In this document: positions 1 to 64,000 of the stretch, piece by piece
Numbering within the stretch: the stretch's first letter is position 1
Layout of the letters: each line of letters begins with the position of its first letter
Source of the DNA: a virus
Taxonomy: Duplodnaviria; Caudoviricetes
Length of the DNA stretch: 64,000 nucleotides
Direction: 5' to 3' (one strand)
Virus record (IMG/VR): IMGVR_UViG_3300048998_000202
Program-made: the position numbers and the translations under genes
The notes under the pieces: generated by a model
Databases searched by the model: none
What the model saw: the letters and a program-made list of their open reading frames with translations, nothing else
What the model was told of the DNA's origin: nothing

Positions 1-613
1 AGTTCTTCCGGTACTGGTTGACGATGAAGGCGGCCGTGTTGGTCTGCCGGGCGATGGTCGCGATCTGCTTGGACATGCGGGTCAGAAGCTGCGCCGCCTT
101 GCCCATGGTGGACTCGGACGCAGTCTTGTCGTACAGGGCGTCCTCACGCTCCATGGCGCCCACCGAGTCGATGGCGGCCATGGAGAACAGGCCGGTCCGG
201 AGATCGTCCCGGAGCATGTCCGCGACCTCTTCAGCACTGTCCGGCTGCCTCCACAAGACCCGGGGGTCGTCGGGGTCCACCCCGTGGGCCAGGAAGCGCT
301 CCTCGGTGACGGTCTTCTCCACGTCCAGGTACACCACGCCCTGCTCCGGGTAGAGCTCCAAGGCGTTGTGCATGGCGATCAGCATCATCGAGGTCTTGCA
401 CGTGTTCGGCTGGCCGATGATCTGGTGGTAGCGGCCCCGGGCCCAGCCGCCTCCCAGGGCGAGATCCAGGCCCGTCACGCCGGAGGGGATGAAGTCGATC
501 GGGTGCCGGGTCTCCTTGCGGACGATGCGCTCGCCGTACTTCTTCTCCTGCGCCTTGCGGTACGTCGCCAAAGAGGCGGGGGGGGTGTAGGTCTTCTTGA
601 CCTTGGGGGGCAC
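1..613 (-). CDS. recA: RecA/UvsX-like recombinase (runs off the window edge; not in the ORF track)
   Basis: Manual translation from GTG at 613: IPSGVTGLDLALGGGWARGRYHQIIGQPNTCKT (Walker A-like), YLDVEKT, AAIDSVGAM (Walker B), FIVNQYR. Confidence 0.85.
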   Translation of the reverse strand, partial: MPPKVKKTYTPPASLATYRKAQEKKYGERIVRKETRHPIDFIPSGVTGLDLALGGGWARGRYHQIIGQPNTCKTSMMLIAMHNALELYPEQGVVYLDVEKTVTEERFLAHGVDPDDPRVLWRQPDSAEEVADMLRDDLRTGLFSMAAIDSVGAMEREDALYDKTASESTMGKAAQLLTRMSKQIATIARQTNTAAFIVNQYRKN

Positions 614-622
614 AGGATCTCC

Positions 623-1351
623 TCAGATTCGCATGACGGAGGTGTTGCGGACCTCGACGGAGTTGAGGCGCTTGGGGTCGGCGCTGTGGTTGATCTGCCG
701 GGGGAGATCGGTCTCCGGCATCTCGTGGCCCATAAGATCCAACAGCGCAAGCACATCGCCGCCGACCTCGATCAGCTTCTGGCTGACGTCGTAACCCTCC
801 TCGGATACGGCCAGGACGTAGCCCGTCTCCCAAACGACGTCCCACTCTCCGTGACGCAGGCCGTAGTGCAGGTAGATCGTCAGGATCTTCAGGTCGAGCT
901 GGATGACGTAGGTCTCGCCATCTCTACGGAGCGAGACCGTGTATTCCCCGTCGGCGCCACGCCGACGGGCTTCCCCCTTCTGGTGGGCCAGAGCCGTCCG
1001 TACGGCCGCAGGAGCACTCTCCGGATCCGTCTCGGGGAAGTCGGGCAACTCGATCTTCTCCGCCCCGTCGGTGAGCTTCTGGCGCCGTCCGAGTTTGAAG
1101 ACCTGGATGTAGTCGGCGTAGTCGTGGGCGAGCAGCTTCTGCTTGACCCCGTCGATGGTCAGGGTGGAGCCGCAGTGCTGCCACCGTCGGCCCTGAAGCC
1201 TGTAGTGGATCGTCATACGCACGTGTTCGTTCTCGTGGTCCAGCAGCAAGCCGTTGACGTACTTGTGCACGATCGGCTGTATTCCGGTGTCCTCGATCAG
1301 GCGATCGACCATCTTCTGGATGATCGGGGGGATGAAGATCTCATCATCCAT
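623..1351 (-). CDS. hypothetical protein
   Basis: 242 aa ORF with RBS (GGAGA), packed between dnaE and recA. Confidence 0.7.
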   Translation of the reverse strand: MDDEIFIPPIIQKMVDRLIEDTGIQPIVHKYVNGLLLDHENEHVRMTIHYRLQGRRWQHCGSTLTIDGVKQKLLAHDYADYIQVFKLGRRQKLTDGAEKIELPDFPETDPESAPAAVRTALAHQKGEARRRGADGEYTVSLRRDGETYVIQLDLKILTIYLHYGLRHGEWDVVWETGYVLAVSEEGYDVSQKLIEVGGDVLALLDLMGHEMPETDLPRQINHSADPKRLNSVEVRNTSVMRI

Positions 1352-4300
1352 GGATTCTCCTTGTGATCACTGGCAGGTATTCGCGAACGACCAGGCCCCG
1401 GTCGCCGTCCTGCTTTTCCAGGACGGCGAGGCAGAGCTGACCGGCGTGCAGGCCGGTCTGGATGTCGGTCCAGGTCTTGGGGAAGGCCACGGCCTCCACG
1501 GTGGAAACCTCGGTGTCGAACGACAGGAAGGCCATGTCCTCCTGAGAGGCCCGCGTCTTGGTCTTGCGTACGCCCATGAGGATCGCGGCCACGGTGTAGA
1601 ACCCCGGGCCTCCGGCCACGAGCCGTTCCGCGTCGGCGTAGTACTCCTTGCGGTCCTCCGCCGGGATCTTGTCGAAGGGGGTGCTGGACAAGAACACTCC
1701 GAGCAGCTCGTGCTCTATGGCACGCACGTCCTCGTCGGCGTACGGCTCACTGGCCGCGAGGTGGTCGACCGGGGCGGGTGCGGTGTGCTGGCGGCACGCC
1801 CTGGTGCACTTCTTCGGCAGGGCCTTCAACGGCAGCAGTTTGCCCGTTCGGGGGTTGACCGGCGGCTGCTCGGTGGTCCAGTCGAAGGTGCAGGAGTCGG
1901 GTGGAAGCTTCGCCCGCTCGGCCGCGTACTGCTTGTCGAAGGACTCCTCGTACGCCTTCCACTGCTCTTCGGACTCACCTTCCGTCCGGGGTCGGAAGAC
2001 GATCTCCTTAGGCGTGAAAGTGACCGAGTCGTCCTTGAAGACGCATCGGGTGTCCTCGCCGCTCTTGCGGCCCTCCAGGAGGGCCACCAGGCCCGCCCTG
2101 CGGGGCTCCAGGGAGTCCAGAGCTCCTATCCGCGCCAGAAGCATCTGTACGCCGGAGTTGGCCTTCGTGCCCTTCTGCGTGACGTACTCGTCGAACTGCC
2201 GGAAGTCGGCGTACATCTGGCCCGCGATCAGGTAGTCCACGGCGGTCTCGCCGATGCCCTTGATCGCGTCCAGCCCGTACCGGACCGCGAGCGGCTCAGC
2301 CTTGAATCCCTTGCCGGAGGCGTTGATGTCCGGGGGCAGGATCGTGTAGCCCGAGCGCCGGACCTCCTTGATGAACTCGGGAATGCGGTCCTTGTCGATC
2401 GTGGACAGAGCGGCCACGAAGAACTCGATCGGGTAGTGGATCTTCAGCCAGGCCGTCCAGTAGCTGATCATGCTGTAGCTGTAGGCGTGGGCCTTGTTGA
2501 AGCCGTACTTGGCGAACTCCGCGAGCTGATCCCACAGGTGCTGGGCGACCTCCCGGTCCATGCCGCCCCACTCGCGGGCTCGGTGCACGAACTCCTGGCC
2601 TGCCGGACCGATCTTCTCGATCTTCTTCTTGCCGAGGATCTTGCGGACCTCGTCGGCCTCGTCCGAGGTGTATCCGGCGAGCTGCATCAGCAGTTCCAGG
2701 ACGTGGTCCTGATAGATGGGGGCGCCCTGGGAGTCGCCCAGGATGGTCTCCATCCGGGGGTCGGCGTAGGTCACGGTCTCCAGCCCGGCCCGGCGCTGGA
2801 GGTAGGTCTCCGTCAGCCCCGACCGCATCGGGCCGGGCCGGACGATGGTGTTCATGTCGGCCAGTTCGGACATCGACTGGGGCTTCATCCGCAGAGCCAG
2901 CCGGGTCCCGGCCTTGGTCTCGATCTGGAACATGCCCAGGGTGTTGCCGTGGGAGATCTCTTCCCAGACGGTCGGGTCGGTGTACTCCTCGTCCCACCTG
3001 TAGATCTCGATGTCCACCTGACGGTTGTCCCGGATCAGGTCCACAGCCATCTGGACGGTGTCCAGGGTTCTGATCGTCAGGATGTCGAACTTGACCAGGC
3101 CCATAGCCTCTAGGGCGACCATGTCGAACTGGGAGACCATCTGGCCGCCCTCGCCGCCCATGAGCGGGAGCCATCCGGTCAGCGGCCGGTCGGTGGAGAT
3201 CACGACGCCTGCGGCGTGCTTGCCGTACGACTTCAGTCGGCCGACCAGTTTGTCCGCCATGGCGAAGAGCTCGGGGTATTTCTGGCGGTAGGGGTTGAGA
3301 TCCTCGCCGAACTGCACCCACAGGTCGTCCCAGGCCATGCCGAGTCCGGCCGTTCCTGCTTCCGCCCCTTCGATGATCTTCGAGACGGCGGCCAGGTCCT
3401 TGTGGATCTCCGCCTTACGGGCGGTCAGTCGCTCTTGCGCCGCATGGCTCCAGGACTCGGTCCCGAAAGAGAATCCGCCTTCGGCCGGTCCGTTCTGGAG
3501 AGCGTCCTGTTCGGGCTTGGTCAGTTCGCCCATCATGGCCCGGCCGAGGTTCTGCACGATGCCCTTGGACTTCAGTCGCAGATGGGTGCCGATCTGGATG
3601 ACGTAGTCGGCGCCGTACTTCTCGACGAGATAGCCGATCATCACGTCCTTCTTCGACGCGGGGAAGTCCACGTCGAAGTCGGGCAGGGAGGTGCGGCCCT
3701 CGGTCATGAAGCGTTCGAAAGGCAGCCGCGCCTCGATCGGGTCCACTTCGGTGATGTCGGAGAGGTAGGCCACCAGGGATCCGGCACCGGATCCCCGGCC
3801 GGGGCCGACGAGGATGCCGCCGTCCTTGGCGAAGCGGCAGTAGTCGGCCACCATCAGGAAGTAGCCCGTGAAGCCCTTGGTCTTGAGCAGCGCGAACTCC
3901 CGCTCGAAGCGGGCCATGTAGGAGTCCTGGTCCGGCTTGGAACTGATCTTGTCCCAGTTTTCGATGCACAGGTCCAGCAACCGTTCGACGTCCTTGTCCG
4001 CGCCGCCCTTCTTGGAGTAGACCGGCGCGGTGGGCTTGCCCCCGATCCGGGCGTCCGTCCGGGAGATCAGGTCCAGCGTGCTCTTGACGGCTTCGTCGGC
4101 GGCGTCGGCACCGAGGTAGGCCAGGCCCCGTCGGACGTCGGCCTCGGACTGCATGTACAGGTCCAGGTTGACCGAGAAGAGATCCCCCTCGTCCTCCTGG
4201 TCGTCGTCCTTGTTGATCTGGACGGCGATCCACGCCTGGTGGGCCGCGTGGTCGTCCTTGGTCGGGTAGTGGGAGTCCACGGTGGCCATGAGCGGCACGC

Positions 4301-5312
4301 CGAACTCCTTGCCCATGGTGACCAGGGCCCGGTTGACCTTTTCCTGCTCCGCCAGCGCGTTGGGCTGGATCTCCAGGTAGAACCGGTCGCCGAAGATGTC
4401 GAGCATCTTGCCGAGGTTGGCCCTGGCGCCCTCTTCGTCGTCCTTCAGGATCGGGACGCTCAGCGGGCCCCGCAGGCAGCCGGAGGCGGCCATGATGCCG
4501 TTGGAGTGCCGTCGCAGGGTGTCCCAGTCCATCCGGGGCTTGCCGTAGAAGCCGTCGCGAAAGGACTCCGTGGACATGGCCCAGAGGTTGTGCAGGCCCT
4601 CTTCATCCATGGCCCAGAGGATCAGGTGGTAGTAGTCGTTGAGGACCTTCTGGGCGGCCGTCAACGGCTTGCCCTTTTTGGTCGTCTCCCCCACCGGGGC
4701 TTCGATGTCGGACCCCCGCAGGCGCCGGTCGTTGACGAAGTACGCCTCGATACCGAAGACCGGCTTGATCCCGGCTTTGTCGCACTCGGTCTGGAGCTGG
4801 GGGTGCCCAGAGCAACGGCCGTGGTCGGTCAGGGCAAGTCCCTGCTGGCCGTCCTTGACGGCCTCGGCGACCAGTTCGGAGATCGTGGACAAGCCGTCCA
4901 GCGGGGAGTACTCGGCATGGGTGTGGCCGTGCACGAAGCCGGTCTGCACCGTGGTCTGCACCGTGATCAGCTTGCCAGGGGTGGCCTGATAGACCTCGGT
5001 GTAGGACGGGACGTGGTCGAAAAGCGCCCAAGTCCTTTCCGGCACCACGTAGTTGGGGCTTCGCTCCTCGCGCTGCTCAGCGAAGCGCTCGGAGGTGATG
5101 GCCCGGATTTTAAAATCTCCCGGGACGATGATGCCCGCTGCCCCGGCCGCCGTCGCGCGGGCCCACAGGGGCGCGTAGATCTCACGGTGGTGCTGTACCA
5201 GCAGCCAACGAATACCGTCTTCGTCGTCTTCGATCAAGCATGGAACAGGGTGTGTCCGCCCGTTCAACACGATCGTGACTCCGTCGCTGGCGTACGACTC
5301 GATAGTGCGCAT
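1344..5312 (-). CDS. dnaE: DNA polymerase III alpha subunit
   Basis: PHP motifs HGHTHAEYSPLDG, ALTDHG, GIEAY; GPGRGSGAGSLVAY, PDFDVDF, GKHAAGVVI, KFDIL, YGFNKAHA; C-terminal OB fold. Confidence 0.97.
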   Translation of the reverse strand: MRTIESYASDGVTIVLNGRTHPVPCLIEDDEDGIRWLLVQHHREIYAPLWARATAAGAAGIIVPGDFKIRAITSERFAEQREERSPNYVVPERTWALFDHVPSYTEVYQATPGKLITVQTTVQTGFVHGHTHAEYSPLDGLSTISELVAEAVKDGQQGLALTDHGRCSGHPQLQTECDKAGIKPVFGIEAYFVNDRRLRGSDIEAPVGETTKKGKPLTAAQKVLNDYYHLILWAMDEEGLHNLWAMSTESFRDGFYGKPRMDWDTLRRHSNGIMAASGCLRGPLSVPILKDDEEGARANLGKMLDIFGDRFYLEIQPNALAEQEKVNRALVTMGKEFGVPLMATVDSHYPTKDDHAAHQAWIAVQINKDDDQEDEGDLFSVNLDLYMQSEADVRRGLAYLGADAADEAVKSTLDLISRTDARIGGKPTAPVYSKKGGADKDVERLLDLCIENWDKISSKPDQDSYMARFEREFALLKTKGFTGYFLMVADYCRFAKDGGILVGPGRGSGAGSLVAYLSDITEVDPIEARLPFERFMTEGRTSLPDFDVDFPASKKDVMIGYLVEKYGADYVIQIGTHLRLKSKGIVQNLGRAMMGELTKPEQDALQNGPAEGGFSFGTESWSHAAQERLTARKAEIHKDLAAVSKIIEGAEAGTAGLGMAWDDLWVQFGEDLNPYRQKYPELFAMADKLVGRLKSYGKHAAGVVISTDRPLTGWLPLMGGEGGQMVSQFDMVALEAMGLVKFDILTIRTLDTVQMAVDLIRDNRQVDIEIYRWDEEYTDPTVWEEISHGNTLGMFQIETKAGTRLALRMKPQSMSELADMNTIVRPGPMRSGLTETYLQRRAGLETVTYADPRMETILGDSQGAPIYQDHVLELLMQLAGYTSDEADEVRKILGKKKIEKIGPAGQEFVHRAREWGGMDREVAQHLWDQLAEFAKYGFNKAHAYSYSMISYWTAWLKIHYPIEFFVAALSTIDKDRIPEFIKEVRRSGYTILPPDINASGKGFKAEPLAVRYGLDAIKGIGETAVDYLIAGQMYADFRQFDEYVTQKGTKANSGVQMLLARIGALDSLEPRRAGLVALLEGRKSGEDTRCVFKDDSVTFTPKEIVFRPRTEGESEEQWKAYEESFDKQYAAERAKLPPDSCTFDWTTEQPPVNPRTGKLLPLKALPKKCTRACRQHTAPAPVDHLAASEPYADEDVRAIEHELLGVFLSSTPFDKIPAEDRKEYYADAERLVAGGPGFYTVAAILMGVRKTKTRASQEDMAFLSFDTEVSTVEAVAFPKTWTDIQTGLHAGQLCLAVLEKQDGDRGLVVREYLPVITRRIHG

Positions 5313-5334
5313 GGGTCCCCCCTAGCACGATCAG

Positions 5335-5371
5335 GACGGCCGTCCATCCCACGATCGGGTGGACGGCCGTC
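5335..5371. terminator. GC-rich hairpin between ssb and dnaE
   Basis: GACGGCCGTCCATCC ... GGGTGGACGGCCGTC inverted repeat. Confidence 0.5.
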
Positions 5372-5386
5372 ACGGAGGTCGGGGGA

Positions 5387-6319
5387 TCAGTTCCCGGTGA
5401 TGCGGGCCTTCATGGCGGCCAGCCTCTCCGCGTCAGGCTTCTCGGCCTCCTGAGCAGCGCTGGAGGTGGCCGCCCGGTCCACCGGAGCGCCCCGCTTGAT
5501 CATGTGTTCGGCGTGGGTACGGCCGTCCTCCATCAGGAAGAAGCGATTCCAGTAGTCGTCGCTCGCGCGGTGGAGAATCTCCCGGTTGAGCACCAGACCG
5601 CCCGGCTTCCACGCCCGCATGGCCGTCAGGTACATCTCCCAGTGCTCGGATCCCGGCTGGATAGTCGGGTCCGGCTCCAGCGCGATCGGCTGGAAGATCA
5701 GGCCGTTCTTGCCGTTCGGGTTCTTGATCAGCTTCAGCCGGATGTCCCGGCCGCGCAGACTGCCGAGCGCCTCGCCGGTCGCCTTGACGGCGCTCATCAT
5801 CTTGAACATGGTCTCGCCGACCAGGACGATCGAGGGGAGCGTGACCGTCTCGCCCTCGATCACGTTGCCCTCGGCGTCGTAGAGGGGGGCCTGGATCTCC
5901 CGGTCGCGGTACCGCTTGCGACCGTTCTCGTTCAGGTACTCCTCACGCTCCACCGCGATGGTGTAGCGCACGTCCTCGGACTTGGAGCCCTTGCCGAACT
6001 TGCCCTCGAAGCCCGAGGTGTCGATGGCGCAGCCCTGCGGGAAGCGCTTGGCGAGTCCTCCGGCCCGGCAGGTAGCGGGCATCATGTCCGGCCACTTGCC
6101 CTCGTGGCCCTCCGGCTCCGGCTTCGTGGGGAAGAACCGGTGCGTGGGGACCTTGCGCCAGTCGGGAGACTCCTCCAGGAAACGGAGGAAAGAGACCGAG
6201 CCCTCGTCCTTCTGGTACCACCAGGGTTCCCGGCGGTACGCGGCGCCGCGCTCCTCTTCCTCATCACCACGCTCGATCAGGTCGTCGAGTTCGGCATCGT
6301 TGATCTGGTCTATCGTCAC
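5387..6319 (-). CDS. single-stranded DNA-binding protein (gp32-like), putative
   Basis: FLRFL...THRFF...TCR...GCAID pattern resembling gp32-type SSBs; next to the polymerase. Confidence 0.55.
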   Translation of the reverse strand: MTIDQINDAELDDLIERGDEEEERGAAYRREPWWYQKDEGSVSFLRFLEESPDWRKVPTHRFFPTKPEPEGHEGKWPDMMPATCRAGGLAKRFPQGCAIDTSGFEGKFGKGSKSEDVRYTIAVEREEYLNENGRKRYRDREIQAPLYDAEGNVIEGETVTLPSIVLVGETMFKMMSAVKATGEALGSLRGRDIRLKLIKNPNGKNGLIFQPIALEPDPTIQPGSEHWEMYLTAMRAWKPGGLVLNREILHRASDDYWNRFFLMEDGRTHAEHMIKRGAPVDRAATSSAAQEAEKPDAERLAAMKARITGN

Positions 6320-7191
6320 TGGATTCTGCTCTCTTCGGGGGATTTCGGGTGATGTGGGGAGAATATGAGGGAATGCTCAATTGCTTTTTCGGCAATCGAG
6401 AGATCTGGAGCGGTCGTCTCGGAGAAGAAGACCACCGGTTTGCCGTTTACGTCTTCCAGCATGAAGGGCCGGTCTGACAATGCGGTCATACCAATGGAGA
6501 GCCGAGGGGTCACCCCGCGCAGGGACGCTGCCGTGGAGAGGAGCTCCTGCCACTGCCGAAGACGGTTCTCACTGGGCGAGTAGCCCGTGGTCTTCCAGGC
6601 GTAGTAGGAGTACTTCCACGGTTCGTTCCCGAACTGCTCCTGATCCTTCCGGATGGGGCTGACGCTGTCAACCTCGTCTTCGTCGAAGACGACGTATCCC
6701 CACTCGTCCATGACCTCTTCAGCCGTCGCCCGCAGGCCGGACACCGCCCGGCGGCCCACCTCCTGATGGGCTCGGCGCTTCAAGTCCGCCTGGGTGTAGT
6801 CGTCCAAGAAGATCTCTCCGGCGGCCGTCTTGTCGTACGCCTCACGGGTCAGAGGGTTCAGGAGCTGCTTGAAGATGTACGTCAACCGAGGTGAGGACTG
6901 GCCGTCCTTGGACGTGTACGCCTCGGCCAGTTCCTTGCGAGTGGCCCGCCAATGCGCCCCCAGCTCACGGTAGTAGCCGTTGACGTCATGGCAGGCCAGC
7001 AAGGCCACGACCAACGCGGTGGAGGTGGACCAGACATCGGGCCCGATCCCCAGCCGGACCGGCGCCTTGGAGAAGCAGTATCGGGTGTCCGCATCACCGG
7101 GCAGCACAGGCGCCTCCTCGTGGACCATCGGCCGGAAGAGGTCGTACTGCCGGGTGATGTCGGACAAGTCCAGCGGGGGACGGGCGGCCAC
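6316..7191 (-). CDS. J-domain-like protein lacking HPD
   Basis: GYYRELGAHWRATRKELAEAY...IFKQLLNPLTREAYD follows the DnaJ helix pattern. Confidence 0.55.
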   Translation of the reverse strand: MAARPPLDLSDITRQYDLFRPMVHEEAPVLPGDADTRYCFSKAPVRLGIGPDVWSTSTALVVALLACHDVNGYYRELGAHWRATRKELAEAYTSKDGQSSPRLTYIFKQLLNPLTREAYDKTAAGEIFLDDYTQADLKRRAHQEVGRRAVSGLRATAEEVMDEWGYVVFDEDEVDSVSPIRKDQEQFGNEPWKYSYYAWKTTGYSPSENRLRQWQELLSTAASLRGVTPRLSIGMTALSDRPFMLEDVNGKPVVFFSETTAPDLSIAEKAIEHSLIFSPHHPKSPEESRIQ

Positions 7192-7346
7192 TACTCCTCC
7201 GGGTCCAGGACGGGCGGGCCGTCCTCGCGCTCGATCTCCAGGACGTCGTAGTCGTCCAGCGGGCGGGAGGCGATGGTCCGGATGGTCTCCGGGTCCCCCT
7301 CCGTGTCGACGACTATCCGGCCCTCGTTACTGCCGTACTTGCGCAT
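7191..7346 (-). CDS. small hypothetical protein
   Basis: GGAGG RBS before ATG at 7346; stop overlaps the next start. Confidence 0.6.
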   Translation of the reverse strand: MRKYGSNEGRIVVDTEGDPETIRTIASRPLDDYDVLEIEREDGPPVLDPEE

Positions 7347-7354
7347 GGGTCCTC

Positions 7355-8494
7355 CTAGAGGTTGCACGGGCCGCTGTGAGCCGTCTTCTCGCATTTGAAG
7401 CAGTAGAGCACCTTCGGGGGGTGCCAGGTGCTCCAGGGGACTGCTGCGGCCACCAACTCCGTTGCCACGTCAGTCGGAAGATCCCCGGCGTCCTGCTGCC
7501 ACGAGGAATCCACGATCTTCACCGGGACGTACTGGGCGATGACCTCGGCCATACCAAGTACTGCCTCTTCCCCCTGCGGTTTCTCCTTGGTCGGCTTCCT
7601 CTCCGGACGTCCCAGGACAGCGGTCCAACCGGCCCGATCGTTGTCCATCCAAAGAGTGACCTGCCCGTGTTTGACCAGACGTCGGAGCTGGAGGTCGGTG
7701 ACCTGCGCTCCGAAGGTGGCCTCCCAGTGCAACGGCGTCTGCTCGTGCCGCAGCACGGACATCATCGACTCGACCACGACCACATGCTCCTGCGGTGCGT
7801 AGTTGAAGATCGTGGAGTCCTTGGGGAAGTCCGGACTGGAGTGGTACTTCGGGGAGTTGGCGATCCCCGAGTGGATCAGCGGAGAGTCGTCCTGCACCTC
7901 CATCGAGCGCCACTCGAAGGGGAGTTTCCTCGTCTGCCAGCCGACCAACTTGCCCTGCCAGAAGTGCGGGAGGACCACCCGGTCGGTCTTGGGATCCCAA
8001 CCAAGCCTGAACTGCTGGTAGGTGTCCTCGCTGATGTGCCGATCTTCCAGCAGATACGGGTGGTTGAACCCCCACCCCTTCAGCATCTTCTCGGAGTACG
8101 TGGGGATGGGAGTGACCGTCGGCCGGGCGTAGATGGCGTCCAGGAACTTCAGCATCTCGGCGAGTTCCAGGACCTGACCGCCGAGCCCGGCGATCTGCTC
8201 CAGCCAGCGCCGGGCCTCCAGAGAGGTCTCTCCCCGGCAGGTGGCGATGAACCACAGGAGCCCACCGCTAGACCCACAACCCAGACAGTTGTAGGTGAGC
8301 TTGTTGTAGTTCAGTGATGCGGTGGGGTTCTGCTTCTGGTCGGTGTGCAGGTCAGGGGATACGAGACAGCCGTGCGTCATCTCGCCGGTCTTGTCGTTGA
8401 TCCTGTGGATCTGGGCCCCGAACTCCGCCAGCAGCTCCTGGCACATGGCCCGCTTACTGGCCCCGGGCAGGAGGGACGCCTCGAAGTAGCTCAC
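7355..8494 (-). CDS. dnaG: DNA primase (zinc finger plus TOPRIM)
   Basis: C..H...YNCLGCGSSG zinc finger, VVVVES and WMDNDRAG TOPRIM motifs, QDAGD; start set to the GTG overlapping the upstream stop. Confidence 0.85.
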   Translation of the reverse strand: MSYFEASLLPGASKRAMCQELLAEFGAQIHRINDKTGEMTHGCLVSPDLHTDQKQNPTASLNYNKLTYNCLGCGSSGGLLWFIATCRGETSLEARRWLEQIAGLGGQVLELAEMLKFLDAIYARPTVTPIPTYSEKMLKGWGFNHPYLLEDRHISEDTYQQFRLGWDPKTDRVVLPHFWQGKLVGWQTRKLPFEWRSMEVQDDSPLIHSGIANSPKYHSSPDFPKDSTIFNYAPQEHVVVVESMMSVLRHEQTPLHWEATFGAQVTDLQLRRLVKHGQVTLWMDNDRAGWTAVLGRPERKPTKEKPQGEEAVLGMAEVIAQYVPVKIVDSSWQQDAGDLPTDVATELVAAAVPWSTWHPPKVLYCFKCEKTAHSGPCNL

Positions 8495-8889
8495 TCCAGT
8501 CCCTCCACCGGAGGAGTGTCGGCGGTCTCGGTCGGCCAGCCGTAGCCGCACCGCAGGCACCGCAGGCACAGGTGCGCCGTGACGTCGTCGGTAAGGGTCC
8601 CTGCGAGCAACCACTCTCCGCAGGGGTACTGCCCCGCGCCGACGGTCACCAGGATGACGGGGTGGTAGACGGCGCGAATCCCGGTGGAGGAGCACTTCGG
8701 GCACAGGGTCTCGTGCTGGAAGGGCCGCAGGCCGAGTTCGACGCTGAGCAGGCTGTCCGGGGACTCCGGCTCGGAGGTCTCCTCGGTGACTCCTTCTCCG
8801 ACGAGGTGACACAGGCATCCGCAAGGGACGCAACCGCTGCACCTCTCGCAACGCTCGTGGTCGGGGTCCTCGCAATTCGTGGCGCTCAT
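8491..8889 (-). CDS. small Cys-rich zinc-binding protein
   Basis: Several CxxC motifs (CERC, CPKC, CLRC); ATGA coupling to the helicase gene. Confidence 0.6.
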   Translation of the reverse strand: MSATNCEDPDHERCERCSGCVPCGCLCHLVGEGVTEETSEPESPDSLLSVELGLRPFQHETLCPKCSSTGIRAVYHPVILVTVGAGQYPCGEWLLAGTLTDDVTAHLCLRCLRCGYGWPTETADTPPVEGLE

Positions 8890-10193
8890 ACTGCCGCTCC
8901 GATCTCGTCCAGGACGGCCACCTGGTTGATCCAGGGGCGCCACGCCACACGGTAGGAGCGGTTGCTCGATCCCCGACGGGTGGCCAGGGTCTGCCACTTG
9001 ATCATCTGAGCCCGGCGCTCGTCCTCGGAGGCGTAGAGGCTGAAGACCCAGTCTGCGGTGCGCTCAACCTCGGACCCTTCCGCGAGCATCCACATCTCCA
9101 GCAGGCCGTTCTTCTTGGCCTCCCGCATGCCCTCACGGTTGATCTGGTGGGCCAGCAGGCAGGACATCGGAGACCGGCCGCCGACGGCGTCCTTCAGGTC
9201 GTGCATGACGTCGGTGATCTTGTCAGGACCCCGCAGGGACCGGTGCGACGCCTCCATGAAGGTGAGCTGGTCGATCAGCAGGCTCTGCGTACCAACGCTG
9301 CGGGCATGCCGGGAGATCCACTGCACCGTACGGTTGCCGCGCTGGGGCTGCACGATCCGGATGAAGTTCTTCAGCTCCTCCCCTCGTTCGGCGATGAACG
9401 TCTGGACGCGGTCCACCTCCTCCAGGGTGCATTCACCGCGCCGGTAGAGGTCGTGGTCAACGGCCAGGTGAATGCACACCAACCGGTCGTAGGACATCCG
9501 GACGGAGTTCTCCAGCGTGTAGTAGGTCGCGACGCGCTCCCTTTTCCACTCCTGGAGCAGCACGTACGCCAGGGCTACCGACTTGCCGGTCTTGGGTCCG
9601 GCGGCCAATACGGCGAGCTCGGCTTCGTGGATGCCGTAGGTGTACTCGTCCACCTCGTCGATCCCGAAGGCCATTCCCCGGTGGGTCTGGGAGGTCTCGG
9701 CCCGGCGGTGGTACTCCGCCAGCGAACGCTGGAATCCGTCAACGCCCTCCACCTCCTGGGTCTTGTCCCGCAGGGAGAGCACCAGCTCATTGAGCTCGTG
9801 GACCTGCGCCTCCAGGATGTTGAGCCGGTTGGTGGTGGACGACTCATGCATGGCCGCAGCGGCGTCCTTCTCCCACTTCTGGAACTCGTACAGGGCGAAG
9901 TGGGCATGCAGGGCATCCACGGCCCACTCGACTTCGTCCAACTCGATGTCCGTCTCGGCGATCTCCACCTCGGAGTCCTCGATCACCTGACCCCAGGTCT
10001 CCAGGAGCGCTTCCCGGGAGGGAGCCTTGGACTGACCGGATTTGTCGAAGTAGTCGAGCGACCACTGGACCACGTCACGCATCAGGGGCGTGGGAATCGC
10101 CTTGAGGTTCAGGCCGATCTGGAAGACGCGCTCAAGGGCGTCCACGTCGGTCAGGGAGCTGTACAGGGTGTCTTCGGACCGGGAAGTGGTCAC
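8886..10193 (-). CDS. dnaB: replicative DNA helicase
   Basis: AAGPKTGKS Walker A, YYTLEN, LLIDQL, AHQINR, SEVERTADWV. Confidence 0.9.
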   Translation of the reverse strand: MTTSRSEDTLYSSLTDVDALERVFQIGLNLKAIPTPLMRDVVQWSLDYFDKSGQSKAPSREALLETWGQVIEDSEVEIAETDIELDEVEWAVDALHAHFALYEFQKWEKDAAAAMHESSTTNRLNILEAQVHELNELVLSLRDKTQEVEGVDGFQRSLAEYHRRAETSQTHRGMAFGIDEVDEYTYGIHEAELAVLAAGPKTGKSVALAYVLLQEWKRERVATYYTLENSVRMSYDRLVCIHLAVDHDLYRRGECTLEEVDRVQTFIAERGEELKNFIRIVQPQRGNRTVQWISRHARSVGTQSLLIDQLTFMEASHRSLRGPDKITDVMHDLKDAVGGRSPMSCLLAHQINREGMREAKKNGLLEMWMLAEGSEVERTADWVFSLYASEDERRAQMIKWQTLATRRGSSNRSYRVAWRPWINQVAVLDEIGAAV

Positions 10194-11038
10194 TTCATCA
10201 CCAACGGCCGGACCAAGCCCCGCAGGAGCTCGTCCTGGGTGCGTTCACGGGCCTTGGGACGCCAGTCCAGGCCAGAGGTCTCCACGAAGACACACGTCTC
10301 CGTCAGGAGGCTGGCCACGTACTGGTTGTAACCCGTGTCGAGCTGCTCGGGAGTGAGGTTGGTGGTCACGAGAGTGGGGGTGCTGGCGGCCGTACGGTGA
10401 CGGATGACGCGGTCCAGCAACCGGTCGATGAAGTCCACTCCCTTCTCGCCGGTCTCCTTGCCGAGGTCGTCGATGCACAGCACGCCGCAGTTCATGATCC
10501 GGCGTTCGAAGTGGTCCTTGTCGGCCTTGTCGCGCCAGCCGGAGGTGTACATCTCCACGATCGAATTCATCTGGGCGACGAAGACATCGTGGTGACGCTG
10601 CATCAGGCCCTTGGCGATCAGCATGAGCATCATGGTCTTGCCGGTGCCGGGATCGGGCGAGTGGAGGATCAGGTTCATGCCGCGCTCGGCGTAGGCGCCG
10701 GAGTGGTCCAGGTAGGTCATCGCCTCAAGCTGGGTCGCGTCCGGGACGTCCGTGGCGTCGATCCAGCCCAGGCGCTGGTAGCTCTTGCCGATGCCGTTGT
10801 TCAGCAGATAGCGGTGAATGATCCACTGGGCGGTGCAGTTGCACTCCCACTGCACGATGTCCGAACGCGAACTGTTCCACCACGGGAACATTCGGGCCCG
10901 GTCGGCCTTCGCCTCGAAGTGGCAGGTAATGCAGGACTGCTGAGGATCCGCCCACAGATCGGGGTGCTGCGCTTTCAGTCGCGCGGAATCGGGATCCTCC
11001 AGCAGCCATCGGGAGCTGGCGTCGGGCAGGCGATACAT
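10190..11038 (-). CDS. DnaC/IstB-like helicase loader ATPase
   Basis: CITC/CNC zinc motif, SPDPGTGKT, LCIDDLGKE, VTTNL. Confidence 0.85.
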   Translation of the reverse strand: MYRLPDASSRWLLEDPDSARLKAQHPDLWADPQQSCITCHFEAKADRARMFPWWNSSRSDIVQWECNCTAQWIIHRYLLNNGIGKSYQRLGWIDATDVPDATQLEAMTYLDHSGAYAERGMNLILHSPDPGTGKTMMLMLIAKGLMQRHHDVFVAQMNSIVEMYTSGWRDKADKDHFERRIMNCGVLCIDDLGKETGEKGVDFIDRLLDRVIRHRTAASTPTLVTTNLTPEQLDTGYNQYVASLLTETCVFVETSGLDWRPKARERTQDELLRGLVRPLVMK

Positions 11039-11084
11039 GGGACTCCTAGATCTCTTTAGGTCCGTGGCGGGTCGGACCGTAGAA

Positions 11085-11483
11085 CTACAGGCGGTTGGCG
11101 ATGACGTCCCCGAAGTACGGGTCACTCCCCTTGGCGAACCGAGACACCGAGATCGGGGTACGGCGCCACATGCCGCGCTGGTTCTCGAAGGCGAAGCGGG
11201 CGATGCCGACGGCCTTGTCTCCGTAGCGGGTCATGAAGCTCTTGAAGGTCGCTGACTCCTTGACCGCGTTGCGTACCTGGGGGCCGTGGTACATCACGAT
11301 CTGGCCCATCGCGTAGTCGCGCAGGTCCTCCCACGTCCAGTCCACGTCGGCCTTCATCAGATACGCGGCCCCGGCCACGGGGGTGATCCGGACGCTCTCC
11401 TGCACGACAGGGGTAGCCGGGGCCGTCTTGGCCACCGGCTTTTCTCCAGCAGCGGCCCTGCGGATGGCGTCGAAATCAATCAC
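11085..11483 (-). CDS. hypothetical protein
   Basis: GTG start coupled to the upstream stop; typical codon usage. Confidence 0.65.
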   Translation of the reverse strand: MIDFDAIRRAAAGEKPVAKTAPATPVVQESVRITPVAGAAYLMKADVDWTWEDLRDYAMGQIVMYHGPQVRNAVKESATFKSFMTRYGDKAVGIARFAFENQRGMWRRTPISVSRFAKGSDPYFGDVIANRL

Positions 11484-11896
11484 TGTTTCTGCTCCTGATC
11501 TGTCGGAACGGAACGGGCCAGACCGCACGTGACGCACCAGTTCCAGAACGCGCTGCCGATCTTCTGGATCTTCGCCCGGTCCACCTCATCTTCGTCCACC
11601 AGATAGTGGTCGGTGAAGGTGATCAGGGGACAGGTCTTGTGCACCAAGGTCATCTGGACGGGCTCATGGCCGTCGCTGGGTGTGGCTATCAGCCAGTGGA
11701 AGTCGTCCATGCCGACGACGTAGCCGTCCATGGGCACGAGAACCCCGGTACGGAACAGCAGCATTCGGCCGTCTACGGCCGCGCGGGCCATCTGTTTGTC
11801 CGACATCGCCGAACCGGACTTGCGACGCGCTCCCGGAAGATCGCGGAAGGTCGCGGGGTCATCGTTCAGGATGTGGCCTGTCGAGCTGACTTTCAC
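11480..11896 (-). CDS. hypothetical protein
   Basis: 3' part of the 432 aa ORF; GAGGGG RBS before GTG at 11896. Confidence 0.6.
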   Translation of the reverse strand: MKVSSTGHILNDDPATFRDLPGARRKSGSAMSDKQMARAAVDGRMLLFRTGVLVPMDGYVVGMDDFHWLIATPSDGHEPVQMTLVHKTCPLITFTDHYLVDEDEVDRAKIQKIGSAFWNWCVTCGLARSVPTDQEQKQ

Positions 11897-12060
11897 TGAA
11901 ACCCCCTCAGATTTTAAAATCCCGCCCCATCCTGATGTCGGCTCAGGAGGGGCGGGCAGCGCATCGTCTGCCTCTCCGTCTGGCGGACCGGGAGGGGGTC
12001 GAGACTCGTGGATCGTATCAAGCGACCGGCTTCGGCAACATGCCCTGACCACCTGAAACG

Positions 12061-12939
12061 CTATCCATCGACACTGCGTGAGTCGTCGTCCCAGAGCGTG
12101 GCCGTCCTGAGCCGCGCAGTCAATCCTTTCAACCGGTATCGGTCCAGAAAAGCAGACAACTCCGGGTAGAGGGCGGAGTTCAGGCGAGTTGGTGCGAAGT
12201 ACGGCGGAGCGGACAACTCCAGCCCCGGCAGTGGCAGTCGGAGGTTGACCAGGACCCGGTTGGTGAGGACCTGGGGGAGCATCTCCCGGACCCTGGGGTC
12301 CTCGATGGCCCGCAGGTCCCCATCGGCCTCCACGACGAGCTGTGCGGCCCGCACAGGCCCTATGCCAGGTACTCCGATGACGTTGTCCGAGACGTCTCCG
12401 GTAAGCGCCATGACAGACGGGAGGTCCCGAGGCCACACCCCAGTCTTGGCGTGGACCTTGGCCTTGTTCCACCGCTCCCCCGTGCTTCGCACGATCTCGC
12501 AGCGGTGTCCCTTGGCGGTGAACCCCGCGAGCTGGAGGAAGTCCTTGTCCTCGCTGACGATCACGGTGTCCTCGTCGGTGTCCTGCCAGTACTTGGCGAT
12601 CAGGTCGTCCGCCTCCACACCGGGCCGCTCGATGTGGAAGATGTTGGACACGGAGAGGAACTCCTTGACCAACCGGCGCTCCTGGGAGGCGCGGGAGTCC
12701 TCGACCTTCTCCCGGCGGTTGGCCTTGTACGACGGCGAGAACCGCAGCCGGTAGTCCGATCCCCCGCCGTCCCAGCACACCACCACCCGTTCCGGCCGCT
12801 CTTCCCGCAGATGCCGGGTCAGGGTGTTGGTAAAGACCACCAGGGCCGCTGTCGACTCTCCGTCAACCGTCATGGCCTCGTGCTGGGTGGCGAACCAACT
12901 GCGCATGAACAGGTTGTTGGCGTCGATCAGGAGGAGCAT
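12061..12939 (-). CDS. 5'-3' exonuclease / flap endonuclease (PolA N-terminal type)
   Basis: LLLIDANN, YKANR, GVEADDLI, SEDKDFLQ, GDVSDNVIGVPGIGPVRA. Confidence 0.92.
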   Translation of the reverse strand: MLLLIDANNLFMRSWFATQHEAMTVDGESTAALVVFTNTLTRHLREERPERVVVCWDGGGSDYRLRFSPSYKANRREKVEDSRASQERRLVKEFLSVSNIFHIERPGVEADDLIAKYWQDTDEDTVIVSEDKDFLQLAGFTAKGHRCEIVRSTGERWNKAKVHAKTGVWPRDLPSVMALTGDVSDNVIGVPGIGPVRAAQLVVEADGDLRAIEDPRVREMLPQVLTNRVLVNLRLPLPGLELSAPPYFAPTRLNSALYPELSAFLDRYRLKGLTARLRTATLWDDDSRSVDG

Positions 12940-13967
12940 CAGGACCTCCCCGACTCCATCTCGTGGAACGGGTGGGCGCCTCCCAGGGGAAAGTTGTCGG
13001 CGATCATCTCGCCCTGGGAACTCATCCGGTGCAGTTGGATACCGCGCTCGACCGCGTTGAGCTTCGCGTCCAGGTCGAGAAGGACGTACGACTTGCTGGA
13101 CTTACCAGAACCCCCCGAGGACCTGGAAGCCGACGGGTCGCAGTCCAGGCCGTACACGATGGTCCCCGTGGGCGGCAGGTAGTCACGGTAGGAGTAGTGC
13201 AGGTGCCCGTGGACGTAGACGTCCGGGATGACAGCGTCCACGACGGACTGGAGCCTCTCCTGGTTGGGCCAGCACTCCTCCAGGTCCTTGCGGTTCCAGT
13301 CGGGCCGGGCGTCCCGGGGCTTGTCGTGGGCCAGCATGACGTTCACCGGACCGCCCACCATGGCGTCCCGCATCTCCTGCTCTGAGATCTCCTCCTGGTG
13401 CCACCAGCTCCACTGGCGCTTCTCGACGAGATAGAGCTCTTTCGGAGTCAGCCGCATCTCCAGCCGCAGGCGCCTCTGGGCTCGCTCCAGGTTCGCCTCG
13501 TCATCCCAGACGCGGCCGTCCTTGTCGATCGAGTAGGCGCCTCCCAAGGACAGGAACTTCACACCGCTCCACGTCCAGCGGTGACCTCGGGGCGAGTAGA
13601 ACAAGCCCGGCTGGATCTCCAGGAAACCGTCAGCCGTCATCGGCTTGGTGGCCTCCCACTCGAACAGCAGGTCGTAGTTGTCGTGGTTGCCCGCCAGGAA
13701 CACCACCGGGCACTTGTACCGGTTGGCGAACTGGGAGACATGATCGGTGAACTTGCCGCCATCGAGGTGGTTCCAGATGCCGAAGTCGCCCAGGACGAAG
13801 ACGGCATCGGCGTCCCTGTCGCACGCCTCTGCCACCAGCGTCTTGACGTGGTTGGCGTCGCCGTGGGTGTCTCCGGCCAGCAGGATCTTGCGGGGTTGCT
13901 CTACGGCGTTGCTCTCGTACGTCACCGCGTCCGGCAAGCGCTCGGGCTTGGTGTATCTGTCGACCAT
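12939..13967 (-). CDS. calcineurin-like metallophosphoesterase
   Basis: GDTHG, LGDFG, GNHD, GGAYSID, HGHLH. Confidence 0.9.
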   Translation of the reverse strand: MVDRYTKPERLPDAVTYESNAVEQPRKILLAGDTHGDANHVKTLVAEACDRDADAVFVLGDFGIWNHLDGGKFTDHVSQFANRYKCPVVFLAGNHDNYDLLFEWEATKPMTADGFLEIQPGLFYSPRGHRWTWSGVKFLSLGGAYSIDKDGRVWDDEANLERAQRRLRLEMRLTPKELYLVEKRQWSWWHQEEISEQEMRDAMVGGPVNVMLAHDKPRDARPDWNRKDLEECWPNQERLQSVVDAVIPDVYVHGHLHYSYRDYLPPTGTIVYGLDCDPSASRSSGGSGKSSKSYVLLDLDAKLNAVERGIQLHRMSSQGEMIADNFPLGGAHPFHEMESGRS

Positions 13968-14428
13968 TACTCGTCCATTCCGGGTTCGCCGATGACGCGG
14001 TACAGCCGGGCTTCCAAGAGCACGAGCTGGATGACCACCGAGAGCTGCTCGCCGTCGATCGCGTTGTTCTGGACCAGCGCGTAGGCCATGCGCTCGATGT
14101 CGGCGAGGGTGTAGAAGCGGTTGCCCTTCTCCGTGCGCTTGGGCTCCAGCAGGAGTCCGTTGAGCACGAAGTAGCCCTGCGGGTAGTGGGGCTCGGCGGC
14201 CCGGTACCTCCAGCGCAGCCAGTCGCTGCCCTTGCCGAAGAACAGCTTGGCCGTCTCTTGCACGGTGTAGCTCGGCCGAGGCATCCCCGTACCGGACTTC
14301 GGGAACATCGTGTCCCACAGGTAGAAGGACAGGCCGATCTTCGGGTCCTCCTGCGGGGCGAGACCGAAGGACTCGATGTCGTCCAGGGTGAAGACCACCT
14401 GGTCTTGGCTTTCGGGGACGTTCTTCAT
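13967..14428 (-). CDS. MerR-like HTH DNA-binding protein
   Basis: YTVQETAKLF...WLRW...PKRTEKGNRFYTLADIE. Confidence 0.7.
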   Translation of the reverse strand: MKNVPESQDQVVFTLDDIESFGLAPQEDPKIGLSFYLWDTMFPKSGTGMPRPSYTVQETAKLFFGKGSDWLRWRYRAAEPHYPQGYFVLNGLLLEPKRTEKGNRFYTLADIERMAYALVQNNAIDGEQLSVVIQLVLLEARLYRVIGEPGMDE

Positions 14429-14444
14429 GGTTCCTCCTACGCAA

Positions 14445-14479
14445 GGGGCCGGGGTGGCCCAATGGGCTCCCCGGCCCCA
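14445..14479. terminator. hairpin between 14494-15231 and the MerR-like gene
   Basis: GGGGCCGGGG...CCCCGGCCCC inverted repeat. Confidence 0.45.
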
Positions 14480-14493
14480 GTGGGGTGCGACTA

Positions 14494-15231
14494 CTACTTC
14501 TTCTTGATGGCGCGCAGGTACAGCGCGCAGCCGTTCCGCCCCCGCTTGACGATCCTCGCCAACATGCTGGCGTCACCGGTCCGCAGGACGTACGCGCGGA
14601 TCTTCTCCGCGTCCGGGACCCGCCGGACCACCGTGACGGCCTTGTAGGTCTTCTCGTCGATCTCCCCGGCCTCGTACGCCCGGTCGATGGCGCCCAGGTC
14701 CCGGGACAACCGGCCCGAGGAGAACTGGTTGGAGAACTGCTTGGTGCTGCCCGGGATCACCGTGACCTGGGGCTCACCCTTGGCCGCCAGGATGTAGTGG
14801 CCCTTGGCGTCCCGCTCGGTCGCGGTGGCCACGAGGTTGCCGTTGAGGAAGACGTCCTTGGCGAACGCCAGACCCTTCTCCTCGGCGTCCACGTCCTGGT
14901 GGGTCCGGACGATCTCCTTGACCTGCTCCTCGCGCTTGCCGATGAGCTTGACGACCTCCTGGAGCGCCTCGTACTCGGCACCGATCGCGGCGACCTCGTC
15001 CTCGGTCAGGGCTCGCCGATCGACAACGATGGTCTTGTTGAACGTGGCCGACAGGGTCCGCAGCGCGTCGCGGATCTCCTTGGTCGCGGTCAGCGCCTCG
15101 GGCACCTCGGGGAATTCCTCGGGCGCGTTGTCCTGGGGTATGGCACCCAGGAGCTTCTCGGCGAGGTCCTCGATCGTGGCGTCCTTCAGCACGATGCGCT
15201 GGGTACGGGTGACGGGGACGAGCTGGGTCAC
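14494..15231 (-). CDS. hypothetical protein
   Basis: 245 aa ORF with GGAGG RBS. Confidence 0.7.
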   Translation of the reverse strand: MTQLVPVTRTQRIVLKDATIEDLAEKLLGAIPQDNAPEEFPEVPEALTATKEIRDALRTLSATFNKTIVVDRRALTEDEVAAIGAEYEALQEVVKLIGKREEQVKEIVRTHQDVDAEEKGLAFAKDVFLNGNLVATATERDAKGHYILAAKGEPQVTVIPGSTKQFSNQFSSGRLSRDLGAIDRAYEAGEIDEKTYKAVTVVRRVPDAEKIRAYVLRTGDASMLARIVKRGRNGCALYLRAIKKK

Positions 15232-15273
15232 AGTGACCTCCGGGTCGAGACGATCTCTGGCGTTACCGCCACT

Positions 15274-15291
15274 CTACAAGAATCCTTGGAG
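15274..15291. promoter_or_regulatory. operator-like site CTACAA-N6-TTGGAG
   Basis: Near-copy of the sites at 17769 and 57341; overlaps a TAGAGT -10 on the minus strand. Confidence 0.6.
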
Positions 15292-15316
15292 TATCGCTAC
15301 TCCCCCTGCATACAAG

Positions 15317-15452
15317 AAAGGATCCCCTCCCACAAGGAGAGGGGATCCATCCGGGTCTTCTAGAGACCCTCCCTGCCATGCCATGACCTGCCACACCCTG
15401 CCAAGCCCTACCGGGCCGAGCCCTGCCACACCTTGCGACCCTGACTCTATCA
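15317..15452 (-). ncRNA. GGY-NN repeat small-RNA cassette A
   Basis: TGATAGAGT, 12 pentamers (NN: GT AG TC CC AG TT AG GT AG AT AT AG), then hairpins. Confidence 0.8.
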
Positions 15453-15713
15453 AGACTTAGGCGGATCATCCGTCTCGGGATAGATCTGGTTGTGGACTTC
15501 CACATAGTGGGCCCCTTCCAGCAGCGAGGCGTTGCCCGGCTTCCACGACCAGAAGAAGCTGTCGTCCACCACGACCTTCACTCGCTGCCCCAGACCCCTC
15601 AGGTCTTCCAATCGCCAGACGTACTTCACCGAGGGGTCCCTGGGGTTGATCTCCCTCTCCCTGCACCAGTCCTCGAACTGGTGCAGGGAGTTGGTGAGAA
15701 CCAGGGTGATCAT
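15450..15713 (-). CDS. small hypothetical protein
   Basis: MITLVLTN...; ATG overlaps the DinG stop. Confidence 0.6.
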   Translation of the reverse strand: MITLVLTNSLHQFEDWCREREINPRDPSVKYVWRLEDLRGLGQRVKVVVDDSFFWSWKPGNASLLEGAHYVEVHNQIYPETDDPPKS

Positions 15714-17728
15714 CAGGCGGCCTGTCCGAAGGGGCGGCCCTCGAAGAACGCCTGCACGTCGGCGAGCTCGGTGGAGACCGGGAAGTCCGGCAGCGCGGTG
15801 ACGATGCCCCGGCCGTACGGGGTGCTGGTCAGACGAGAGTCCAGAACGGCCACCACACCCCGGTCGGTGGTGGTACGGATCAGGCGGCCGATGGCCTGCT
15901 CCAGAGACAGGGTCATCATCGGGATGGCCAGCGAGCTGAAGGGACGGCGTCCAGCCCGCTCCTCGGCCAGCGAGCGGGCCCGGTAGATCGGGTCGGACGG
16001 AACCGGGAACGGGAGCTTGTCGATGATCACCAGGCGACACGCATTGCCCGGGATGTCCACCCCGACGAAGAAGCTCTTCAAGGCGAACAACACGCTGTGC
16101 TCGTCCTCCCTGAAGATCCGGGCGAGCTGCTTGTTGCTCCGACCATCACCTTGCATCATCGTGGTCAGCCCCCGGTCGGCCAGGCGGTCCGCCAGGTCTT
16201 CGTACGCAGCCTCCATGGCCTTCCTGGAGGTGTAGAGCAGCAAGGCGCCACCCTGGGCCGCGTCGACCAGGGAGAGAGTCGTCTGAACCGCGTAGCCGCT
16301 CCAGGAGGCGTACTCCTTGGGCGAGGGCACCGCCGGTCCAGGGACGAACATGCCGCCCTGCTTCCGGAGATCGAAGGGGGTGCCGACGTCGACCGTCCCG
16401 GCGTCCCACAGGCCCAGGGTGCGCTTGATGTAGGTGAAGTCGCCGTTGCCCTGGCGGTCCTTGCCCGCCGAAAGAGTCGCGGACATCACGATCGAGGGGG
16501 TCTCGTCCCAGAGCATCTTCTTCAGGAAGGGGGCGACGTCCACGGGGGCGATCTTCAGGCGCCAGTAGTCGTTGTCCCGGACCTTGTAGCCCTCGACCCA
16601 GCGGACACGCTCGTGGTCCTCGGAGAGCAGCAGCTCCTCCAGGGTCTCCAAGGCGTTGCGGATCCGGGCCTGGAGCAGCTTGAGCTTGGCCTGCTGCCGG
16701 TCGTGGTCGACTTCGATCTTGATCCCGGTGAGGTCCAGGTAGACCGACTTCAGCAGGTCGCCCAGGTCCGCGAAGGGCTCGAAGTTCTCGGTGAACCAGC
16801 TCTGGGTCAGCGCGTTGCCGACCAGCTCGGACATCAGTCCGTCCATCCGGTTCATGATCAGCACGCAGGAGTCGACACGGTCGGTCAGGTCACCACCGTG
16901 TACGGCCGTGAAGGTCATCGCGTCCCGGATCAGCAGGGAGACGCCGCGCGGGGTGAAGTCCCGGCCGAGCGCGTTGGCCGCGTACTCCGGCAGCTCGTGG
17001 CCCTCGTCGAAGAGCACCACCCCACGGTCGCCGAGCATGGTGAGCGGCGGGGTGTTCTCTCCCCGGGTCTTCTCCTGTATCACCAGGTCGGTCATCAGCA
17101 TGGCCTGGTTGGTGACCACCAGGTCGGATTCCAGGCCCTTGCGCTTGGCCTTCTCTGCGTAGCAGATCTCCCCGAAGGGGCACTCGGACTTCCCCGGGCA
17201 CTCGGCGGAGGAGCTGGCCAGCTTGGACCAGGTGAAGTTGTCGATCTCGACGTCAAAGTGCTCGCGGTCGCCGGAGTGCTCCTCGTCGACCTTCAGCTCG
17301 GCCCGGACGGCCTCGGCGGTCTCGTCACGCTCCATGTCGTCGCTGTTCAGCTTGACCTGGCAGGCGTAGTTGGAGCGGCCCTTGACCAGGGCCCAGGTGA
17401 AGGGGATGCCGGACTTCTCGGCCAGGAAGGGCAGGTCCTTGGTGGCGTACTGCTCCTGAAGGGCCTTGGTGGCCGTGGCGACAATGATGCGCTGGCCCTT
17501 GTGCAGCGCCTGGATCAGCGCCGGGGTGACCCCACCCAGGGACTTGCCGGTACCGCAGCCCGCCTGGACGTACAGGGACTCGCCCTTGGCCAGGGCCTGC
17601 TCGATCGCGGAGGCCATCTTCTGCTGCGGCTCGCGGGGCTCGTAGCCCGGCAGGTGCTTCGCGAAGTTCACCTCGACGGCGGAGAAGCTGGCGGGTATGT
17701 CGCGGGTCTCGGTCGGGGTGACGGTCAC
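15713..17728 (-). CDS. dinG: DinG/YoaA-family helicase with Fe-S cysteines
   Basis: QAGCGTGKS, KGRSNYAC, CPGKSECPFGEIC, FDEGHEL, MSATL, IDKLPF, QAIGRLIR. Confidence 0.93.
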   Translation of the reverse strand: MTVTPTETRDIPASFSAVEVNFAKHLPGYEPREPQQKMASAIEQALAKGESLYVQAGCGTGKSLGGVTPALIQALHKGQRIIVATATKALQEQYATKDLPFLAEKSGIPFTWALVKGRSNYACQVKLNSDDMERDETAEAVRAELKVDEEHSGDREHFDVEIDNFTWSKLASSSAECPGKSECPFGEICYAEKAKRKGLESDLVVTNQAMLMTDLVIQEKTRGENTPPLTMLGDRGVVLFDEGHELPEYAANALGRDFTPRGVSLLIRDAMTFTAVHGGDLTDRVDSCVLIMNRMDGLMSELVGNALTQSWFTENFEPFADLGDLLKSVYLDLTGIKIEVDHDRQQAKLKLLQARIRNALETLEELLLSEDHERVRWVEGYKVRDNDYWRLKIAPVDVAPFLKKMLWDETPSIVMSATLSAGKDRQGNGDFTYIKRTLGLWDAGTVDVGTPFDLRKQGGMFVPGPAVPSPKEYASWSGYAVQTTLSLVDAAQGGALLLYTSRKAMEAAYEDLADRLADRGLTTMMQGDGRSNKQLARIFREDEHSVLFALKSFFVGVDIPGNACRLVIIDKLPFPVPSDPIYRARSLAEERAGRRPFSSLAIPMMTLSLEQAIGRLIRTTTDRGVVAVLDSRLTSTPYGRGIVTALPDFPVSTELADVQAFFEGRPFGQAA

Positions 17729-17768
17729 TTGTGCCCTCCTCGGATCTTCTCTGGCAGACGCCAGACTA

Positions 17769-17786
17769 CACCAACAATCCTTGGAG
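17769..17786. promoter_or_regulatory. operator-like site CACCAA-N6-TTGGAG in the dinG promoter
   Basis: 17/18 identical to the reverse complement of 57341-57358. Confidence 0.6.
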
Positions 17787-17857
17787 TGGGAAGAGAGATT
17801 TTAAAAAGCCTGAACCCCCCGGACCAGAGGTTCGGGGGGTTCTAGTTCAGGGGCCAC

Positions 17858-18997
17858 TTGCGTGTACGATCCCCCACAGGCCGAGGTGCTGGGACGGGAA
17901 TCCCAACCACCTCACAGGCCAGCCCCACATCGACGAAAGACGGGCCTGCGTTGAAGTTGTCTTCACACCGTAGCGGAAGCATCCCGACGAGTCACGTCGA
18001 TCAAGGTGTTGACGACGTCAATGCCGACCATCCGGTCTACGACATCACCCGCGCACTCGCCGACGCGGTGGTCTCCCCCGCCGAAGCCCGGGTCGCCCTG
18101 GCGCTGGTCCTCCACAGCCCTCAGGGGCTACGACAGATCGAGCTGACGTCCGGGGTCTGCGACGACTCGATCCTGAAGATCCTCCCCGAGGCCGGGGCCG
18201 GGACGACGCTGCTCTCCTGTTCCAACCGAGGGCAGTTCTCGTATGACGAGACCGAACGCCGGGCCATGTCCCTGCACGTCAGGCGTTACCGGACATCGGT
18301 CGAGCACCTCTGGTTCTTCTCTTCTACTACTGCTAAAGAAGTCCAGGAGATTAAGGATTCTAAAGATCCTAAGAATGTAGAACCCAGAGGTGCTCGACCG
18401 ATGTCCGGTGTGGAACTGAAGGCCCTGGACCCAGCCCTGGACCTCTGGAACAACCCCTCGGAGTACCACCGAGGAGCTGAGCGCTTCGGGGATGCTGGAT
18501 GGGTCCTGGCCATGGTGACGAGGATGAAAGCAACCCCGTTCACTCTGGACGAGCTGAGCAGAATCCTCCGTGTGGGTGAACGGCAGGTCCGCCGGATCAT
18601 CGACCGCCTGGCCGCCTCGGGCTACGCCTCCCGGGTCCGGGAGGGCCGCAGGGTCCAGGTCCTCGTGGACTTCTCGTACCTGACGACCGAGGAAGGCCAG
18701 AACGACTACCTGAAGACCAACCGTCGGGCGGCGAAGACCCGGATCCAGCAGCACGAGGGGAACGCGGTCAAACGCCTGGGAACCAAGATCGGCAGGGACG
18801 TCCGAGAGATGTGGGAGCGCCGCAAGACGGAGCTTCAGATGTTCCGAGACTGGGCCGAGATGAGTGGCAGCCGCTGCTGGGCGCCCCTGATCAAGATCTT
18901 GGAGCACAAGTCCCGGAAGGAAGATCGGAAAAACGGCCTGACCCGCTGGGAGGCCGAGGACCGGATCTACAACTACTTGAAGCCCCTGACGGAGTAA
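17858..18997 (+). CDS. HTH DNA-binding protein, possible replication initiator (start uncertain)
   Basis: FTLDELSRILRVGERQVRRIIDRLAASGY winged-HTH; internal AT-rich repeat tract. Confidence 0.55.
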   Translation: MRVRSPTGRGAGTGIPTTSQASPTSTKDGPALKLSSHRSGSIPTSHVDQGVDDVNADHPVYDITRALADAVVSPAEARVALALVLHSPQGLRQIELTSGVCDDSILKILPEAGAGTTLLSCSNRGQFSYDETERRAMSLHVRRYRTSVEHLWFFSSTTAKEVQEIKDSKDPKNVEPRGARPMSGVELKALDPALDLWNNPSEYHRGAERFGDAGWVLAMVTRMKATPFTLDELSRILRVGERQVRRIIDRLAASGYASRVREGRRVQVLVDFSYLTTEEGQNDYLKTNRRAAKTRIQQHEGNAVKRLGTKIGRDVREMWERRKTELQMFRDWAEMSGSRCWAPLIKILEHKSRKEDRKNGLTRWEAEDRIYNYLKPLTE

Positions 18998-19066
18998 GGT
19001 CCTGGACAAACAGAACGACCGCCCCACCTGTATGGGACGGTCGTACCGTGACACAAGGAGCATACC

Positions 19067-19963
19067 GTGACGATCGAGCGCAGGGCCTCGCCCTTCGACT
19101 CCATCCGGTACGTGGATCCGGACTTCGGCGAGTGCTGGTACGCCCGGGAACTGATGCCGCTGATGGGGTACTCCCTGTGGCGCCACTTCAACTCCGTCAT
19201 CGGCCGGGCCCGGACCTCCATGAGCAACGACGGCCACGACGTCCGGGAGCACTTCTGGCTGATCAAACGGCCTGCCGAGGTTAATGTCGACCGGTCGACA
19301 AAAACCTCTGACCAGGGAGGACGTCCCTCTGTCGACTTTCGACTGAGCCGCCACGCCTGCTACTTCATCGCCATGAACGGCGACCCGAAGAAAGAGCAGG
19401 TAGCGCTCGCGCAGGGCTACTTCGTCGGCCAGACGGTGAAGATGGAGCAGATCGAGAGGGCTATCCAGGCGCCCCCATCTCCTCCCGTGGCGCTTCCGCC
19501 GATGCCCAGTCACATCGAAGCCCTGCGGGGCTGGGCGGACGCCCTGGAGGGCCAGCAGAGGGCCGAGCAGGTCGCTCTGGAGGCCCAGCGCCTCGCGGAG
19601 GAACTGCGCCCCCCTGCGGAGGCGTGGAACGCCCTGGCGGCAGCCGGAGGGGACTGCTCGGTGGCCGAGGCCGCCGCGATCCTCAACCGGGATCCCGGCA
19701 TCGTCACCGGTCCGGCCCGGCTGTTCCGGTGGCTGCGTGAGATAGGCATCGTCTACCGGCGGCCCAACGATCAACTCGTGCCGTACTCCCAGCACCTGAC
19801 GCACGTACGGCTCCGGCCGACCAACGGGGGCGCCACCGAGGTCCGGATCACGCCGGACGGGCTGGTGTGGATTCAGCAGCGGATGCGTCAGGAGCAGCAG
19901 CGTCCGGCACTGACGATCGTGCCGGACCAGAAAGCCGATGTGGTTCCGATACGTAGGACCTGA
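19067..19963 (+). CDS. phage antirepressor (BRO/DinD-like N-terminus plus ANT/KilAC C-terminus)
   Basis: SPFDSIR, WYARELMPLMGY, LSRHACYFIAMNGDPKKEQVALAQGYF; SVAEAAAIL..RLFRWLR..VRITPDGL. Confidence 0.88.
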   Translation: MTIERRASPFDSIRYVDPDFGECWYARELMPLMGYSLWRHFNSVIGRARTSMSNDGHDVREHFWLIKRPAEVNVDRSTKTSDQGGRPSVDFRLSRHACYFIAMNGDPKKEQVALAQGYFVGQTVKMEQIERAIQAPPSPPVALPPMPSHIEALRGWADALEGQQRAEQVALEAQRLAEELRPPAEAWNALAAAGGDCSVAEAAAILNRDPGIVTGPARLFRWLREIGIVYRRPNDQLVPYSQHLTHVRLRPTNGGATEVRITPDGLVWIQQRMRQEQQRPALTIVPDQKADVVPIRRT

Positions 19964-20063
19964 TAGAGTCAAGTCTTGCAGGGCACGGTAGGGCTAGGCT
20001 AGGCAAGGCCCGGCGCGGCAGGGCACGGCATGGAAGGGCGTCATCCTTCGGGGTGGCGCCCTC
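19961..20063 (+). ncRNA. GGY-NN repeat small-RNA cassette B
   Basis: TGATAGAGTCAAGTCTTGC, 10 pentamers (NN: AC AG TA TA AA CC GC AG AC AT), hairpin AGGGCGTCATCC-TTC-GGGTGGCGCCCT. Confidence 0.85.
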
Positions 20064-20825
20064 AGTCGTTTGACCACAGACATGGCGAAGGCCCCCAGCT
20101 CCACGAGTTGCTGGGGGCCCTGCTGTGCCCGGATCGGGGCCGCCCAGGCGGACGGGCTATGCTCCGCGTTCGCTGCCTCTGCGCTTGACGACGCAGTACC
20201 GGCGTAACGAGGACTTCCCCTACGCCCTTGTTTTCCGGGCTGGCAAGAGGACGTAGCTCGCCATGGTCGGCTCGGATGTGCGTCCGAGGTGCCCGGTCAC
20301 GCCGTCGAGTTCTCCCAAGACGGCGCGGATCTATGGTGCCCCGTTCCGGCCACAGGAGGGGCGGGCCTGCCGTTCGGACGGTCTAACGAGACCGCACGGC
20401 CTGAGACACGCGAGACCGTGCTTCCCCTCAGGGGCCGACTTCCCGGAACTCGAAGGGGAACCCAGGTCATCGGCTGATCTCACGTGCGTCTTGGGTGCCC
20501 CCATATGGCCACAGGAGGGGACGAACCTGATGTGCGGGAAACGGAAGCAACCCTGGCCGTGTGTCCGACAACTGCGAAGAAGCGGACACCGTACGGGGAA
20601 GGCGATTTGCACGCCGACACGAACTCCCTAGGTGGGACATCGGGAGGTGACGCGGGCTCCGCCCCGAACTCCCACCGGGGTTTCACCCTCCCCGCTCGGG
20701 CGACCAGAGACTTCTTCAGCTCCTGGTCGCCGTCGCGCCGTGCATCCTACCGAGCTGATCCACGAACATCGGCTCGGGCTGACGAGAAAGACGCTACTCC
20801 AACGAATGCCGGAGTAGCAAGTCGA

Positions 20826-22385
20826 TCACGTCATCCCCTGAGTCAAGATCTCCCGCCGCATGGACGCCGTCAGGAACTCCTCGCCGGTTACCCCGTGGCC
20901 CAGCAGGGCGTCCGAGTGGCCGTTGCCCCGCAACATGCTGTACATCAGCGAGACCTCGACGGACTTCTGGACCAGCATGCTACGGATCGTCAACGACGGG
21001 CCCCCGGAGCCGATCCTGGAGGCCCGGTTGATCCGTTGGGTCCGCAGGCCGAATGTCGTGGCGAGATCGTATTCGACCACGTAGGACGCCTCGGGCAGGT
21101 TGATCCCCCGGGCAACCGCGTCTGAGGCGAGCAGGATCGCACCCCCCTGATGCTTTTTAAAATGATCGATGCCGTCCTCCTCGTCATGGGTGAAGACGGG
21201 GAGGTGTCGAGCCGTCAGAGCCGCACGCAGGTGTGGGATCACCGAGGGGCCGAAGAAGCTGAAGACCAGCACCTTGGCGTCCTGGCTCTTGACGATCGGC
21301 TCTACGTATTCCACGAGGCGATCGGTCTTCGCCGACGGCAACGCCCGGATGTAGTCCTCGCCGTACTCCTCCACGAGGGCTCTGGCGAGCTTGGACTTGC
21401 CCACGGTGGCTGAGTGGATGAGGGCCGCAGGGTGGGCACAGATCTGCCTCAGAGCGGTCATCTGGCCCGGGGCGTCCAGTTCCTCGACGAAGTCATAGAG
21501 CTTGCGCTGATCCCCCTCCAGATCGATCCACAAGGACTCCTCAGTCGTGGCCGGGAACTGGTCGATGACGTCAGCGTCGGTCTTGGACTTCGCCAGCACC
21601 ATCGGAGAGCACAGGTCGGCGAACTCCCCCATCCGGAAGTCGTGGTACCGGGCCCGGCCGTATACGTCCCTCCCCCGTACGAAGTACTTCTCGAACTCAC
21701 CTATGCGCGGCATCAATGCCGGTCGCAAGAGCCGCAGTTGGTTGAATGAGTCCTCCCAGTTCTTGCGGACCGGTGTCGCGGTCAGCATGACCACGGGGAT
21801 TTTAAAAACCTTCCGGAGAGTCTTGAGGACGTGTTCGTACGATCGATAGTTCATGGCCGATCGGTTGCTCAGCCGGTCGGCCTCGTCAAAGATGATCATG
21901 GGGTGTCGCGCATGATCGAAGATCCTGGTGAGCAGGTCACCAGAGGAGAGCTTCCGGCCTTTGCGGCCCGTCTTCTCGGCCTGAACCAGATCCGCTTTTC
22001 CGGTCTCGAACGTGGTGATGAGCACCTGCGGCAGACCGTCCCGGGCCAGCTTCCCCTTGCGGGATGGTCCGTGGTGGATCCGAACGTCCAGCTTGGTGAA
22101 CTCCTCGAAGTCTGCCTTCCACTCCTTGAGCTTCCCTCGCTCACAGACGAGCAGGACGAAGTCCATGACATCGTCCTCGAAGCCGAGTGTGGCCAGCCGC
22201 ATGGCAGCGTGGGACTTCCCCAAGCCGGTGTCCCAGACGAACATCCATCCCGGAATTCCGGACTGGATTCCTAGGTACGCCTGTGCGATGTCCTCGGCCT
22301 GGAACGGATACAGGCCGCGAGGACTGTAGTAGAGAGCCCCCTCCGGCCAGGAGCTGGAGGGGGCCTCAGTGACCGTGGCCGTCAC
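20826..22385 (-). CDS. SNF2-family helicase/ATPase
   Basis: WDTGLGKS, FDEAD, MLTATP, RGINL, QRINRASRIG. Confidence 0.9.
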   Translation of the reverse strand: MTATVTEAPSSSWPEGALYYSPRGLYPFQAEDIAQAYLGIQSGIPGWMFVWDTGLGKSHAAMRLATLGFEDDVMDFVLLVCERGKLKEWKADFEEFTKLDVRIHHGPSRKGKLARDGLPQVLITTFETGKADLVQAEKTGRKGRKLSSGDLLTRIFDHARHPMIIFDEADRLSNRSAMNYRSYEHVLKTLRKVFKIPVVMLTATPVRKNWEDSFNQLRLLRPALMPRIGEFEKYFVRGRDVYGRARYHDFRMGEFADLCSPMVLAKSKTDADVIDQFPATTEESLWIDLEGDQRKLYDFVEELDAPGQMTALRQICAHPAALIHSATVGKSKLARALVEEYGEDYIRALPSAKTDRLVEYVEPIVKSQDAKVLVFSFFGPSVIPHLRAALTARHLPVFTHDEEDGIDHFKKHQGGAILLASDAVARGINLPEASYVVEYDLATTFGLRTQRINRASRIGSGGPSLTIRSMLVQKSVEVSLMYSMLRGNGHSDALLGHGVTGEEFLTASMRREILTQGMT

Positions 22386-22672
22386 GCGGCCACCTGCTCG
22401 GGATCTATCACCAGGAACTCCCAGGAGACCTGGGCCAGACCGCTGGGCTCCATGAGTTTGAACGCCACCAGCTCATTGCCGCTGTACAGCTCCAAGGCGG
22501 GATGGGCCACATCCACAACCCCGTAGAACGTCACGTGGTCCTCGCCGATCACCCTTCGCGCGGGGGCCTCCCGGCCGCCGCACTTGATCGTCCAGGGACC
22601 GGAATCGTGCAGGGCGCGCTCGATCTGGCGAGCGCGCATCACGATCTGCGCGGTCATCATGTCGAGTGTCAC
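22382..22672 (-). CDS. hypothetical protein
   Basis: GGAGG RBS; GTGA coupling to the SNF2 gene. Confidence 0.6.
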   Translation of the reverse strand: MTLDMMTAQIVMRARQIERALHDSGPWTIKCGGREAPARRVIGEDHVTFYGVVDVAHPALELYSGNELVAFKLMEPSGLAQVSWEFLVIDPEQVAA

Positions 22673-22743
22673 GGGATCCTCCAGGAATTGTTCCTAGCAG
22701 GATATTAGCTACCCGGAGAAACCTCGTCTACGTGATCATCTGA

Positions 22744-24645
22744 TCAGAATCCGAACGGACTGACCTGGAAGGCCCAGGCGGATGTTCCGGACATGAGCCG
22801 GTAGCCATGCTTCACGCGAGCGTTGAAGGTGCTGTCAGTGAATGTGGCGACCGACGATCCGTTCACTCGGATCGTCACGCTGGTCCCGGAGCAATCCGCC
22901 TGCAACAGGTCTCCGGCGGCCGGTTTGGTGCTCAAGGTGGCCAGCGTCGATCCGATGGTGTTTCCGGCGACGGAGTACACCGCCGAGCGGCCCACCAGGA
23001 TGCCCGTGGGGACCGCTACAGGCTGCCCACTCACGATGGACTGGGCGAGATAGGACCGGACCATCAGGCCCGTGTACAGGTCGCTGTCGGGGTAGCTGGA
23101 GGTCGCCGCGCTGTATCCGAAGCGTCCCTGGACCGTGACGTCGGCTCGTCCGCACGAGTACAGGGCCGGAAGACCGTGGGTGGGGAAGGGGGCGAGGGCC
23201 GCGTTGAGCACCACCGTGTTGGAGGCCACGGTGAAGGCGTTGGCGGCCCGGTAGTCCGTGGAGGTGGGCGGGAGCTTCCACTGGAGGGCCTGACCGGTCT
23301 CGGCGAACTCCAGGGCGGTGCCGTTCGGGTGAGTGCCGGATTCGGTGAGTACCGGAGTGGCCACCGTGTAGATCAGACCGATCTTCGACAGGTAGGCCAG
23401 CAGGGACGTCAGCATGGTGTTGGAGACGTCGCCGGGATCAATGGCCACCTGAGGTCGGGTGGTCCCGGTGGCCCCGAAGAACCCCAGGGTGGTGGAGGTT
23501 CCGGAGTGGGTCCGGTGGCCGTTGACAATGACGTCGCCGACGACCTTCAAGGCGACCTGGGTGGCCAAAGTGCCGCCGATGTTGAGCAGCGAAGGGCTGA
23601 AGGCCGTGCTGTTGGTCCCGGCGGCCAGGGGGCCCACTCCCCCGAACCAGTCGGTGGCCGACACCACATCGCTGGGGTCTCCGGCCAGGGTCTTGTTGGC
23701 CCCAAGAGCGATGGGGATCTGGCTTCCGGCCCAGGGCAGCCCGTTCTGCTGGGCGATGTTGGCCACGCCGATGGTGGTGTGGTTGCTCCCGGCGGACGAG
23801 GTGGGGTGGTTGGCGCCGATCTTCAGTGCCCCGGAAGCTCCGATGACGTTGCCGGGCCCGACCACTGTGGATCCGTTCGGGACCGACATGGAGCCGGAGG
23901 GTCCGTTGAGAGAACCCACGACGGTCATGTCCCGGCCCTGCTTGGTCAGGTTGGCCGCGCCGAGCGTGGTGGAGTTGCCGGTGGCGTCACCGCTCTCCGA
24001 GGACAGCACCGTGGCGAAGTCGCCCGGTGTGCCGGTGGAGAGCTGGGCTGCGATCTGGCCCACGCCCAGGATGGTCGCTGAGGCGCCGTAGACGTCAGCC
24101 TGCTCGCCCAGGGCGGAAGATCCGGCGGAGTTCGCCGCCGCGTTCTCTCCCGCGTGGTAGCCCACCCAGGACTGGTAGGGGTTGAAGTCGGTGGGCGCCT
24201 CTCCGGTGAGGACGACCGAGCCCGCCGAATCGCCCACGTGCTGGTGGGTACCGACGGGATCGGTTACCCGGAAGACGGCCTCGCCGGGGAGCGATGACAT
24301 CAGAACGCCCTGGTAGACCGTGGTGTCAGCGTCCGTGATCATGATGGGGGCGTGGGTCTGGGCGATCTGGTCCGGGGGCGGCATGAGGTCCACGCCGTCC
24401 AGCACGATCCGAACGTTGTCGGAGACTTCCGCGATGATCTGCACCCGGGAGGGGACGTCCATCCAGACGTCGATCACGGCGGGGTCGACGAACAGCGGGA
24501 AGGCGATCGGGTTGCCGCCGGAGGACTGGACGAAGACGTCGACATCCAACGGGATGCCGGAGGCGTCGTTCAGCGTCACCAGGGCGTATGGGAAGACCGT
24601 CCCGGAGCTGTTGATCAGGGGCAGGTGCAGATGAGCACGGGTCAC
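22744..24645 (-). CDS. tail fibre-like virion protein
   Basis: GTG coupled to the upstream stop; N-terminus RAHLHLPL..paralogous to the two upstream genes; G/S/T-rich. Confidence 0.7.
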   Translation of the reverse strand: MTRAHLHLPLINSSGTVFPYALVTLNDASGIPLDVDVFVQSSGGNPIAFPLFVDPAVIDVWMDVPSRVQIIAEVSDNVRIVLDGVDLMPPPDQIAQTHAPIMITDADTTVYQGVLMSSLPGEAVFRVTDPVGTHQHVGDSAGSVVLTGEAPTDFNPYQSWVGYHAGENAAANSAGSSALGEQADVYGASATILGVGQIAAQLSTGTPGDFATVLSSESGDATGNSTTLGAANLTKQGRDMTVVGSLNGPSGSMSVPNGSTVVGPGNVIGASGALKIGANHPTSSAGSNHTTIGVANIAQQNGLPWAGSQIPIALGANKTLAGDPSDVVSATDWFGGVGPLAAGTNSTAFSPSLLNIGGTLATQVALKVVGDVIVNGHRTHSGTSTTLGFFGATGTTRPQVAIDPGDVSNTMLTSLLAYLSKIGLIYTVATPVLTESGTHPNGTALEFAETGQALQWKLPPTSTDYRAANAFTVASNTVVLNAALAPFPTHGLPALYSCGRADVTVQGRFGYSAATSSYPDSDLYTGLMVRSYLAQSIVSGQPVAVPTGILVGRSAVYSVAGNTIGSTLATLSTKPAAGDLLQADCSGTSVTIRVNGSSVATFTDSTFNARVKHGYRLMSGTSAWAFQVSPFGF

Positions 24646-27452
24646 TTGTACGTCACCGCCTGGCTGTACTGGTCGTAGACCCACAGGTAGTTGAAGTTGG
24701 CCGTACCGGTACCGCGTATTCCGAGACCGAATCGGTTGCTGGCCAGCAGGGCCGCCGTGGTGTCTGTCGCAGAGCCGGTCAGGTTGTTGTTGCGGTAGAC
24801 CTGGATCAGCCCGGTGGTGCCGTTGAGGGCCACCTGCATCCGGTCTCCCGCTGCGAAGTTCGAGCTGAGGGTGGCCAGGGTGGTCTGGGTACCTGCCAGG
24901 ACCCGGGTGATCTGCGAATTGTTGATGAAGTAGTAGTTGTTGGGGTCCACATACCGGCAGACGAGGCCCATGGATGTGGTGGGGGTGGTGCCCGTGGCCC
25001 ACTTCAGGTTCGCCACTTTGCCCAAGGTGTTGGTTCCGGACAGGACGTACGCGAGGGCGTAACCGCTGGCGGCCCCGGTGAGCTGGAGGTTGCCCGCCAC
25101 CGTTACGGTGGCTGCCGCTCCGACGCCGGAGAGTACGGGCCACCATGCCTCACTGGAAGGCGCATTGACGAGGGCCCCGGTGGTCTGGAAGGCGTCCCAC
25201 GTCTGCTGCGGAATGAAGTTGATGTTGTTGAACTTCGTCGTGGTCTGGCCGAGGTCGACCCCGACGTAAGTGCCGGAGGAATTCAGACTTCCGGTGGACC
25301 AGACGATCGGCATTCCCGAGAGGCCGTCGCTCCACATGACGTTGTTTCCGGAGCAGGACACGATGTGGAAATGGGTCGCACCGTCGAAGATGGTGGACCC
25401 GATCGTGGTGAGGTTCACCGGGGAACCGATAACGGTATAGGTGTCGGAATGCGCCGCAGCGGCCTTGACCGCGAAAGAAATCGTATTCGCGGCCTGGTCC
25501 AGGAGCAGGTATCCGGCCGCTGCCGCGTCTCCGGCATCTCCGGTGTGCCGTAGGGCGAGGCATGCCCTGTTACCGGTGCTGGTAAAGGTCAAGCCGATCT
25601 GATAACTCTGCTTGGTGGTCAGCATGTTCTTCAGCACGCCGATACCGGAGGCGAATCCCTTGTAGGCGTTGTGGTCGCTGCCGACGAACCACTGCGGGCC
25701 CGAGGGGTACGGAGTGTTGCTGGAGTAGGCCAGGGGGAGATAGCTGTAGGGCTGGTAGTCGAAGTCGGCTACGCCCAGCGATCCGTCACCCGGGTCTTGG
25801 TGGTAGAAAAAGTCGATCGGTCCGACCGGGCTCCGGAAGGGACTCGGCTGCTGGGTCGAGTTGTTGATGATCAGGCCCATGTTGGCCAGAGACTGGACGA
25901 GGGTGCGCAAAGTGACGTTGCCGTCGTCGGAACCGCTGACCGTCTGGATCGTATTTCCGGCAGAGCCGTAGAAACCGACTCTGGACGTCGGGGTGCCCAA
26001 AGAGGCGATGCCGTAGTTCTGGATGCCGCCGAGGACCGTGGCCAGGGCGCCGTCGTTGCCCAGCATGATCTGGTTCGCACTGGTGGTCGCCGAGTTCGCA
26101 CCGAGCGCGATCGAGTTGTTGTGGGAGGCACCCACTGAGGCGTTCAACCCCAGCGCGAGGGAGTTCGGGCCCAGCGCAGAGGCGTTCTGGCCGATGGCCA
26201 CCGCTGATCCGGCTGCCGCCCCGACCGTGGCACTCGATCCGACGGCCACCCCGTAGTCGGAGGACACGGTGGCGCTCTTGCCGACGGCCACAGCCTCCAG
26301 GCCGCCCGCGTTGGTGTTGTATCCGACGGCCGTCCACGCGGTGGCGGTACCGCTGCCGGTGGCGCCCGAACCGACCGCGAGGGAGTAGTCCGTGGGAGCG
26401 CTGGCGTTGTAGCCCGCCGCGAGGGCGCTGACGCCCACTGCGCTGGCGTTGTAGCCGAAGGCGGTGGCGTTGGTCCCTGACGCTGTGGCGGGCGCTCCTA
26501 CGGCCGTGGAGCCGGTCGCACCGGCCGTTGACCCGGTACCCAGGGCCACCGAATTGCTTCCCGTACCGCTGTGGCTGTGCGGAGGCACGTTGCCGCCGTA
26601 CAGGGCTACGTAGCCGGTCACCCAAATCTCGTGTGGGGTGGTGCCGTCGTACGAGGACTGGCCGGTGTAGGTCAGCAGTGAGTGCCAGGTCCCGGCGGCC
26701 AGGTCGAAGGAGTAGAAGCCCCAGTCCCGGTCCTGGGAGACGGTGGCCTGGGTGGTCTGCACCGAGGCGCCGTCCACGATCTTGACGGTGAAGGTCTCCG
26801 TCGGTGCGATGTCGCTCTTGATCCACATGGAGACGCGTCCGGCCTCCAGCAGGGTGAAGGTGGGGCCCGTGAGGGTCTCCAGTCCCCCGTTGGCCGACTG
26901 GGTCATCTTCAGGGAGTGGAGATAATTCGTCCCGGGTGGGATGGTCCCGGCGTCATAGGAGTGGGTCGCGCCCCCGCTCTGGACGAAGGTCCAGCCCACG
27001 GGGTCGGATCCGGTGGCGAAATTCTGAGAGGCGACGACGACGACCGGGGACAGGCCGGTACCCGACGGAGGATTGCCCCACTGGACCTGTCCAGCGGTGC
27101 TCGTGCTGAGCAGCACCTGGCCGGACACCGACGGGGAATTCACGATCTCCAGCGGGGAGTCCGTGGTGACGATCTGCTCCGGCGGGGGCTGGGCATCGAG
27201 GTAGACCAGGATGTTGTCCATCCCCTCGGCCTCGACCAGGATGGACACCCGCTGGGGAGTGTCCAGCCAGAAGTCGATCACGCCGTTGTCGGCAGTGAAG
27301 GGGTTCGCCAGTTCGTCGGTCCCGCTCGAACCGGCGTACAGCGATTGGCCGATCGGGATGGCGTAGTTCACCTCGCGTACCGTCACCGTCGCGCTGTAGA
27401 GCAGATCACCGCTGCGATTGGTGATGGGGCGGAACAGGTGTGCTCGGGCCAC
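24642..27452 (-). CDS. tail fibre-like protein with YadA-head (Hep/Hag-type) repeats
   Basis: About 14-residue repeats SVALG..S.A / ATAFGYNASA / SIALGANS. Confidence 0.75.
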   Translation of the reverse strand: MARAHLFRPITNRSGDLLYSATVTVREVNYAIPIGQSLYAGSSGTDELANPFTADNGVIDFWLDTPQRVSILVEAEGMDNILVYLDAQPPPEQIVTTDSPLEIVNSPSVSGQVLLSTSTAGQVQWGNPPSGTGLSPVVVVASQNFATGSDPVGWTFVQSGGATHSYDAGTIPPGTNYLHSLKMTQSANGGLETLTGPTFTLLEAGRVSMWIKSDIAPTETFTVKIVDGASVQTTQATVSQDRDWGFYSFDLAAGTWHSLLTYTGQSSYDGTTPHEIWVTGYVALYGGNVPPHSHSGTGSNSVALGTGSTAGATGSTAVGAPATASGTNATAFGYNASAVGVSALAAGYNASAPTDYSLAVGSGATGSGTATAWTAVGYNTNAGGLEAVAVGKSATVSSDYGVAVGSSATVGAAAGSAVAIGQNASALGPNSLALGLNASVGASHNNSIALGANSATTSANQIMLGNDGALATVLGGIQNYGIASLGTPTSRVGFYGSAGNTIQTVSGSDDGNVTLRTLVQSLANMGLIINNSTQQPSPFRSPVGPIDFFYHQDPGDGSLGVADFDYQPYSYLPLAYSSNTPYPSGPQWFVGSDHNAYKGFASGIGVLKNMLTTKQSYQIGLTFTSTGNRACLALRHTGDAGDAAAAGYLLLDQAANTISFAVKAAAAHSDTYTVIGSPVNLTTIGSTIFDGATHFHIVSCSGNNVMWSDGLSGMPIVWSTGSLNSSGTYVGVDLGQTTTKFNNINFIPQQTWDAFQTTGALVNAPSSEAWWPVLSGVGAAATVTVAGNLQLTGAASGYALAYVLSGTNTLGKVANLKWATGTTPTTSMGLVCRYVDPNNYYFINNSQITRVLAGTQTTLATLSSNFAAGDRMQVALNGTTGLIQVYRNNNLTGSATDTTAALLASNRFGLGIRGTGTANFNYLWVYDQYSQAVTYK

Positions 27453-27470
27453 GTCTTTCCTCCTCGGTCT

Positions 27471-27504
27471 TCACCCCTTCAGCGGACTGACCCGAGCAGC
27501 GACA
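27471..27504 (-). promoter_or_regulatory. candidate late promoter TGTC-N20-GAAGGGGTGA
   Basis: One of six copies with exact 20-nt spacing upstream of structural genes. Confidence 0.7.
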
Positions 27505-28281
27505 TCACGCCAGCTCTGTGTCCAGGCTCCCATCGGTATTGATCTTGAGCGTCCAGCGGATCCCGTCGGTGTCGCTGAGGACGATCCGGGAGCCCGCAGG
27601 GATCTCCACGATGTCCGTGGCGCTGCCCAGCATGATCTGGTTCGCGCTGGTGGTCGCCGCTCCGGGACCGATGGCGGTGGCGTGGGCGTACGTGGACACC
27701 GCGCCGTCGCCGAGGGCCACAGCGCTCAGGGCGGCCGTCTGAGCACCGTTCCCCACAGCGGTGGTCGCATCACCTACGGACTGTGCGTTGCGGCCTACCG
27801 AGACGCCCCCGACGCCCGAGGAGGACGCCCCCGAACCGAAGGCGACGGAGTAGTCCCCCAGGCTGTTGGTCGTAGGGCCCACAGCAGAGGAGCTGACCCC
27901 GCCGGAACTGGCCGACGAGCCGAGCGCCACCGAGGCGTCCCCCACCGATGTGGCCGAGACGCCGATCACCAGCGAGTTCAGCCCGGTACCGGTGTGCGGG
28001 GAATCCGACCCTGCGGCCAGGACGTCCATGTCCTCGTAGTACTGCATCGGCAGACCGCCCTGGACGATGCCGATCCGTACCCGCATCGGGTCGTCCAGAT
28101 AGAAGTCGATCTGGCCGGTGGCGGAGACGTACGGGTTGGTCAGGACGTTGTTGCCCACATCGGTGGAGTACACGACCGGGGTGATGGGCGTGGTCGTGGC
28201 CGCGTTGAAGAGCGTGATCTGGGCGTTGGGCAGGAGATTCCCCTGCTCGTCCGTGACGGGACGGGTGAAGTGGGCGCGCAC
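27505..28281 (-). CDS. short tail fibre-like protein with YadA-head repeats
   Basis: RAHFTRPV N-terminus; SVALG/AVALG repeats; TTSANQIMLG shared with 24642-27452. Confidence 0.72.
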   Translation of the reverse strand: MRAHFTRPVTDEQGNLLPNAQITLFNAATTTPITPVVYSTDVGNNVLTNPYVSATGQIDFYLDDPMRVRIGIVQGGLPMQYYEDMDVLAAGSDSPHTGTGLNSLVIGVSATSVGDASVALGSSASSGGVSSSAVGPTTNSLGDYSVAFGSGASSSGVGGVSVGRNAQSVGDATTAVGNGAQTAALSAVALGDGAVSTYAHATAIGPGAATTSANQIMLGSATDIVEIPAGSRIVLSDTDGIRWTLKINTDGSLDTELA

Positions 28282-28290
28282 GGGACCTCC

Positions 28291-31200
28291 TTAGTTACCG
28301 GTGTAGATGACGGACTGCGGCATGACGGACGCGTGGGTGGCCGCCGGGGACCCTTCGTCCACGCCGACGGGAACGGTGTCGGGAAGGAACGACCGCTGGG
28401 TGACGGGGGTCGGCTGGATGTTCTGCCGGATGGCCTGGCGGTAGATGTACCACCAGTCCTGAGGGATGACGTTGTGCCAAGCCTGGAACATCGGGTCGTC
28501 GGTGATGACCGGCGTCTGGTCCAGGGGGGTCAGTGAAGGACCGCCCCGCTGGACGGTGTACTTGCCGGGATTGCCGGGGGTGACGGAGTCGAACCAGGGT
28601 CGGACCTCGACCGCGCTGACGCTCAGGTCGGCCGCCGCTCCGGTCACCCGCCACACGATCGCGGCGCCCCCTCCCGCGATGGCCTCGTCTTCGGCCGGGA
28701 AGACGAAGACGCCGTTGGGGTCATTGCGGATGTCCCAGACGGGCCAGAAGGTCTGGCCTTCGTCCCGGCTGAACTCCCACATGATCGCGTCGTTGAAGAT
28801 GCTCAGGTTGTCGACGTACCAGACGTCGTGGGTGACCTCGTTCTGGAAGAGCTGCACAGTGACGTCGTGGACGTCCACGGTGACGTCGCCTTGGGCGATG
28901 TCGTTCCAGGTGCCGATGACCTCCAGGTCGTCCCACGTACCCAGTGCCTCGATGTCGGTCCAGAGCAGCGTTCCATCGGGGACTCCGCCGGATCCGATGT
29001 TGTACTCCACGAACCATTCAGTGATCTGACCGGCAGAGACCATGGCGGGTTCTTCAGCCAGGATCGAGCCGTCCCAGTTGACGAGCTGGAGGAACAGCGG
29101 AGACGACAGCGTCTGTGCGGCAAGCACCCGTACCGCCGCGTACAGCTTGCCGATCGGGGAGACCTCGACGGTCTGGAAGGACTGGATGCCGCCCAGGGCT
29201 GTCGCTGTGACGGTGCCCTCCAGGGTGTCCCAGGTCGGTACGTACGGATTGGGATCGGAGTCCTCGATCCCGTTCCAGGAGGCGAAGTCCTCCATCGACG
29301 ACCACGTCACGGGGGCCCCGGCGCGGTCGACTCGAACCAGCGATCCGACCTCGGTATCGAAGAACGGGTCGGGGGTGATCGTGGCGTCTCCCACCGGCCG
29401 CCAGAACTGGAGGGAGGTGTCGTCGAAATCCGAGTCCAGAAGGAGCTGCTTGGGGGGTGACTGGGTGGTGGCGAACTGAAGGGCCCGCACGGTCCGGAAC
29501 GACTTGTAGGGCTGAGAGGTCAGGGACAGCGGGATGTTGAGGGTCTGCGGGGTGAGGATCGTGTCCTCCCCCAGGGTCCAGTTGGGGATGGCCAGGTCGT
29601 AGACCAGGTTGCTGGCGTCGTGAAAGAGCTCCAGGTAGACGTCGGTGTCGTCGGCGATCTGGAGGTCGGACCGGTACATCTGGATCTGAGACAGGCCCAC
29701 GAAGTACGCCACACGGCTGGTCGCCGCCACGGTGACGTACTCGTAGTAGTGCTGACCGGTGGCCGACTGCCGGGGCATCGTCGGGCTGGGACTCTGCTGG
29801 GCGAAGTTCCAGTACGGCGCGGACAGGGCCATTCGTGCCGCGCCCTGGGGGTCGGTGACGAACTGGGCCTCGGTCGGCAGGTAGGTCGTGGTGGATCCCG
29901 CGTTGGTGTCCACTGAGGCGCTGCCCGAGGCTGTCAGTCGGTTCTGGTCGTCGTACCGGTTGACCGACGCCAGTCGGATATTCGATTGGACGCCTGAGCC
30001 ACCGGAGTTCGAGGACTGCGCCGTGGCCTTGGCGGCTGTCGGAACAGTGTCGGGGTTCTGCGCGAAAATCTTCGCGGTGGAGACCATGGGCGAGTCGGTC
30101 TCATACGGTTCGGCGATCAGGTTCGTAAATTCGAACTTGAAGAACCGGGCCTTGGTCGGATTGAAGTCGTAGAAGCCCTTTTTGAGCTGGTAGTCGCGAC
30201 CGATAGGAGTCCAGAGCAGGTCCTCGTAAACGACGCCGGGACCACCCAGGAATCCGTAAGGATTCAGGGACTGCGTATCTGCGGTCTGCTGCTGGGGGTC
30301 GTAGCGCAGCAGCATGTTGTCCGTGGTCTGGGGTCCCTGGGGGTACTCAGGGGTGACGACGAAATCGGAGTAGTCCGCCCAGTACTGGGTCATCGTGTCC
30401 AGGTCGTCCGGCGTGCCCTGTTTGATGTACAGCGACACCAGTCGGGCGTTGGCCGGTGTGGCGTCCTCGGCCTCTGCGGTCAAGGACCCACCGATGCGCA
30501 GCACTGCCGGAGGATTGGTCCCAGGAACGATCTCTCCGGATACGGCCGTGATGATCTGGTACGGCGGAGGAGGAGTTTCTTCCTCGGAGTTGTCTCCTGT
30601 GGTCTCCAGCGGGGTGTACATCATCAGGTTGGTGCCGTCGTAGGACAGAACGAACCGCAGCCGGGCGTTGTAGTCGAAAGGCAGGCCCGACCAGGTCAGC
30701 AGCATGGTGCCCAAAGACACCTGGAAGACCCCGGTGCTTACCGTGCCGGTGGGGTCTGCACCGAAGAAGACCTTCAGAACGCCGTCATCGTAAATCGCCA
30801 CCTCATCGGTGGAGGTGTACGGGAACTGCGGCTGTACGACCATGCCGATCTGGAACGGCTGTGTGGAGTCGAACTGGACCACCGTGTTGTCGATGTCCAG
30901 GAACGAGGCGCTGTTCGGGAAGAGGATCCCGTCAGGCGCGGGAACAGGCAGCACTGCGCCGTACGGCCGGGTGGCGGGGAAGGACAGCGGGGTCTGGGAT
31001 GCGGTGAAGACCGCTGGATTCGGGATTTGCAGGGAGTAGTAGATGTTCACCGTAGAGCCGGTGTACAGGGGCTCCAGGTAGAACTTCTCGATGACCTGGG
31101 GATTGCCGGACGAGTCCCGGACGTCGGCGTACAGGCACACCACAGCGGAGGCGAAAGGCTGAGGAGCGCACTTCCAGACGGCCCCGGTTCCGGCCAGCAG

Positions 31201-32583
31201 ATCCGTGGCCCGGTTTTCCCGGACGGTGTACTCGACGGAGGAACCGAGCAGATCTGCGGCGGAGGCAATCGTGGTCGACTCGGTGACCACGTCGTCGGAT
31301 CGGTTGACCACGGGGACATCGGTCCGGCTGGCCACCTGATAGCCGAGATTGAAGTCCTTGACGCCCAGGGAGTAGTCGACCGGCTGGTTCAGGGACGAGA
31401 CCGGGACGTTCTCCGAGGGCAGGCGCGCCATGACGATCCGGAACCGGGATGCGGTAACCGGAGAGATTTTAAAAAGATACTGAGTCCAGTGACCGGACCC
31501 GAAGTGCTGTGGATGCAGGTGGGTGTTGTCCGATACCCCCGAGGAAATCACCTGCGGTATGCAGTCCTGGATCGAGATGACCGCCGCCAGATTGTTCTGC
31601 TGGGCACAGGTCTGCCAGATCCCTCCGGCATCCATGTACTGCACCCATGCCCGCTGCGGGAAATGCGCCAGGGAGAAACCGATCTGGTTCACCCGCTGCA
31701 CGGTAGACAGCGACACCGCGAAGACTTCTCGGGTGGTGTCTCCGTTGGGTCGGGCGGGCGTGGAAAAGAACTGCTGGTTCGCGGACTCCTGCTGACTGGC
31801 GATCAGAGAGGTGTTGGCCGCCAGGGAGGTGTTCAGGGCGTCCAGAGGTGAGCCGTTGACGTACAGCTTGGCCAGCGTCGGCAGCCCGGTGTCGCCGGGC
31901 ATGCCGGACTGTCCCGAGTTCGCCGTGGGCGCCGTGGCCGCACCTCCACTACCGCTCGGAGGGGGCGCCACGATCGTGGACATGCCCTGGGCCACGGCGT
32001 TGGCGAAGGCGTAGAAGGCGTCGGTCTTGTTGATCCGGTTGGCCCGGGAGGTGTCGCCGTTGAGGAAGAATGACTGCCGCAGAGCCAAGGTGAGTTCGAG
32101 CTGTACCCCCATGCTGCGCAGGTTCTTCTGGGTGATGTTGGCCGGGTCGTTGCCGTCCAGCTCGGTGGAGGCAACCGAGGTGGTGAATCCCGCAGCGGTC
32201 AGCGCCGTGGCGATCTTGTCCCGCAGGACGGTGTCCGCACCACCCATGAAGACCTGCGGGGTACCCCCGGAGGCCCCGTGCCAGGAGATCGTGTACTGCG
32301 ACTCCCCCACGATCCGCAGCGCATTGGGCTCGTCGAAATGGGTGCTGGTCAGGTGCAGGACGGAGTTCCCTGAAGGCTTCTTGCCGTCGAAGGTGTAGTA
32401 GTTCACCCCCTGGAGGCCCGCCATGTAGTCGGCGATCTCGGTGGTGCCCGACTCGATACCGCCGCCGTGGATGGCGATGTGGACCAGCGGGTTGTAGATC
32501 CCCTCGCGGAAGGTGATCAGGTAGTCCGTGCCCAGGACCTGGTGCGCCGCCAGGTCAGCGTAGTTGGTGTAGGTATCGACCAT
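28291..32583 (-). CDS. large baseplate/tail protein with N-terminal poly-gamma-glutamate hydrolase-like domain
   Basis: IAIHGGGIESGTTEIA, LHLTSTHFDEP, ISWHG, GVQLELT motifs of the PghP family in the first ~200 aa. Confidence 0.75.
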   Translation of the reverse strand: MVDTYTNYADLAAHQVLGTDYLITFREGIYNPLVHIAIHGGGIESGTTEIADYMAGLQGVNYYTFDGKKPSGNSVLHLTSTHFDEPNALRIVGESQYTISWHGASGGTPQVFMGGADTVLRDKIATALTAAGFTTSVASTELDGNDPANITQKNLRSMGVQLELTLALRQSFFLNGDTSRANRINKTDAFYAFANAVAQGMSTIVAPPPSGSGGAATAPTANSGQSGMPGDTGLPTLAKLYVNGSPLDALNTSLAANTSLIASQQESANQQFFSTPARPNGDTTREVFAVSLSTVQRVNQIGFSLAHFPQRAWVQYMDAGGIWQTCAQQNNLAAVISIQDCIPQVISSGVSDNTHLHPQHFGSGHWTQYLFKISPVTASRFRIVMARLPSENVPVSSLNQPVDYSLGVKDFNLGYQVASRTDVPVVNRSDDVVTESTTIASAADLLGSSVEYTVRENRATDLLAGTGAVWKCAPQPFASAVVCLYADVRDSSGNPQVIEKFYLEPLYTGSTVNIYYSLQIPNPAVFTASQTPLSFPATRPYGAVLPVPAPDGILFPNSASFLDIDNTVVQFDSTQPFQIGMVVQPQFPYTSTDEVAIYDDGVLKVFFGADPTGTVSTGVFQVSLGTMLLTWSGLPFDYNARLRFVLSYDGTNLMMYTPLETTGDNSEEETPPPPYQIITAVSGEIVPGTNPPAVLRIGGSLTAEAEDATPANARLVSLYIKQGTPDDLDTMTQYWADYSDFVVTPEYPQGPQTTDNMLLRYDPQQQTADTQSLNPYGFLGGPGVVYEDLLWTPIGRDYQLKKGFYDFNPTKARFFKFEFTNLIAEPYETDSPMVSTAKIFAQNPDTVPTAAKATAQSSNSGGSGVQSNIRLASVNRYDDQNRLTASGSASVDTNAGSTTTYLPTEAQFVTDPQGAARMALSAPYWNFAQQSPSPTMPRQSATGQHYYEYVTVAATSRVAYFVGLSQIQMYRSDLQIADDTDVYLELFHDASNLVYDLAIPNWTLGEDTILTPQTLNIPLSLTSQPYKSFRTVRALQFATTQSPPKQLLLDSDFDDTSLQFWRPVGDATITPDPFFDTEVGSLVRVDRAGAPVTWSSMEDFASWNGIEDSDPNPYVPTWDTLEGTVTATALGGIQSFQTVEVSPIGKLYAAVRVLAAQTLSSPLFLQLVNWDGSILAEEPAMVSAGQITEWFVEYNIGSGGVPDGTLLWTDIEALGTWDDLEVIGTWNDIAQGDVTVDVHDVTVQLFQNEVTHDVWYVDNLSIFNDAIMWEFSRDEGQTFWPVWDIRNDPNGVFVFPAEDEAIAGGGAAIVWRVTGAAADLSVSAVEVRPWFDSVTPGNPGKYTVQRGGPSLTPLDQTPVITDDPMFQAWHNVIPQDWWYIYRQAIRQNIQPTPVTQRSFLPDTVPVGVDEGSPAATHASVMPQSVIYTGN

Positions 32584-32598
32584 CAGTGGGTTTCCTCG

Positions 32599-33945
32599 TC
32601 ACTCATGGACCGGTACCGCCTTGCGGTCCCCGGTGTAGGGATGGGCAACGAGAGCACCGTCGGACACTGCCTGGGCGGCCAGAGCGTGCTGAGCCCCGAG
32701 GATGCCCTTCTTGGCGGTGTAGAAGATCTCCGTGCCGTCCCGATACACCACGAACTGATCATCGGTCAGTGGAGAGGGTGTGCCGTCCTGGGGTGTTGCG
32801 AAGTCCAGCGTGTCCGATGCCGGGAAGGTGTACGACGTCACCGCAGAAAACTGGCTGTTATACGTCCAGGAGCTGCCCTGGGATCCTGTGAACGGCGGCC
32901 GGGGCAGCACTCGACGTGTCGCCGGGTCCACCCCCTGCATGGCCTGGATGGTCGAGACCGGGTACACCGTCGCGATGCCCCCGGTGATCGTGGCCTTCGG
33001 CTGCACCTTGGGAGTGATCTCCCAGTACTCGCTGTCGGCCTGGAGACCGGAGATTGGTTGAGCGACGTGGGGAGAACCCAGACCCGAGTCCACGGTGATG
33101 ATCGTCCCGGCCGGACGCAGCTTCTGGAGTACCCGCACCAAGGCGTTCTCGTCCCGGGCGTAGTCGCTGGCGTGGTCCGGCGAGCTGGAGTAATCCTTGC
33201 GCGGCCGGACGACGATCTCCGAGCGCGTGAGGGTGTTGGTACGGCCCACCTCGATCGTGCCCTCCACCCGGTTCCAGGTGTCGGACGCCGCGAAGCTCCC
33301 CCACGTCGGAAACAGTGACTCGACGTCACTCCAGGTGTTGGGGTCGGAGAGCACCAAAGACCCGTAAGAGTCCAGGAGCTGCCAGGACTCGTAGATGTCC
33401 ACCGGGGCCTGCACGAGAGCCTCAGCGACCTGCTGGAGCCCCGGGACGGTACCTCCCATGGCGATGGCCTTGGCCAGCTCGGCGATGCGCTCCCGGTAGG
33501 AGGCGTCGGCCGTCAGGATCGTGTCCCACTCGTCCGGAGTGGCCGTGTCGTCCATGGGGTTGATCGGCAACGCCTCCGACGGTTGCCGCAGAGCCCCGAA
33601 GATGGCGCCGTAGAAGCGGTCCAAATCGAAGAAGTTCGCCCCGGACAGGTCGTTTTCCAGGCGGGTGACCAGCGTGCGCTTGCGGAGCTGCCCAGCCCCA
33701 GAGTCGCCCAGAAGGACCTTCATCAGCCGCACCAGATAGCTGGAGTTGCGCAGGTCGTACAGGCTCTCGGGGAAGTTCTGGAGCTGCTGCATCGTCGGAG
33801 CGTCCGGCAGCAGCATGTTGGTGGCGCGCTGGACCCCCGACACCAACGGTCCGGCCGGATCGGACTGGAGGGGTATCAGGCCGGTGTTGGGCGCAGAGGA
33901 GACATCGAAGAACGAGGTGGTCTGGTTGAAAATCGGTGTCGTCAT
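32599..33945 (-). CDS. baseplate protein (follows baseplate J)
   Basis: Position; YRERI...GGTVPGL, LQKLRPAGT motifs typical of wedge proteins. Confidence 0.6.
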   Translation of the reverse strand: MTTPIFNQTTSFFDVSSAPNTGLIPLQSDPAGPLVSGVQRATNMLLPDAPTMQQLQNFPESLYDLRNSSYLVRLMKVLLGDSGAGQLRKRTLVTRLENDLSGANFFDLDRFYGAIFGALRQPSEALPINPMDDTATPDEWDTILTADASYRERIAELAKAIAMGGTVPGLQQVAEALVQAPVDIYESWQLLDSYGSLVLSDPNTWSDVESLFPTWGSFAASDTWNRVEGTIEVGRTNTLTRSEIVVRPRKDYSSSPDHASDYARDENALVRVLQKLRPAGTIITVDSGLGSPHVAQPISGLQADSEYWEITPKVQPKATITGGIATVYPVSTIQAMQGVDPATRRVLPRPPFTGSQGSSWTYNSQFSAVTSYTFPASDTLDFATPQDGTPSPLTDDQFVVYRDGTEIFYTAKKGILGAQHALAAQAVSDGALVAHPYTGDRKAVPVHE

Positions 33946-35771
33946 CAGTAGGCCCCCCAGGAATTCTGGGCACGCTGCTGGTACAGCGAAGCACCGAACT
34001 GCGGTATCTGGGAGTCGGTGAAGACCACGTCCTTGGGACGCCCGGTGGTGTCGACGTATGAGGTCAACACCGTGCCGGTGGTGGAGATCTGCTGGATCCC
34101 GACCTGGAAGCTGTTGGCGGCGCCGAAGGTGAATCCAGACCAGTCTGAGCCGTTGAGGAACCGAACGTTGTCCACGCCGGGCACGTTGTGCAGCACCTGA
34201 AGAGCGTCGGAGACCTGAACGATGGCGTTGATGCCCAGAGAGTTCAGCCAGCTCGCCAAGGCCGCATCCAGAGACTGGTTGACCTGGGGCGGATAGGCGA
34301 CCCGGTCATACATCACGGCCAAAGAGAACCTCAGCAGAACGGACTGGGCCTGGTGGGCCTGGGCATCGGTCCCGGCCAACCGCCAGGAGTCGATCTCCTT
34401 CTGAATCGACAGTGGCACCTCGTTGTAGGTGTAGGCACCATCAGATCCCACAGTGAAAACCGCGTTGTTGGCCGGGAGGTTGGCGGCGTTCCATTCCAGG
34501 CCGAAATTGCTCGACGGCGTCCAGCCGCTGGCGGTGTTGTCGTGGACGATCTGATAGGCGTACGTGATGCTGCCGACCACGGTGCCCAGAGGATTGGTCG
34601 GGGTGGCCAGTCCGTACGTGGTAGAGCCCACGACGATCGTCGGGGAGACGGTCAAGATCGGCCCGAAGGCCAGCGGGAGAAAGACGTTGCCGCTGACCGG
34701 ATGGCTGCCGTCCGGGCGCACGTAGTTGGCCAACGGGTAGGCCGAACTGCCGAAGATCTTGGCGTTCTGGAAGATCATCGACTGCTGGGCAGAAACCGCC
34801 CTGGACCCGGCACACCACACGTCGATGCGGTTGATGATGCCGGTGGAAGGATTGGACCGGCTCGCAATCGGCGTGTACTCGTACTCCAGGTCGGCGATGG
34901 TCCCGTTGGGGATAGCCGCGCTGTTGGTGACGGTGACGGTGGGCGGCAGCGTGGGCGTGAAGGTGTAGTCGTGCCCGGCGACGAAGACCACGCCGTTGTC
35001 GATGTCGGTGCCGAACGAGACGGGTGTACCGAACACGTACTTGGCGTCGTTCACCGTGCTGGTCGCCGTGCCGGAGGCCACCTGGATCTGCTCGCGTACG
35101 AGCTTGGTCGCGGTGACGACGTTGGCCGCGAAGCAGTCCGGGTCATTCAGGGCGATGCCCAGGAACATATCCTCGGTCCCCGCCATCGAGCGGAACACGG
35201 TCGCCTTCCAGCGGGCCCGCAGAGCAGAGTCCGTCTCCTGGTCCATGCCGCCCGAAGTGGCCGAGACGTTGATCGCAGCCGCCACCCCCTGGATGGGGGT
35301 GGAGAGGTTGTTGATCAAGTTCGGCCCGAGGTTGCCCGCAGGGCCCGCGTCCACCGCCTGGACGGGAACCGCCACCGACTGGATGCCGACATCCATGATG
35401 GCGCCGGTCACCGTCTGGAAGATCACCGGAGTGTCAGTGGAGGAGGTGATCTGGAAGTTGATGGGGATGAAGACGATCGAGTCGGTGTTGTCGACGCCCC
35501 GACTGAAGGTGACCGTTCCCGAAGCCCGTTTGGCCGGAAGCCGGGCGATACCGAAGAGCTGGCAGAACGAATCCAGGTCCGCATCGGTCTTGGAGTCGAT
35601 GTCGTAGGTGTAGGTCAGGAGCTGGTTGTCCACATAGGCGTCGGCAATGGATGCCGCCAGGGCGTCCATGATTTTGGCCATGGGGGTGCCGACCGAGGTA
35701 TCCAGCTCGGGCATCGAGGCCGCGAGGGCAGCCTTCATCTGAGAGGCGATATCCGCCTGGGTGGTCGCCAC
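33945..35771 (-). CDS. baseplate J-like protein
   Basis: LDSFCQLFGIARLPAKRASGTVTF, AVDAGPAGN, GGMDQETDSALRAR. Confidence 0.9.
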   Translation of the reverse strand: MATTQADIASQMKAALAASMPELDTSVGTPMAKIMDALAASIADAYVDNQLLTYTYDIDSKTDADLDSFCQLFGIARLPAKRASGTVTFSRGVDNTDSIVFIPINFQITSSTDTPVIFQTVTGAIMDVGIQSVAVPVQAVDAGPAGNLGPNLINNLSTPIQGVAAAINVSATSGGMDQETDSALRARWKATVFRSMAGTEDMFLGIALNDPDCFAANVVTATKLVREQIQVASGTATSTVNDAKYVFGTPVSFGTDIDNGVVFVAGHDYTFTPTLPPTVTVTNSAAIPNGTIADLEYEYTPIASRSNPSTGIINRIDVWCAGSRAVSAQQSMIFQNAKIFGSSAYPLANYVRPDGSHPVSGNVFLPLAFGPILTVSPTIVVGSTTYGLATPTNPLGTVVGSITYAYQIVHDNTASGWTPSSNFGLEWNAANLPANNAVFTVGSDGAYTYNEVPLSIQKEIDSWRLAGTDAQAHQAQSVLLRFSLAVMYDRVAYPPQVNQSLDAALASWLNSLGINAIVQVSDALQVLHNVPGVDNVRFLNGSDWSGFTFGAANSFQVGIQQISTTGTVLTSYVDTTGRPKDVVFTDSQIPQFGASLYQQRAQNSWGAY

Positions 35772-35772
35772 G

Positions 35773-36198
35773 TCAGCTCACCGTCCTGGAGATCTGCAAG
35801 GTCTGTCCGGCCATGGTCGTCAAGCTGATGACGACCACCACAGAGTCGTACAGCACCGAAACGTCAATGGAGTTCACGGTCTGAATGATCTCGGACGTGG
35901 TGATGGTGTGTTGCTGGTTGTTGACTGCGGCCGTGGCGAGCTGCTGCTGCTGGTTGGCCATGTACTGCTGAAGGATCCGGTTGACCTCTGCCTGCACGAG
36001 CATCGGGGTATCGGTGTCGATCGGCTCGCCCAGGTACTGCCCCAGAACGGAGCCCCATCCGGAGTGGTAGGGGTCCGCTCCGTAATCCTCTCCGAGTGCC
36101 AGGGCCAGATCCTGGCGGATCTTCGCCGCTCCGCTCTGCGTCTGCAATCCGCCGGGTCCCACCACCAGGTCGCCGCCGGACAAGGCCAAGGTCTCCAC
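35773..36198 (-). CDS. baseplate wedge / gp25-like protein
   Basis: GDLVV...KIRQDLALAL...YHSGWGSVL; directly upstream of baseplate J; GGAGG RBS. Confidence 0.7.
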   Translation of the reverse strand: METLALSGGDLVVGPGGLQTQSGAAKIRQDLALALGEDYGADPYHSGWGSVLGQYLGEPIDTDTPMLVQAEVNRILQQYMANQQQQLATAAVNNQQHTITTSEIIQTVNSIDVSVLYDSVVVVISLTTMAGQTLQISRTVS

Positions 36199-36208
36199 GG
36201 CCACCTCC

Positions 36209-36242
36209 TCACTACTTCCTCGGTTAGGAGGTGGAGCCGACA
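36209..36242 (-). promoter_or_regulatory. candidate late promoter variant TGTC-N20-GAAGTAGTGA
   Basis: Same spacing as the other five copies. Confidence 0.55.
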
Positions 36243-36938
36243 TCAGGCCACAGAGAACCGGCAGGAGATCGTGGCCGAAGTGACAGTGGCGTTGGGCATC
36301 GCCGTGAACTGGACCACCCCGGCGCTGGTGATCTCCATCGAATGGGCTGTCGTGCCGGAGATCTGGGAGAAGGGCTGCGTCTTCAGCGGCCGGTAGCCCG
36401 GAGGCAGTGTGAAGACGGGGGAGGTCCCGGCGGCGATGGTCGTGGTGGTCTTGACCGCTCCCTCGATCACGACGAAGCCGCCGTAGTCGAGCAGGTAGCG
36501 GGCGCTCTGGTAGGCGCCGGAGAAGTCGGCCCAAGGGGAGGTGTAGACCGCTGGGGCCCAGACCCCCACAGGGACCGTCTGGGAGGTCGTCTGATCGTCG
36601 ATCAGGCCGAGCCCCTCCAGCACCCCCAGCAAGGTCACGAAGGCCGAGGGAATGGCGTTCCTGGAGCCCGTGAAGACCGGGGCGCTGGTCGCGGTGATCC
36701 GGCATCGCAGTGCCCAGTGACCGAGGGACCGGTCGATGATCCAGCGATCTCCGACCTGCGGCCACGCGACAGAGTCCCGCTTGTCCAGACCGACCTGGAT
36801 GGACTCGGCGGTCTGGACGTCTGCCACCAGGCAGATGTTGGCGTCCGGGTGCAGCTCTTTGATGTCCACGAGCTTGAAGGCGAAGCCGATGCCGGACGAT
36901 CCACTGCCCTGCTGCTTGGCCAGAACGGACTGGTACAT
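36243..36938 (-). CDS. baseplate spike-like / tail protein
   Basis: WPQVGDRW OB-like motif; FTLPPGYRP C-terminal fibre-type domain. Confidence 0.55.
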   Translation of the reverse strand: MYQSVLAKQQGSGSSGIGFAFKLVDIKELHPDANICLVADVQTAESIQVGLDKRDSVAWPQVGDRWIIDRSLGHWALRCRITATSAPVFTGSRNAIPSAFVTLLGVLEGLGLIDDQTTSQTVPVGVWAPAVYTSPWADFSGAYQSARYLLDYGGFVVIEGAVKTTTTIAAGTSPVFTLPPGYRPLKTQPFSQISGTTAHSMEITSAGVVQFTAMPNATVTSATISCRFSVA

Positions 36939-36948
36939 GGTGCTCCGA

Positions 36949-39498
36949 TCAGCCGAGCAGGCCACCCGCGCGGGGCAGCCCGATGAGGACGTTGGCCGAA
37001 CTACCGGTGTCGTTGAGTTTGGCCGGGGCCGAGATGTTGATCGTGGTGGCGAAAGAGCCGCCGTCGCCCATCTGGAAGGTGTGGACGACCTGGTTGACGT
37101 ACGCCTGGAAGGAGAAGGCGGGAATCTGGATCAGCATCCCCGGATACAGCTCCGGCATGAAGGTCAGAGGAATGTCGGCGTCGTACTGGTAGGCCCACTG
37201 CCGCATGAAGAAATAGATGGCGGAGAAGAACTGGGCGCTGGGTCCGACCAGGTTGGGCAGTTGCTGGAAGTCTGGCCGAGCACCGAACCGCTGGTAGATG
37301 AACTTGGTGAAGGCCGACGCCTGGGCCGTGGTCGGCTCGACCTTGAACAGCGCGTACATCAGCGCGGGTATGTCGATCGAGGCGATACCCCGGGTGTAGC
37401 TGAGGCTCTGAGCGACGACCAGGGGATCCAGGGAGGAGCTCACCAGGGAGGAGACCTGACCGGTCGCCAGGTCCAGCGCGTTCTGCCCGGCGCCCCCTTG
37501 CGGGGTGGTGGCGGTGAACTGGTGGGTGACGAAGAAGCTGTCGTCCCAGTCGACGTTGAAGTCCTTGATCTCGATGGGCTCGACGACCATCTTGGCCGCT
37601 GTCCCCCATAGCCCGTAGTAGTCCGGGAACCAGGAGATCAGGTCACCATTGGGGGCCGAACTGAACGACCGCATTCCCGAGGCGAAGAGGTTTTTCAGGT
37701 ACGGCAGCAGGGGCTGGTCGTTCAGCAGACTCTTGATGCCGGTAAGGGACTGACTGAGAATGTAGTTCGGGTCGGACTGCTGGGAGGCCAGGGGCTGCCA
37801 GGCGGTATCTCCGAAAAGCTTATCGAATGGGTCATTCGGGTTATAGCCAGGCGTGTCGCTGTAGTTGTCGGTGTAGATCGAGGAAGTATCGGACGCGCTG
37901 GAGCCAGGGGTATCGGTCGTGAGACCGCCACTGGTTGACCCGTTCCCCTGGCCCAGCTTCCCGTAATTCACCCGTGGGATCAGGCCCCCTGCATCCCAGT
38001 AACTGGCCGAGGTGGGCGTAACCGAGGCGAAGGTCCCGGTGTGATGGGCGCCCACCGAATGGGTGCCGTCCCCGATGCTCATCTCGACGTGATGAGGAGG
38101 AGATCCCTTGAAGAGAAGCGCTCCCGGCGTCTTCAGGGCGGTCGCCACGCTGACCTTCGAGCATGCCGGGAGCTGCTCCTCCGAGGTCCGGGGGAAGTTG
38201 TACAGGCCGCCCAGAGCCCGCAGGATGACTGACTGGACGAAGGAGGAGCAGTCCAGTCCGGGCGGGGGGTTGGCGCCGATGATCGAGACCTGAGTGCCCC
38301 CATACTTCTGGGTATACGGGATGGACGGGTAGGTCGTCACCAGATCCTTAGCCACCTGGATGAGCTGCAAATTCGAGCAGGTTCCCGTGGCGTTGGCCCC
38401 CGAGACCCCGGAGGTGACGATGCTGTTGGTGCCGCCCGCCTTCTTCAGGTCGTTGACCATCTGGGTCGCGTCGTTCTGCCACTTGGCGTACGCCTGCGGA
38501 TAGGCCGATCGCTGCACCGCCTGCGCCGCTTGGGACATCGTCATCTTGTCCCGGCTCTTGACGTTGAACAGTGCGGTGAAGAACCGCTGTGAGGCGTAGA
38601 CGGGATCGAGGATCTGAGACTTGGTGCCCCACCCCTGGGAGGGGCGCTGCTGGAACAGGCCGACCGAGTCCCGGTCTCCATGGTCCAGGTTGTGCAGGGA
38701 CGACTCCTGCATGGCCGTCATCAGGGCGATCGTCTCGTCCCGGTCGGTGGCGCCCATGGTGCGGCCCGTGTTGTAGATCGTGGTTGCGTTCTGCTTCTGA
38801 TCGGTCGCGTTGAAGCCGCCGTAGTCACCGGTCAGTGCCGCCGAAGTGGTCTGTCCCCCGTTGGTCCCGACGGTCCCGGCACCGCCCAGGGACTGGAAGA
38901 ACTGCTGGGCGAGCTGATCGGACTCGGCGGCGCTCTTGTCGACGGACTCGGCGATCTTGTAGGCGATCTTGAACCAGTCATCGGGGATCTTGGCGATGTG
39001 GACCTTGCTCTCCGGCCAGCCCACGACGTTCTTCAAGATCGACAAAACGACATTGGTCATGCCGCCGTCCGAGGTCTGCCCCGTGCCGCTGGCCGCCGAC
39101 AAGGCGTCCATGATCATCTGCTGGGTGAAGGCCGACTCCGGGTCCCAGTACCAGTACTGAAGCCGCTTCAGCGAGCACGATGCCGTGAGTGAGACGTTGC
39201 GCGGCCATGCCGTCAGCAGTGGAACCCGGTTCAGATATCCGGTGAACACCCTGACCCAGGTCACCCGCTTCATCAGCACGGTGATCCGGTCGTTGGGCGT
39301 GAACACCTCGTCGTATTTTCTCCTCGGATTTATCAGAGAAAACTGGAAGTCGCTCACCCCGTCAACACGCCTCGTGAGCTGACCACTTACGAGGTCATCC
39401 GAGACATCGATCACCGTGGTCTTTGTGCTACCCGCGTTAAGATTGCCGCCCGTCTCCACCAGAACTTGCACCTGTGGGGCATATATGAAGCTAGGAAT
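36949..39498 (-). CDS. baseplate hub with lysozyme-like and NlpC/P60 cell-wall hydrolase domains
   Basis: ALMTAMQESSL..DRDSVGLFQQRPSQGWG..AQAVQRSAYP; GLDCSSFV..HHVEM; start may be ATT at 39498 (track gives GTG at 39471). Confidence 0.8.
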   Translation of the reverse strand: MPSFIYAPQVQVLVETGGNLNAGSTKTTVIDVSDDLVSGQLTRRVDGVSDFQFSLINPRRKYDEVFTPNDRITVLMKRVTWVRVFTGYLNRVPLLTAWPRNVSLTASCSLKRLQYWYWDPESAFTQQMIMDALSAASGTGQTSDGGMTNVVLSILKNVVGWPESKVHIAKIPDDWFKIAYKIAESVDKSAAESDQLAQQFFQSLGGAGTVGTNGGQTTSAALTGDYGGFNATDQKQNATTIYNTGRTMGATDRDETIALMTAMQESSLHNLDHGDRDSVGLFQQRPSQGWGTKSQILDPVYASQRFFTALFNVKSRDKMTMSQAAQAVQRSAYPQAYAKWQNDATQMVNDLKKAGGTNSIVTSGVSGANATGTCSNLQLIQVAKDLVTTYPSIPYTQKYGGTQVSIIGANPPPGLDCSSFVQSVILRALGGLYNFPRTSEEQLPACSKVSVATALKTPGALLFKGSPPHHVEMSIGDGTHSVGAHHTGTFASVTPTSASYWDAGGLIPRVNYGKLGQGNGSTSGGLTTDTPGSSASDTSSIYTDNYSDTPGYNPNDPFDKLFGDTAWQPLASQQSDPNYILSQSLTGIKSLLNDQPLLPYLKNLFASGMRSFSSAPNGDLISWFPDYYGLWGTAAKMVVEPIEIKDFNVDWDDSFFVTHQFTATTPQGGAGQNALDLATGQVSSLVSSSLDPLVVAQSLSYTRGIASIDIPALMYALFKVEPTTAQASAFTKFIYQRFGARPDFQQLPNLVGPSAQFFSAIYFFMRQWAYQYDADIPLTFMPELYPGMLIQIPAFSFQAYVNQVVHTFQMGDGGSFATTINISAPAKLNDTGSSANVLIGLPRAGGLLG

Positions 39499-39509
39499 GA
39501 CTGCCCCCT

Positions 39510-40196
39510 CTACTGCTGTGTGCCGTTGTTGATGGGATTGACCCCGGTGACCGGGTCGACGTCTCCGATATCAGAGCCGCCAGCGGTACCGCCGTTGACG
39601 ATGTTCTGGATGTCCTGGATCGAGGTGACCTTATCGAAGGCTCCCACGTCTGGGACCTGACTTCCTGAGAGCTGGATACCGCTGGGGTAGAAGTACTTGA
39701 TCTCCGGAGATGCGCTCACGCTCTGCGCGCTCATGGAGAAGTAGGAGATCCACCGGTAGTCGGTGGTGGACTGCCCCAGGCTCTGATCGACGTGGGTCTC
39801 GAAAGAAACTGTCGGGGTCCAGATCATCGAGCCGACGTGGTTTCCCCATTCGATGCCGTTCAGGGGCACCCCCCACCGGATGAATTTCCGGTTGGGCATC
39901 GTCACCAGCATGGTGGGGAAGTTGCTGACCGACAGCGAGGGGTCCAGGGCCCTGCTGACGTAGTCGCTGAGGAAGTTGCTGAACTGCACGCGCTCCTTGT
40001 AGCCCTTGATGATCACCGTCAGGGCGAACGGGATGGCGGTGACCTGGTGGGGGTAGTACGCCCGGCGTGTACGGGCCTGGGCCTCGTCGGATACGAGCTG
40101 GGAACCGTGGGCGACCTGGGAGGCCCGGACGGAGAACTTGTAGGTCTTCCCGCCGTACTGGTAGCTCAGGCTCGTGTTGAGTCCGCTGCGGGCCAT
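39510..40196 (-). CDS. tail/baseplate protein
   Basis: Position between tape measure and hub. Confidence 0.55.
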   Translation of the reverse strand: MARSGLNTSLSYQYGGKTYKFSVRASQVAHGSQLVSDEAQARTRRAYYPHQVTAIPFALTVIIKGYKERVQFSNFLSDYVSRALDPSLSVSNFPTMLVTMPNRKFIRWGVPLNGIEWGNHVGSMIWTPTVSFETHVDQSLGQSTTDYRWISYFSMSAQSVSASPEIKYFYPSGIQLSGSQVPDVGAFDKVTSIQDIQNIVNGGTAGGSDIGDVDPVTGVNPINNGTQQ

Positions 40197-40415
40197 CTAC
40201 AGCCCCTCGTCATAGTTGACGACCTGCTGCTTGGCCTGCACGGGGGCGTACGAGGGCGTGGCCATCTGCTGGTAGTCGGCCGTCGAGAGGTCGAAGAACA
40301 GTCCATTGGCGGTGAAGCAGAACCCGTCCATGGGGATCACGCCGGGGTTGTCGTCGCTCAGCGGCTGAGGAAGCGAGACCGGTACGTCGGCTCCCCAGTG
40401 CACAGGATCGGTCAT
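40197..40415 (-). CDS. small hypothetical virion protein
   Basis: ATGA-coupled ORF filling the operon gap. Confidence 0.55.
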   Translation of the reverse strand: MTDPVHWGADVPVSLPQPLSDDNPGVIPMDGFCFTANGLFFDLSTADYQQMATPSYAPVQAKQQVVNYDEGL

Positions 40416-41113
40416 GGGCTCCCCAGCGTGGTGTTCGGAGTGGCAGTCGGATTCGACTGCTGGAACTGAGAATTCCAGGATGCACTAGGTGTGGATCCAC
40501 CGTTGTAAGCGGTGAACTTCCACCCGATTCCCTGCGATATACGTCCGATATACGCGTCGATCGCAGCGGCCTTCGCCTTGTCCAGGACGCCGTTGGACGT
40601 CCCGGCCTTCACCAGGCTCGTCGACCCCTCCTGAACGGGGAAGAGCGTCAGCGTGTACCGGTAATTGGCGCGGCCCACCTTGTGGACGACACCGGCCGAC
40701 CCGTCGCCGTCCGAGTCGGTGATCGACTTGATGTAGCACTGGAACCGGATGCTCAGGGGCGAGTAGAGGAAGGTCACCGGCTGGATCGAGGTCGAGCCGA
40801 TGGCGGAACCCGGCGTGGAGGCCCCTTGGGCCGACACCTGCTGGATCTGTTGGATCTTCTGGAAGAACTGCTCCGCCAGCTTCCAGGAGACGCCCTTGTG
40901 GGATCCATCGGTGTCCCGACCCCGGGTGTGGTCTTCTCCGATGGACCCCTGCACGGTGAAATCCGAGATGGAGGTTCCCAGGAGCTGGATGACGGTTCCA
41001 CCGACCGTCTGGGTCACCGATGTGTGAACGGTGATGTTGTAGTCGATGGATTCCGGGTCTATCCGGAAAGTGATGGACGGCCCCTTGGAGAAGCCGAGCG
41101 ATGCCACTCCCAT
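40412..41113 (-). CDS. tail tube initiator-like protein
   Basis: FRIDPESI...QTVGG motif; directly after tape measure. Confidence 0.55.
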   Translation of the reverse strand: MGVASLGFSKGPSITFRIDPESIDYNITVHTSVTQTVGGTVIQLLGTSISDFTVQGSIGEDHTRGRDTDGSHKGVSWKLAEQFFQKIQQIQQVSAQGASTPGSAIGSTSIQPVTFLYSPLSIRFQCYIKSITDSDGDGSAGVVHKVGRANYRYTLTLFPVQEGSTSLVKAGTSNGVLDKAKAAAIDAYIGRISQGIGWKFTAYNGGSTPSASWNSQFQQSNPTATPNTTLGSP

Positions 41114-41117
41114 GCCG

Positions 41118-43676
41118 TCACCTACTCGCGTTGTAGTTGTAGGAGTTCAGCGGAGGAGCCGCCTCCCCGTTGGCCCCGGCGATACCGGTGGCCGAGGAGA
41201 TCTTCAGAAGCTGCTTGGCCGCGTCGGTCAAGTCCACGACGACCTGTCCGTTGGATCCGGTGCTCGTACCGGTGCCGAAGGTGGAGGCGTCGTCGGGGTT
41301 CTTCTTCTCCCAGTCGCTGAGGGACTGCCCGGTCTTTCCCGAAGACTTCGATGCCTCGGTGGTCCAGTCGGCCGAGGTGTTCACGCTGCCGGTGCCCAGA
41401 AGATCCTGGACCGTCTTGCCCTTCTCGTCGCCGGACACGAATTCCACCGACCCCGAAGACAGTTCGTTGGGGTGGTTCTTGATCGCGTCCGACAGGCTCA
41501 TGACCCGCTCGCCGGTAGAGGTGTGCACCAAGACCTTGGCCTTGTCCGGGTCGCTGACGCTCTGAAGCAGGTTTTCGAGCACCGGGTTGCGCTGACCGGA
41601 CTTCTGGTCGACGGACTTCTTGTACGCCTGGAGGGCCTTGCTGTCGCCCTTGTCTGTGCCGACGTCGCCGACAAGACCGGCGGTAGCGGCCTCCAGGAGA
41701 CTGCCGCCGATCTTCGCGGCGGTACTGGAGCCGGTGTCGACCTTTGTGCTGAAGTTCTGGTAGAGGCCGCTGCTGGAGTCCTTCGATGCCGTCTTGGCTG
41801 CCGACGACGACATCGGTGAGGTGCTGGAGGAGTTCTTCTGGGCGTTGGCCAGGTCCCCGTTGTTGCCCGCGATGAGGTTGAAGGCGTATCCCAGCGCCTC
41901 GGTGGGGTCGGAGGAGGTGACGATGCCGAAGGCCGAGAGCTGCTGCTGGATGACCGAGAGATTGTGATTGGGGAACGCCTGAAGGAAGGCGGGCACGATG
42001 CTCAGCGCCGAGTTCGGATCCAGCTTGCCACCGAGGCTTTTCGCCTTCGCGTTGACCCAGTCGATCTCGTCCTGGGTGAAGATCTGGCTCAGCAGGGCCA
42101 GGTTCTCCCCCGCGCGGGCCTGGGAGGCCGCCAGCGGGTTGGTGGTCTGCATGGCCGTGTACTGGTTGTAGGTCATCCCCGCGTTGGAGGAGGCCATGTA
42201 GGTGTACTGCTGAGACATCTGGCCGCTGAGGTCGATGCTCTCGTAACTGCGGCCCAGAGAAGTCTTGCCCATCTGGAGGTTCGCAGCAGTGGGGACGGAC
42301 CCGGCGCCGTAACCGGCCTGCAAGCCGGTCTGCATCAAACTCATGAGTTGGGAGCGGGCCATCTGGGCGTTGACGCCCGCGCTACCAGCCGTATCGGAGA
42401 TATCCTTGAGGGCCTTGTTCAGTTCGTTGAGGTTGACGGTGGAGTTCTTGGACGCCTTCTCCAAGGTGCTGAGCGATTCGTTGACCGAAGCGCCGTAGCT
42501 GGATTTGGCATGGTAGGCGAAGTCCAAAGCGTCCTGCCGACCACCCTGGGAGGAAAAGGCGTCGTCCACCCGGTTGTTGTATCCCAGCCGGGTGACGCCC
42601 TTGAATGCCGTACGCGCCTCGTCACCGCTGAAGATGGACTGCGCGCTGAGTGCGTACGCCTCCTCGTGGCCCCGCTCGGCGAATCCGCTGAAGTTCGAAC
42701 CGCCTTCGACGTTCTGGTAATAGGCGTTCTTGTCCCGCTGGTTCCGCATTTCCCCGATGCCACCAGTGACCAGGGAGGCCCCGGGAATGTTGCGGCCGAG
42801 CCACCCCATGACTCCGCCACCCCCGCCGCCACTGTGGCTTCCTCCACCGCCAGCGCCATAGCCGCCGACTCCCCCGCCGCCACCTCCGCCATGACCTCCT
42901 CCGCCACCCGGGCCAGCTCCCGCTGCACCGTAGGGCCCGTACGGGCCGTACGGGCCGAGGGGGGATCCGTTGCCGCCGAAATAGATGGGGTTGGGGGGCA
43001 TACCCGCCGGTCCCATGCCGTACGGGCCGGAGCCCAACTGGCCTCCGTTGCCGTTGCCCCCTCCGTTGCCTCCTCCACCGCCCTGGTTGCCACCGCCCTG
43101 CCCGGCCCTCCAGAACGGGGACCAGACCCCCAGGGCCGCCCTGCTGAGGGACTGGTGGACCTGCTGAGTGGTCTGGTTGCCCAGCGTGGAGAAGGTGGTG
43201 CCCCATCCGGCTGCCGTCATCGGGAAACGGGTGTGGGTCTGGATCAGGTTCTGAATCGTGGTCATGCCCGGAGTCGGGCCGCTGGGAGGAGCCGTGGAAG
43301 GCCCTCTGCCGGTCGTGGAGCCCGCCGGAGGCCCGGGAGGCAGCACGACGCCGGAGATGACGTTCTGGCCCCCCACGGGGGGCGTGACGATGCCCTGACC
43401 GGAGACGCTCCATGCGCCTGCGCCGCCCATGCTCTGGTTGGTGGTCTGCCCGGCCTGGAAGCCGCCTCCGAGGTTCTGCCGGGCCTGGGCCGCCTGGGCC
43501 GCCACCCCGGGACCGGTGGCGAAGGTCTGCGCCATGTGCAGGGACTGCTGGGCGGAACTGCGCAGGTCGTTGAGTACCCGCTGTTGGGCGGCCTGTCCCC
43601 GGATGAACAGTTCGAAGAAGCGCCCCAGGTCCAGGTTGTCCCCGCTGACGCCGGAATCCGGCTCTCCGTTGGCCAT
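41118..43676 (-). CDS. tape measure protein
   Basis: Long A/G/Q/S-rich ORF after the chaperone genes. Confidence 0.75.
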   Translation of the reverse strand: MANGEPDSGVSGDNLDLGRFFELFIRGQAAQQRVLNDLRSSAQQSLHMAQTFATGPGVAAQAAQARQNLGGGFQAGQTTNQSMGGAGAWSVSGQGIVTPPVGGQNVISGVVLPPGPPAGSTTGRGPSTAPPSGPTPGMTTIQNLIQTHTRFPMTAAGWGTTFSTLGNQTTQQVHQSLSRAALGVWSPFWRAGQGGGNQGGGGGNGGGNGNGGQLGSGPYGMGPAGMPPNPIYFGGNGSPLGPYGPYGPYGAAGAGPGGGGGHGGGGGGGVGGYGAGGGGSHSGGGGGGVMGWLGRNIPGASLVTGGIGEMRNQRDKNAYYQNVEGGSNFSGFAERGHEEAYALSAQSIFSGDEARTAFKGVTRLGYNNRVDDAFSSQGGRQDALDFAYHAKSSYGASVNESLSTLEKASKNSTVNLNELNKALKDISDTAGSAGVNAQMARSQLMSLMQTGLQAGYGAGSVPTAANLQMGKTSLGRSYESIDLSGQMSQQYTYMASSNAGMTYNQYTAMQTTNPLAASQARAGENLALLSQIFTQDEIDWVNAKAKSLGGKLDPNSALSIVPAFLQAFPNHNLSVIQQQLSAFGIVTSSDPTEALGYAFNLIAGNNGDLANAQKNSSSTSPMSSSAAKTASKDSSSGLYQNFSTKVDTGSSTAAKIGGSLLEAATAGLVGDVGTDKGDSKALQAYKKSVDQKSGQRNPVLENLLQSVSDPDKAKVLVHTSTGERVMSLSDAIKNHPNELSSGSVEFVSGDEKGKTVQDLLGTGSVNTSADWTTEASKSSGKTGQSLSDWEKKNPDDASTFGTGTSTGSNGQVVVDLTDAAKQLLKISSATGIAGANGEAAPPLNSYNYNASR

Positions 43677-44188
43677 TACAGCCACTCCCTGTCCTGCTCG
43701 ATGTCGGCACGGGCGATCTCACGCGGGGCGGAGAGCATGGTCGACGTCTCCGGAGGATCGGGAGGACCCGTCAGGCCAGAGACCGTCACCGTGTTGTCGG
43801 CCAGCATCCGCTGGAGGATCTCCAGCTCGTCTTCGGCCGGAACTCCGAACTGCACGTCGCTGTAGTCCAGGTCGGTGTCTGCGTCATTGACGGCGGTCCC
43901 CTCAGGCACCTCTGAGGACGAGAAGTAGTCCCGGAAGACGATCTTCTCTTCGTACCCACCACTGGCGACGAGAGACCCTCGCACCACCGCGTCCAACAGC
44001 GCCGTATGCCGGGCTTCCCGCTGGCCCTGGCGCTGCATGGCGGCCAAACCGTCGGCGTAGGTGAGATAGGACAGCCCGAGTACGGCGACCTCCGAGAGGT
44101 TGTCGCCGGTCAGTAGCCCCCGGGCCTGAGCCAGTCTCAGATGTCGCTCGACGAAAGGTTCGAGTCCTCGGGGGCCGATGCTTTTCCC
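43676..44188 (-). CDS. tail assembly chaperone, frameshifted extension (gpGT-like)
   Basis: The -1 frame is open from the slippery site G GGA AAA (44188-44182) to the stop at 43676. Confidence 0.75.
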   Translation of the reverse strand, partial: GKSIGPRGLEPFVERHLRLAQARGLLTGDNLSEVAVLGLSYLTYADGLAAMQRQGQREARHTALLDAVVRGSLVASGGYEEKIVFRDYFSSSEVPEGTAVNDADTDLDYSDVQFGVPAEDELEILQRMLADNTVTVSGLTGPPDPPETSTMLSAPREIARADIEQDREWL

Positions 44189-44670
44189 ATGGCGTCAAGC
44201 ACCCTCATCGCCAGGTCCTCAAGGATCAGGTAGCGGTTGAAGACCACGTCGATGGTGGACGAGTACCAGTTGTCCTTGACGTAATCGAAGCGCTGGCGCC
44301 CCCATTCGTGGGCACGCTTGGTTTCGCCGATGGGTATCGGGAGATCGTCCCCGTCCACTCCCGTGATGCACATGCCGACCATGGCGTTGGCGTAGGCGCG
44401 GTCCGCACCCATCGTCTCGATGTAGGGCTTGATGATCGTGGCGACAGCCAGCTTCTCACCATCCCGCAGGGTCCGGATGTCGAAGGAGTGCCCGAGCCAG
44501 TCGAAGTTGTCCGCGAGCGCGCCCAGGTACAGCAGTCCCTTGAAGGGCTCCGCGTGCTTGGCGTCGAACGTCGGCAGAACGTTGCCCTCCGCATCACGGA
44601 GGGTGTCCGGTTCATCCTCCGAAGGGACCCCGAGTGTCGTCGGATCGTAGGACTTTGGTCCCGAATTCAT
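44137..44670 (-). CDS. tail assembly chaperone (gpG-like)
   Basis: Between tube and tape measure; ends ...AMGK with a GGGAAAA heptamer. Confidence 0.8.
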   Translation of the reverse strand: MNSGPKSYDPTTLGVPSEDEPDTLRDAEGNVLPTFDAKHAEPFKGLLYLGALADNFDWLGHSFDIRTLRDGEKLAVATIIKPYIETMGADRAYANAMVGMCITGVDGDDLPIPIGETKRAHEWGRQRFDYVKDNWYSSTIDVVFNRYLILEDLAMRVLDAMGKASAPEDSNLSSSDI

Positions 44671-44705
44671 TTCACTCCCCGCATTTCCATGGTAACCATC
44701 CGCTT

Positions 44706-45179
44706 ATGACCAAGACTGCGAGCTCCTTCATCCGGGGGGACGACGAGGCCCGCTTCTGGTCCCACGTGGACCGGCGCGGCCCTGAGGAGTGCTGGCCCTG
44801 GACGGCGGGCACCGATCGGTGGGGATACGGCCAGTTCCGCGTGGAGGGACGTATCTGGCCCGCCCACCGCTGGGGCTACCACCACTTCGTCAAGCCCGTC
44901 CCGGACCATCTGACCATCGACCATGTAAAGGCATGGGGCTGCACCATAAGGCACTGCACCAACTTCCTGGCCCATATGGAAGTCGTCCCCGGCGACGTGA
45001 ATGTCATAAGGGGAAACGGCGTGTGCGCGATCAACGCGCGGAAGACGCACTGCAAACGCGGTCATCCGTTTTCCCCTTCCAACACCTTGATCCGCACCGA
45101 TGGGAGCCGGTACTGCCGTACCTGCAAATCCTTGCGTGAGCAGGGGCGCCTGGATCCCCTGCGCTTCGCCTCCTGCTGA
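44706..45179 (+). CDS. free-standing HNH homing endonuclease
   Basis: RFWSHVD..ECWPWT..GYGQF..AHR..TIDH..C..CTN..H..N; KTHCKRGH; opposite strand inside the tail operon. Confidence 0.88.
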   Translation: MTKTASSFIRGDDEARFWSHVDRRGPEECWPWTAGTDRWGYGQFRVEGRIWPAHRWGYHHFVKPVPDHLTIDHVKAWGCTIRHCTNFLAHMEVVPGDVNVIRGNGVCAINARKTHCKRGHPFSPSNTLIRTDGSRYCRTCKSLREQGRLDPLRFASC

Positions 45180-45183
45180 AGGG

Positions 45184-45690
45184 CTACTGGTTGAGGGCGC
45201 TCGTGTGGGTGTAGGCCACAGTGATGCCCTTGGTGACCGCCAGGCTGCCCACCGTGATGGTGTCGCCGTCGTTGATGTCCACGACGGTGCAGTTGTGGTA
45301 GTTCTTGCCGCGCCACGCCCCGGGGTTGTTCGTGGTTCCCGGAGGCTTGATCACCGTCTGGCAGGTGACGTAGTTCGGGTCGTTGGCCAGAGCAGCGAAG
45401 ATATCCACGATGTTCTTGGATCCGGCCAGACCCGAGAGCTGCTCCCACACGAAGGCGTTCCACAGTTCACGGATGGTCAGCATCAGGGTGCCGCCCTGGA
45501 GGACGCGGGAGGTCGCGATCTCCACGGGATGGGTGGCACCCAGGGGGTGGATGAACTGATAGGGCTGGCCGAGGTCGCTGAAGGCGCGTTGGCCGGAGTC
45601 CTCGACCCCCTCGCAGAAGGCGATGGCCTTCCCCTTGTAGAAGAACGTCGTGTAGCCACTTCCGACTACACGCACCTTCGTCTGAGGCAT
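45184..45690 (-). CDS. tail tube protein
   Basis: 168 aa directly downstream of the sheath. Confidence 0.78.
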   Translation of the reverse strand: MPQTKVRVVGSGYTTFFYKGKAIAFCEGVEDSGQRAFSDLGQPYQFIHPLGATHPVEIATSRVLQGGTLMLTIRELWNAFVWEQLSGLAGSKNIVDIFAALANDPNYVTCQTVIKPPGTTNNPGAWRGKNYHNCTVVDINDGDTITVGSLAVTKGITVAYTHTSALNQ

Positions 45691-45716
45691 TTTAAAATCT
45701 CCTAGTCAGCCGGAGG

Positions 45717-47276
45717 TCACGGAGTAGTCGTCGTGTCACTGGTGTCGGTGAGCGTCCCCGACGTCAGATCGATGGCGAACGTGACGGTGATGTAGTTCGC
45801 CGGGATCGCGGGCTCGTAGGAGAACTGGGCCTCGATGATCGAGGGATCCCCCTGCGGAGTGGCCTGCTGGCGAACCGCGACGTTGCCGTAACTGAGGATC
45901 ACGTTGTTGCTGATGGCGGTCTCCAGGATCCCCGTGAGGGCCCCCTTGACCTTGGTCGTCATGTCGGCGTCGATCGGCTGGCCGATGAGCCCGGCCGACT
46001 CCATGCCGGTCTGCACCAACTGGAAAAGGACGTCACCGATCCGGACCAGCGAGATCTCCCGGCTGGTCAGATCCGACATGTCCGTGGTGACCCCGTGCCG
46101 GATCTGGAGGACACCGCTCTGGGTCTGCTCCAGGACGGCCACACCAGCACTGGACAGCGAGTCCTTGAACACCCGAGTCTGCTGCTGGGCCAGGACGGCG
46201 GGCAGGCCGTTGAATCCGGTGACCGAGACGTGGGTCAGCCCGCGTTCGACATCTCCTCCGGCCAGGCGCCCGGCCATGGCCGCAGCCAGGTAGTAGCCGG
46301 AGACCGTGGTGGTCTGGGCCAGCAAGGAGTTGTAGAAGGAAAGCTGGTTGGGGTAGGCCAGCACGGTGCGCTTGGAGTGGATCGTGGTGGCCAGGACATC
46401 GAACCCCCGGGTGACCACGTCGTAGTTCGTCTCCACACCGACGAAGGCCATCCGGCCGAAGCCGTCGGCCGAAGCGTTCACACAGTGCGTGTTGACGTCC
46501 TGGACCAGAGCCAGGACGGCGTCTGCGCTGTGCGCGTTGGCCGCATCCCCTCCGTCCTCCGGAGACCCGTCCACGAACAGGGGGACGATCAGCGACGCCT
46601 CGTACCTCGCCTGAAGCTTGGCGTACGCCGCGAGGAACTGGTCCTTGATCGTGCCATCGGCCGGATTGGTGGCCAGCGCGAGCACCGTGGAGGCGCCATT
46701 GGCCATGGCCATCTGGGCGGCCAGGGTCAGCGCACAGATCACCTGGGAGGTGTTCGGGTTGGTTGGGGCCGAGGCCGTCAGGGCCGAGCCGTACGTCGCC
46801 GAGATCTGGCTGGGGTCGGTGAACTTCTGCGGGCTGTAGTAGTTCGTGTCGGCATAGCTGTAGGTCACGTAGACCACGGCGCCGTCGGTCAGGCCGTTCG
46901 GGGAGGGCCCTGACGGGGTTCCTGTGGTGCCCAGGCGGTGGATGTAGGTCACGGCGTTGGCCGCTCCCCCACCGCCGGAGGTGTCGACCACGAAGGTGTA
47001 GTCGGTGCCGTAGACCATGGTCGCCCCGGCGACGTTCTTCACCACGGGGGCGCCGATGGCCGGGGGGCCGGTGACTGCGGTGACGAAGATGCCCCGCTTG
47101 GACAGTGCCGTGTTCGAGTTCCAGTAGACCTGGACCACATCGGTGCTGGTTTGGTAACCCTGTGCCGGACCGACCACCGTCACGATGCCCGTGGGGACGG
47201 TGGTCGGTGTCACCACCGGTAGGGACGTGTCCTGCACGTACACGCCAGGCGGTACGTACGAAGTGAAGTCCGGCAT
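45717..47276 (-). CDS. tail sheath protein
   Basis: YVPPGVYVQD N-terminus; IRHGVTT..REISLVR; SYEPAIPANYITVTF C-terminus. Confidence 0.9.
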   Translation of the reverse strand: MPDFTSYVPPGVYVQDTSLPVVTPTTVPTGIVTVVGPAQGYQTSTDVVQVYWNSNTALSKRGIFVTAVTGPPAIGAPVVKNVAGATMVYGTDYTFVVDTSGGGGAANAVTYIHRLGTTGTPSGPSPNGLTDGAVVYVTYSYADTNYYSPQKFTDPSQISATYGSALTASAPTNPNTSQVICALTLAAQMAMANGASTVLALATNPADGTIKDQFLAAYAKLQARYEASLIVPLFVDGSPEDGGDAANAHSADAVLALVQDVNTHCVNASADGFGRMAFVGVETNYDVVTRGFDVLATTIHSKRTVLAYPNQLSFYNSLLAQTTTVSGYYLAAAMAGRLAGGDVERGLTHVSVTGFNGLPAVLAQQQTRVFKDSLSSAGVAVLEQTQSGVLQIRHGVTTDMSDLTSREISLVRIGDVLFQLVQTGMESAGLIGQPIDADMTTKVKGALTGILETAISNNVILSYGNVAVRQQATPQGDPSIIEAQFSYEPAIPANYITVTFAIDLTSGTLTDTSDTTTTP

Positions 47277-47309
47277 TACATACCCTCCGGGACCGGTTAG
47301 ATCGCGCTT

Positions 47310-47343
47310 CCACCCCTTCCGAGGAGCGGGGTCCGAGAGGACA
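47310..47343 (-). promoter_or_regulatory. candidate late promoter TGTC-N20-GAAGGGGTGG
   Basis: Upstream of the sheath gene. Confidence 0.7.
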
Positions 47344-47349
47344 GGAGGG

Positions 47350-48012
47350 TCAGTGCCACTCGGAGAACTGGCCTCCGGTGAGGTCCACTCCGTCTACCGG
47401 GGTGTACGTGAGCTCTCCCGGCAGCTCTTCTACGGGGATCATCACGATCTTGGAGAGGTTGATCAAAGTGCCTGCCGCCGGATCCGGGACGAACTCTCCG
47501 ATGATCTCCAGATTCAGGGACTTCTCGTACATGATCTCGTCGGTGCCCCAGGGGGTACCGGGAGCGGCCCCGTTGCCGCGCCCTTCGATCTTGTCCGTGT
47601 TGAGGGTCGCGGCGATCAGATCGTTGGAGGCGATGGTGTTCTTGAAGCGGCCGACGATGCCGTCTTCATTGCTGAAGGCCACCACTCGCACCAGCTCGTC
47701 ATAGAGCCGGTCTCGCTCCAGTGACGTCATGGCCACCGCCGTGAGGGAGACGTAGCCCTGAAACCGCCAGCGGGTGAAGGGGGCGACCGGAGTGGTGTCG
47801 TCGTTGGGATTGACGTACTCCAGGTGCCCGATGCCCGCACGCAGCAGTGGTTGGGTGTCCTCGAAGTCGATCCAGACCGAGGGGTAGTCCTGCTCGGCGA
47901 CCGGGTATTCCAGACCGATACGGATCCCCCGGAACTCCGGTACCGGATAGGACTCGTCGAAGGTCAGCGTGAGGGCCTCGTCCAAGAGGGTTTTCAGCGG
48001 GGCGACGTACAT
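47350..48012 (-). CDS. tail completion/terminator protein, putative
   Basis: Position upstream of the sheath; EYP...YPSV motif. Confidence 0.6.
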   Translation of the reverse strand: MYVAPLKTLLDEALTLTFDESYPVPEFRGIRIGLEYPVAEQDYPSVWIDFEDTQPLLRAGIGHLEYVNPNDDTTPVAPFTRWRFQGYVSLTAVAMTSLERDRLYDELVRVVAFSNEDGIVGRFKNTIASNDLIAATLNTDKIEGRGNGAAPGTPWGTDEIMYEKSLNLEIIGEFVPDPAAGTLINLSKIVMIPVEELPGELTYTPVDGVDLTGGQFSEWH

Positions 48013-48016
48013 GGGA

Positions 48017-48724
48017 TCAGCTCACCTTCAGCCGGGACCGCCAGGTGCCGTCGGCCAGATAGACACGGGTGGGGAGAATGCCGTTCCACTGTGCGGCCAA
48101 AGTGACCGCATTATTCAAGAACAGCCGGGGTTCGATACCCGGGTGCCGCCAGCGCACGCCGACGTTCCCCCGGGAGATCTGGCCGCCCTGTTTCCCGTTC
48201 CTGGTCCAGGGGGCTGATGCTTCCCGGTTGGCGATCCGGCCCGGGGCACCGGGGTAGGACGCGGGCTTGTCGGAGATGACGACGCGGTTGCCCTGCCGGT
48301 CCTTGCCGTACTTGGTGATCCGCTGGCCGATGTTGGCCACCTTGCGGAAGATCAGCACCTGCGTCTTGCCGGACATGGTGACCCGGACCTTGGCCTTGGG
48401 GTTCTTCGCCCGCTCCTGGCCAGTGGGGTCGTTGATCCACATGGGAATGGTCTTACCGGCGAGATTCCTCATGGTGAAGGGACGAATTCCGTGGTCCTGA
48501 AAGAACACATAGGAGTCGGCCCACCAAATTCCGAAATACCCTTTTCCGTAGATCGGCTGGAGCCGGGCTGCGCTGGAACCGGACATCTTCGGCATTTTTC
48601 TACGGCATTCCCGTACGGCTGCAAGCGCGCACGATCGGGCCCGGCCCGGCGTCATCTTGGGGACGACCATGATGATTCGGTCCGGATTTTCCGCGATTCT
48701 CAGTTCGGCCGTTTCCAAAAGCAA
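48017..48724 (-). CDS. basic neck/virion morphogenesis protein
   Basis: FQDHGIRPF and WRHPGIEPRLFL resemble HK97 gp10-like motifs. Confidence 0.55.
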   Translation of the reverse strand: MLLETAELRIAENPDRIIMVVPKMTPGRARSCALAAVRECRRKMPKMSGSSAARLQPIYGKGYFGIWWADSYVFFQDHGIRPFTMRNLAGKTIPMWINDPTGQERAKNPKAKVRVTMSGKTQVLIFRKVANIGQRITKYGKDRQGNRVVISDKPASYPGAPGRIANREASAPWTRNGKQGGQISRGNVGVRWRHPGIEPRLFLNNAVTLAAQWNGILPTRVYLADGTWRSRLKVS

Positions 48725-48753
48725 TATTATCGCCCACCCAAGTAGGTCAGTCC

Positions 48754-49509
48754 TCAGTCCAGGCCCGAGTCGTGATGCTCGTTCCAGTCGTCCTCGTCCT
48801 CGTAGTTGTCCGAGTCGTCGTGTCCGAGGTCCTCTTCGCCCACCACGGAGAAGCCGTGCTTGGACCGCATGTCATCGTCGAAATTGCCCCGCAGATTGCC
48901 GTGCTCGTCGCGAGCGGGGTCCTTCTCTACTGGTCCCCTGGGCTCAACCTGATAGACGTGGGGACGCACGCCATCATGCATTTCGGCTGCACGATCGGCG
49001 TAGTGCTCAGCCCACTTCCGGCTGGTGGCGTAGGCATAGCCGGGCTCATGGATACCGCCGTTGTTGCCGAAGGTCCCCCTGGTCCCGTGGTTGGGGTGGA
49101 TGTGCTCCAGGTCTGCTTCGGTGCTGCCGTGGTAGTACATCGGGGCGGTGCCGGACTCGTTCGAGGACTGGTCGTGGATGTGCACCGGCACCTCGCCGTG
49201 CCCGGCGTCGCGCAGGGCGTGCAGCAGGTGCTCGTGGTGGTCGTTCGGGTGGTCCGGGTGGGCCTCGGTCCCGCGCGAGTGCGTGTAGAGGTTCTCTCCG
49301 TTGTCGGTGACGTTGATCCCGAGCTGGCCGTGTCGTTTCGGGTTGTAGCCGTGCTGCTTGATCGAGCTGGCCAGCTCGTCGATGTGCTTGCCGTTCAGCT
49401 CGTACCGGCTCTTGTCCCCCTCCATGTCCCCGGGGTGGATGTGCTCCTCGGAGTCCTGGGGAGCCCAGGAGGCCGTACGGACCATGGCAGTACGCCAGAG
49501 AAGGCTCAT
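48754..49509 (-). CDS. degenerate ParB-like domain plus Arr-type ADP-ribosyltransferase domain
   Basis: YYHGS...YAYATS...VYQVEPRGPVEKDP...MRSKHGFSVVGE parallels the Arr ART pattern. Confidence 0.65.
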   Translation of the reverse strand: MSLLWRTAMVRTASWAPQDSEEHIHPGDMEGDKSRYELNGKHIDELASSIKQHGYNPKRHGQLGINVTDNGENLYTHSRGTEAHPDHPNDHHEHLLHALRDAGHGEVPVHIHDQSSNESGTAPMYYHGSTEADLEHIHPNHGTRGTFGNNGGIHEPGYAYATSRKWAEHYADRAAEMHDGVRPHVYQVEPRGPVEKDPARDEHGNLRGNFDDDMRSKHGFSVVGEEDLGHDDSDNYEDEDDWNEHHDSGLD

Positions 49510-50270
49510 CAGTGGTAGTCCCCGTAGTGCTCGTAGTCCTCGTGGTCGGGCATGAGACCCTCGGAGTCGGGCAGGCCGCCGTGCTTGTCGGCGTTGAAGT
49601 GCCAGGCGTCGATGTGGTGGTCACCGCGCTGGAGGGCGGCTCCGACCCGGTGGTGGCCTTCGATGGTGTGCAGGCGTCCCCCGTGGGTGACCATCAGAGG
49701 CGCCTCGTCCCCCAGGTACCGGCCGCTGCCGTTGTCGTTGTGGGTGGGGGCGCTGGGATGAAACTTGTACTTGTCCAGGTGGTTCTGGGAGACGTGGCTC
49801 TGGGTGGCGTAGACCGGCTGGCTCTTGATGTCCACCGGCTCATGGGTGGCGTGCTGGTGCCAGAAGGACTTGTTGGTGCCGTGGTTGCCCACGAAGTCCA
49901 TCAACTCGTCATCCTCGTGGTCCGGAGTGCTCTCCTGCCGGGACTTGCGCTTCTTCTCGTCGATGGCGTTGTCGTACGCCTCGTTGTGCCGGTCCTGGTA
50001 CTCCTCCGGGTACTCCCCGTGTTCCTCGTTGTGGGCCTCCTCCTCCGGCGTGGGCTCTGGCCGGGTGCTGTCGTGGAGGTCCTCGTCGAAGCCGTCATTC
50101 TCCTCGTCATCGTCCTCGTCGTGTCCATAGTCCTCGGCTCGCTCCGGAGACATGTCCACGTATCCGGCGAACCCGGCGTTACGAACGGAGTGCACGACGG
50201 GATGGTGCTCACCGTTCTCGGTGTGCCACGCCATGGCCTCCCGTTGAACCCGAGCAAAGAGCAAGCTCAT
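49509..50270 (-). CDS. acidic His-rich protein with ParB/Srx-like domain
   Basis: VYATQSHVS...PLMV..GRLHTIEGHHRVGAA. Confidence 0.65.
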   Translation of the reverse strand: MSLLFARVQREAMAWHTENGEHHPVVHSVRNAGFAGYVDMSPERAEDYGHDEDDDEENDGFDEDLHDSTRPEPTPEEEAHNEEHGEYPEEYQDRHNEAYDNAIDEKKRKSRQESTPDHEDDELMDFVGNHGTNKSFWHQHATHEPVDIKSQPVYATQSHVSQNHLDKYKFHPSAPTHNDNGSGRYLGDEAPLMVTHGGRLHTIEGHHRVGAALQRGDHHIDAWHFNADKHGGLPDSEGLMPDHEDYEHYGDYH

Positions 50271-50282
50271 TTTAAAATCTTT

Positions 50283-50990
50283 CTAAGCGAGGTCGTCAAC
50301 GGGGATGAGTGGAGAGCGGATGATTTCGTAGGCGGAGAATGACACCGGCTCGGTCACGGAGACGCTGAGGATCTGGACAAGATCATCGGCGTTCGGGGGG
50401 ATCAGGTACGCCACGGTGCTGTAGTCCTCCAGCGACGCCCTGGCGTGGTTGTATCCCACGGCCATGGAGCGCTGGTAGGGGGTGGCGAAGCCGGTGCGGA
50501 GGGTGATGCGCTCGGGCACCCGCAGGAAGAACCGGTGTCCGGTGGAGCGGAAGCAGTAGTCCCCCGTACGGACGCGGAAGTCGGGCGTGGATTCCATGTC
50601 CAGGTCGTCACTGGAGACCACACCACGCGCCTGGTACTTCATGTCCTCGTCGGTGTCGCCGAAGATCGCCGGGCGCACGATGATCGCCTTGAATCCGCCC
50701 TCGAAGGTCGTCCCGAAGCAGTCGGGGCATTTGTTGCGTTCGCCCTGCTGGTACGCCTGCGAGAAGCGGTTGTAGCAGACCGAGCAGCGCGCCACGAGGC
50801 CGTTCTGGAAGTCCTCCAGGTGCCACATGAGCGTGAACATCGTCCACTCACCCACCGTGTACAGGGCCTGGAGGTGCCGCTGGCGCTCCTGGTCCACCGC
50901 CCAGCGCTGCGGCTGGCGGATGTAGTAGGGCTGGAGGGTTGCGCGACTGTGCGGCACCATCCCGTTCGGCTGAGGGATCCCCAGGGGCAT
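50283..50990 (-). CDS. head-tail connector/neck protein, putative
   Basis: CSVC...CPDCFGTTFEGGF motif; position. Confidence 0.55.
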   Translation of the reverse strand: MPLGIPQPNGMVPHSRATLQPYYIRQPQRWAVDQERQRHLQALYTVGEWTMFTLMWHLEDFQNGLVARCSVCYNRFSQAYQQGERNKCPDCFGTTFEGGFKAIIVRPAIFGDTDEDMKYQARGVVSSDDLDMESTPDFRVRTGDYCFRSTGHRFFLRVPERITLRTGFATPYQRSMAVGYNHARASLEDYSTVAYLIPPNADDLVQILSVSVTEPVSFSAYEIIRSPLIPVDDLA

Positions 50991-50998
50991 GGTGTCTC

Positions 50999-51220
50999 CT
51001 ACTCGACCGGACGCAAGGTGACCTGGGACGGAGTCACTTCGAGCTGCATTCCGTATCGGGCGAGCACCTCGGAGATCTCCTGAGAACAGGCGACCATGCG
51101 CTGCTGCTGCTCTTCGGCGAGGAGCTGGCGAGCCGCCGTCAGTGCGTCGCCTTCGACGGCGGATGCCGAAGGCGACCCTTCCTCCAGGTGGTTGCTGTGC
51201 ATTCCGTCCTCCGGGGTCAT
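50999..51220 (-). CDS. small hypothetical protein
   Basis: ATGA-coupled to the fibre gene. Confidence 0.55.
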   Translation of the reverse strand: MTPEDGMHSNHLEEGSPSASAVEGDALTAARQLLAEEQQQRMVACSQEISEVLARYGMQLEVTPSQVTLRPVE

Positions 51221-53970
51221 GCGATCTTCGTGACGCGCAGCCACGAGTTGGCGAACAAGGTGGTGGCTGTGGCGCTGGACGTGGCCTGGGCCCAGCGCAG
51301 GGTCAGACTCCCGGCGGTGCTCCCGACCGTCAGCAGCCCTCGGGGAAGGGCGACGGCCTTGACTCCGGCTCCGGAGGCTCCCACTGTGTCCTCGACCCCG
51401 AGAGGCTGCCGGGCGAGTTTGATGCTGCCGGTGCCGCCGGTCTGACTGGCCGAGGCCCCGTTGACGGTCCAGTCCATGAGGGCGCCGGTCGGACCGGTGA
51501 AGGTGACGCGCAGGTCTCCTGCGGTGTCGCCGTCGTAGAGCAGGAAGGCGTCCATGAGGTAGATGCCGTTGGCGGCGACTGATACGACAAGTTGGTCATC
51601 GTCCTGGACGGTGATGCTGCTCGTCACCGTCTCGTCTGCGGTCTTGCGGACGACTGTGATTGGCTGCTGTCCGTGGGCAAGGTCGTAGTCCGTGCCGTCG
51701 GAGCCCTTCCAGCGGGGCAGGCCGGACGAGGAGTACATGACGCCGCCGCCGGTAGGGGTTCCTGCCGGAGGGGTCGTGGCGTCGGCCATGCCCAGGACCC
51801 CGATGCCGCCGCCCAGTGAGGTGGTGTTCAGGCGCAGTGCGGTGGTGGCCTGGAGGGCCCCGTCGGTCTTGAGGACAGCGACGTTGGAGCGGTAGAGGTT
51901 GGTGTCCCGGGTGGCCGCCCCGGTGCCCCACTCCTGCTTGCCGTCCACGTACGTGACGTGCCGGGTGGTGGTGTCCCCCGACACCTGGCCCTGCCAGGAG
52001 CGGGCCGTGGTGTCCGTACCCGTCACCATGGCCCCCTGGCCGCCGGTAGCGGTCGGCAGGATCGTCAGGGCTATACCGCTGGCGCGGGTGAGGGACAGGC
52101 CGCCAGCGGTGCCTGAGGAGCCTCCGATGGACACCAGGCCCGTGGAGCGGGTCACGGCGATCGGGGCGTCCAGGAGGGTGCCTGCATCGTCGTAGCGCAG
52201 GATCTGGAGGTCGGTGCCGGTGTCACCGCCAGCTTCGGTGGTGTTGTTGGCCCGCAGGATCCAGCGGCGGCCCGTGGTGCCCATGTCGCTAGAGATCGAC
52301 AACTGGAGGTCCTTGTGGACCGTGTTGTTGCCGCCGACACGCAGGGCGGTGTTCTGGCCCGCGTAGGTCCCGGTGGCCATGTTCTGGGCCCGGACCGAGA
52401 AGTCCGCCAAGTTGGTGCGGATGTTGGTGTAGTCGATACCGATCGCCACGTTGTCGATCGCGTGGGCGCCGTCCACGGCCTGATTGATGAACGGCACCTC
52501 CAAGCGGCCCTGGAGGGCGCCTGTGGAGTCCGCGATCTCCAGTTCCCAGTGCCCGTGTACCGAACCGTGGTCGTTCGCCTCGTAGTGCGCGCCCGTCCAC
52601 ACCACGGGCTTCCAGCCGATGCCGCTCGACATCGGATTCCGGGTGGCCGGGTCGTAGCCGCCCTTCTTCGTGGAGGTCTGGACGGGAAGGTAGAACGCCA
52701 GCATGGTCTTGGCGTCGCTGCGCATGGCGAAGTTGCGAATGGTCTCGCCGAAGGAGCTGAAGTTGGCCCGCTGATACGAGTACAGATTCAGGCGGCCCGT
52801 GGTGTCGGTGCCGGTGCCGTCGTCGTCGCCTCCGGTGTAGGTGGAGGGGATGCTGACGGAGTCCACGGCCCCGGTGCTGCCGATGGGGTATCCCGACACG
52901 GCTCCGAAGCGGTTGAGGACGAGCTGTCCTGCAACCGTGCCACCGGCAAGCGGCAAGTAGGTGCTGGCGGCATTCGCCCGATCCCCATGAGGATCACTGG
53001 CGGCCACATGCGAGGCCACCACGGCCGCCGGGGCGTCTCCGGCAGCCACGGTGGTGGAGGACGTCCCCACATTCTTGGTGGCAGCGCCCCCCAGACCCAG
53101 GCTGGTACGCGCTGTCGCGGCATCATCGAGGTCGGAGAGGTTCGAGTCGGCCTGGAGAGCGCCCGTGATGCGGGAGTCGTCTCCGGCCGCGATCTGGTTG
53201 GTGGAGGTACCGACGTTGCGGGTGGAGGAGTTACCGAGGCCGAGGTTGGTGCGTGCGGTAGGGGCGTCGAGGTCAGAGAGGTTCGCGGACTTCTGAGCGG
53301 CTCCGGTGATGCGGGCGTCCCCGCCGTCGGCCACGGTGCCGCTCGTGGTGCCCACGTTGCGCAGGGCTGCCGCGCCCAGCCCGAGGTTGATGCGGGAGGC
53401 GCCCGCGTCGTCGAGGTCGGAGAGGTTGTTCTCGACCAGCAGGCGACCGGATTCGACATCCGTGACCCGACTGGCCAGCGTGGCTCCGGAAGAGGCCGAA
53501 TAGGCACCTACGTCGCTTGAGGTCAGCGTCACCGGACCGGTCTTGGTGTTGACCGATGTCACTGCGGAGGAGGGCGCCGGAGGGAGTTGGCCCGAGGGCA
53601 CCTTGCCGTCACTCCCGAGCGAGGCCACGCCGTTGGCTGCGCCCTTCGCGCTGACCGGAACGTAGGAGCCGCTCAGCGACTGCACGATCTGGCCGGTCTG
53701 GGCGTACAGGGTGGTGAGGGCCCCGGCGCTGTTCCTGGCGTAGACCTGGGTGAGGCCGTCAGGGCCGAGGAACTGCGGGATCAGGCAGTCCGAACCGATG
53801 TCCAGAGTGGAGCCGATGGGAGTGCCGTTGGGCGCCTGGATGCTGGCGAGGGTAGTCCCGGCCGAGTCGGTGTAGATGGTGACCGTGTCGCCCTGGGGGC
53901 TGTACAGGGGTGTTCCGGGCGTACCGTACCGAAAGACCAGGCGGTCCTGGGGGAACAGCCAGCGCGTCAA
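51217..53970 (-). CDS. tail fibre/appendage protein
   Basis: KGAANGVASLGSDGKVP, VTSVNTKTG, three NLSDL..ARTNLGLG repeats, DTNLYRS. Confidence 0.8.
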   Translation of the reverse strand: MTRWLFPQDRLVFRYGTPGTPLYSPQGDTVTIYTDSAGTTLASIQAPNGTPIGSTLDIGSDCLIPQFLGPDGLTQVYARNSAGALTTLYAQTGQIVQSLSGSYVPVSAKGAANGVASLGSDGKVPSGQLPPAPSSAVTSVNTKTGPVTLTSSDVGAYSASSGATLASRVTDVESGRLLVENNLSDLDDAGASRINLGLGAAALRNVGTTSGTVADGGDARITGAAQKSANLSDLDAPTARTNLGLGNSSTRNVGTSTNQIAAGDDSRITGALQADSNLSDLDDAATARTSLGLGGAATKNVGTSSTTVAAGDAPAAVVASHVAASDPHGDRANAASTYLPLAGGTVAGQLVLNRFGAVSGYPIGSTGAVDSVSIPSTYTGGDDDGTGTDTTGRLNLYSYQRANFSSFGETIRNFAMRSDAKTMLAFYLPVQTSTKKGGYDPATRNPMSSGIGWKPVVWTGAHYEANDHGSVHGHWELEIADSTGALQGRLEVPFINQAVDGAHAIDNVAIGIDYTNIRTNLADFSVRAQNMATGTYAGQNTALRVGGNNTVHKDLQLSISSDMGTTGRRWILRANNTTEAGGDTGTDLQILRYDDAGTLLDAPIAVTRSTGLVSIGGSSGTAGGLSLTRASGIALTILPTATGGQGAMVTGTDTTARSWQGQVSGDTTTRHVTYVDGKQEWGTGAATRDTNLYRSNVAVLKTDGALQATTALRLNTTSLGGGIGVLGMADATTPPAGTPTGGGVMYSSSGLPRWKGSDGTDYDLAHGQQPITVVRKTADETVTSSITVQDDDQLVVSVAANGIYLMDAFLLYDGDTAGDLRVTFTGPTGALMDWTVNGASASQTGGTGSIKLARQPLGVEDTVGASGAGVKAVALPRGLLTVGSTAGSLTLRWAQATSSATATTLFANSWLRVTKIA

Positions 53971-54004
53971 CTCTGCCTCCAGCAGTCGGCCCGGGAAGGG
54001 GTTC

Positions 54005-54038
54005 TCACCCCTTCTTCGGACTCAGGAGATCCAGGACA
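54005..54038 (-). promoter_or_regulatory. candidate late promoter TGTC-N20-GAAGGGGTGA
   Basis: Upstream of the fibre gene, right after the cassette C hairpin. Confidence 0.7.
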
Positions 54039-54041
54039 TGG

Positions 54042-54151
54042 CTGAGGGCGCCACCCCGAAGGATGACGCCCTCCCCTGCCGCGCCGCGCCTCGCCCTGCC
54101 ATGCCGAGCCTAGCCGTGCCGTGCCGCGCCGTGCAAAACCTGACTCTATCA
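54042..54151 (-). ncRNA. GGY-NN repeat small-RNA cassette C
   Basis: TGATAGAGT, 11 GGC-NN pentamers (GC AC AC TA TC AT AG GA GC GC AG), hairpin nearly identical to cassette B. Confidence 0.85.
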
Positions 54152-54159
54152 GGTCCTGG

Positions 54160-55923
54160 TCAGCGGACGACCCAGTTGCCCGCAGGGGTCGGTAGGTACT
54201 CCTTGGCGCTCCACTGGGTGCTGATGGCGACCGGGGTGGTGCCGTTGATGGTCTGGCTGGAAGTGGTGGCGATGTTGACCGCGTTGGCGGAGGCGTCGGT
54301 CTTGACCACCACGATGTTCTTGTTGCGTCCGACGGCTGTCGGCAACGTGACGGTGTGAGCGGCGGCCGTGCAGTTGACGAGAATCATCTCGTCGAACGAA
54401 CTCACCGCGTAGTCGGCCGCGACCGAGATCGCCGGGTAGGACCGCTGGCCGTCGATGATGTCGAATCCGACGGGGTTGTCCAGGGCCAGGTTGGCCGAGG
54501 TGTACAGCCCCATGATCGCCACCTCGCCCCGGGTGGCGATCAGACCCTGACCGGAATTGTTGTCGCCGAACTTGGGCGTGCCCTCGGTGTCGATCTTCAG
54601 GTAAATGAAGGGGCCGATCCCTCCGGCGCCCTGGCCGAGGATGTAGACCAGGTAGCTACAGCTCTCGATCGACAGCATCGTGGCCACGATGGCGTGGGAG
54701 GACCCCGCCGACCCGTAGTAGCCGCCGACCGGGCAGAAGGCTGCCCAGCAGTACAGGATCCGCATGGCATAGATGTCGGAGTGCTCGGTCACGAAAAATC
54801 CGTAGGTGTATCCCCCGTGACAGGTCACGTTGCGGATCAGGCAACTGTCGTTGTTGCCCGAGGAGGGGAAGAGCACGCCGATCGACAGGCCCGAGGAGAA
54901 AGAGCCGAAGGCCGTGTAGTCGCCGCCCGTGACCGATCCGGCGGTGCCGTAGGCGAAGTCGCTCAAGGTGGCGTTGGCGACGCCGGACAGGTCCAAGGCC
55001 GACATGGTCAGGCCGCTGGCACTGTGAGCGGTCAGGATGGACATGTTGCGGAAGTTCACGGCGAGGTTGGTGTAAAGCAGGGCGGAGGTGCCGTAACCAC
55101 TGGGCTGGGACGGGCCGCCGATGACCGCCGAGTTGCCGTTGTCGTTGATGCTGTTGATCTGTGCAGCGGGCGAAGCATGCACCAGGAACGACACCAGGGT
55201 GGCGCCGCCGGTCTGCGGGACGAGTTGGAGCCAGTGCTGGACGGAGGAGCCGTCGACCGGGCCCTCGAAGGTGAGGGTCAGCTTGTTCCCGGCGACCGGC
55301 AGTACCGGCAACGTGAGCTGACTATTGCCCTTACTGGAGCCTCCGGTGCGCAGGGCACCACCGATGCCGTAGAACCGCCCCTGAGCCGCCGGTATCTGGA
55401 CGATGGCGTTATAGCTGTGCGCCAGACCGTAGGCCACCGCCGCGTCGATGGCGGCCTGGAACGCCACGGTGTCGTCGGTTGCCCACAAGACCATCGCACC
55501 CGAGATCGAGGTGGAGGCGTTGGCGCTGAGGACCGCGTGTCCGGAGTTGGTGACGCTCTGGATGAGGGCGATATGACAGGTGGCGGCAGCAGTCCCCGCG
55601 CCCTTGACCATGACGAGCTTGCCCGCGTCCCCGGGGACGAACTTCAAGCTAGTGGCGCAGGCCAGGATGGGTGAGCCCGACGTCATGGCGCCGTCGGTGA
55701 CGATCTGCCCGTCTCCTTTGGCGCCGTAGGCCGTGGGGTCGAACACCCCTGGCGCGGCTCCTCCGATCTGGGAGAACGAGGAGAACAGCGCCGCTGCGGC
55801 CGTGGGACTCAGGGCCAGGTACTGATCATCGGTAAGGGTGTAGGGCAAGCCACCCTGGGCAACGATGCCGCCGGGCAGCATGACATCGACCAGACCGGGC
55901 TTGAGCGTGACGCTGTACGGCAC
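54160..55923 (-). CDS. beta-helix tailspike / polysaccharide depolymerase-like protein
   Basis: YGAKGDG...DDTVAFQAAIDAA pectate-lyase-3-type opening. Confidence 0.72.
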   Translation of the reverse strand: MPYSVTLKPGLVDVMLPGGIVAQGGLPYTLTDDQYLALSPTAAAALFSSFSQIGGAAPGVFDPTAYGAKGDGQIVTDGAMTSGSPILACATSLKFVPGDAGKLVMVKGAGTAAATCHIALIQSVTNSGHAVLSANASTSISGAMVLWATDDTVAFQAAIDAAVAYGLAHSYNAIVQIPAAQGRFYGIGGALRTGGSSKGNSQLTLPVLPVAGNKLTLTFEGPVDGSSVQHWLQLVPQTGGATLVSFLVHASPAAQINSINDNGNSAVIGGPSQPSGYGTSALLYTNLAVNFRNMSILTAHSASGLTMSALDLSGVANATLSDFAYGTAGSVTGGDYTAFGSFSSGLSIGVLFPSSGNNDSCLIRNVTCHGGYTYGFFVTEHSDIYAMRILYCWAAFCPVGGYYGSAGSSHAIVATMLSIESCSYLVYILGQGAGGIGPFIYLKIDTEGTPKFGDNNSGQGLIATRGEVAIMGLYTSANLALDNPVGFDIIDGQRSYPAISVAADYAVSSFDEMILVNCTAAAHTVTLPTAVGRNKNIVVVKTDASANAVNIATTSSQTINGTTPVAISTQWSAKEYLPTPAGNWVVR

Positions 55924-55944
55924 AGGTCCTCCAGGGGTGCGTCT

Positions 55945-55978
55945 TCACCCCTTCCCGGGCCTGAACCGGGTCTGGACA
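55945..55978 (-). promoter_or_regulatory. candidate late promoter TGTC-N20-GAAGGGGTGA
   Basis: Upstream of the tailspike gene. Confidence 0.7.
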
Positions 55979-55982
55979 TGAC

Positions 55983-56086
55983 GAAGGCCCGCTCCCCACG
56001 GGCGGGCCTTCGTGCACACTCATCAGGATTTTAAAATCCTGTCTCCTGCTGCTGCGCTGCTCCACGCTGCGGAGCGGACTCTATCA
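55983..56086 (-). ncRNA. non-repeat small-RNA cassette F
   Basis: Same TGATAGAGT head and GAAGG...CCTTC terminal hairpin; body has hairpins rather than pentamers. Confidence 0.5.
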
Positions 56087-56674
56087 GGACGTGGGGGTCT
56101 GCGACCGCTCGGTCAGCATCTGCTGGAGACGGTTCAGGGCCTGCTCCTGCTTCTCGACCTTGTCCGCCAGTTCGGCAGTGGTCTCCTTGGTCTCCCGGCG
56201 GACGGCCTGGGTCTCCTTGCGGGCGGCCTTCAGCCCCTCCTCCAGCCGATCCTGCCGCCGCGACAGACGCCGGGTGATGTCCGAGACGGCCTGGAGAGCC
56301 CCGGCCTGAGCGTCGTACACCTGCCCCTGCTGCGGAGTCAGCTCGTTGCGGTCGGCCTTGGTCAGAAGATCTATGGCCGTACGGATCCGGCGGTTGGCCT
56401 TCTTGGTCTGGTACCGGGCCGCGCCCCCGTGCTCGGAGGCGTGCATGACGCGGTAGCCCACTTCCCGCTCGTTGGTCAGAGCCCGCTGGTGCTTGTCCAG
56501 CAGCTCCTTCTCCGCACGTCTCACCGGGCTGCGGTCGAGCCGGATGTTGATTCCGGCCCACTCCGAGAGCTCCTCGTACGTGACGACGGTGTCCGGATCG
56601 AGGTCGCGCAGACCCTCATAGATCAGGACCCAACGGGCGACGTCGCCCTTGGGCTCGAACGGCTTGGTGCCCAT
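56084..56674 (-). CDS. partner protein of the RAMP-like gene (wHTH-like N-terminus, coiled-coil C-terminus)
   Basis: VVTYEELSEWAG..VRRAEKEL..NEREVGYRV; heptad-rich C-terminus; co-oriented, 44 nt downstream. Confidence 0.65.
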   Translation of the reverse strand: MGTKPFEPKGDVARWVLIYEGLRDLDPDTVVTYEELSEWAGINIRLDRSPVRRAEKELLDKHQRALTNEREVGYRVMHASEHGGAARYQTKKANRRIRTAIDLLTKADRNELTPQQGQVYDAQAGALQAVSDITRRLSRRQDRLEEGLKAARKETQAVRRETKETTAELADKVEKQEQALNRLQQMLTERSQTPTS

Positions 56675-56718
56675 TCGTTCGTTCTCCTTGTTGTCGGTGC
56701 TGCTGATACTGGCGGAAA

Positions 56719-57297
56719 TCAGCCCTGGATCTGGGTGACCTCGACGTCGAACCGCCCGAACCGGGGACGGTAGTCACCCAGTCCGATCATCTGGCCCGCC
56801 TTCTCGGCGATGCTGGTGATCTGGTCCAGGTCGAGCTGGCCGTCGTCCACGATCAGGTCGGCCTCCAGCGCCCACTGCGGGAACTTGGGCCGGGTGCGCA
56901 TGACGCGCGAGGTGGTGACCCCCACGGAGAGCCGGGAGACGAAGTTCTTGTCCTTCCACAGTCCCTCGACCGTACGGGATCCGCTGTAGCCCAGGGGGTG
57001 GATCTCGTTGACGACGACGACACCTCGCTCGACGGCCGGGCCCTGCCGGGTCATCTTGGCCGCCTTGATCAGGCAGGCGTGGATGTTGGCGCCGGGGATG
57101 TACGGACCGGTCTCCTCGTCGAAGTACAGGCCGCCCTCGAACTCGATGCGGGCCATCTCCTCGTGGTCGGACTCGGTCTTGATGCGCTTGCCGGAGACCT
57201 TTTTGAGCTGCTTGGTGATGGTCGCCAGCGGGTCGGACAGTTGCGCGTTGTGCATCAGCAGCGACGTGGTTCCGATGATGGTCAGGCGGACCTGCAT
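56719..57297 (-). CDS. RAMP/Cas7(Csm3)-like RNA-binding protein, candidate effector of the GGY-NN RNAs
   Basis: N-terminal strand VRLTIIGTTSLLMH, PYIPGANIHACL (cf. Csm3 PYIPGSSLKG), Gly-rich loop GLGDYRPRFGRF; RBS before ATG at 57297. Confidence 0.75.
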   Translation of the reverse strand: MQVRLTIIGTTSLLMHNAQLSDPLATITKQLKKVSGKRIKTESDHEEMARIEFEGGLYFDEETGPYIPGANIHACLIKAAKMTRQGPAVERGVVVVNEIHPLGYSGSRTVEGLWKDKNFVSRLSVGVTTSRVMRTRPKFPQWALEADLIVDDGQLDLDQITSIAEKAGQMIGLGDYRPRFGRFDVEVTQIQG

Positions 57298-57334
57298 GAG
57301 TTCTCCCTGGTGTCGGTACTCTCTGGCGCCACCG

Positions 57335-57364
57335 AACATACTCCAAGGATTGTTGGAGTGTCAA
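57335..57364 (-). promoter_or_regulatory. sigma70-type promoter TTGACA-N18-TATGTT with a palindromic operator as spacer
   Basis: Spacer is CTCCAA-CAATCC-TTGGAG. Confidence 0.7.
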
Positions 57365-57370
57365 CGGGGC

Positions 57371-57874
57371 AAAACGAAGGGCCCGGGATCCGAAGATCCC
57401 GGGCCCTTCTCCATGCCTCGCCGTGTCGAGCCTTGCCATGCCGGGCCATGCCCGACCAAGCCGTGCCACGCAAGACTTGACTCTGTCAGTTCCACCACGA
57501 TCTGTCAAACGACGAAGGGGACCACCCGGAGGTGATCCCCTTCTCCCTGCCGTGCCTTACCCGGCCCTGCCTAGCCATGCCACACCGCACCACGCCCCGC
57601 AGGTCTTGACGTTATCAAGACCCTTCGGAGCCGTCAATGACGAAGGGGCCCTCCGTAGAGGACCCCTTCTCCTATGCCAAACCTAGCCATACCCTACCCT
57701 GCCACGCCAAACCTAGCCAAGCCATGCCCTGCAAGACTTGACTCTGTCAGCTCCTACGGCATCTGTCAACGACGGAGGGGCCCCACCGTAGTGGAGCCCC
57801 TCTCCCATGCCCGGCCTTACCCAGCCCTGCCTTGCCTCACCTCGGCCAGCCGTACCGAGACCTTGACTGTATCA
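57371..57874 (-). ncRNA. array D: four tandem GGY-NN small-RNA cassettes (D1 57874-57774, D2 57769-57642, D3 57637-57514, D4 57508-57371)
   Basis: Each has a TGA-extended -10 (D2-D4 with TTGACR 17 nt upstream), 10-11 pentamers and a GC hairpin. Confidence 0.88.
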
Positions 57875-57877
57875 GGA

Positions 57878-58747
57878 TCAGTAGAACCGGGACCAGTACC
57901 GGGGCCGCGCCGCCACCGAGCCCGCCATGCGGGTAGGCCCGTACCTGCCGTAGACGCCGCCCGAGATCAGGACGGCCGGGCGTCCGAGACCCATCTGGCT
58001 GATCTTGAAGACATCGAGCTGGGACTTGGCGGCCTGCTCCTCCTCCATGAGGACGTCCCGCCAGCGCTGGACGTAGTCCCGGCGGTCCAGTCGGGAGACG
58101 TTGCCGGAGCCCTGGAACATGGGCTGCTCGGTGTAGGAGCGGATCAGGTGCTTGAGGGTCTCGATCCAGGTCATGGCCTCCAGCAGCGGGCCCCACTGGG
58201 GATAGGGGAACTGCGCTCCCCCGTCGCCGTCCACGGTGAAGGTCTGGAAGGGCTGCGCGATGGTGTTCATGCGCCCGAGCGCGATGCGCATCAGTTCGGC
58301 GATCCGGCCCCGGCCGAACTTCGACTGGACGTAGGTCGTCAGGTTGGGGCCGCCACCTGGGGAGTCGATGGTGTCGGCGATGCGGACCATGACGCGCTCG
58401 ATGATGTCTTTCATCGGGACCACCAGGCCGTCGTACGACGGGGCGGCCGGGCCGATCTCGATGCCGGACTCGTAGTACTCCTGCTGACCGGTCAGCAGGT
58501 ATGTCCAGGCCAGGGTGTAGGAGCCCGGGACGGAGGTCTCCACGCTGTTGAAGGTCGCCGAGTAGTCGCCGGTCGCGTTGTGGGTGGCCAGCCGGGAGAA
58601 GATCTCGTTGCCGGTGTTCTCGGAGACCATGGTGAGGGTGACCCCGGCGTCGGCATCTATCGGGACCTGGTTCTGGAGGATCTTCAGTCCCACCACGTCC
58701 ACGGCGTACTGCGATACGTACTGCCGATCGTTCCAGTACAAGGCCAT
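57878..58747 (-). CDS. head-tail adaptor protein, putative
   Basis: Position in the head module. Confidence 0.55.
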   Translation of the reverse strand: MALYWNDRQYVSQYAVDVVGLKILQNQVPIDADAGVTLTMVSENTGNEIFSRLATHNATGDYSATFNSVETSVPGSYTLAWTYLLTGQQEYYESGIEIGPAAPSYDGLVVPMKDIIERVMVRIADTIDSPGGGPNLTTYVQSKFGRGRIAELMRIALGRMNTIAQPFQTFTVDGDGGAQFPYPQWGPLLEAMTWIETLKHLIRSYTEQPMFQGSGNVSRLDRRDYVQRWRDVLMEEEQAAKSQLDVFKISQMGLGRPAVLISGGVYGRYGPTRMAGSVAARPRYWSRFY

Positions 58748-58756
58748 GGTCGAGTC

Positions 58757-59410
58757 CTAGCGGTCGGTCGCGTTGACGAACATGGCCAGGATGCGGCTGG
58801 TGCTCAGCGTCATGGAAGAGCCGGTGGGCGAAGCGGTGATCTGGATGCCGACCGAGTGGGAGCCCGCGCTGATGTTGCGTACGCCCAGGACCGGGATGGT
58901 CGTGGACCAGTGACCGGTGCCGAAGGTGGAGTTGTCGGGCCAGTTGGTCAGGACGTACTCCGCCATGGTGGCGTCGAAGGCCGACACCGCGCCGTCGATC
59001 AGGATGCGGTTGGTACCGCCGATGAAGCCCCGGGTGGGCAGGCTGAACTCGTTGGTACCGATGCACAGCAGGCTACCGGGCCGGTTCACGGTGAAAGTAC
59101 CGATGGTGTAGCTGACGACGGTGTTGTGGTTGATGGTGGCGTTGGGCCGCAGAGCGCCCCACCACACGGCCGGGCCGTAGAGCATCTCGCGCCAGGTGGT
59201 GCCGTTCCACATCAGGGTACGGCGGGTGTCCGTCTCGATGATCTGCATGCCCGTCTGGCCCGCACCCCAGGACGGCCGGGTGGTGGACGTGCATATCCAG
59301 TCGCCCGTGTGCTGGTCCAGGATGTTGAAGTTCTGGACGAAGTCGGTCCGCAGGAACGGGTCCGACCCGTCGGGGATCTTGATCCCCATGTGCTGGCTGG
59401 TGGTGGACAT
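58757..59410 (-). CDS. virion structural protein
   Basis: CTSTTRPS..GMQIIETDT motif seen in actinophage minor structural proteins. Confidence 0.55.
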   Translation of the reverse strand: MSTTSQHMGIKIPDGSDPFLRTDFVQNFNILDQHTGDWICTSTTRPSWGAGQTGMQIIETDTRRTLMWNGTTWREMLYGPAVWWGALRPNATINHNTVVSYTIGTFTVNRPGSLLCIGTNEFSLPTRGFIGGTNRILIDGAVSAFDATMAEYVLTNWPDNSTFGTGHWSTTIPVLGVRNISAGSHSVGIQITASPTGSSMTLSTSRILAMFVNATDR

Positions 59411-59437
59411 CCGCTCCCGATCCTCTCGTGGTGACCT

Positions 59438-59471
59438 TCACCCCTTCCGGGGCGACCTGCGGTAGCCGACA
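59438..59471 (-). promoter_or_regulatory. candidate late promoter TGTC-N20-GAAGGGGTGA
   Basis: Upstream of 58757-59410. Confidence 0.7.
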
Positions 59472-59503
59472 GGACCGGTCGGGGCGACTACCAATAGATG
59501 TGC

Positions 59504-59540
59504 GAGGAGCCCCGTACGTCAGGTTCGTACGGGGCTCCTC
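59504..59540. terminator. hairpin downstream of the FN3 gene
   Basis: GAGGAGCCCCGTACG...CGTACGGGGCTCCTC. Confidence 0.6.
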
Positions 59541-59550
59541 ACGTCCGACA

Positions 59551-60936
59551 TCAGGAAACGGTGACGTTGCCCGACGCGGCGGAGGTGGTCGTGGAGACCG
59601 ATCCCTGGGCCCCCACGGTGGCGGTGTCCACATGGCCGGTGGTCAGCGCGGTGAAGTCGTTGCTCAAGACGTTGCCCGCCACGGTGTGGACGGTGGTGTC
59701 CTGGCCTCCCAGGGTGACGATGTAGTTGATCGGGGCGCCCGAGGACGGTGCGGACCACACGACGTGGATGGTGCCCGCCGACGGGCTGGTGACCGTCGGG
59801 GCCGCCGGGGCGGTGGGCTTGCCGAAGGCCGCCGAGGCACTGGAGGTGGCGTTGGCGACCGCGCCGTTGGAAGTGACCGTGGCCGTGATGGCGGTGGCGC
59901 TGGCGACTCCGGTGAAGGTGGTCGTCAGAGTCCCGGCGGCCACGGTCTTGGTCTGGCCGGACGACAGGGTCACCGTGTAGCTGAGCACGGTGCCGCCGGA
60001 CGTCGGGGCGACCCAGGTGGCCACCACGCCGCCCACGGTGGCGTTGCCGGACAGGACGACGCTCGTGGGGGCGCCGGGGCGACCCTGGAGGCCGGAGCCC
60101 GACTTGATGGTGCCGTCGGCGCCGTAGATGGGGTTCTGGGCCCAGTAGGGGTCCAGGCCGCCGGGCTTGCCGACGTCCGGCTCATCCGGGTTGTACGGCG
60201 TCACGGAGGCCGAGGCGGTGCCCAGCGGGCCGTTGCCGTTGCGGTTCCGGGCCAGCACCTGGAAGGTGTACGCCTGGTCGGGGACCAGGTTCTGGACGGT
60301 GACGGTGGTGACGCCCCGGCCGGTGTAGGTGGTGCCGCCGGTCGAGCCGACCACCACGTATCCCAGGACGGGCGCGGTGGCATGCGGGTCGGCCACGGTG
60401 GCCCACGTGACGCTCGCCGTACGGGCTCCGGCGGCCACGGTGGGGGTACCGGCGGGGGCGACCGGTACGAGGGCGCTGACGGGCCCGATGGCACCGATGT
60501 TGCCCGACTCCAGGGTGCCGCTGAGGTTCTGGGCGTAGTCGGTGCGCACCGATCCGTCGGAGATCGGGGTGTCGGTCCGAGTGGTGTCGGCGCCTCCTGC
60601 GGCGCCCACGAGGCCGACGGTGAGGGTCGGGGCCCGGTACGCCTGGGTGACTCCGGAGGTCTGGGGCCAGCCGATCATGCCGGTCTCGACGGTGCCCGCC
60701 AGCAGAGGCGGAGGGGTCGGGGTGTACGGGCCGTTGGTGGCGTTGGTCGCTGAGGTGTCCGGAGTGCCGGTCAGCGTGCCACCGGTCTGGACGTTGCTGC
60801 CGCCGCCGCCAGCGCCGGAGTTGGCGGTGTCGGTGTTGGACGCGCGGTCTTGGGTTCCACGGGGGGCAGCACCGGCATTTCCGGTCACACCCTCGGTGTC
60901 GATCTCCTGACCCGAGTATCCGGGCGGTGTGGTCAT
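59551..60936 (-). CDS. fibronectin type III-domain virion protein
   Basis: ASVTW..VLGYVV..NLVPDQAYTFQVLARNRNGNG plus two further FN3-like repeats. Confidence 0.8.
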   Translation of the reverse strand: MTTPPGYSGQEIDTEGVTGNAGAAPRGTQDRASNTDTANSGAGGGGSNVQTGGTLTGTPDTSATNATNGPYTPTPPPLLAGTVETGMIGWPQTSGVTQAYRAPTLTVGLVGAAGGADTTRTDTPISDGSVRTDYAQNLSGTLESGNIGAIGPVSALVPVAPAGTPTVAAGARTASVTWATVADPHATAPVLGYVVVGSTGGTTYTGRGVTTVTVQNLVPDQAYTFQVLARNRNGNGPLGTASASVTPYNPDEPDVGKPGGLDPYWAQNPIYGADGTIKSGSGLQGRPGAPTSVVLSGNATVGGVVATWVAPTSGGTVLSYTVTLSSGQTKTVAAGTLTTTFTGVASATAITATVTSNGAVANATSSASAAFGKPTAPAAPTVTSPSAGTIHVVWSAPSSGAPINYIVTLGGQDTTVHTVAGNVLSNDFTALTTGHVDTATVGAQGSVSTTTSAASGNVTVS

Positions 60937-60964
60937 GGTGCTGCTCCCTCGGGGACTCGGTGTA

Positions 60965-61585
60965 CTACTGCTTTGCGGCGGTGGAGGACGAGGTGGTCTT
61001 CTTCGCTGCGGTCTTCTTGGCGGGAGTCGCTTCGCGGCGCTCCTGGCCCTTCTGGGCGGCTACGGCCTCGTCCTGCGGGTTGGAGGCCCCGGCGATGACC
61101 TGCTGCCCGTAGGACTCGCTCTGGCCGCTGTCAGGGACCTGGGTGATTCCGGCGTCCACTCCGCTGGCGTCCCCCGCCACGTTGGGACTGCGGGGAGCGT
61201 CCGGGGCCGCCCCGGTGTCGTTCCCCGGCGCGATGATGTTCCCGCCGTGCTCGGGGACGCCGCCGTTTTCGACGGTCTGCTGCGGGAGGTTCTGGGCGAC
61301 GGCGGTGGCCTCCTCGTGCTTGAGCAGGCCGCGCACCTCCTCCACGATGTCGGCGGTGCGCTCGCGCACGACGGCCTCCACCTTGGCCACGACCCGTTCC
61401 ACATCACCGAAGATGCGAGTGGTGCCGGACACGCGCTCGTTGTGGCCGCCGCCGGTACCGGAGGTCTCCAGGGTGCCGGTCATGGCCGTAGGGTCCGGGA
61501 TGTGATCGACGGATTCCTGGTAGCCAGTGGCCGCCGGGGAGTCCTCCGGGATCTCGGAGTTCTGGTTCTCAGGCTGTTCTGTCAT
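60965..61585 (-). CDS. hypothetical low-complexity protein
   Basis: ORF with PAKKTAAKKT tail. Confidence 0.6.
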   Translation of the reverse strand: MTEQPENQNSEIPEDSPAATGYQESVDHIPDPTAMTGTLETSGTGGGHNERVSGTTRIFGDVERVVAKVEAVVRERTADIVEEVRGLLKHEEATAVAQNLPQQTVENGGVPEHGGNIIAPGNDTGAAPDAPRSPNVAGDASGVDAGITQVPDSGQSESYGQQVIAGASNPQDEAVAAQKGQERREATPAKKTAAKKTTSSSTAAKQ

Positions 61586-61598
61586 GTGTCGCCCCTTC

Positions 61599-62135
61599 TC
61601 AGTCGCGCTCGCGGTTGCCGATGTTCACTCGGACCCACTTGGTCTTGGCCTGCTCGCCCGTGGTGTCCACCTCCGGCACGTACTGAAGCGCGAGCCCCTT
61701 GTGGCGGGGGCACAGCGGGGGGATGTCCTTCAGCAGCTTCTCGGAGATGGCCACGGCTTCTTCACAGGTACCGATGCCCCGCGAATCCGGGCCGACGCAG
61801 AACGCGCTGACGGTGTCCCGGCTGGTCGGCTTCTCGATCGTTGCCTGGATGTTCTCCTTGGCCCCGTCCTGACGCCGACGGAAGGCGTCCACCTGACGGC
61901 TCAGAGCCTCGACCACCTCGGGGTCGGACTCCTCGTCCATCAGCTCCACGACGCCACGGGCCAGGGCGCGCTTGAACGCGACCGACTCCAGGACGGCTTC
62001 GGGGATGTACTGGATGTCGTCTCCGGAGGGGTCGCCGCTGGCGGCCCACTCCACGGAGTGGGTCCCCTTGACGTCCGAGGCGAGGACGGTGACGCCGTCC
62101 ATCAGGTTGCGGGCAACGATCGAGCCGACAGGCAT
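61599..62135 (-). CDS. hypothetical protein downstream of the capsid gene
   Basis: 178 aa ORF with C..C..CPRH motif. Confidence 0.65.
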   Translation of the reverse strand: MPVGSIVARNLMDGVTVLASDVKGTHSVEWAASGDPSGDDIQYIPEAVLESVAFKRALARGVVELMDEESDPEVVEALSRQVDAFRRRQDGAKENIQATIEKPTSRDTVSAFCVGPDSRGIGTCEEAVAISEKLLKDIPPLCPRHKGLALQYVPEVDTTGEQAKTKWVRVNIGNRERD

Positions 62136-62196
62136 GAGGGTCTCCGTTCGTGAAGGTCTTCTCGTCCTTTACGCGGAGTCGTCACGGGTCCAACAG

Positions 62197-62237
62197 GAAA
62201 GGCCCCGGCCCGGGGGTACCGGGGCCAGGGCCTTTCG
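62197..62237. terminator. hairpin
   Basis: GAAAGGCCC...GGGCCTTTC. Confidence 0.5.
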
Positions 62238-62358
62238 TGGACGATCGGCGCCACGACTCAGGTCCGTGGGGGACGGAAGGAATCGGCGCCGCCTCGTGCA
62301 CGGGGAGCGTGGCACGGTGGGGTAGACGCTGTCAAGGCGAATGTGTTCCACTGGAGAG

Positions 62359-62598
62359 ATGGAAGATCAGCACACGATGCAGACAGACACCCCCACCGAC
62401 GACCTGAAGCTGTACGGGATCTCCGAGCTGGCGGATCGCTGGAAGGTCTCTAAGCAGCGGGCTGACGAGATCGCCTCCAAGCGCCTCCCACAGCCCCTCA
62501 CGCTCAAGATGGGCCGCATCTGGACAGAACTCCAGGTGGAGAACTTCGAGAGAGGGTGGGTCCGTAAGACGGGGCGTCACATCGTCCCCAGGACTTGA
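62359..62598 (+). CDS. small AlpA/excisionase-like HTH protein heading array E
   Basis: LYGISELADRWKVSKQRADEI..LPQP..GRIW...VE; GGAGA RBS before ATG at 62359. Confidence 0.75.
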   Translation: MEDQHTMQTDTPTDDLKLYGISELADRWKVSKQRADEIASKRLPQPLTLKMGRIWTELQVENFERGWVRKTGRHIVPRT

Positions 62599-63362
62599 TA
62601 TCGTCAGGGGTTACTGGGCTCGGCAGGGCTAGGTAGGGCAGGACTGGGCACGGCATGGGAGGGGCTTCCTACGGGGAGCCCCTCAGCCGTTGACAGGCGC
62701 TCTTGGGAGTGACAGAGTCAGGTCTTGCAGGACCACACGTGGGCGTGTGGAGAAGGGGCGCTTCTTCCAGGAGGCGCCCCTTCGTCGTTTGACAGACCGG
62801 CACGGGGGTGACAAAGTCAGGTCTTGCATGATGGGAAGGACACACGGTTGGTTTCTGAGGCCGGAACCGTGTGGATGCGATCGGCCCTCAAGGCCGTGGA
62901 CGCGTCCGAAGGCCCCCTCTGAAGATTCCTGGAGGGGGCCTTCGTTCGTTTGACCGGACGACATTAGGGCTGACAGGGTCAGTTCTTACAGGGCACCGTC
63001 TGGTTGGGCACGGTAAGGCATGGTGGGGTAAGGCACGGCTGGGCAGGGGAGGGCGACCATCTTCGGATGGTCGCCCTCAGCCGTTTGACAGGTGCGGGTG
63101 GAGCTGACAGAGTCAAGTCTTGCAGGGCCGGGCCCGGTAGGGCGTGGTTTGGCGTGGTGTGGTTGGGCAACGCATGGCATGGCATGGCAGGGGAAAGGCC
63201 CCAGGATTTTAAAATCCTGGGGCCTTTCGTTACGCCCTGAAGGAACTGATAGAGTCATGGTCTCGGCAGGCCGAGGCTAGGTAAGGCACGGCGGGGCAAG
63301 GCACCGCCCGGTAGGGCAAGGCATGGGGAAGGCCCCCTCGGATTCTCCCGAGGGGGCCTTCC
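62596..63362 (+). ncRNA. array E: six tandem cassettes (E1 62596-62684, E2 62690-62783, E3 62789-62943, E4 62950-63078, E5 63085-63228, E6 63247-63362); E2 and E3 lack pentamers
   Basis: Repeating promoter-like head, 8-13 GGY-NN pentamers and GC hairpin. Confidence 0.88.
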
Positions 63363-63387
63363 GTTGTCCTGAAGCGACTACTCTCCG

Positions 63388-64000
63388 TCACGCCTTGGTG
63401 ATCGTCGCGATGCCCCTGGGGTTCAAAATGGACATATTGACCATTTCGTCAAATACCCATCCCTTCCAGAAGGCTTCGACCATGTGGTTCTCTTCCACGT
63501 CCAAACTGTACAGAACGGGGAAAACGCCCAAGAAGTTGGGCTCCGGGGTGAGGAAGACCTTGCCCTGCGGGACGATGATCGACCGCTGGATCTGGAACTC
63601 GCCGAACGAGGTGATGGTCTCGCCCGCGACGACCCGGTCCTTGAAGGCCCAGCCCGTCTGGTTGATGTCCCACCGGTACAGGTCCCGGAAGTCGAACGGG
63701 TTGATCAGGATCCGCGCCGACTGGAGCTCGTGCATGTCCGTCATGGCGACGGCCGAGTACAGCGAGCCCGGCGTCAGGTAGCCCGACGCCTCGGTGATGT
63801 TGTGGTTCGGGGTGACCGTGTGGTCCGGGCGGGTGGCGTAGTCCGTCAGCGCCGCCTGGAGCAGTACGAGCAGCCGGGTGTCCTCCTGCTTGAGGATCGC
63901 CTGCTTGGTCTCGTCCTGGGCCTGCTCGACTGCGTTGATACGCAGGTAGAACAGGTCCTCCTTGCGGATCGCGGGGCGCGAGGCGATACGGAAGAACCGC
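63388..64000 (-). CDS. major capsid protein (5' end outside the window)
   Basis: Open frame to the window edge: FRIASRPAIRKEDL..NAVEQAQDETKQAILKQED..IVPQGKVF..GWVFDEMVNMSILNPRGIA, an HK97-fold capsid pattern. Confidence 0.85.
   Translation of the reverse strand, partial: RFFRIASRPAIRKEDLFYLRINAVEQAQDETKQAILKQEDTRLLVLLQAALTDYATRPDHTVTPNHNITEASGYLTPGSLYSAVAMTDMHELQSARILINPFDFRDLYRWDINQTGWAFKDRVVAGETITSFGEFQIQRSIIVPQGKVFLTPEPNFLGVFPVLYSLDVEENHMVEAFWKGWVFDEMVNMSILNPRGIATITKA

What the first reader, a model, noticed from the sequence alone, without database searches (positions are those of the whole stretch)
57514..57637. Guide D3 decodes to an SF2 helicase motif-III peptide, possibly a host defence or helicase gene
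The units (GG) GT GC GT AT TA AG CG AA AC AG, reverse-complemented as codon positions 1-2, give L-V-[F/L]-R-L-Y-[I/M]-T-A-T-P. RLYMTATP / FRLYLTATP is, from my recollection, the motif III context of Type ISP restriction-modification enzymes and of Streptomyces DEAD/Res-type (TtrA-like) helicases. The phage's own helicases differ (VVMLTATP, IVMSATL). This independently supports the wobble-skipping antisense code and suggests a non-self target, possibly anti-defence.
Basis: partly seen in the sequence, partly recalled or inferred. Interest (0 to 1): 0.85.

Follow-up and report, generated by a model that had tools for sequence, protein, structure and literature searches.

The report
VIPR guide RNA aimed at ttrA helicase
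This stretch is one guide-RNA gene of a phage VIPR system (a CRISPR-related RNA-guided gene-silencing system described in 2026), and its guide matches codon by codon the conserved motif III of the TtrA helicase gene that sits near the ends of Streptomyces linear chromosomes and plasmids, so the phage probably silences that bacterial or plasmid gene.

Summary
Window 57514-57637 (- strand) is a small transcription unit: promoter, short leader, 11 NN-GG-Y pentamers and a 13-bp GC hairpin. It is one of four tandem units directly upstream of a gene whose product matches the SUSP1 Vipr protein (PDB 36pp, E 3.3e-35).

The decoded target is CTnGTnTTnCGnCTnTAnATnACnGCnACnCC. Of these, 27 are Streptomyces and one is Microtetraspora, and all 28 are in frame as FRLYMTATP. 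The gene is a ~900-aa ResIII/DEAD helicase with HA domains, the TtrA family of telomere-proximal helicases (76% identical to SLP2 ttrA).

With at most 1 mismatch, 36 of 121 Streptomyces genomes match. Shuffled and reversed controls gave 0-2 places. A Type ISP restriction enzyme also matches at 18/22. There is no self-target.

The neighbouring guide matches DruE, the helicase of the Druantia anti-phage defence system. This gives some support to an anti-defence reading, but that reading is not shown for this guide.

The kind is known and the target class is new. Earlier notes of this scan had found VIPR arrays on other DNA.

The parts
57632..57637 (-). -35-like hexamer TTGACG of the D3 vrRNA promoter
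   Evidence: Read directly. It lies 17 nt upstream of the -10. The same TTGAC element stands before several sibling units.
57607..57617 (-). Conserved promoter box TGATAACGTCA, containing the -10 hexamer TAACGT (57614-57609)
   Evidence: T34 G35 A36 A38 G41 T42 C43 A44 are invariant in the alignment of 11 units. The box fits an extended -10 (TGn) plus the Streptomyces TAnnnT type. This is inferred, not shown by RNA data.
57599..57606 (-). Short leader (AGACCTGC) between the promoter box and the first repeat. Its TGC stands where a GGY would be.
   Evidence: The transcription start is inferred.
57544..57598 (-). Guide tract of 11 pentamers NN-GG-Y. NN = GG GT GC GT AT TA AG CG AA AC AG.
   Evidence: The architecture is as published for vrRNAs (9-16 GGY/NN units).
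57514..57543 (-). 3' tail: GC-rich 13-bp hairpin (GAAGGGGAUCACC/GGUGGUCCCCUUC) followed by GUCGUUUG. Probable terminator and 3' cap of the vrRNA.
   Evidence: Fold of 57506-57604(-): -53.7 kcal/mol, z -3.97.
56719..57297 (-). vipr gene (RAMP/Cas7-like Vipr protein). Probable start is the ATG at 57297 behind GGGAGAA, giving 192 aa. The longest ORF starts at 57339.
   Evidence: phmmer against PDB 36pp_D 'SUSP1 Vipr protein': E 3.3e-35 over residues 18-202. H17, K33, R138, D177 and R179 are conserved and W178 is Y (residue roles). phrog_4652. A promoter-like site lies at 57364-57335.
56084..56674 (-). Candidate vipr-accessory gene (vap), 196 aa
   Evidence: It is co-oriented and directly downstream of vipr. 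Its only phage homologue lies directly downstream of the vipr homologue of Mycobacterium prophage prophiBWHA-1. No Pfam, PDB or PADLOC match.
57411..57467 (-). Sibling vrRNA guide tract (12 units), last unit before vipr
   Evidence: No Streptomyces target found.
57677..57728 (-). Sibling vrRNA guide tract (11 units) directly upstream of D3. It decodes to ..ILLTNYKML.
   Evidence: In-frame hits in druE of 11 of 121 Streptomyces genomes, control 0.
57805..57856 (-). Sibling vrRNA guide tract (11 units), first of the four tandem units
   Evidence: One near-hit in 121 genomes.
62607..63326 (+). Second cluster of four vrRNA units (62607-62663, 62992-63053, 63126-63192, 63265-63326), plus two non-pentamer units behind the same promoter box
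54069..54140 (-). Solitary vrRNA unit
19982..20038 (+). Solitary vrRNA unit
15371..15432 (-). Solitary vrRNA unit

Best explanation
The stretch is a vrRNA gene of a type II-like VIPR system in a Streptomyces-type phage.

Shown here: it lies in a tandem of four such genes directly upstream of vipr. It has the published GGY/NN repeat architecture. Its NN string, read by the published 1-nt-skip rule, matches in frame the motif III coding sequence (F-R-L-Y-M/L-T-A-T-P) of TtrA-family helicase genes of Streptomyces linear chromosomes and linear plasmids.

Inferred from the published SUSP1 work: the ~95-nt RNA is made from its own promoter. One Vipr protomer binds each GGY and presents the NN pairs. 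The filament opens the target DNA, pairs two bases and skips the wobble base, and so blocks transcription of the gene. Because only codon positions 1-2 are read, synonymous drift in ttrA does not free the target.

The nine 5'-proximal units match perfectly. The two 3' units (AC, AG) do not match. They belong to the near-constant '..AC AT AG' end shared by most vrRNAs of this phage, so they are probably part of the handle.

Why the phage would silence ttrA is open. TtrA is needed for conjugal transfer of linear plasmids, and it marks telomeres. One possibility is that the phage immobilises competing linear plasmids or telomeric elements. The other is that this helicase family hinders the phage.
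For: Identity as VIPR: the Vipr protein matches PDB 36pp_D with E 3.3e-35 and keeps the RNA- and DNA-contact residues. There are 11 GGY/NN units followed by a 3' hairpin. A promoter box is shared by 11 units. A syntenic accessory gene is present. The same arrays occur in more than 120 IMG/VR contigs.

Target: the 9-unit pattern gave 27 Streptomyces loci and 1 Microtetraspora locus, all in frame in ...PWAAIHDNxRIPA[AD]FRLYMTATPRILAAPRP. The gene has ResIII/DEAD plus 4 HA domains. Homologues lie 0.1-5 kb from the ends of Streptomyces linear plasmids, among them SLP2, SAP1 and the Streptomyces sp. FR1 plasmid NC_010851. The SLP2 ttrA matches in frame at 18/22. TtrA's role and subtelomeric position are taken from PMC8743542 and bioRxiv 10.1101/2024.11.13.623437.

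Scores: the M-variant matches at 19/22 (86%) and the L-variant at 18/22 (82%). Both pass the published threshold of at least 80% NN.

Background: exact matches occur in 5 of 401 Streptomyces genomes, against 0 for the reversed pattern. With at most 1 mismatch there are 42 places in 36 of 121 genomes. Controls gave 0 (reversed), 0 (shuffled) and 2 (reversed shuffle). Three other guides of this phage gave 0, 0 and 1.

No self-target: the best score in the window is 15/22, the same as shuffles.
Against: All 28 exact hits belong to one gene family, so they count as one independent event. The same pattern also hits a conserved motif by chance in non-host phyla. That motif is ..AGVAVMYSRN.., on the opposite strand, in a 410-745 aa protein of 12 Bacteroidota, Leptospira and Gemmatimonadota genomes. 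I therefore estimate roughly a 5-10% chance that the Streptomyces hit is fortuitous.

Only about 1% of Streptomyces species carry the perfect variant. None of the other ten guides hits the 8 kb around ttrA, so there is no convergence on one element. The host of this phage is unknown. No expression or binding data exist for this system. TtrA has no known role in phage infection. Two of the eleven units do not pair.
Confidence: 0.7

Rival explanations
1. The guide is a real vrRNA, but its selected target is a helicase-based defence gene of the natural host. Candidates are a Type ISP/IIG restriction-modification enzyme or another ResIII/HA helicase. On this reading the TtrA matches are a by-product of shared motif III, and D3 is an RNA-guided anti-defence guide.
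For: A Streptomyces Type ISP enzyme (Mrr_cat_2 + ResIII + ISP_coupler + N6_Mtase + Type_ISP_C) carries DLRLYMTATPRVY and matches at 18/22. A Campylobacteraceae Type ISP enzyme matches the 9 units exactly. The TtrA helicase domain is homologous to Type IIG enzymes (PADLOC E 1.2e-35). The neighbouring guide matches druE in defence islands.
Against: All exact Streptomyces matches are TtrA-type. Among the matches with at most 1 mismatch in 121 genomes, only one genome has a Type ISP hit and three have non-telomeric HA-helicase paralogues. All the other matched places are of the TtrA type.
Confidence: 0.15
2. The match to helicase motif III is a coincidence. The guide's true target is an unsampled phage, satellite or plasmid gene, or the guide has no current target.
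For: One chance hit to a conserved family was seen in non-host phyla with the same pattern. At 19/22 over all 11 units the background is not negligible: another guide gave 7 hits against 3 control hits per 101 genomes at 3 mismatches or fewer. No 10-unit exact match exists in IMG/VR, GTDB genomes or JGI metagenomes. Published VIPR targets are mostly satellites and prophages.
Against: The nine contiguous variable units match perfectly, in codon phase, in the genus that the phage's proteins, promoter type and other guide point to as its host. Shuffled and reversed controls gave 0-2 places against 42. The two unmatched units are the constant 3' units.
Confidence: 0.1
3. The pentamer tract is not a guide at all. 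It could be a binding site for a ring-shaped RNA-binding protein (TRAP-like, 11 x 5 nt), a two-tier G-quadruplex, or a protein sponge.
For: This was my first reading from the anatomy alone: about 11 units with a 5-nt period and GG in each.
Against: A close homologue of the structurally characterised Vipr protein is encoded next to it. The published structures explain the GGY/NN period. The NN strings of two guides spell conserved protein motifs in frame.
Confidence: 0.03

Closest known systems
Type II VIPR system of Escherichia phage SUSP1 (Vipr + vrRNA + Vap1; bioRxiv 10.64898/2026.04.26.720920 and .720927; PDB 36pp)
   Same: The Vipr protein is homologous (E 3.3e-35) and the GGY-binding and skip-base residues are conserved. 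The ~100-nt vrRNAs have 9-16 GGY/NN units. vrRNA genes lie in the intergenic DNA flanking vipr. An accessory gene lies downstream. Targets are in coding DNA, read two bases on and one off in wobble phase. There is no self-target.
   Different: The host is an actinomycete and the DNA is 65% GC. Each vrRNA has its own promoter box. Each ends in a plain GC hairpin, not in the pseudoknot tail described for the SUSP1 clade. Seven further vrRNA units are scattered over at least 48 kb. The best target is a gene of the host chromosome or of linear plasmids (ttrA), not a phage satellite.
Pseudomonas fulva prophage VIPR clade (same preprint)
   Same: Guides are aimed at conserved coding sequence of resident genetic elements, under the rule of at least 80% NN identity.
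   Different: Those guides converge on prophage lysis-lysogeny regulators. Here no convergence on one element was seen.
Telomeric type I-E CRISPR-associated transposons of Streptomyces (bioRxiv 10.1101/2024.11.13.623437)
   Same: It is another RNA-guided system that picks ttrA as its favoured target. 5.9% of its spacers match ttrA, so the gene serves as a conserved marker of linear-replicon ends.
   Different: It uses contiguous CRISPR spacers and Cascade, and the purpose is transposon homing. It is not encoded by a phage.
Class 1 CRISPR Cas7 backbone and CRISPR interference by DNA binding
   Same: Both have a RAMP filament on a guide RNA with thumb-induced periodic base flipping, and both silence by binding without cutting.
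   Different: Class 1 CRISPR pairs 5 of every 6 guide bases. Here 2 of every 5 guide bases pair with 2 of every 3 target bases. There is no CRISPR array, no adaptation genes and no PAM.

Membership tests
VIPR system | A Vipr protein (minimal RAMP with RRM core, G-loop and thumb) | tested here: met
   The product of 56719-57297(-) matches the SUSP1 Vipr protein (36pp_D) at E 3.3e-35 over 185 residues. The G-loop reads GLGDYRPRFGRF against GVGDWRPRFGRF. H17, K33, R138, D177 and R179 are conserved.
VIPR system | A vrRNA built of tandem GGY/NN pentamers (9-16 units; at least 4 for calling) | tested here: met
   There are 11 units at 57544-57598(-). GG is invariant. The fifth base is C or T in 10 units and A in the last.
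VIPR system | vrRNA genes in the intergenic DNA next to vipr | tested here: met
   Four tandem units lie at 57372-57905, directly upstream of vipr on the same strand.
VIPR system | A structured, invariant 3' tail capping the repeat tract (a pseudoknot in the SUSP1 clade) | tested here: inconclusive
   A 13-bp GC hairpin follows every tract. Its sequence differs between units, and no pseudoknot was looked for or seen.
VIPR system | An accessory gene (vap) with vipr | tested here: inconclusive
   The 196-aa gene downstream is syntenic with vipr in one mycobacterial prophage. It has no recognisable domain.
VIPR system | A natural target obeying the 1-nt-skip rule at 80% NN identity or more, with skipped bases on codon wobble positions and no self-target | tested here: met
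   The match to ttrA is 19/22 (M-variant) or 18/22 (L-variant), in frame. The best self score is 15/22, the same as shuffles.
VIPR system | The vrRNA is expressed, co-purifies with Vipr, and represses a matching target | not testable with these tools
TtrA family (the target gene) | An SF2 ResIII/DEAD helicase with C-terminal HA (PF03457) repeats, homologous to SLP2 ttrA | tested here: met
   ResIII + DEAD + 4 HA domains. 76% identity over 100% of its length to the SLP2 gene at 46125-48770.
TtrA family (the target gene) | Position close to the ends of linear replicons | tested here: met
   On linear plasmids the matches lie 0.1-5 kb from record ends. Many genome hits lie 1-4 kb from contig ends.
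Anti-phage defence gene (as the target class for D3) | The target gene belongs to a described defence system | tested here: not met
   In PADLOC, TtrA matches only the helicase part of the Type IIG and PbeA models. It has no nuclease or methylase. Its neighbours are heterogeneous. A Type ISP enzyme is a second-best match in 1 of 121 genomes.

The most novel reading that the evidence does not exclude
This phage uses VIPR to silence host genes rather than rival viruses. D3 shuts off the telomere-proximal TtrA helicase and its Type ISP and HA-helicase relatives. The neighbouring guide shuts off the Druantia helicase DruE. VIPR would then be an RNA-guided anti-defence weapon. TtrA-type helicases would have an unrecognised role in limiting phage infection, or in some function of linear replicons that harms the phage.
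Probability: 0.35. Interest if true: 0.8.

Novelty: new member of a known kind. Interest (0 to 1): 0.6.

Why it matters
VIPR was described only in 2026. It has been studied in E. coli and Pseudomonas, where its guides hit satellites, prophages and other VIPR loci. This is an actinophage example in which two adjacent guides have clear, statistically supported matches to bacterial SF2-helicase genes. One is ttrA, the conjugation and telomere helicase of linear replicons. The other is druE, a bona fide defence gene.

If these matches are real, the known uses of the gapped code would extend to host and plasmid genes and to anti-defence. It would also give a concrete handle on the poorly understood function of TtrA. 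The matches show how the code lets a guide follow a conserved protein motif across hundreds of divergent species.

Tried and rejected
(1) My first reading from the anatomy was a TRAP-like ring-protein site, a G-quadruplex or an RNA sponge. I dropped it once the Vipr homologue and the VIPR papers were found.

(2) Rfam at gathering scores and tRNA scans of the window gave nothing.

(3) DNA similarity of the locus and of 25 kb of the window to INPHARED phages gave no match. The phage has no close sequenced relative. The nearest protein hit is a minor tail protein of Streptomyces phage Frankenweenie at 41%.

(4) The 10-unit exact pattern gave 0 hits in IMG/VR, GTDB genomes and JGI metagenomes.

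(5) The 9-unit pattern in IMG/VR gave 0 hits. The L-variant pattern gave 10 hits in ~50% GC contigs, all in short frames and none a helicase. TtrA homologues are absent from INPHARED phages. A phage-borne target is therefore not supported.

(6) The other ten guides were scanned against the 28 ttrA loci. There were no hits at 75% or more.

(7) I looked for D3-like guides elsewhere, in IMG/VR, in JGI metagenomes and in 1 Mb of fetched VIPR loci. None was found.

(8) Guides g57411, g19982 and g54069 were searched against 101-121 Streptomyces genomes. They gave nothing or only noise-level hits.

(9) I tested a defence-island context for ttrA. Its neighbours are heterogeneous.

(10) Rfam on the non-actinobacterial hits gave nothing. 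They proved to be an opposite-strand coding motif.

(11) No whole genome and no sequencing runs were available for this window.

Full report
**What is there**

Read on the - strand, window 57637-57514 is a compact transcription unit:
- a TTGACG hexamer at 57637-57632;
- 17 nt further on, a TGATAACGTCA box at 57617-57607 that contains a TAnnnT-type -10;
- an 8-nt leader;
- eleven pentamers of the form NN-GG-Y at 57598-57544;
- a 13-bp GC hairpin at 57543-57514.

Ten more units with the same grammar lie in the window: three in tandem with this one, four at 62.6-63.3 kb on the + strand, and single ones at 15.4, 20.0 and 54.1 kb. An alignment of the 11 upstream regions shows an invariant TGAyNNNGTCA box.

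**What kind of thing it is**

My first guess, from the 11 x 5-nt period, was a ring-protein binding site. That guess was wrong.

Most carry several such tracts. Earlier notes of this scan and a literature search both pointed to the VIPR systems described in 2026.

In those systems a small RAMP protein, Vipr, polymerises on a vrRNA made of GGY/NN repeats. It hides each GGY and presents the NN pairs. These pair with two of every three bases of double-stranded DNA (the "1-nt skip rule"). In natural targets the skipped base falls on the codon wobble position, and the outcome is transcriptional silencing.

The test for membership is the protein. The ORF directly downstream of the four tandem units matches the SUSP1 Vipr protein of PDB 36pp with E 3.3e-35 over 185 residues. 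The published contact residues H17, K33, R138, D177 and R179 are conserved, and W178 is replaced by Y. The next gene, of 196 aa, has its only phage homologue directly downstream of the vipr homologue of a mycobacterial prophage. That makes it a candidate accessory gene.

**The decoded target**

By that rule D3 reads CTnGTnTTnCGnCTnTAnATnACnGCnACnCC. A 10-unit exact pattern found nothing in IMG/VR, in one genome per 185,579 prokaryotic species, or in JGI metagenomes.

- Twenty-seven are Streptomyces and one is Microtetraspora. All 28 are in frame in the same context, PWAAIHDNxRIPA[AD]-FRLYMTATP-RILAAPRP.
- One is a Campylobacteraceae Type ISP restriction-modification enzyme with EFRLYMTATPRVY.
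- One is a Thiomicrospira gene with the related ALRLYMTATPRVF, in an open frame that I did not annotate.

The actinomycete gene encodes a ~900-aa protein with ResIII/DEAD helicase domains and four HA domains. Its homologues sit 0.1-5 kb from the ends of hundreds of Streptomyces linear plasmids, among them SLP2, SAP1 and the Streptomyces sp. FR1 plasmid NC_010851. It is 76% identical to the SLP2 gene at 46125-48770, which is ttrA.

ttrA is the inward-facing, telomere-proximal helicase required for conjugal transfer of SLP2. It is present at the ends of most streptomycete replicons (PMC8743542; bioRxiv 10.1101/2024.11.13.623437).

**How good the match is**

Among the 120 closest homologues, the motif is [FY]R[LF]YLTATP in about 86% and FRLYMTATP in about 14%. 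D3 carries AT at that position, so its scores are:
- M-variant: 18/18 over nine units, 19/22 overall;
- L-variant, including SLP2 ttrA: 17/18 over nine units, 18/22 overall.

Both exceed the published threshold of 80% NN.

The two units that never pair, AC and AG, are the 3'-most. Most vrRNAs of this phage end in a near-constant "..AC AT AG". They are therefore probably part of the handle, and all nine variable units match.

**Is it more than chance?**

In Streptomyces genomes sampled evenly across the genus:

| Pattern | Mismatches allowed | Result |
|---|---|---|
| D3, 9 units | 0 | 5 of 401 genomes |
| D3 reversed | 0 | 0 of 401 genomes |
| D3, 9 units | up to 1 | 42 places in 36 of 121 genomes |
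| D3 reversed | up to 1 | 0 places |
| D3 shuffled | up to 1 | 0 places |
| D3 shuffled, reversed | up to 1 | 2 places |
| Three other guides of this phage | up to 1 or 2 | 0, 0 and 1 places |

One caution applies. Hits within one gene family are a single independent event. The same pattern also produced one chance family hit. Twelve Bacteroidota, Leptospira and Gemmatimonadota genomes match in frame on the opposite strand, in a protein with the motif AGVAVMYSRN.

That sets the base rate at roughly one fortuitous conserved-motif hit per guide across all prokaryotes. The chance that such a hit falls in the host genus is roughly 5-10%. I therefore put the helicase motif III target at about 0.8-0.85, and TtrA specifically at about 0.7.

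**Non-self**

The window holds no site within 3 mismatches. The best self score is 15/22, the same as for shuffled guides. The phage's own helicases read IVMSATL and VVMLTATP. TtrA homologues are absent from INPHARED phages, and the IMG/VR hits of the L-variant pattern are not helicases.

**Defence or not?**

TtrA itself is not a described defence protein. In PADLOC it matches only the helicase part of Type IIG enzymes. Its neighbours are heterogeneous: transposases, a TnsB-like gene, HA-domain proteins.

- A genuine Streptomyces Type ISP enzyme matches D3 at 18/22.
- The guide directly upstream of D3 (57677-57728) decodes to ILLTNYKML. It hits PPDIL[IL]TNYKMLDLLLQR in frame in 11 of 121 Streptomyces genomes, with 0 control hits.
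- That gene is a 2,200-2,370-aa DEAD/Helicase_C/MZB protein that matches the PADLOC DruE models at about 1e-90. It lies beside UvrD-like, DrmD-like and Type IIG genes.

The three VIPR preprints I read describe satellites, prophages, other VIPR loci and host REP decoys as targets. They do not describe host defence genes as targets.

A different link is that telomeric type I-E CRISPR-associated transposons of Streptomyces also favour ttrA as a spacer target. ttrA is thus a proven conserved address for RNA-guided systems on linear replicons.

**Verdict**

The element is a new member of a known, very recently described kind. What is new is the target class. The biological reason for silencing ttrA is not settled. 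It may be competition with linear plasmids and telomeric elements, or it may be counter-defence.

Noticed in passing
window 57677-57728 (-): The vrRNA directly upstream of D3 decodes to [K/N]Y[I/M]LLT[K/N]Y[K/N][I/M]L. It matches PPDIL[IL]TNYKMLDLLLQR in frame in 11 of 121 Streptomyces genomes (control 0). The gene is a 2,200-2,370-aa DruE (Druantia) helicase in defence islands. This would be a phage VIPR guide against a host defence gene.
   Followed up: yes
window 62690-62790 and 62790-62945 (+): Two small units have the same TGAyAGAGTCA promoter box and a terminator hairpin but no GGY/NN tract. One is a ~35-nt remnant. The other is a ~110-nt non-repetitive RNA. They may be decayed vrRNAs or a different small RNA.
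   Followed up: no
window 57805-57856 (-); L192:526-3027: The core of this guide has a single 1-mismatch in-frame hit (GFHLFSSHV) in one of 121 Streptomyces genomes. It lies in an ORF of more than 830 aa whose N-terminal sequence looked to me like a GHKL-type ATPase (not tested against any family library). This is too thin to call.
   Followed up: partly
window 63265-63326 (+) and ~63500 (-): This guide's best match in the window is 20/26 at about 63500. That is above all 50 shuffles (maximum 19) but below 80%. It is a near-self site in the gene next to the array, and another first-reader note says the same.
   Followed up: partly
L125-L128, L132, L135, L141, L143, L145, L158, L161, L163: The D3 pattern also matches, on the opposite strand and in frame, a conserved ..NAGVAVMYSRN.. 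motif of a 410-745 aa protein in Bacteroidota, Leptospira and Gemmatimonadota. This is an example of a chance hit to a conserved motif and serves as a calibration for such searches.
   Followed up: yes
L002-L121 (IMG/VR): GGY/NN tracts are very common in uncultured phage contigs of 30-70% GC. They have varied array styles: 3-4-nt linkers such as AGTT, TAA, CTTT or AGGC, hairpin-separated units, and tracts ending just before an RBS and ATG.
   Followed up: partly
L193:4426-5628 (SLP2, record 44783-45985): The gene next to SLP2 ttrA is annotated as an 'ABC-three component system protein', a family linked to conflict systems.
   Followed up: no
window 56719-57339 (-): Vipr homologues of 47-55% identity occur in Gordonia phages MakoManhole and Trine and in Mycobacterium phages LittleE and prophiBWHA-1. 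None was found in any Streptomyces phage of INPHARED.
   Followed up: partly

What the first reader, a model, noticed from the sequence alone, without database searches (positions are those of the whole stretch)
63247..63537. Guide E6 encodes a capsid peptide via a gapped code, and the phage's own capsid gene mismatches it only at Leu/Ser codons
E6 dinucleotides, including the leader TC, read TC AG GA TA AA AC GG AA AC CC AG AA. The + strand at 63500-63534, read as two bases then skip one, gives TC AA CT TA AG AC GG AA AC CC AA AA. That is 8/12 dinucleotides and 19/24 nt identical. As antisense codon positions 1-2 the guide spells F-L-G-V-F-P-V-[F/L]-Y-S-L-[D/E]; the capsid protein has FLGVFPVLYSLD, compatible at 12/12. 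All four mismatched units are six-fold-degenerate residues: TTG (twice) and AGT, which are rare in this GC-rich genome, where the guide expects CTN/TCN, plus one CTG where it expects TTN. Inference: the guide targets the capsid gene of related competitor phages, skipping wobble bases, and the owner has changed the only synonymous positions that can break pairing.
Basis: partly seen in the sequence, partly recalled or inferred. Interest (0 to 1): 0.98.

Follow-up and report, generated by a model that had tools for sequence, protein, structure and literature searches.

The report
VIPR guide RNA against sibling-phage capsids
E6 is a guide RNA of a VIPR system (an RNA-guided DNA-silencing system first described in 2026) in a large soil actinophage; it reads a conserved capsid-gene motif of sibling phages, and the owner's own capsid gene avoids it through synonymous Leu/Ser codon-family switches.

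Summary
E6 (63247-63362, +) carries 13 GGY-NN pentamers. Read two-on/one-off, its NN match + 63500-63534 at 19/24. This is the only such site in the window (shuffles p about 0.001-0.004). As antisense codon positions 1-2 it fits capsid FLGVFPVLYSLD at 12/12 (shuffles at most 9/13).

The system is already known. It is VIPR (bioRxiv 10.64898/2026.04.26.720920, .720927 and 10.64898/2026.10.15.759431): Vipr protein plus GGY/NN vrRNAs, with a 1-nt skip aligned to the wobble base, silencing competing phages. The scan had already met VIPR on other DNA. The window encodes a Vipr homologue (56719-57339, -; E 3e-35 to SUSP1 Vipr, PDB 36pp) and 11 vrRNA genes.

E6 matches the capsid gene of most relatives at 23/24 (70 of 113 distinct contexts). 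It hits once, in the capsid gene, in each of five complete sibling genomes. The owner's copy has the worst synonymous haplotype (19/24, below the published 80% criterion). Three of the fragment's six minority-family codons lie in the target (Fisher p 0.008). The only orthologue (L126) shows the reciprocal pattern. A relative's helicase-directed guide shows the same Ser/Arg trick.

Verdict: a new member of a known kind. Self-immunity through six-fold-degenerate codons, linked to the guide, appears unreported.

The parts
63247..63362 (+). E6 vrRNA gene. It has a promoter box CTGATAGAGTCA (-10 TAGAGT at 63250-63255), a leader pentamer GTCTC (NN = TC at 63263-63264), 12 GGY-NN pentamers at 63265-63324, and a purine-rich GGGGAAGG tail with a 15-bp GC hairpin (arms 63327-63341 / 63348-63362).
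   Evidence: (I19). The hairpin sits between the convergent E6 and capsid genes. The fold gives -65 kcal/mol, z = -4.6.
63500..63534 (-). The owner's own copy of the E6 target: capsid codons FLGVFPVLYSLD. It matches E6 at 19/24 (8/12 units), with mismatches at TTG, AGT, CTG and TTG.
63388..64000 (-). C-terminal 203 codons of the major capsid protein gene. The gene runs off the window.
   Evidence: major capsid protein of cluster C-like mycobacteriophages, Gordonia phages and Rhodococcus phage E3. (phrog_2522 major head protein, E 1e-65).
56719..57339 (-). vipr gene (206 aa), the RAMP-family effector that would load E6.
   Evidence: phmmer E 3.3e-35 to SUSP1 Vipr (PDB 36pp_D), covering residues 18-202. 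The C-terminal GDYRPRFGRF aligns with GDWRPRFGRF; phrog_4652, E 1e-58.
56084..56674 (-). Candidate vap (accessory) gene, 196 aa: an N-terminal winged-helix-like domain followed by a long coiled coil.
   Evidence: It sits next to vipr and co-occurs with it in G002 and G003. AlphaFold model has pLDDT 80. Foldseek finds only weak MarR/GntR-type wHTH matches, E 0.01-0.07.
57376..57874 (-). Four tandem vrRNA genes directly upstream of vipr, with repeats at 57856-57807, 57728-57674, 57596-57547 and 57467-57413.
62596..63228 (+). Three further vrRNA genes upstream of E6 (repeats 62617-62656, 62992-63056, 63126-63190), interspersed with two units that have the same promoter but no pentamers.
   Evidence: No targets were found.
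19961..20087 (+). Solitary vrRNA gene.
54029..54151 (-). Solitary vrRNA gene.
15325..15452 (-). Solitary vrRNA gene just downstream of the DinG-like helicase gene.

Best explanation
E6 is one of at least 11 vrRNA genes of a type II-like VIPR system carried by a roughly 155-kb, 65% GC actinophage.

How it most likely works, following the published system: Vipr protomers polymerise on the RNA, hide each GGY, and present the NN dinucleotides. The NN pair with double-stranded DNA in a 2-on/1-off register. The bound complex blocks transcription.

E6's NN read codon positions 1-2 of the conserved capsid motif FLGVFPVLYSLD. In a mixed infection it would therefore bind and silence the major capsid gene of sibling phages, whatever their wobble bases.

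The owner encodes the same peptide. It uses the alternative codon family at every six-fold-degenerate position (TTG/AGT where the guide expects CTN/TCN, and CTG where it expects TTN). That is the largest number of mismatches synonymous change allows, and it drops the self-match below the level seen for natural targets.

The guide gene lies 174 nt from its own immune allele. The two are therefore inherited together, like a poison and its antidote.

Shown here: the sequence relationships, the Vipr homology and the codon statistics. Inferred: expression, RNP formation, binding, silencing, and selection as the cause of the recoding.
For: Known mechanism: GGY/NN vrRNAs, a 1-nt skip aligned to the wobble base, dsDNA binding and silencing of competing phages (bioRxiv 10.64898/2026.04.26.720920 and .720927). 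Natural targets are defined there as at least 80% NN match, and no self-hit reached 80%.

System membership:
- Vipr homologue, E 3.3e-35.
- GGYNN arrays occur only in the vipr-positive relatives G002 and G003, not in the vipr-less G001 and G004.

The match is real:
- E6 versus its own capsid is unique in the window, p about 0.001-0.004.
- The peptide fit is 12/12, against at most 9/13 for shuffles.
- Of 422 arrays from 136 loci, only the E6 family hits anything in a 3.7-million-residue six-frame database.

Non-self fits better than self:
- 23/24 in 70 of 113 distinct capsid contexts; the owner's haplotype appears in 1 of 113.
- One hit per complete relative genome, always in the capsid gene, with 1-2 mismatches and none for the reversed control.
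- 24/26 in G001, G003 and G004.

Recoding of the owner's copy:
- TTG is 9.8% of Leu codons and AGT 5.6% of Ser codons.
- 3 of the 6 minority-family codons among 39 six-fold sites lie in the 4 target sites, Fisher p 0.008.

Orthologue L126:
- Its capsid protein segment is identical and 90% identical in nucleotides.
- All three Leu family switches between the two phages fall in the target (p 0.014).
- Guide and own target are flipped at Leu155 and Leu161, so each guide still mismatches its own gene. Scores are 19/24 for each self pair, and 22/24 and 20/24 across.

Independent second case: guide G002:+149190 matches the window's DinG-like helicase gene at 18/20 (LLYTSRKAM). G002's own copy, 911 nt from that guide, has AGC/CGC where the guide expects TC/AG, giving 15/20.

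Linkage: 3 of 41 family guides have a significant peptide match within 2.5 kb of themselves.
Against: - There are no expression, binding or silencing data.
- No IMG/VR contig matches E6 at 24/24. The guide's TT at Leu161 disagrees with about 93% of relatives.
- Mismatch tolerance of Vipr is not quantified in the preprints I read. 19/24 (79%) lies only just under the bioinformatic 80% cut-off, so residual self-binding cannot be excluded.
- L129 has the owner's capsid haplotype but no E6. The haplotype may therefore predate the guide, or be an escape allele.
- Only two E6 genes exist in the collections searched, so the covariation rests on few events.
- The other 10 guides in the window have no identified target.
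- E6's -35 element is poor, and its second repeat is GCC rather than GGY.
Confidence: 0.75

Rival explanations
1. Autoregulation. E6 acts on the phage's own capsid gene. The partial 19/24 match gives weak or timed repression of late structural genes, and the similarity to relatives' capsids only reflects shared ancestry.
For: The guide sits next to, and convergent with, its own capsid gene. The self-match (79%) is close to the published 80% cut-off. VIPR is a transcriptional silencer.
Against: The owner carries the worst possible synonymous haplotype, using rare codons. The guide fits non-self better than self in both E6 carriers. The G002 helicase guide shows the same pattern. A regulator would be expected to keep or improve pairing with its own target.
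Confidence: 0.1
2. Neutral relic. E6 is a real vrRNA gene that arrived by recombination. Its mismatches with the owner's capsid are drift or hitch-hiking, not selection. The guide may be inactive or irrelevant today.
For: vrRNA content turns over rapidly between phages whose capsid proteins are identical; L121-L123 have no arrays at all. L129 shares the haplotype without E6. E6 has a weak -35 element and two imperfect GGY units.
Against: Enrichment of minority codon families in the target (p 0.008 and p 0.014). Joint frequency of the four states is about 1e-3 from family frequencies. Guide and target are flipped in concert at two Leu sites in L126. An unrecoded carrier would match at 23/24 and should silence itself.
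Confidence: 0.12
3. Chance resemblance between a periodic G-rich RNA and a coding segment. My own first reading was a TRAP-like protein sponge or a G-quadruplex RNA, with the NN as meaningless spacers.
For: 10 of the 11 guides have no hit in the window. Arrays are compositionally biased, with A-rich first NN positions.
Against: Shuffle tests. 23/24 to relatives, with a single hit per 155-kb genome. Vipr homologue present. Published biochemistry for the code.
Confidence: 0.01

Closest known systems
Type II VIPR system of Escherichia phage SUSP1 (Vipr + vap1 + vrRNAs; bioRxiv 10.64898/2026.04.26.720920 and 10.64898/2026.04.26.720927; PDB 36pp)
   Same: Vipr homologue (E 3e-35). vrRNAs of about 100 nt with 9-16 GGY/NN repeats. 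A 1-nt skip aligned to the codon wobble base. Predicted targets in competing mobile elements. A small winged-helix-like gene next to vipr. vrRNA genes in tandem beside vipr.
   Different: - The host virus is a 65% GC actinophage-like myovirus of about 155 kb.
- Each vrRNA has its own promoter box and its own hairpin. The hairpin varies in sequence, with only a conserved GAAGG...CCTTC base, instead of the invariable pseudoknot tail.
- vrRNA genes are scattered over at least five loci. Some sit beside the gene whose homologue they target.
- The target is an essential structural gene that the carrier also needs.
Self/non-self scoring of vrRNA-targeting and vipr-targeting solo vrRNAs in SUSP1-family phages (bioRxiv 10.64898/2026.10.15.759431)
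   Same: Guides aimed at close relatives. Self-match scores are lower than non-self scores, which the authors read as avoidance of autoimmunity. Targets are wobble-aligned. Guides sit at the locus of the gene they target.
   Different: There, self-immunity comes from deletion of vipr or from differences in non-coding vrRNA loci. That paper argues that wobble skipping blocks synonymous escape. Here the protein is identical, and discrimination rests on Leu/Ser/Arg codon-family switches at codon positions 1-2, which is a loophole in that argument.
Class 1 CRISPR Cas7 backbones, and virus-borne mini-CRISPR arrays used in conflicts between related viruses (the latter from my own recollection, not checked here)
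   Same: RAMP-fold protein filament on a guide RNA with periodic unpaired positions. Virus-encoded guides directed at sibling viruses.
   Different: The guide is non-contiguous (2 of every 5 nt) with a 1-nt skip in the target. There are no repeats and spacers, no adaptation genes and no nuclease in this locus.

Membership tests
VIPR system | Vipr protein (minimal RAMP with G-loop and thumb) | tested here: met
   ORF 56719-57339(-) matches SUSP1 Vipr (PDB 36pp_D) at E 3.3e-35 over 185 residues, with the G-rich C-terminal motif aligned.
VIPR system | vrRNA with 9-16 tandem GGY/NN pentamers | tested here: met
   E6 has 12 pentamers plus a degenerate leader pentamer. 10 units are perfect GGY and 2 deviate (GCC, CGC). 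The window holds 11 such units of 8-15 pentamers.
VIPR system | Target recognition by the 1-nt skip rule, with at least 80% NN match to natural targets | tested here: met
   only skip 1 gives a hit. The match is 23/24 (96%) or 24/26 (92%) to relatives' capsid genes.
VIPR system | Skipped base aligned with the codon wobble position | tested here: met
   the register coincides with the capsid frame, and the decoded peptide fits 12/12.
VIPR system | No self-target at 80% NN match or above | tested here: met
   the best self-site is 19/24 (79%) or 20/26 (77%). It is the only window site with 17 or more matches.
VIPR system | Conserved structured 3' tail (a pseudoknot in the SUSP1 clade) | tested here: inconclusive
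   every unit ends in a purine-rich stretch and a 12-16 bp GC hairpin. The hairpin sequences differ between units. A pseudoknot was not tested.
VIPR system (type II) | Adjacent vap gene predicted to bind DNA | tested here: inconclusive
   ORF 56084-56674(-) co-occurs with vipr in G002 and G003 and is modelled as a wHTH-like domain plus coiled coil. Foldseek E-values are only 0.01-0.07, and no comparison with vap1 itself was possible.
VIPR system | vrRNA expressed, bound by Vipr, and the RNP binds dsDNA and silences transcription | not testable with these tools

The most novel reading that the evidence does not exclude
In this phage family, VIPR guides aimed at essential genes shared with sibling phages are kept within about 1 kb of a synonymously recoded 'immune' allele of the same gene, as a poison-antidote pair. 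Six-fold-degenerate Leu/Ser/Arg codons are then the self/non-self determinant. They are also the one synonymous escape route that wobble skipping leaves open. Such linked pairs would create allele-level incompatibility between co-infecting siblings and could drive their divergence.
Probability: 0.55. Interest if true: 0.7.

Novelty: new member of a known kind. Interest (0 to 1): 0.5.

Why it matters
VIPR was described only in 2026, and mainly in coliphages and Pseudomonas prophages. This locus extends it to a large family of soil actinophages, some with vipr and some without.

It gives a clean natural example of a guide directed at the major capsid gene of near-identical competitors.

It also qualifies a published claim that wobble skipping prevents escape by synonymous mutation. 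Leu, Ser and Arg codon families differ at positions 1-2. Here they appear to be exactly what separates self from non-self.

That matters for understanding phage-phage exclusion. It also matters for anyone designing VIPR guides or predicting escape from them, because target sites rich in Leu, Ser or Arg are escapable without any change to the protein.

Tried and rejected
- Rfam and tRNA scans of the window found nothing.
- My first reading was a TRAP-like ring-protein sponge or a G-quadruplex RNA with meaningless spacers. I dropped it once the shuffle tests, the VIPR papers and the Vipr homologue were in hand.
- Chance is rejected.
- Searches for more E6 orthologues found only L126 in IMG/VR: leader 18-mer and guide-core pattern. 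The single metagenome hit (L201) is G-rich junk with no capsid motif.
- A search for a perfect 24/24 target in IMG/VR found none.
- The 19-mer promoter/leader pattern found nothing in IMG/VR.
- Targets for the other 10 window guides were not found in the window, in 200 related loci or in four complete relatives, with skips of 0-3, at either nucleotide or peptide level.
- Capsid-proximal guides of other relatives mostly have no hit in the C-terminal part of the capsid gene. The exception is L129@-217, at 18/22, which is borderline.
- Foldseek on the vap candidate gave only weak wHTH matches.

Full report
**What is in the sequence**

The window is 65% GC. Its right end holds the C-terminal 203 codons of a major capsid protein gene on the minus strand (63388-64000). 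The gene is related to those of cluster C mycobacteriophages, Gordonia phages and Rhodococcus phage E3.

Between 62596 and 63362, on the plus strand, lie four short units that share one layout. Seven more such units lie elsewhere in the window. Each unit has:
- a promoter box CTGAYAGAGTCA, often with TTGACA 17 nt upstream;
- a short leader;
- 8-15 pentamers with a constant GGY and a free NN;
- a purine-rich stretch;
- a GC hairpin.

E6 is the unit at 63247-63362. Its hairpin lies between E6 and the convergent capsid gene.

**Checking the observation**

The skipped bases are the wobble positions of the capsid frame.
- The site is the only one in 128,000 window positions with 17 or more matches.
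- Dinucleotide-order shuffles reach 19/24 in 0.11% of 15,000 trials. Random guides from the pooled NN reach it in 0.44%.
- At the peptide level the fit is 12/12 (12/13 with the last unit). Shuffles give at most 9.
- Skips of 0 or 2 give nothing. None of the other ten guides has a significant hit in the window.
- Among 422 arrays from 136 loci, tested against 3.7 million six-frame positions, only E6 and its one orthologue stand out.

**What it is**

My first idea was a TRAP-like protein sponge. It was wrong.

A literature search and earlier notes of this scan led to VIPR. Three 2026 preprints describe it:
- vrRNAs of 9-16 GGY/NN repeats are bound by a small RAMP protein, Vipr.
- Vipr hides GGY and presents NN.
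- The RNP binds double-stranded DNA with one skipped base per NN.
- The skipped base usually falls on the codon wobble position.
- The system silences competing phages and satellites.

The window encodes a clear Vipr homologue at 56719-57339 (-), with E 3.3e-35 to SUSP1 Vipr, PDB 36pp. Four vrRNA genes lie directly upstream of it. A 196-aa gene lies downstream and models as a winged-helix-like domain plus coiled coil. It is a plausible vap, but the fold matches are weak.

**Related phages**

IMG/VR holds hundreds of relatives with capsid segments 89-100% identical. Complete genomes are 154-166 kb.
- vipr and the 196-aa gene are present in G002 and G003. A distant copy of vipr is present in G013.
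- They are absent from eleven other complete or large relatives.
- Among the four genomes fetched whole, GGYNN arrays occur only in the two with vipr.

**What E6 targets**

- The E6 pattern with up to 3 mismatches hits once in each of five complete relatives. The hit is always in the capsid gene, with 1-2 mismatches. The reversed control gives none.
- Over 81 relatives the match is 23/24 in 30, 22 in 17, 21 in 23, 20 in 6 and 19 in 5. The owner is in the lowest class.
- In a larger sample of 113 distinct capsid contexts, 70 are at 23/24.
- No contig is at 24/24.

**Self-avoidance**

The owner's capsid has TTG, AGT and TTG where the guide expects CT, TC and CT. It has CTG where the guide expects TT. 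This is the maximum mismatch reachable by synonymous change.
- TTG is 9.8% of Leu codons and AGT 5.6% of Ser codons in this window.
- Of 39 six-fold-degenerate sites in the capsid fragment, the owner uses the family's minority codon family at 6. Three of those 6 lie in the 4 target sites (Fisher p 0.008).
- The owner's haplotype occurs in 1 of 113 other contexts.
- The only orthologous E6 is on L126. Its capsid protein segment is identical and 90% identical in nucleotides.
- All three Leu family switches between the two phages fall in the target (p 0.014).
- At Leu155 and Leu161 both the guide and the target are flipped, so each guide still mismatches its own gene. Scores are 19/24 for each self pair, and 22/24 and 20/24 across.

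An independent case supports this. A G002 guide matches this window's DinG-like helicase gene at 18/20, on the peptide LLYTSRKAM at 16215-16243. G002's own copy lies 911 nt from that guide. It carries AGC and CGC where the guide expects TC and AG, giving 15/20.

A G003 guide lies 181 nt from a gene whose homologue in G001 it fits better. In that case the own copy differs by an Ala/Glu swap.

Three of 41 family guides have a significant peptide match within 2.5 kb of themselves. At E6's position, L129 carries a different guide with the same leader. That guide reads another capsid motif, A[HQ]ILINPFD, at 18/22.

**Interpretation and limits**

E6 is best read as a VIPR guide against the capsid gene of sibling phages. 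It is kept next to a recoded, immune allele of that gene.

These points are not shown:
- expression, Vipr loading, binding or silencing;
- Vipr's mismatch tolerance, given that the self-match of 79% is just under the 80% bioinformatic cut-off;
- whether the gene was recoded in response to the guide, or the guide could only persist in a phage that already carried a mismatched allele. L129 has the haplotype without E6.

**Novelty**

The kind of system is known, and the scan has met it on other DNA. The October 2026 preprint already reports lower self-scores than non-self scores, but for guides aimed at non-coding vrRNA loci.

I found no mention of escape or self-immunity through Leu/Ser/Arg codon families in the three preprints. 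The terms leucine, serine and synonymous were searched in the October preprint, and synonymous also in the structural preprint; the April discovery preprint was read in its Results, Discussion and target-analysis methods. That preprint, and the October one, argue that wobble skipping blocks synonymous escape.

This finding is therefore a new member of a known kind, with one new and testable point.

Noticed in passing
window 16215-16243 (helicase ORF 15713-17728, minus strand): The window phage is itself a predicted victim. A vrRNA of relative G002 (IMGVR_UViG_3300044691_000566, + 149190) matches this DinG-like helicase gene at 18/20 in wobble register, on the peptide LLYTSRKAM. The window uses TCC and the rare AGG there; G002's own copy uses AGC and CGC.
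   Followed up: yes
window 62709-62790, 62808-62945 (+) and 56086-55980 (-): Three units have the same promoter box and terminator hairpins as the vrRNA genes but carry no GGY-NN pentamers. One is a short hairpin RNA. One starts with ATGATG and could be a leaderless small ORF or a structured RNA. One lies just downstream of the vap candidate.
   Followed up: no
window 62341-62598 (+): An 85-aa ORF immediately upstream of the first capsid-side vrRNA gene. Pfam gives only a faint winged-helix hint (E 0.098). It could be a small DNA-binding protein.
   Followed up: no
L129 (IMGVR_UViG_3300048999_000131), 217 nt from its capsid motif: At the position of E6, this relative carries a vrRNA with the same GGTCTC leader but a different NN string. 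The string reads another capsid motif, A[HQ]ILINPFD, at 18/22 (17/22 against its own gene). The spot downstream of the capsid gene seems to be a hot spot where capsid-directed guides are exchanged or reprogrammed.
   Followed up: partly
G003 (IMGVR_UViG_3300044816_000098) around 111557-111750: A vrRNA gene lies 181 nt from a gene encoding IFGGETYAQT. The guide fits the G001 homologue IFGGATYEQT better: 18/20 over its first ten units. Here self differs from non-self by an Ala/Glu swap, not by synonymous recoding.
   Followed up: partly
They span a wide range of GC content, some arrays reach 143 pentamers, and many have several arrays per contig.
   Followed up: partly
window 63260-63277 and 57861-57838 (-): E6 and the first vrRNA upstream of vipr share a 5' stem, CTCGG...CCGAG. 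In E6 this makes the second repeat GCC instead of GGY. It could be a 5' handle or a processing signal.
   Followed up: no
L121-L123 versus window 62596-63362: Three relatives have a capsid segment 100% identical in protein but no vrRNA genes at all near the capsid gene. G001, the complete genome that holds L123, lacks vipr. VIPR content therefore turns over much faster than the structural genes.
   Followed up: partly
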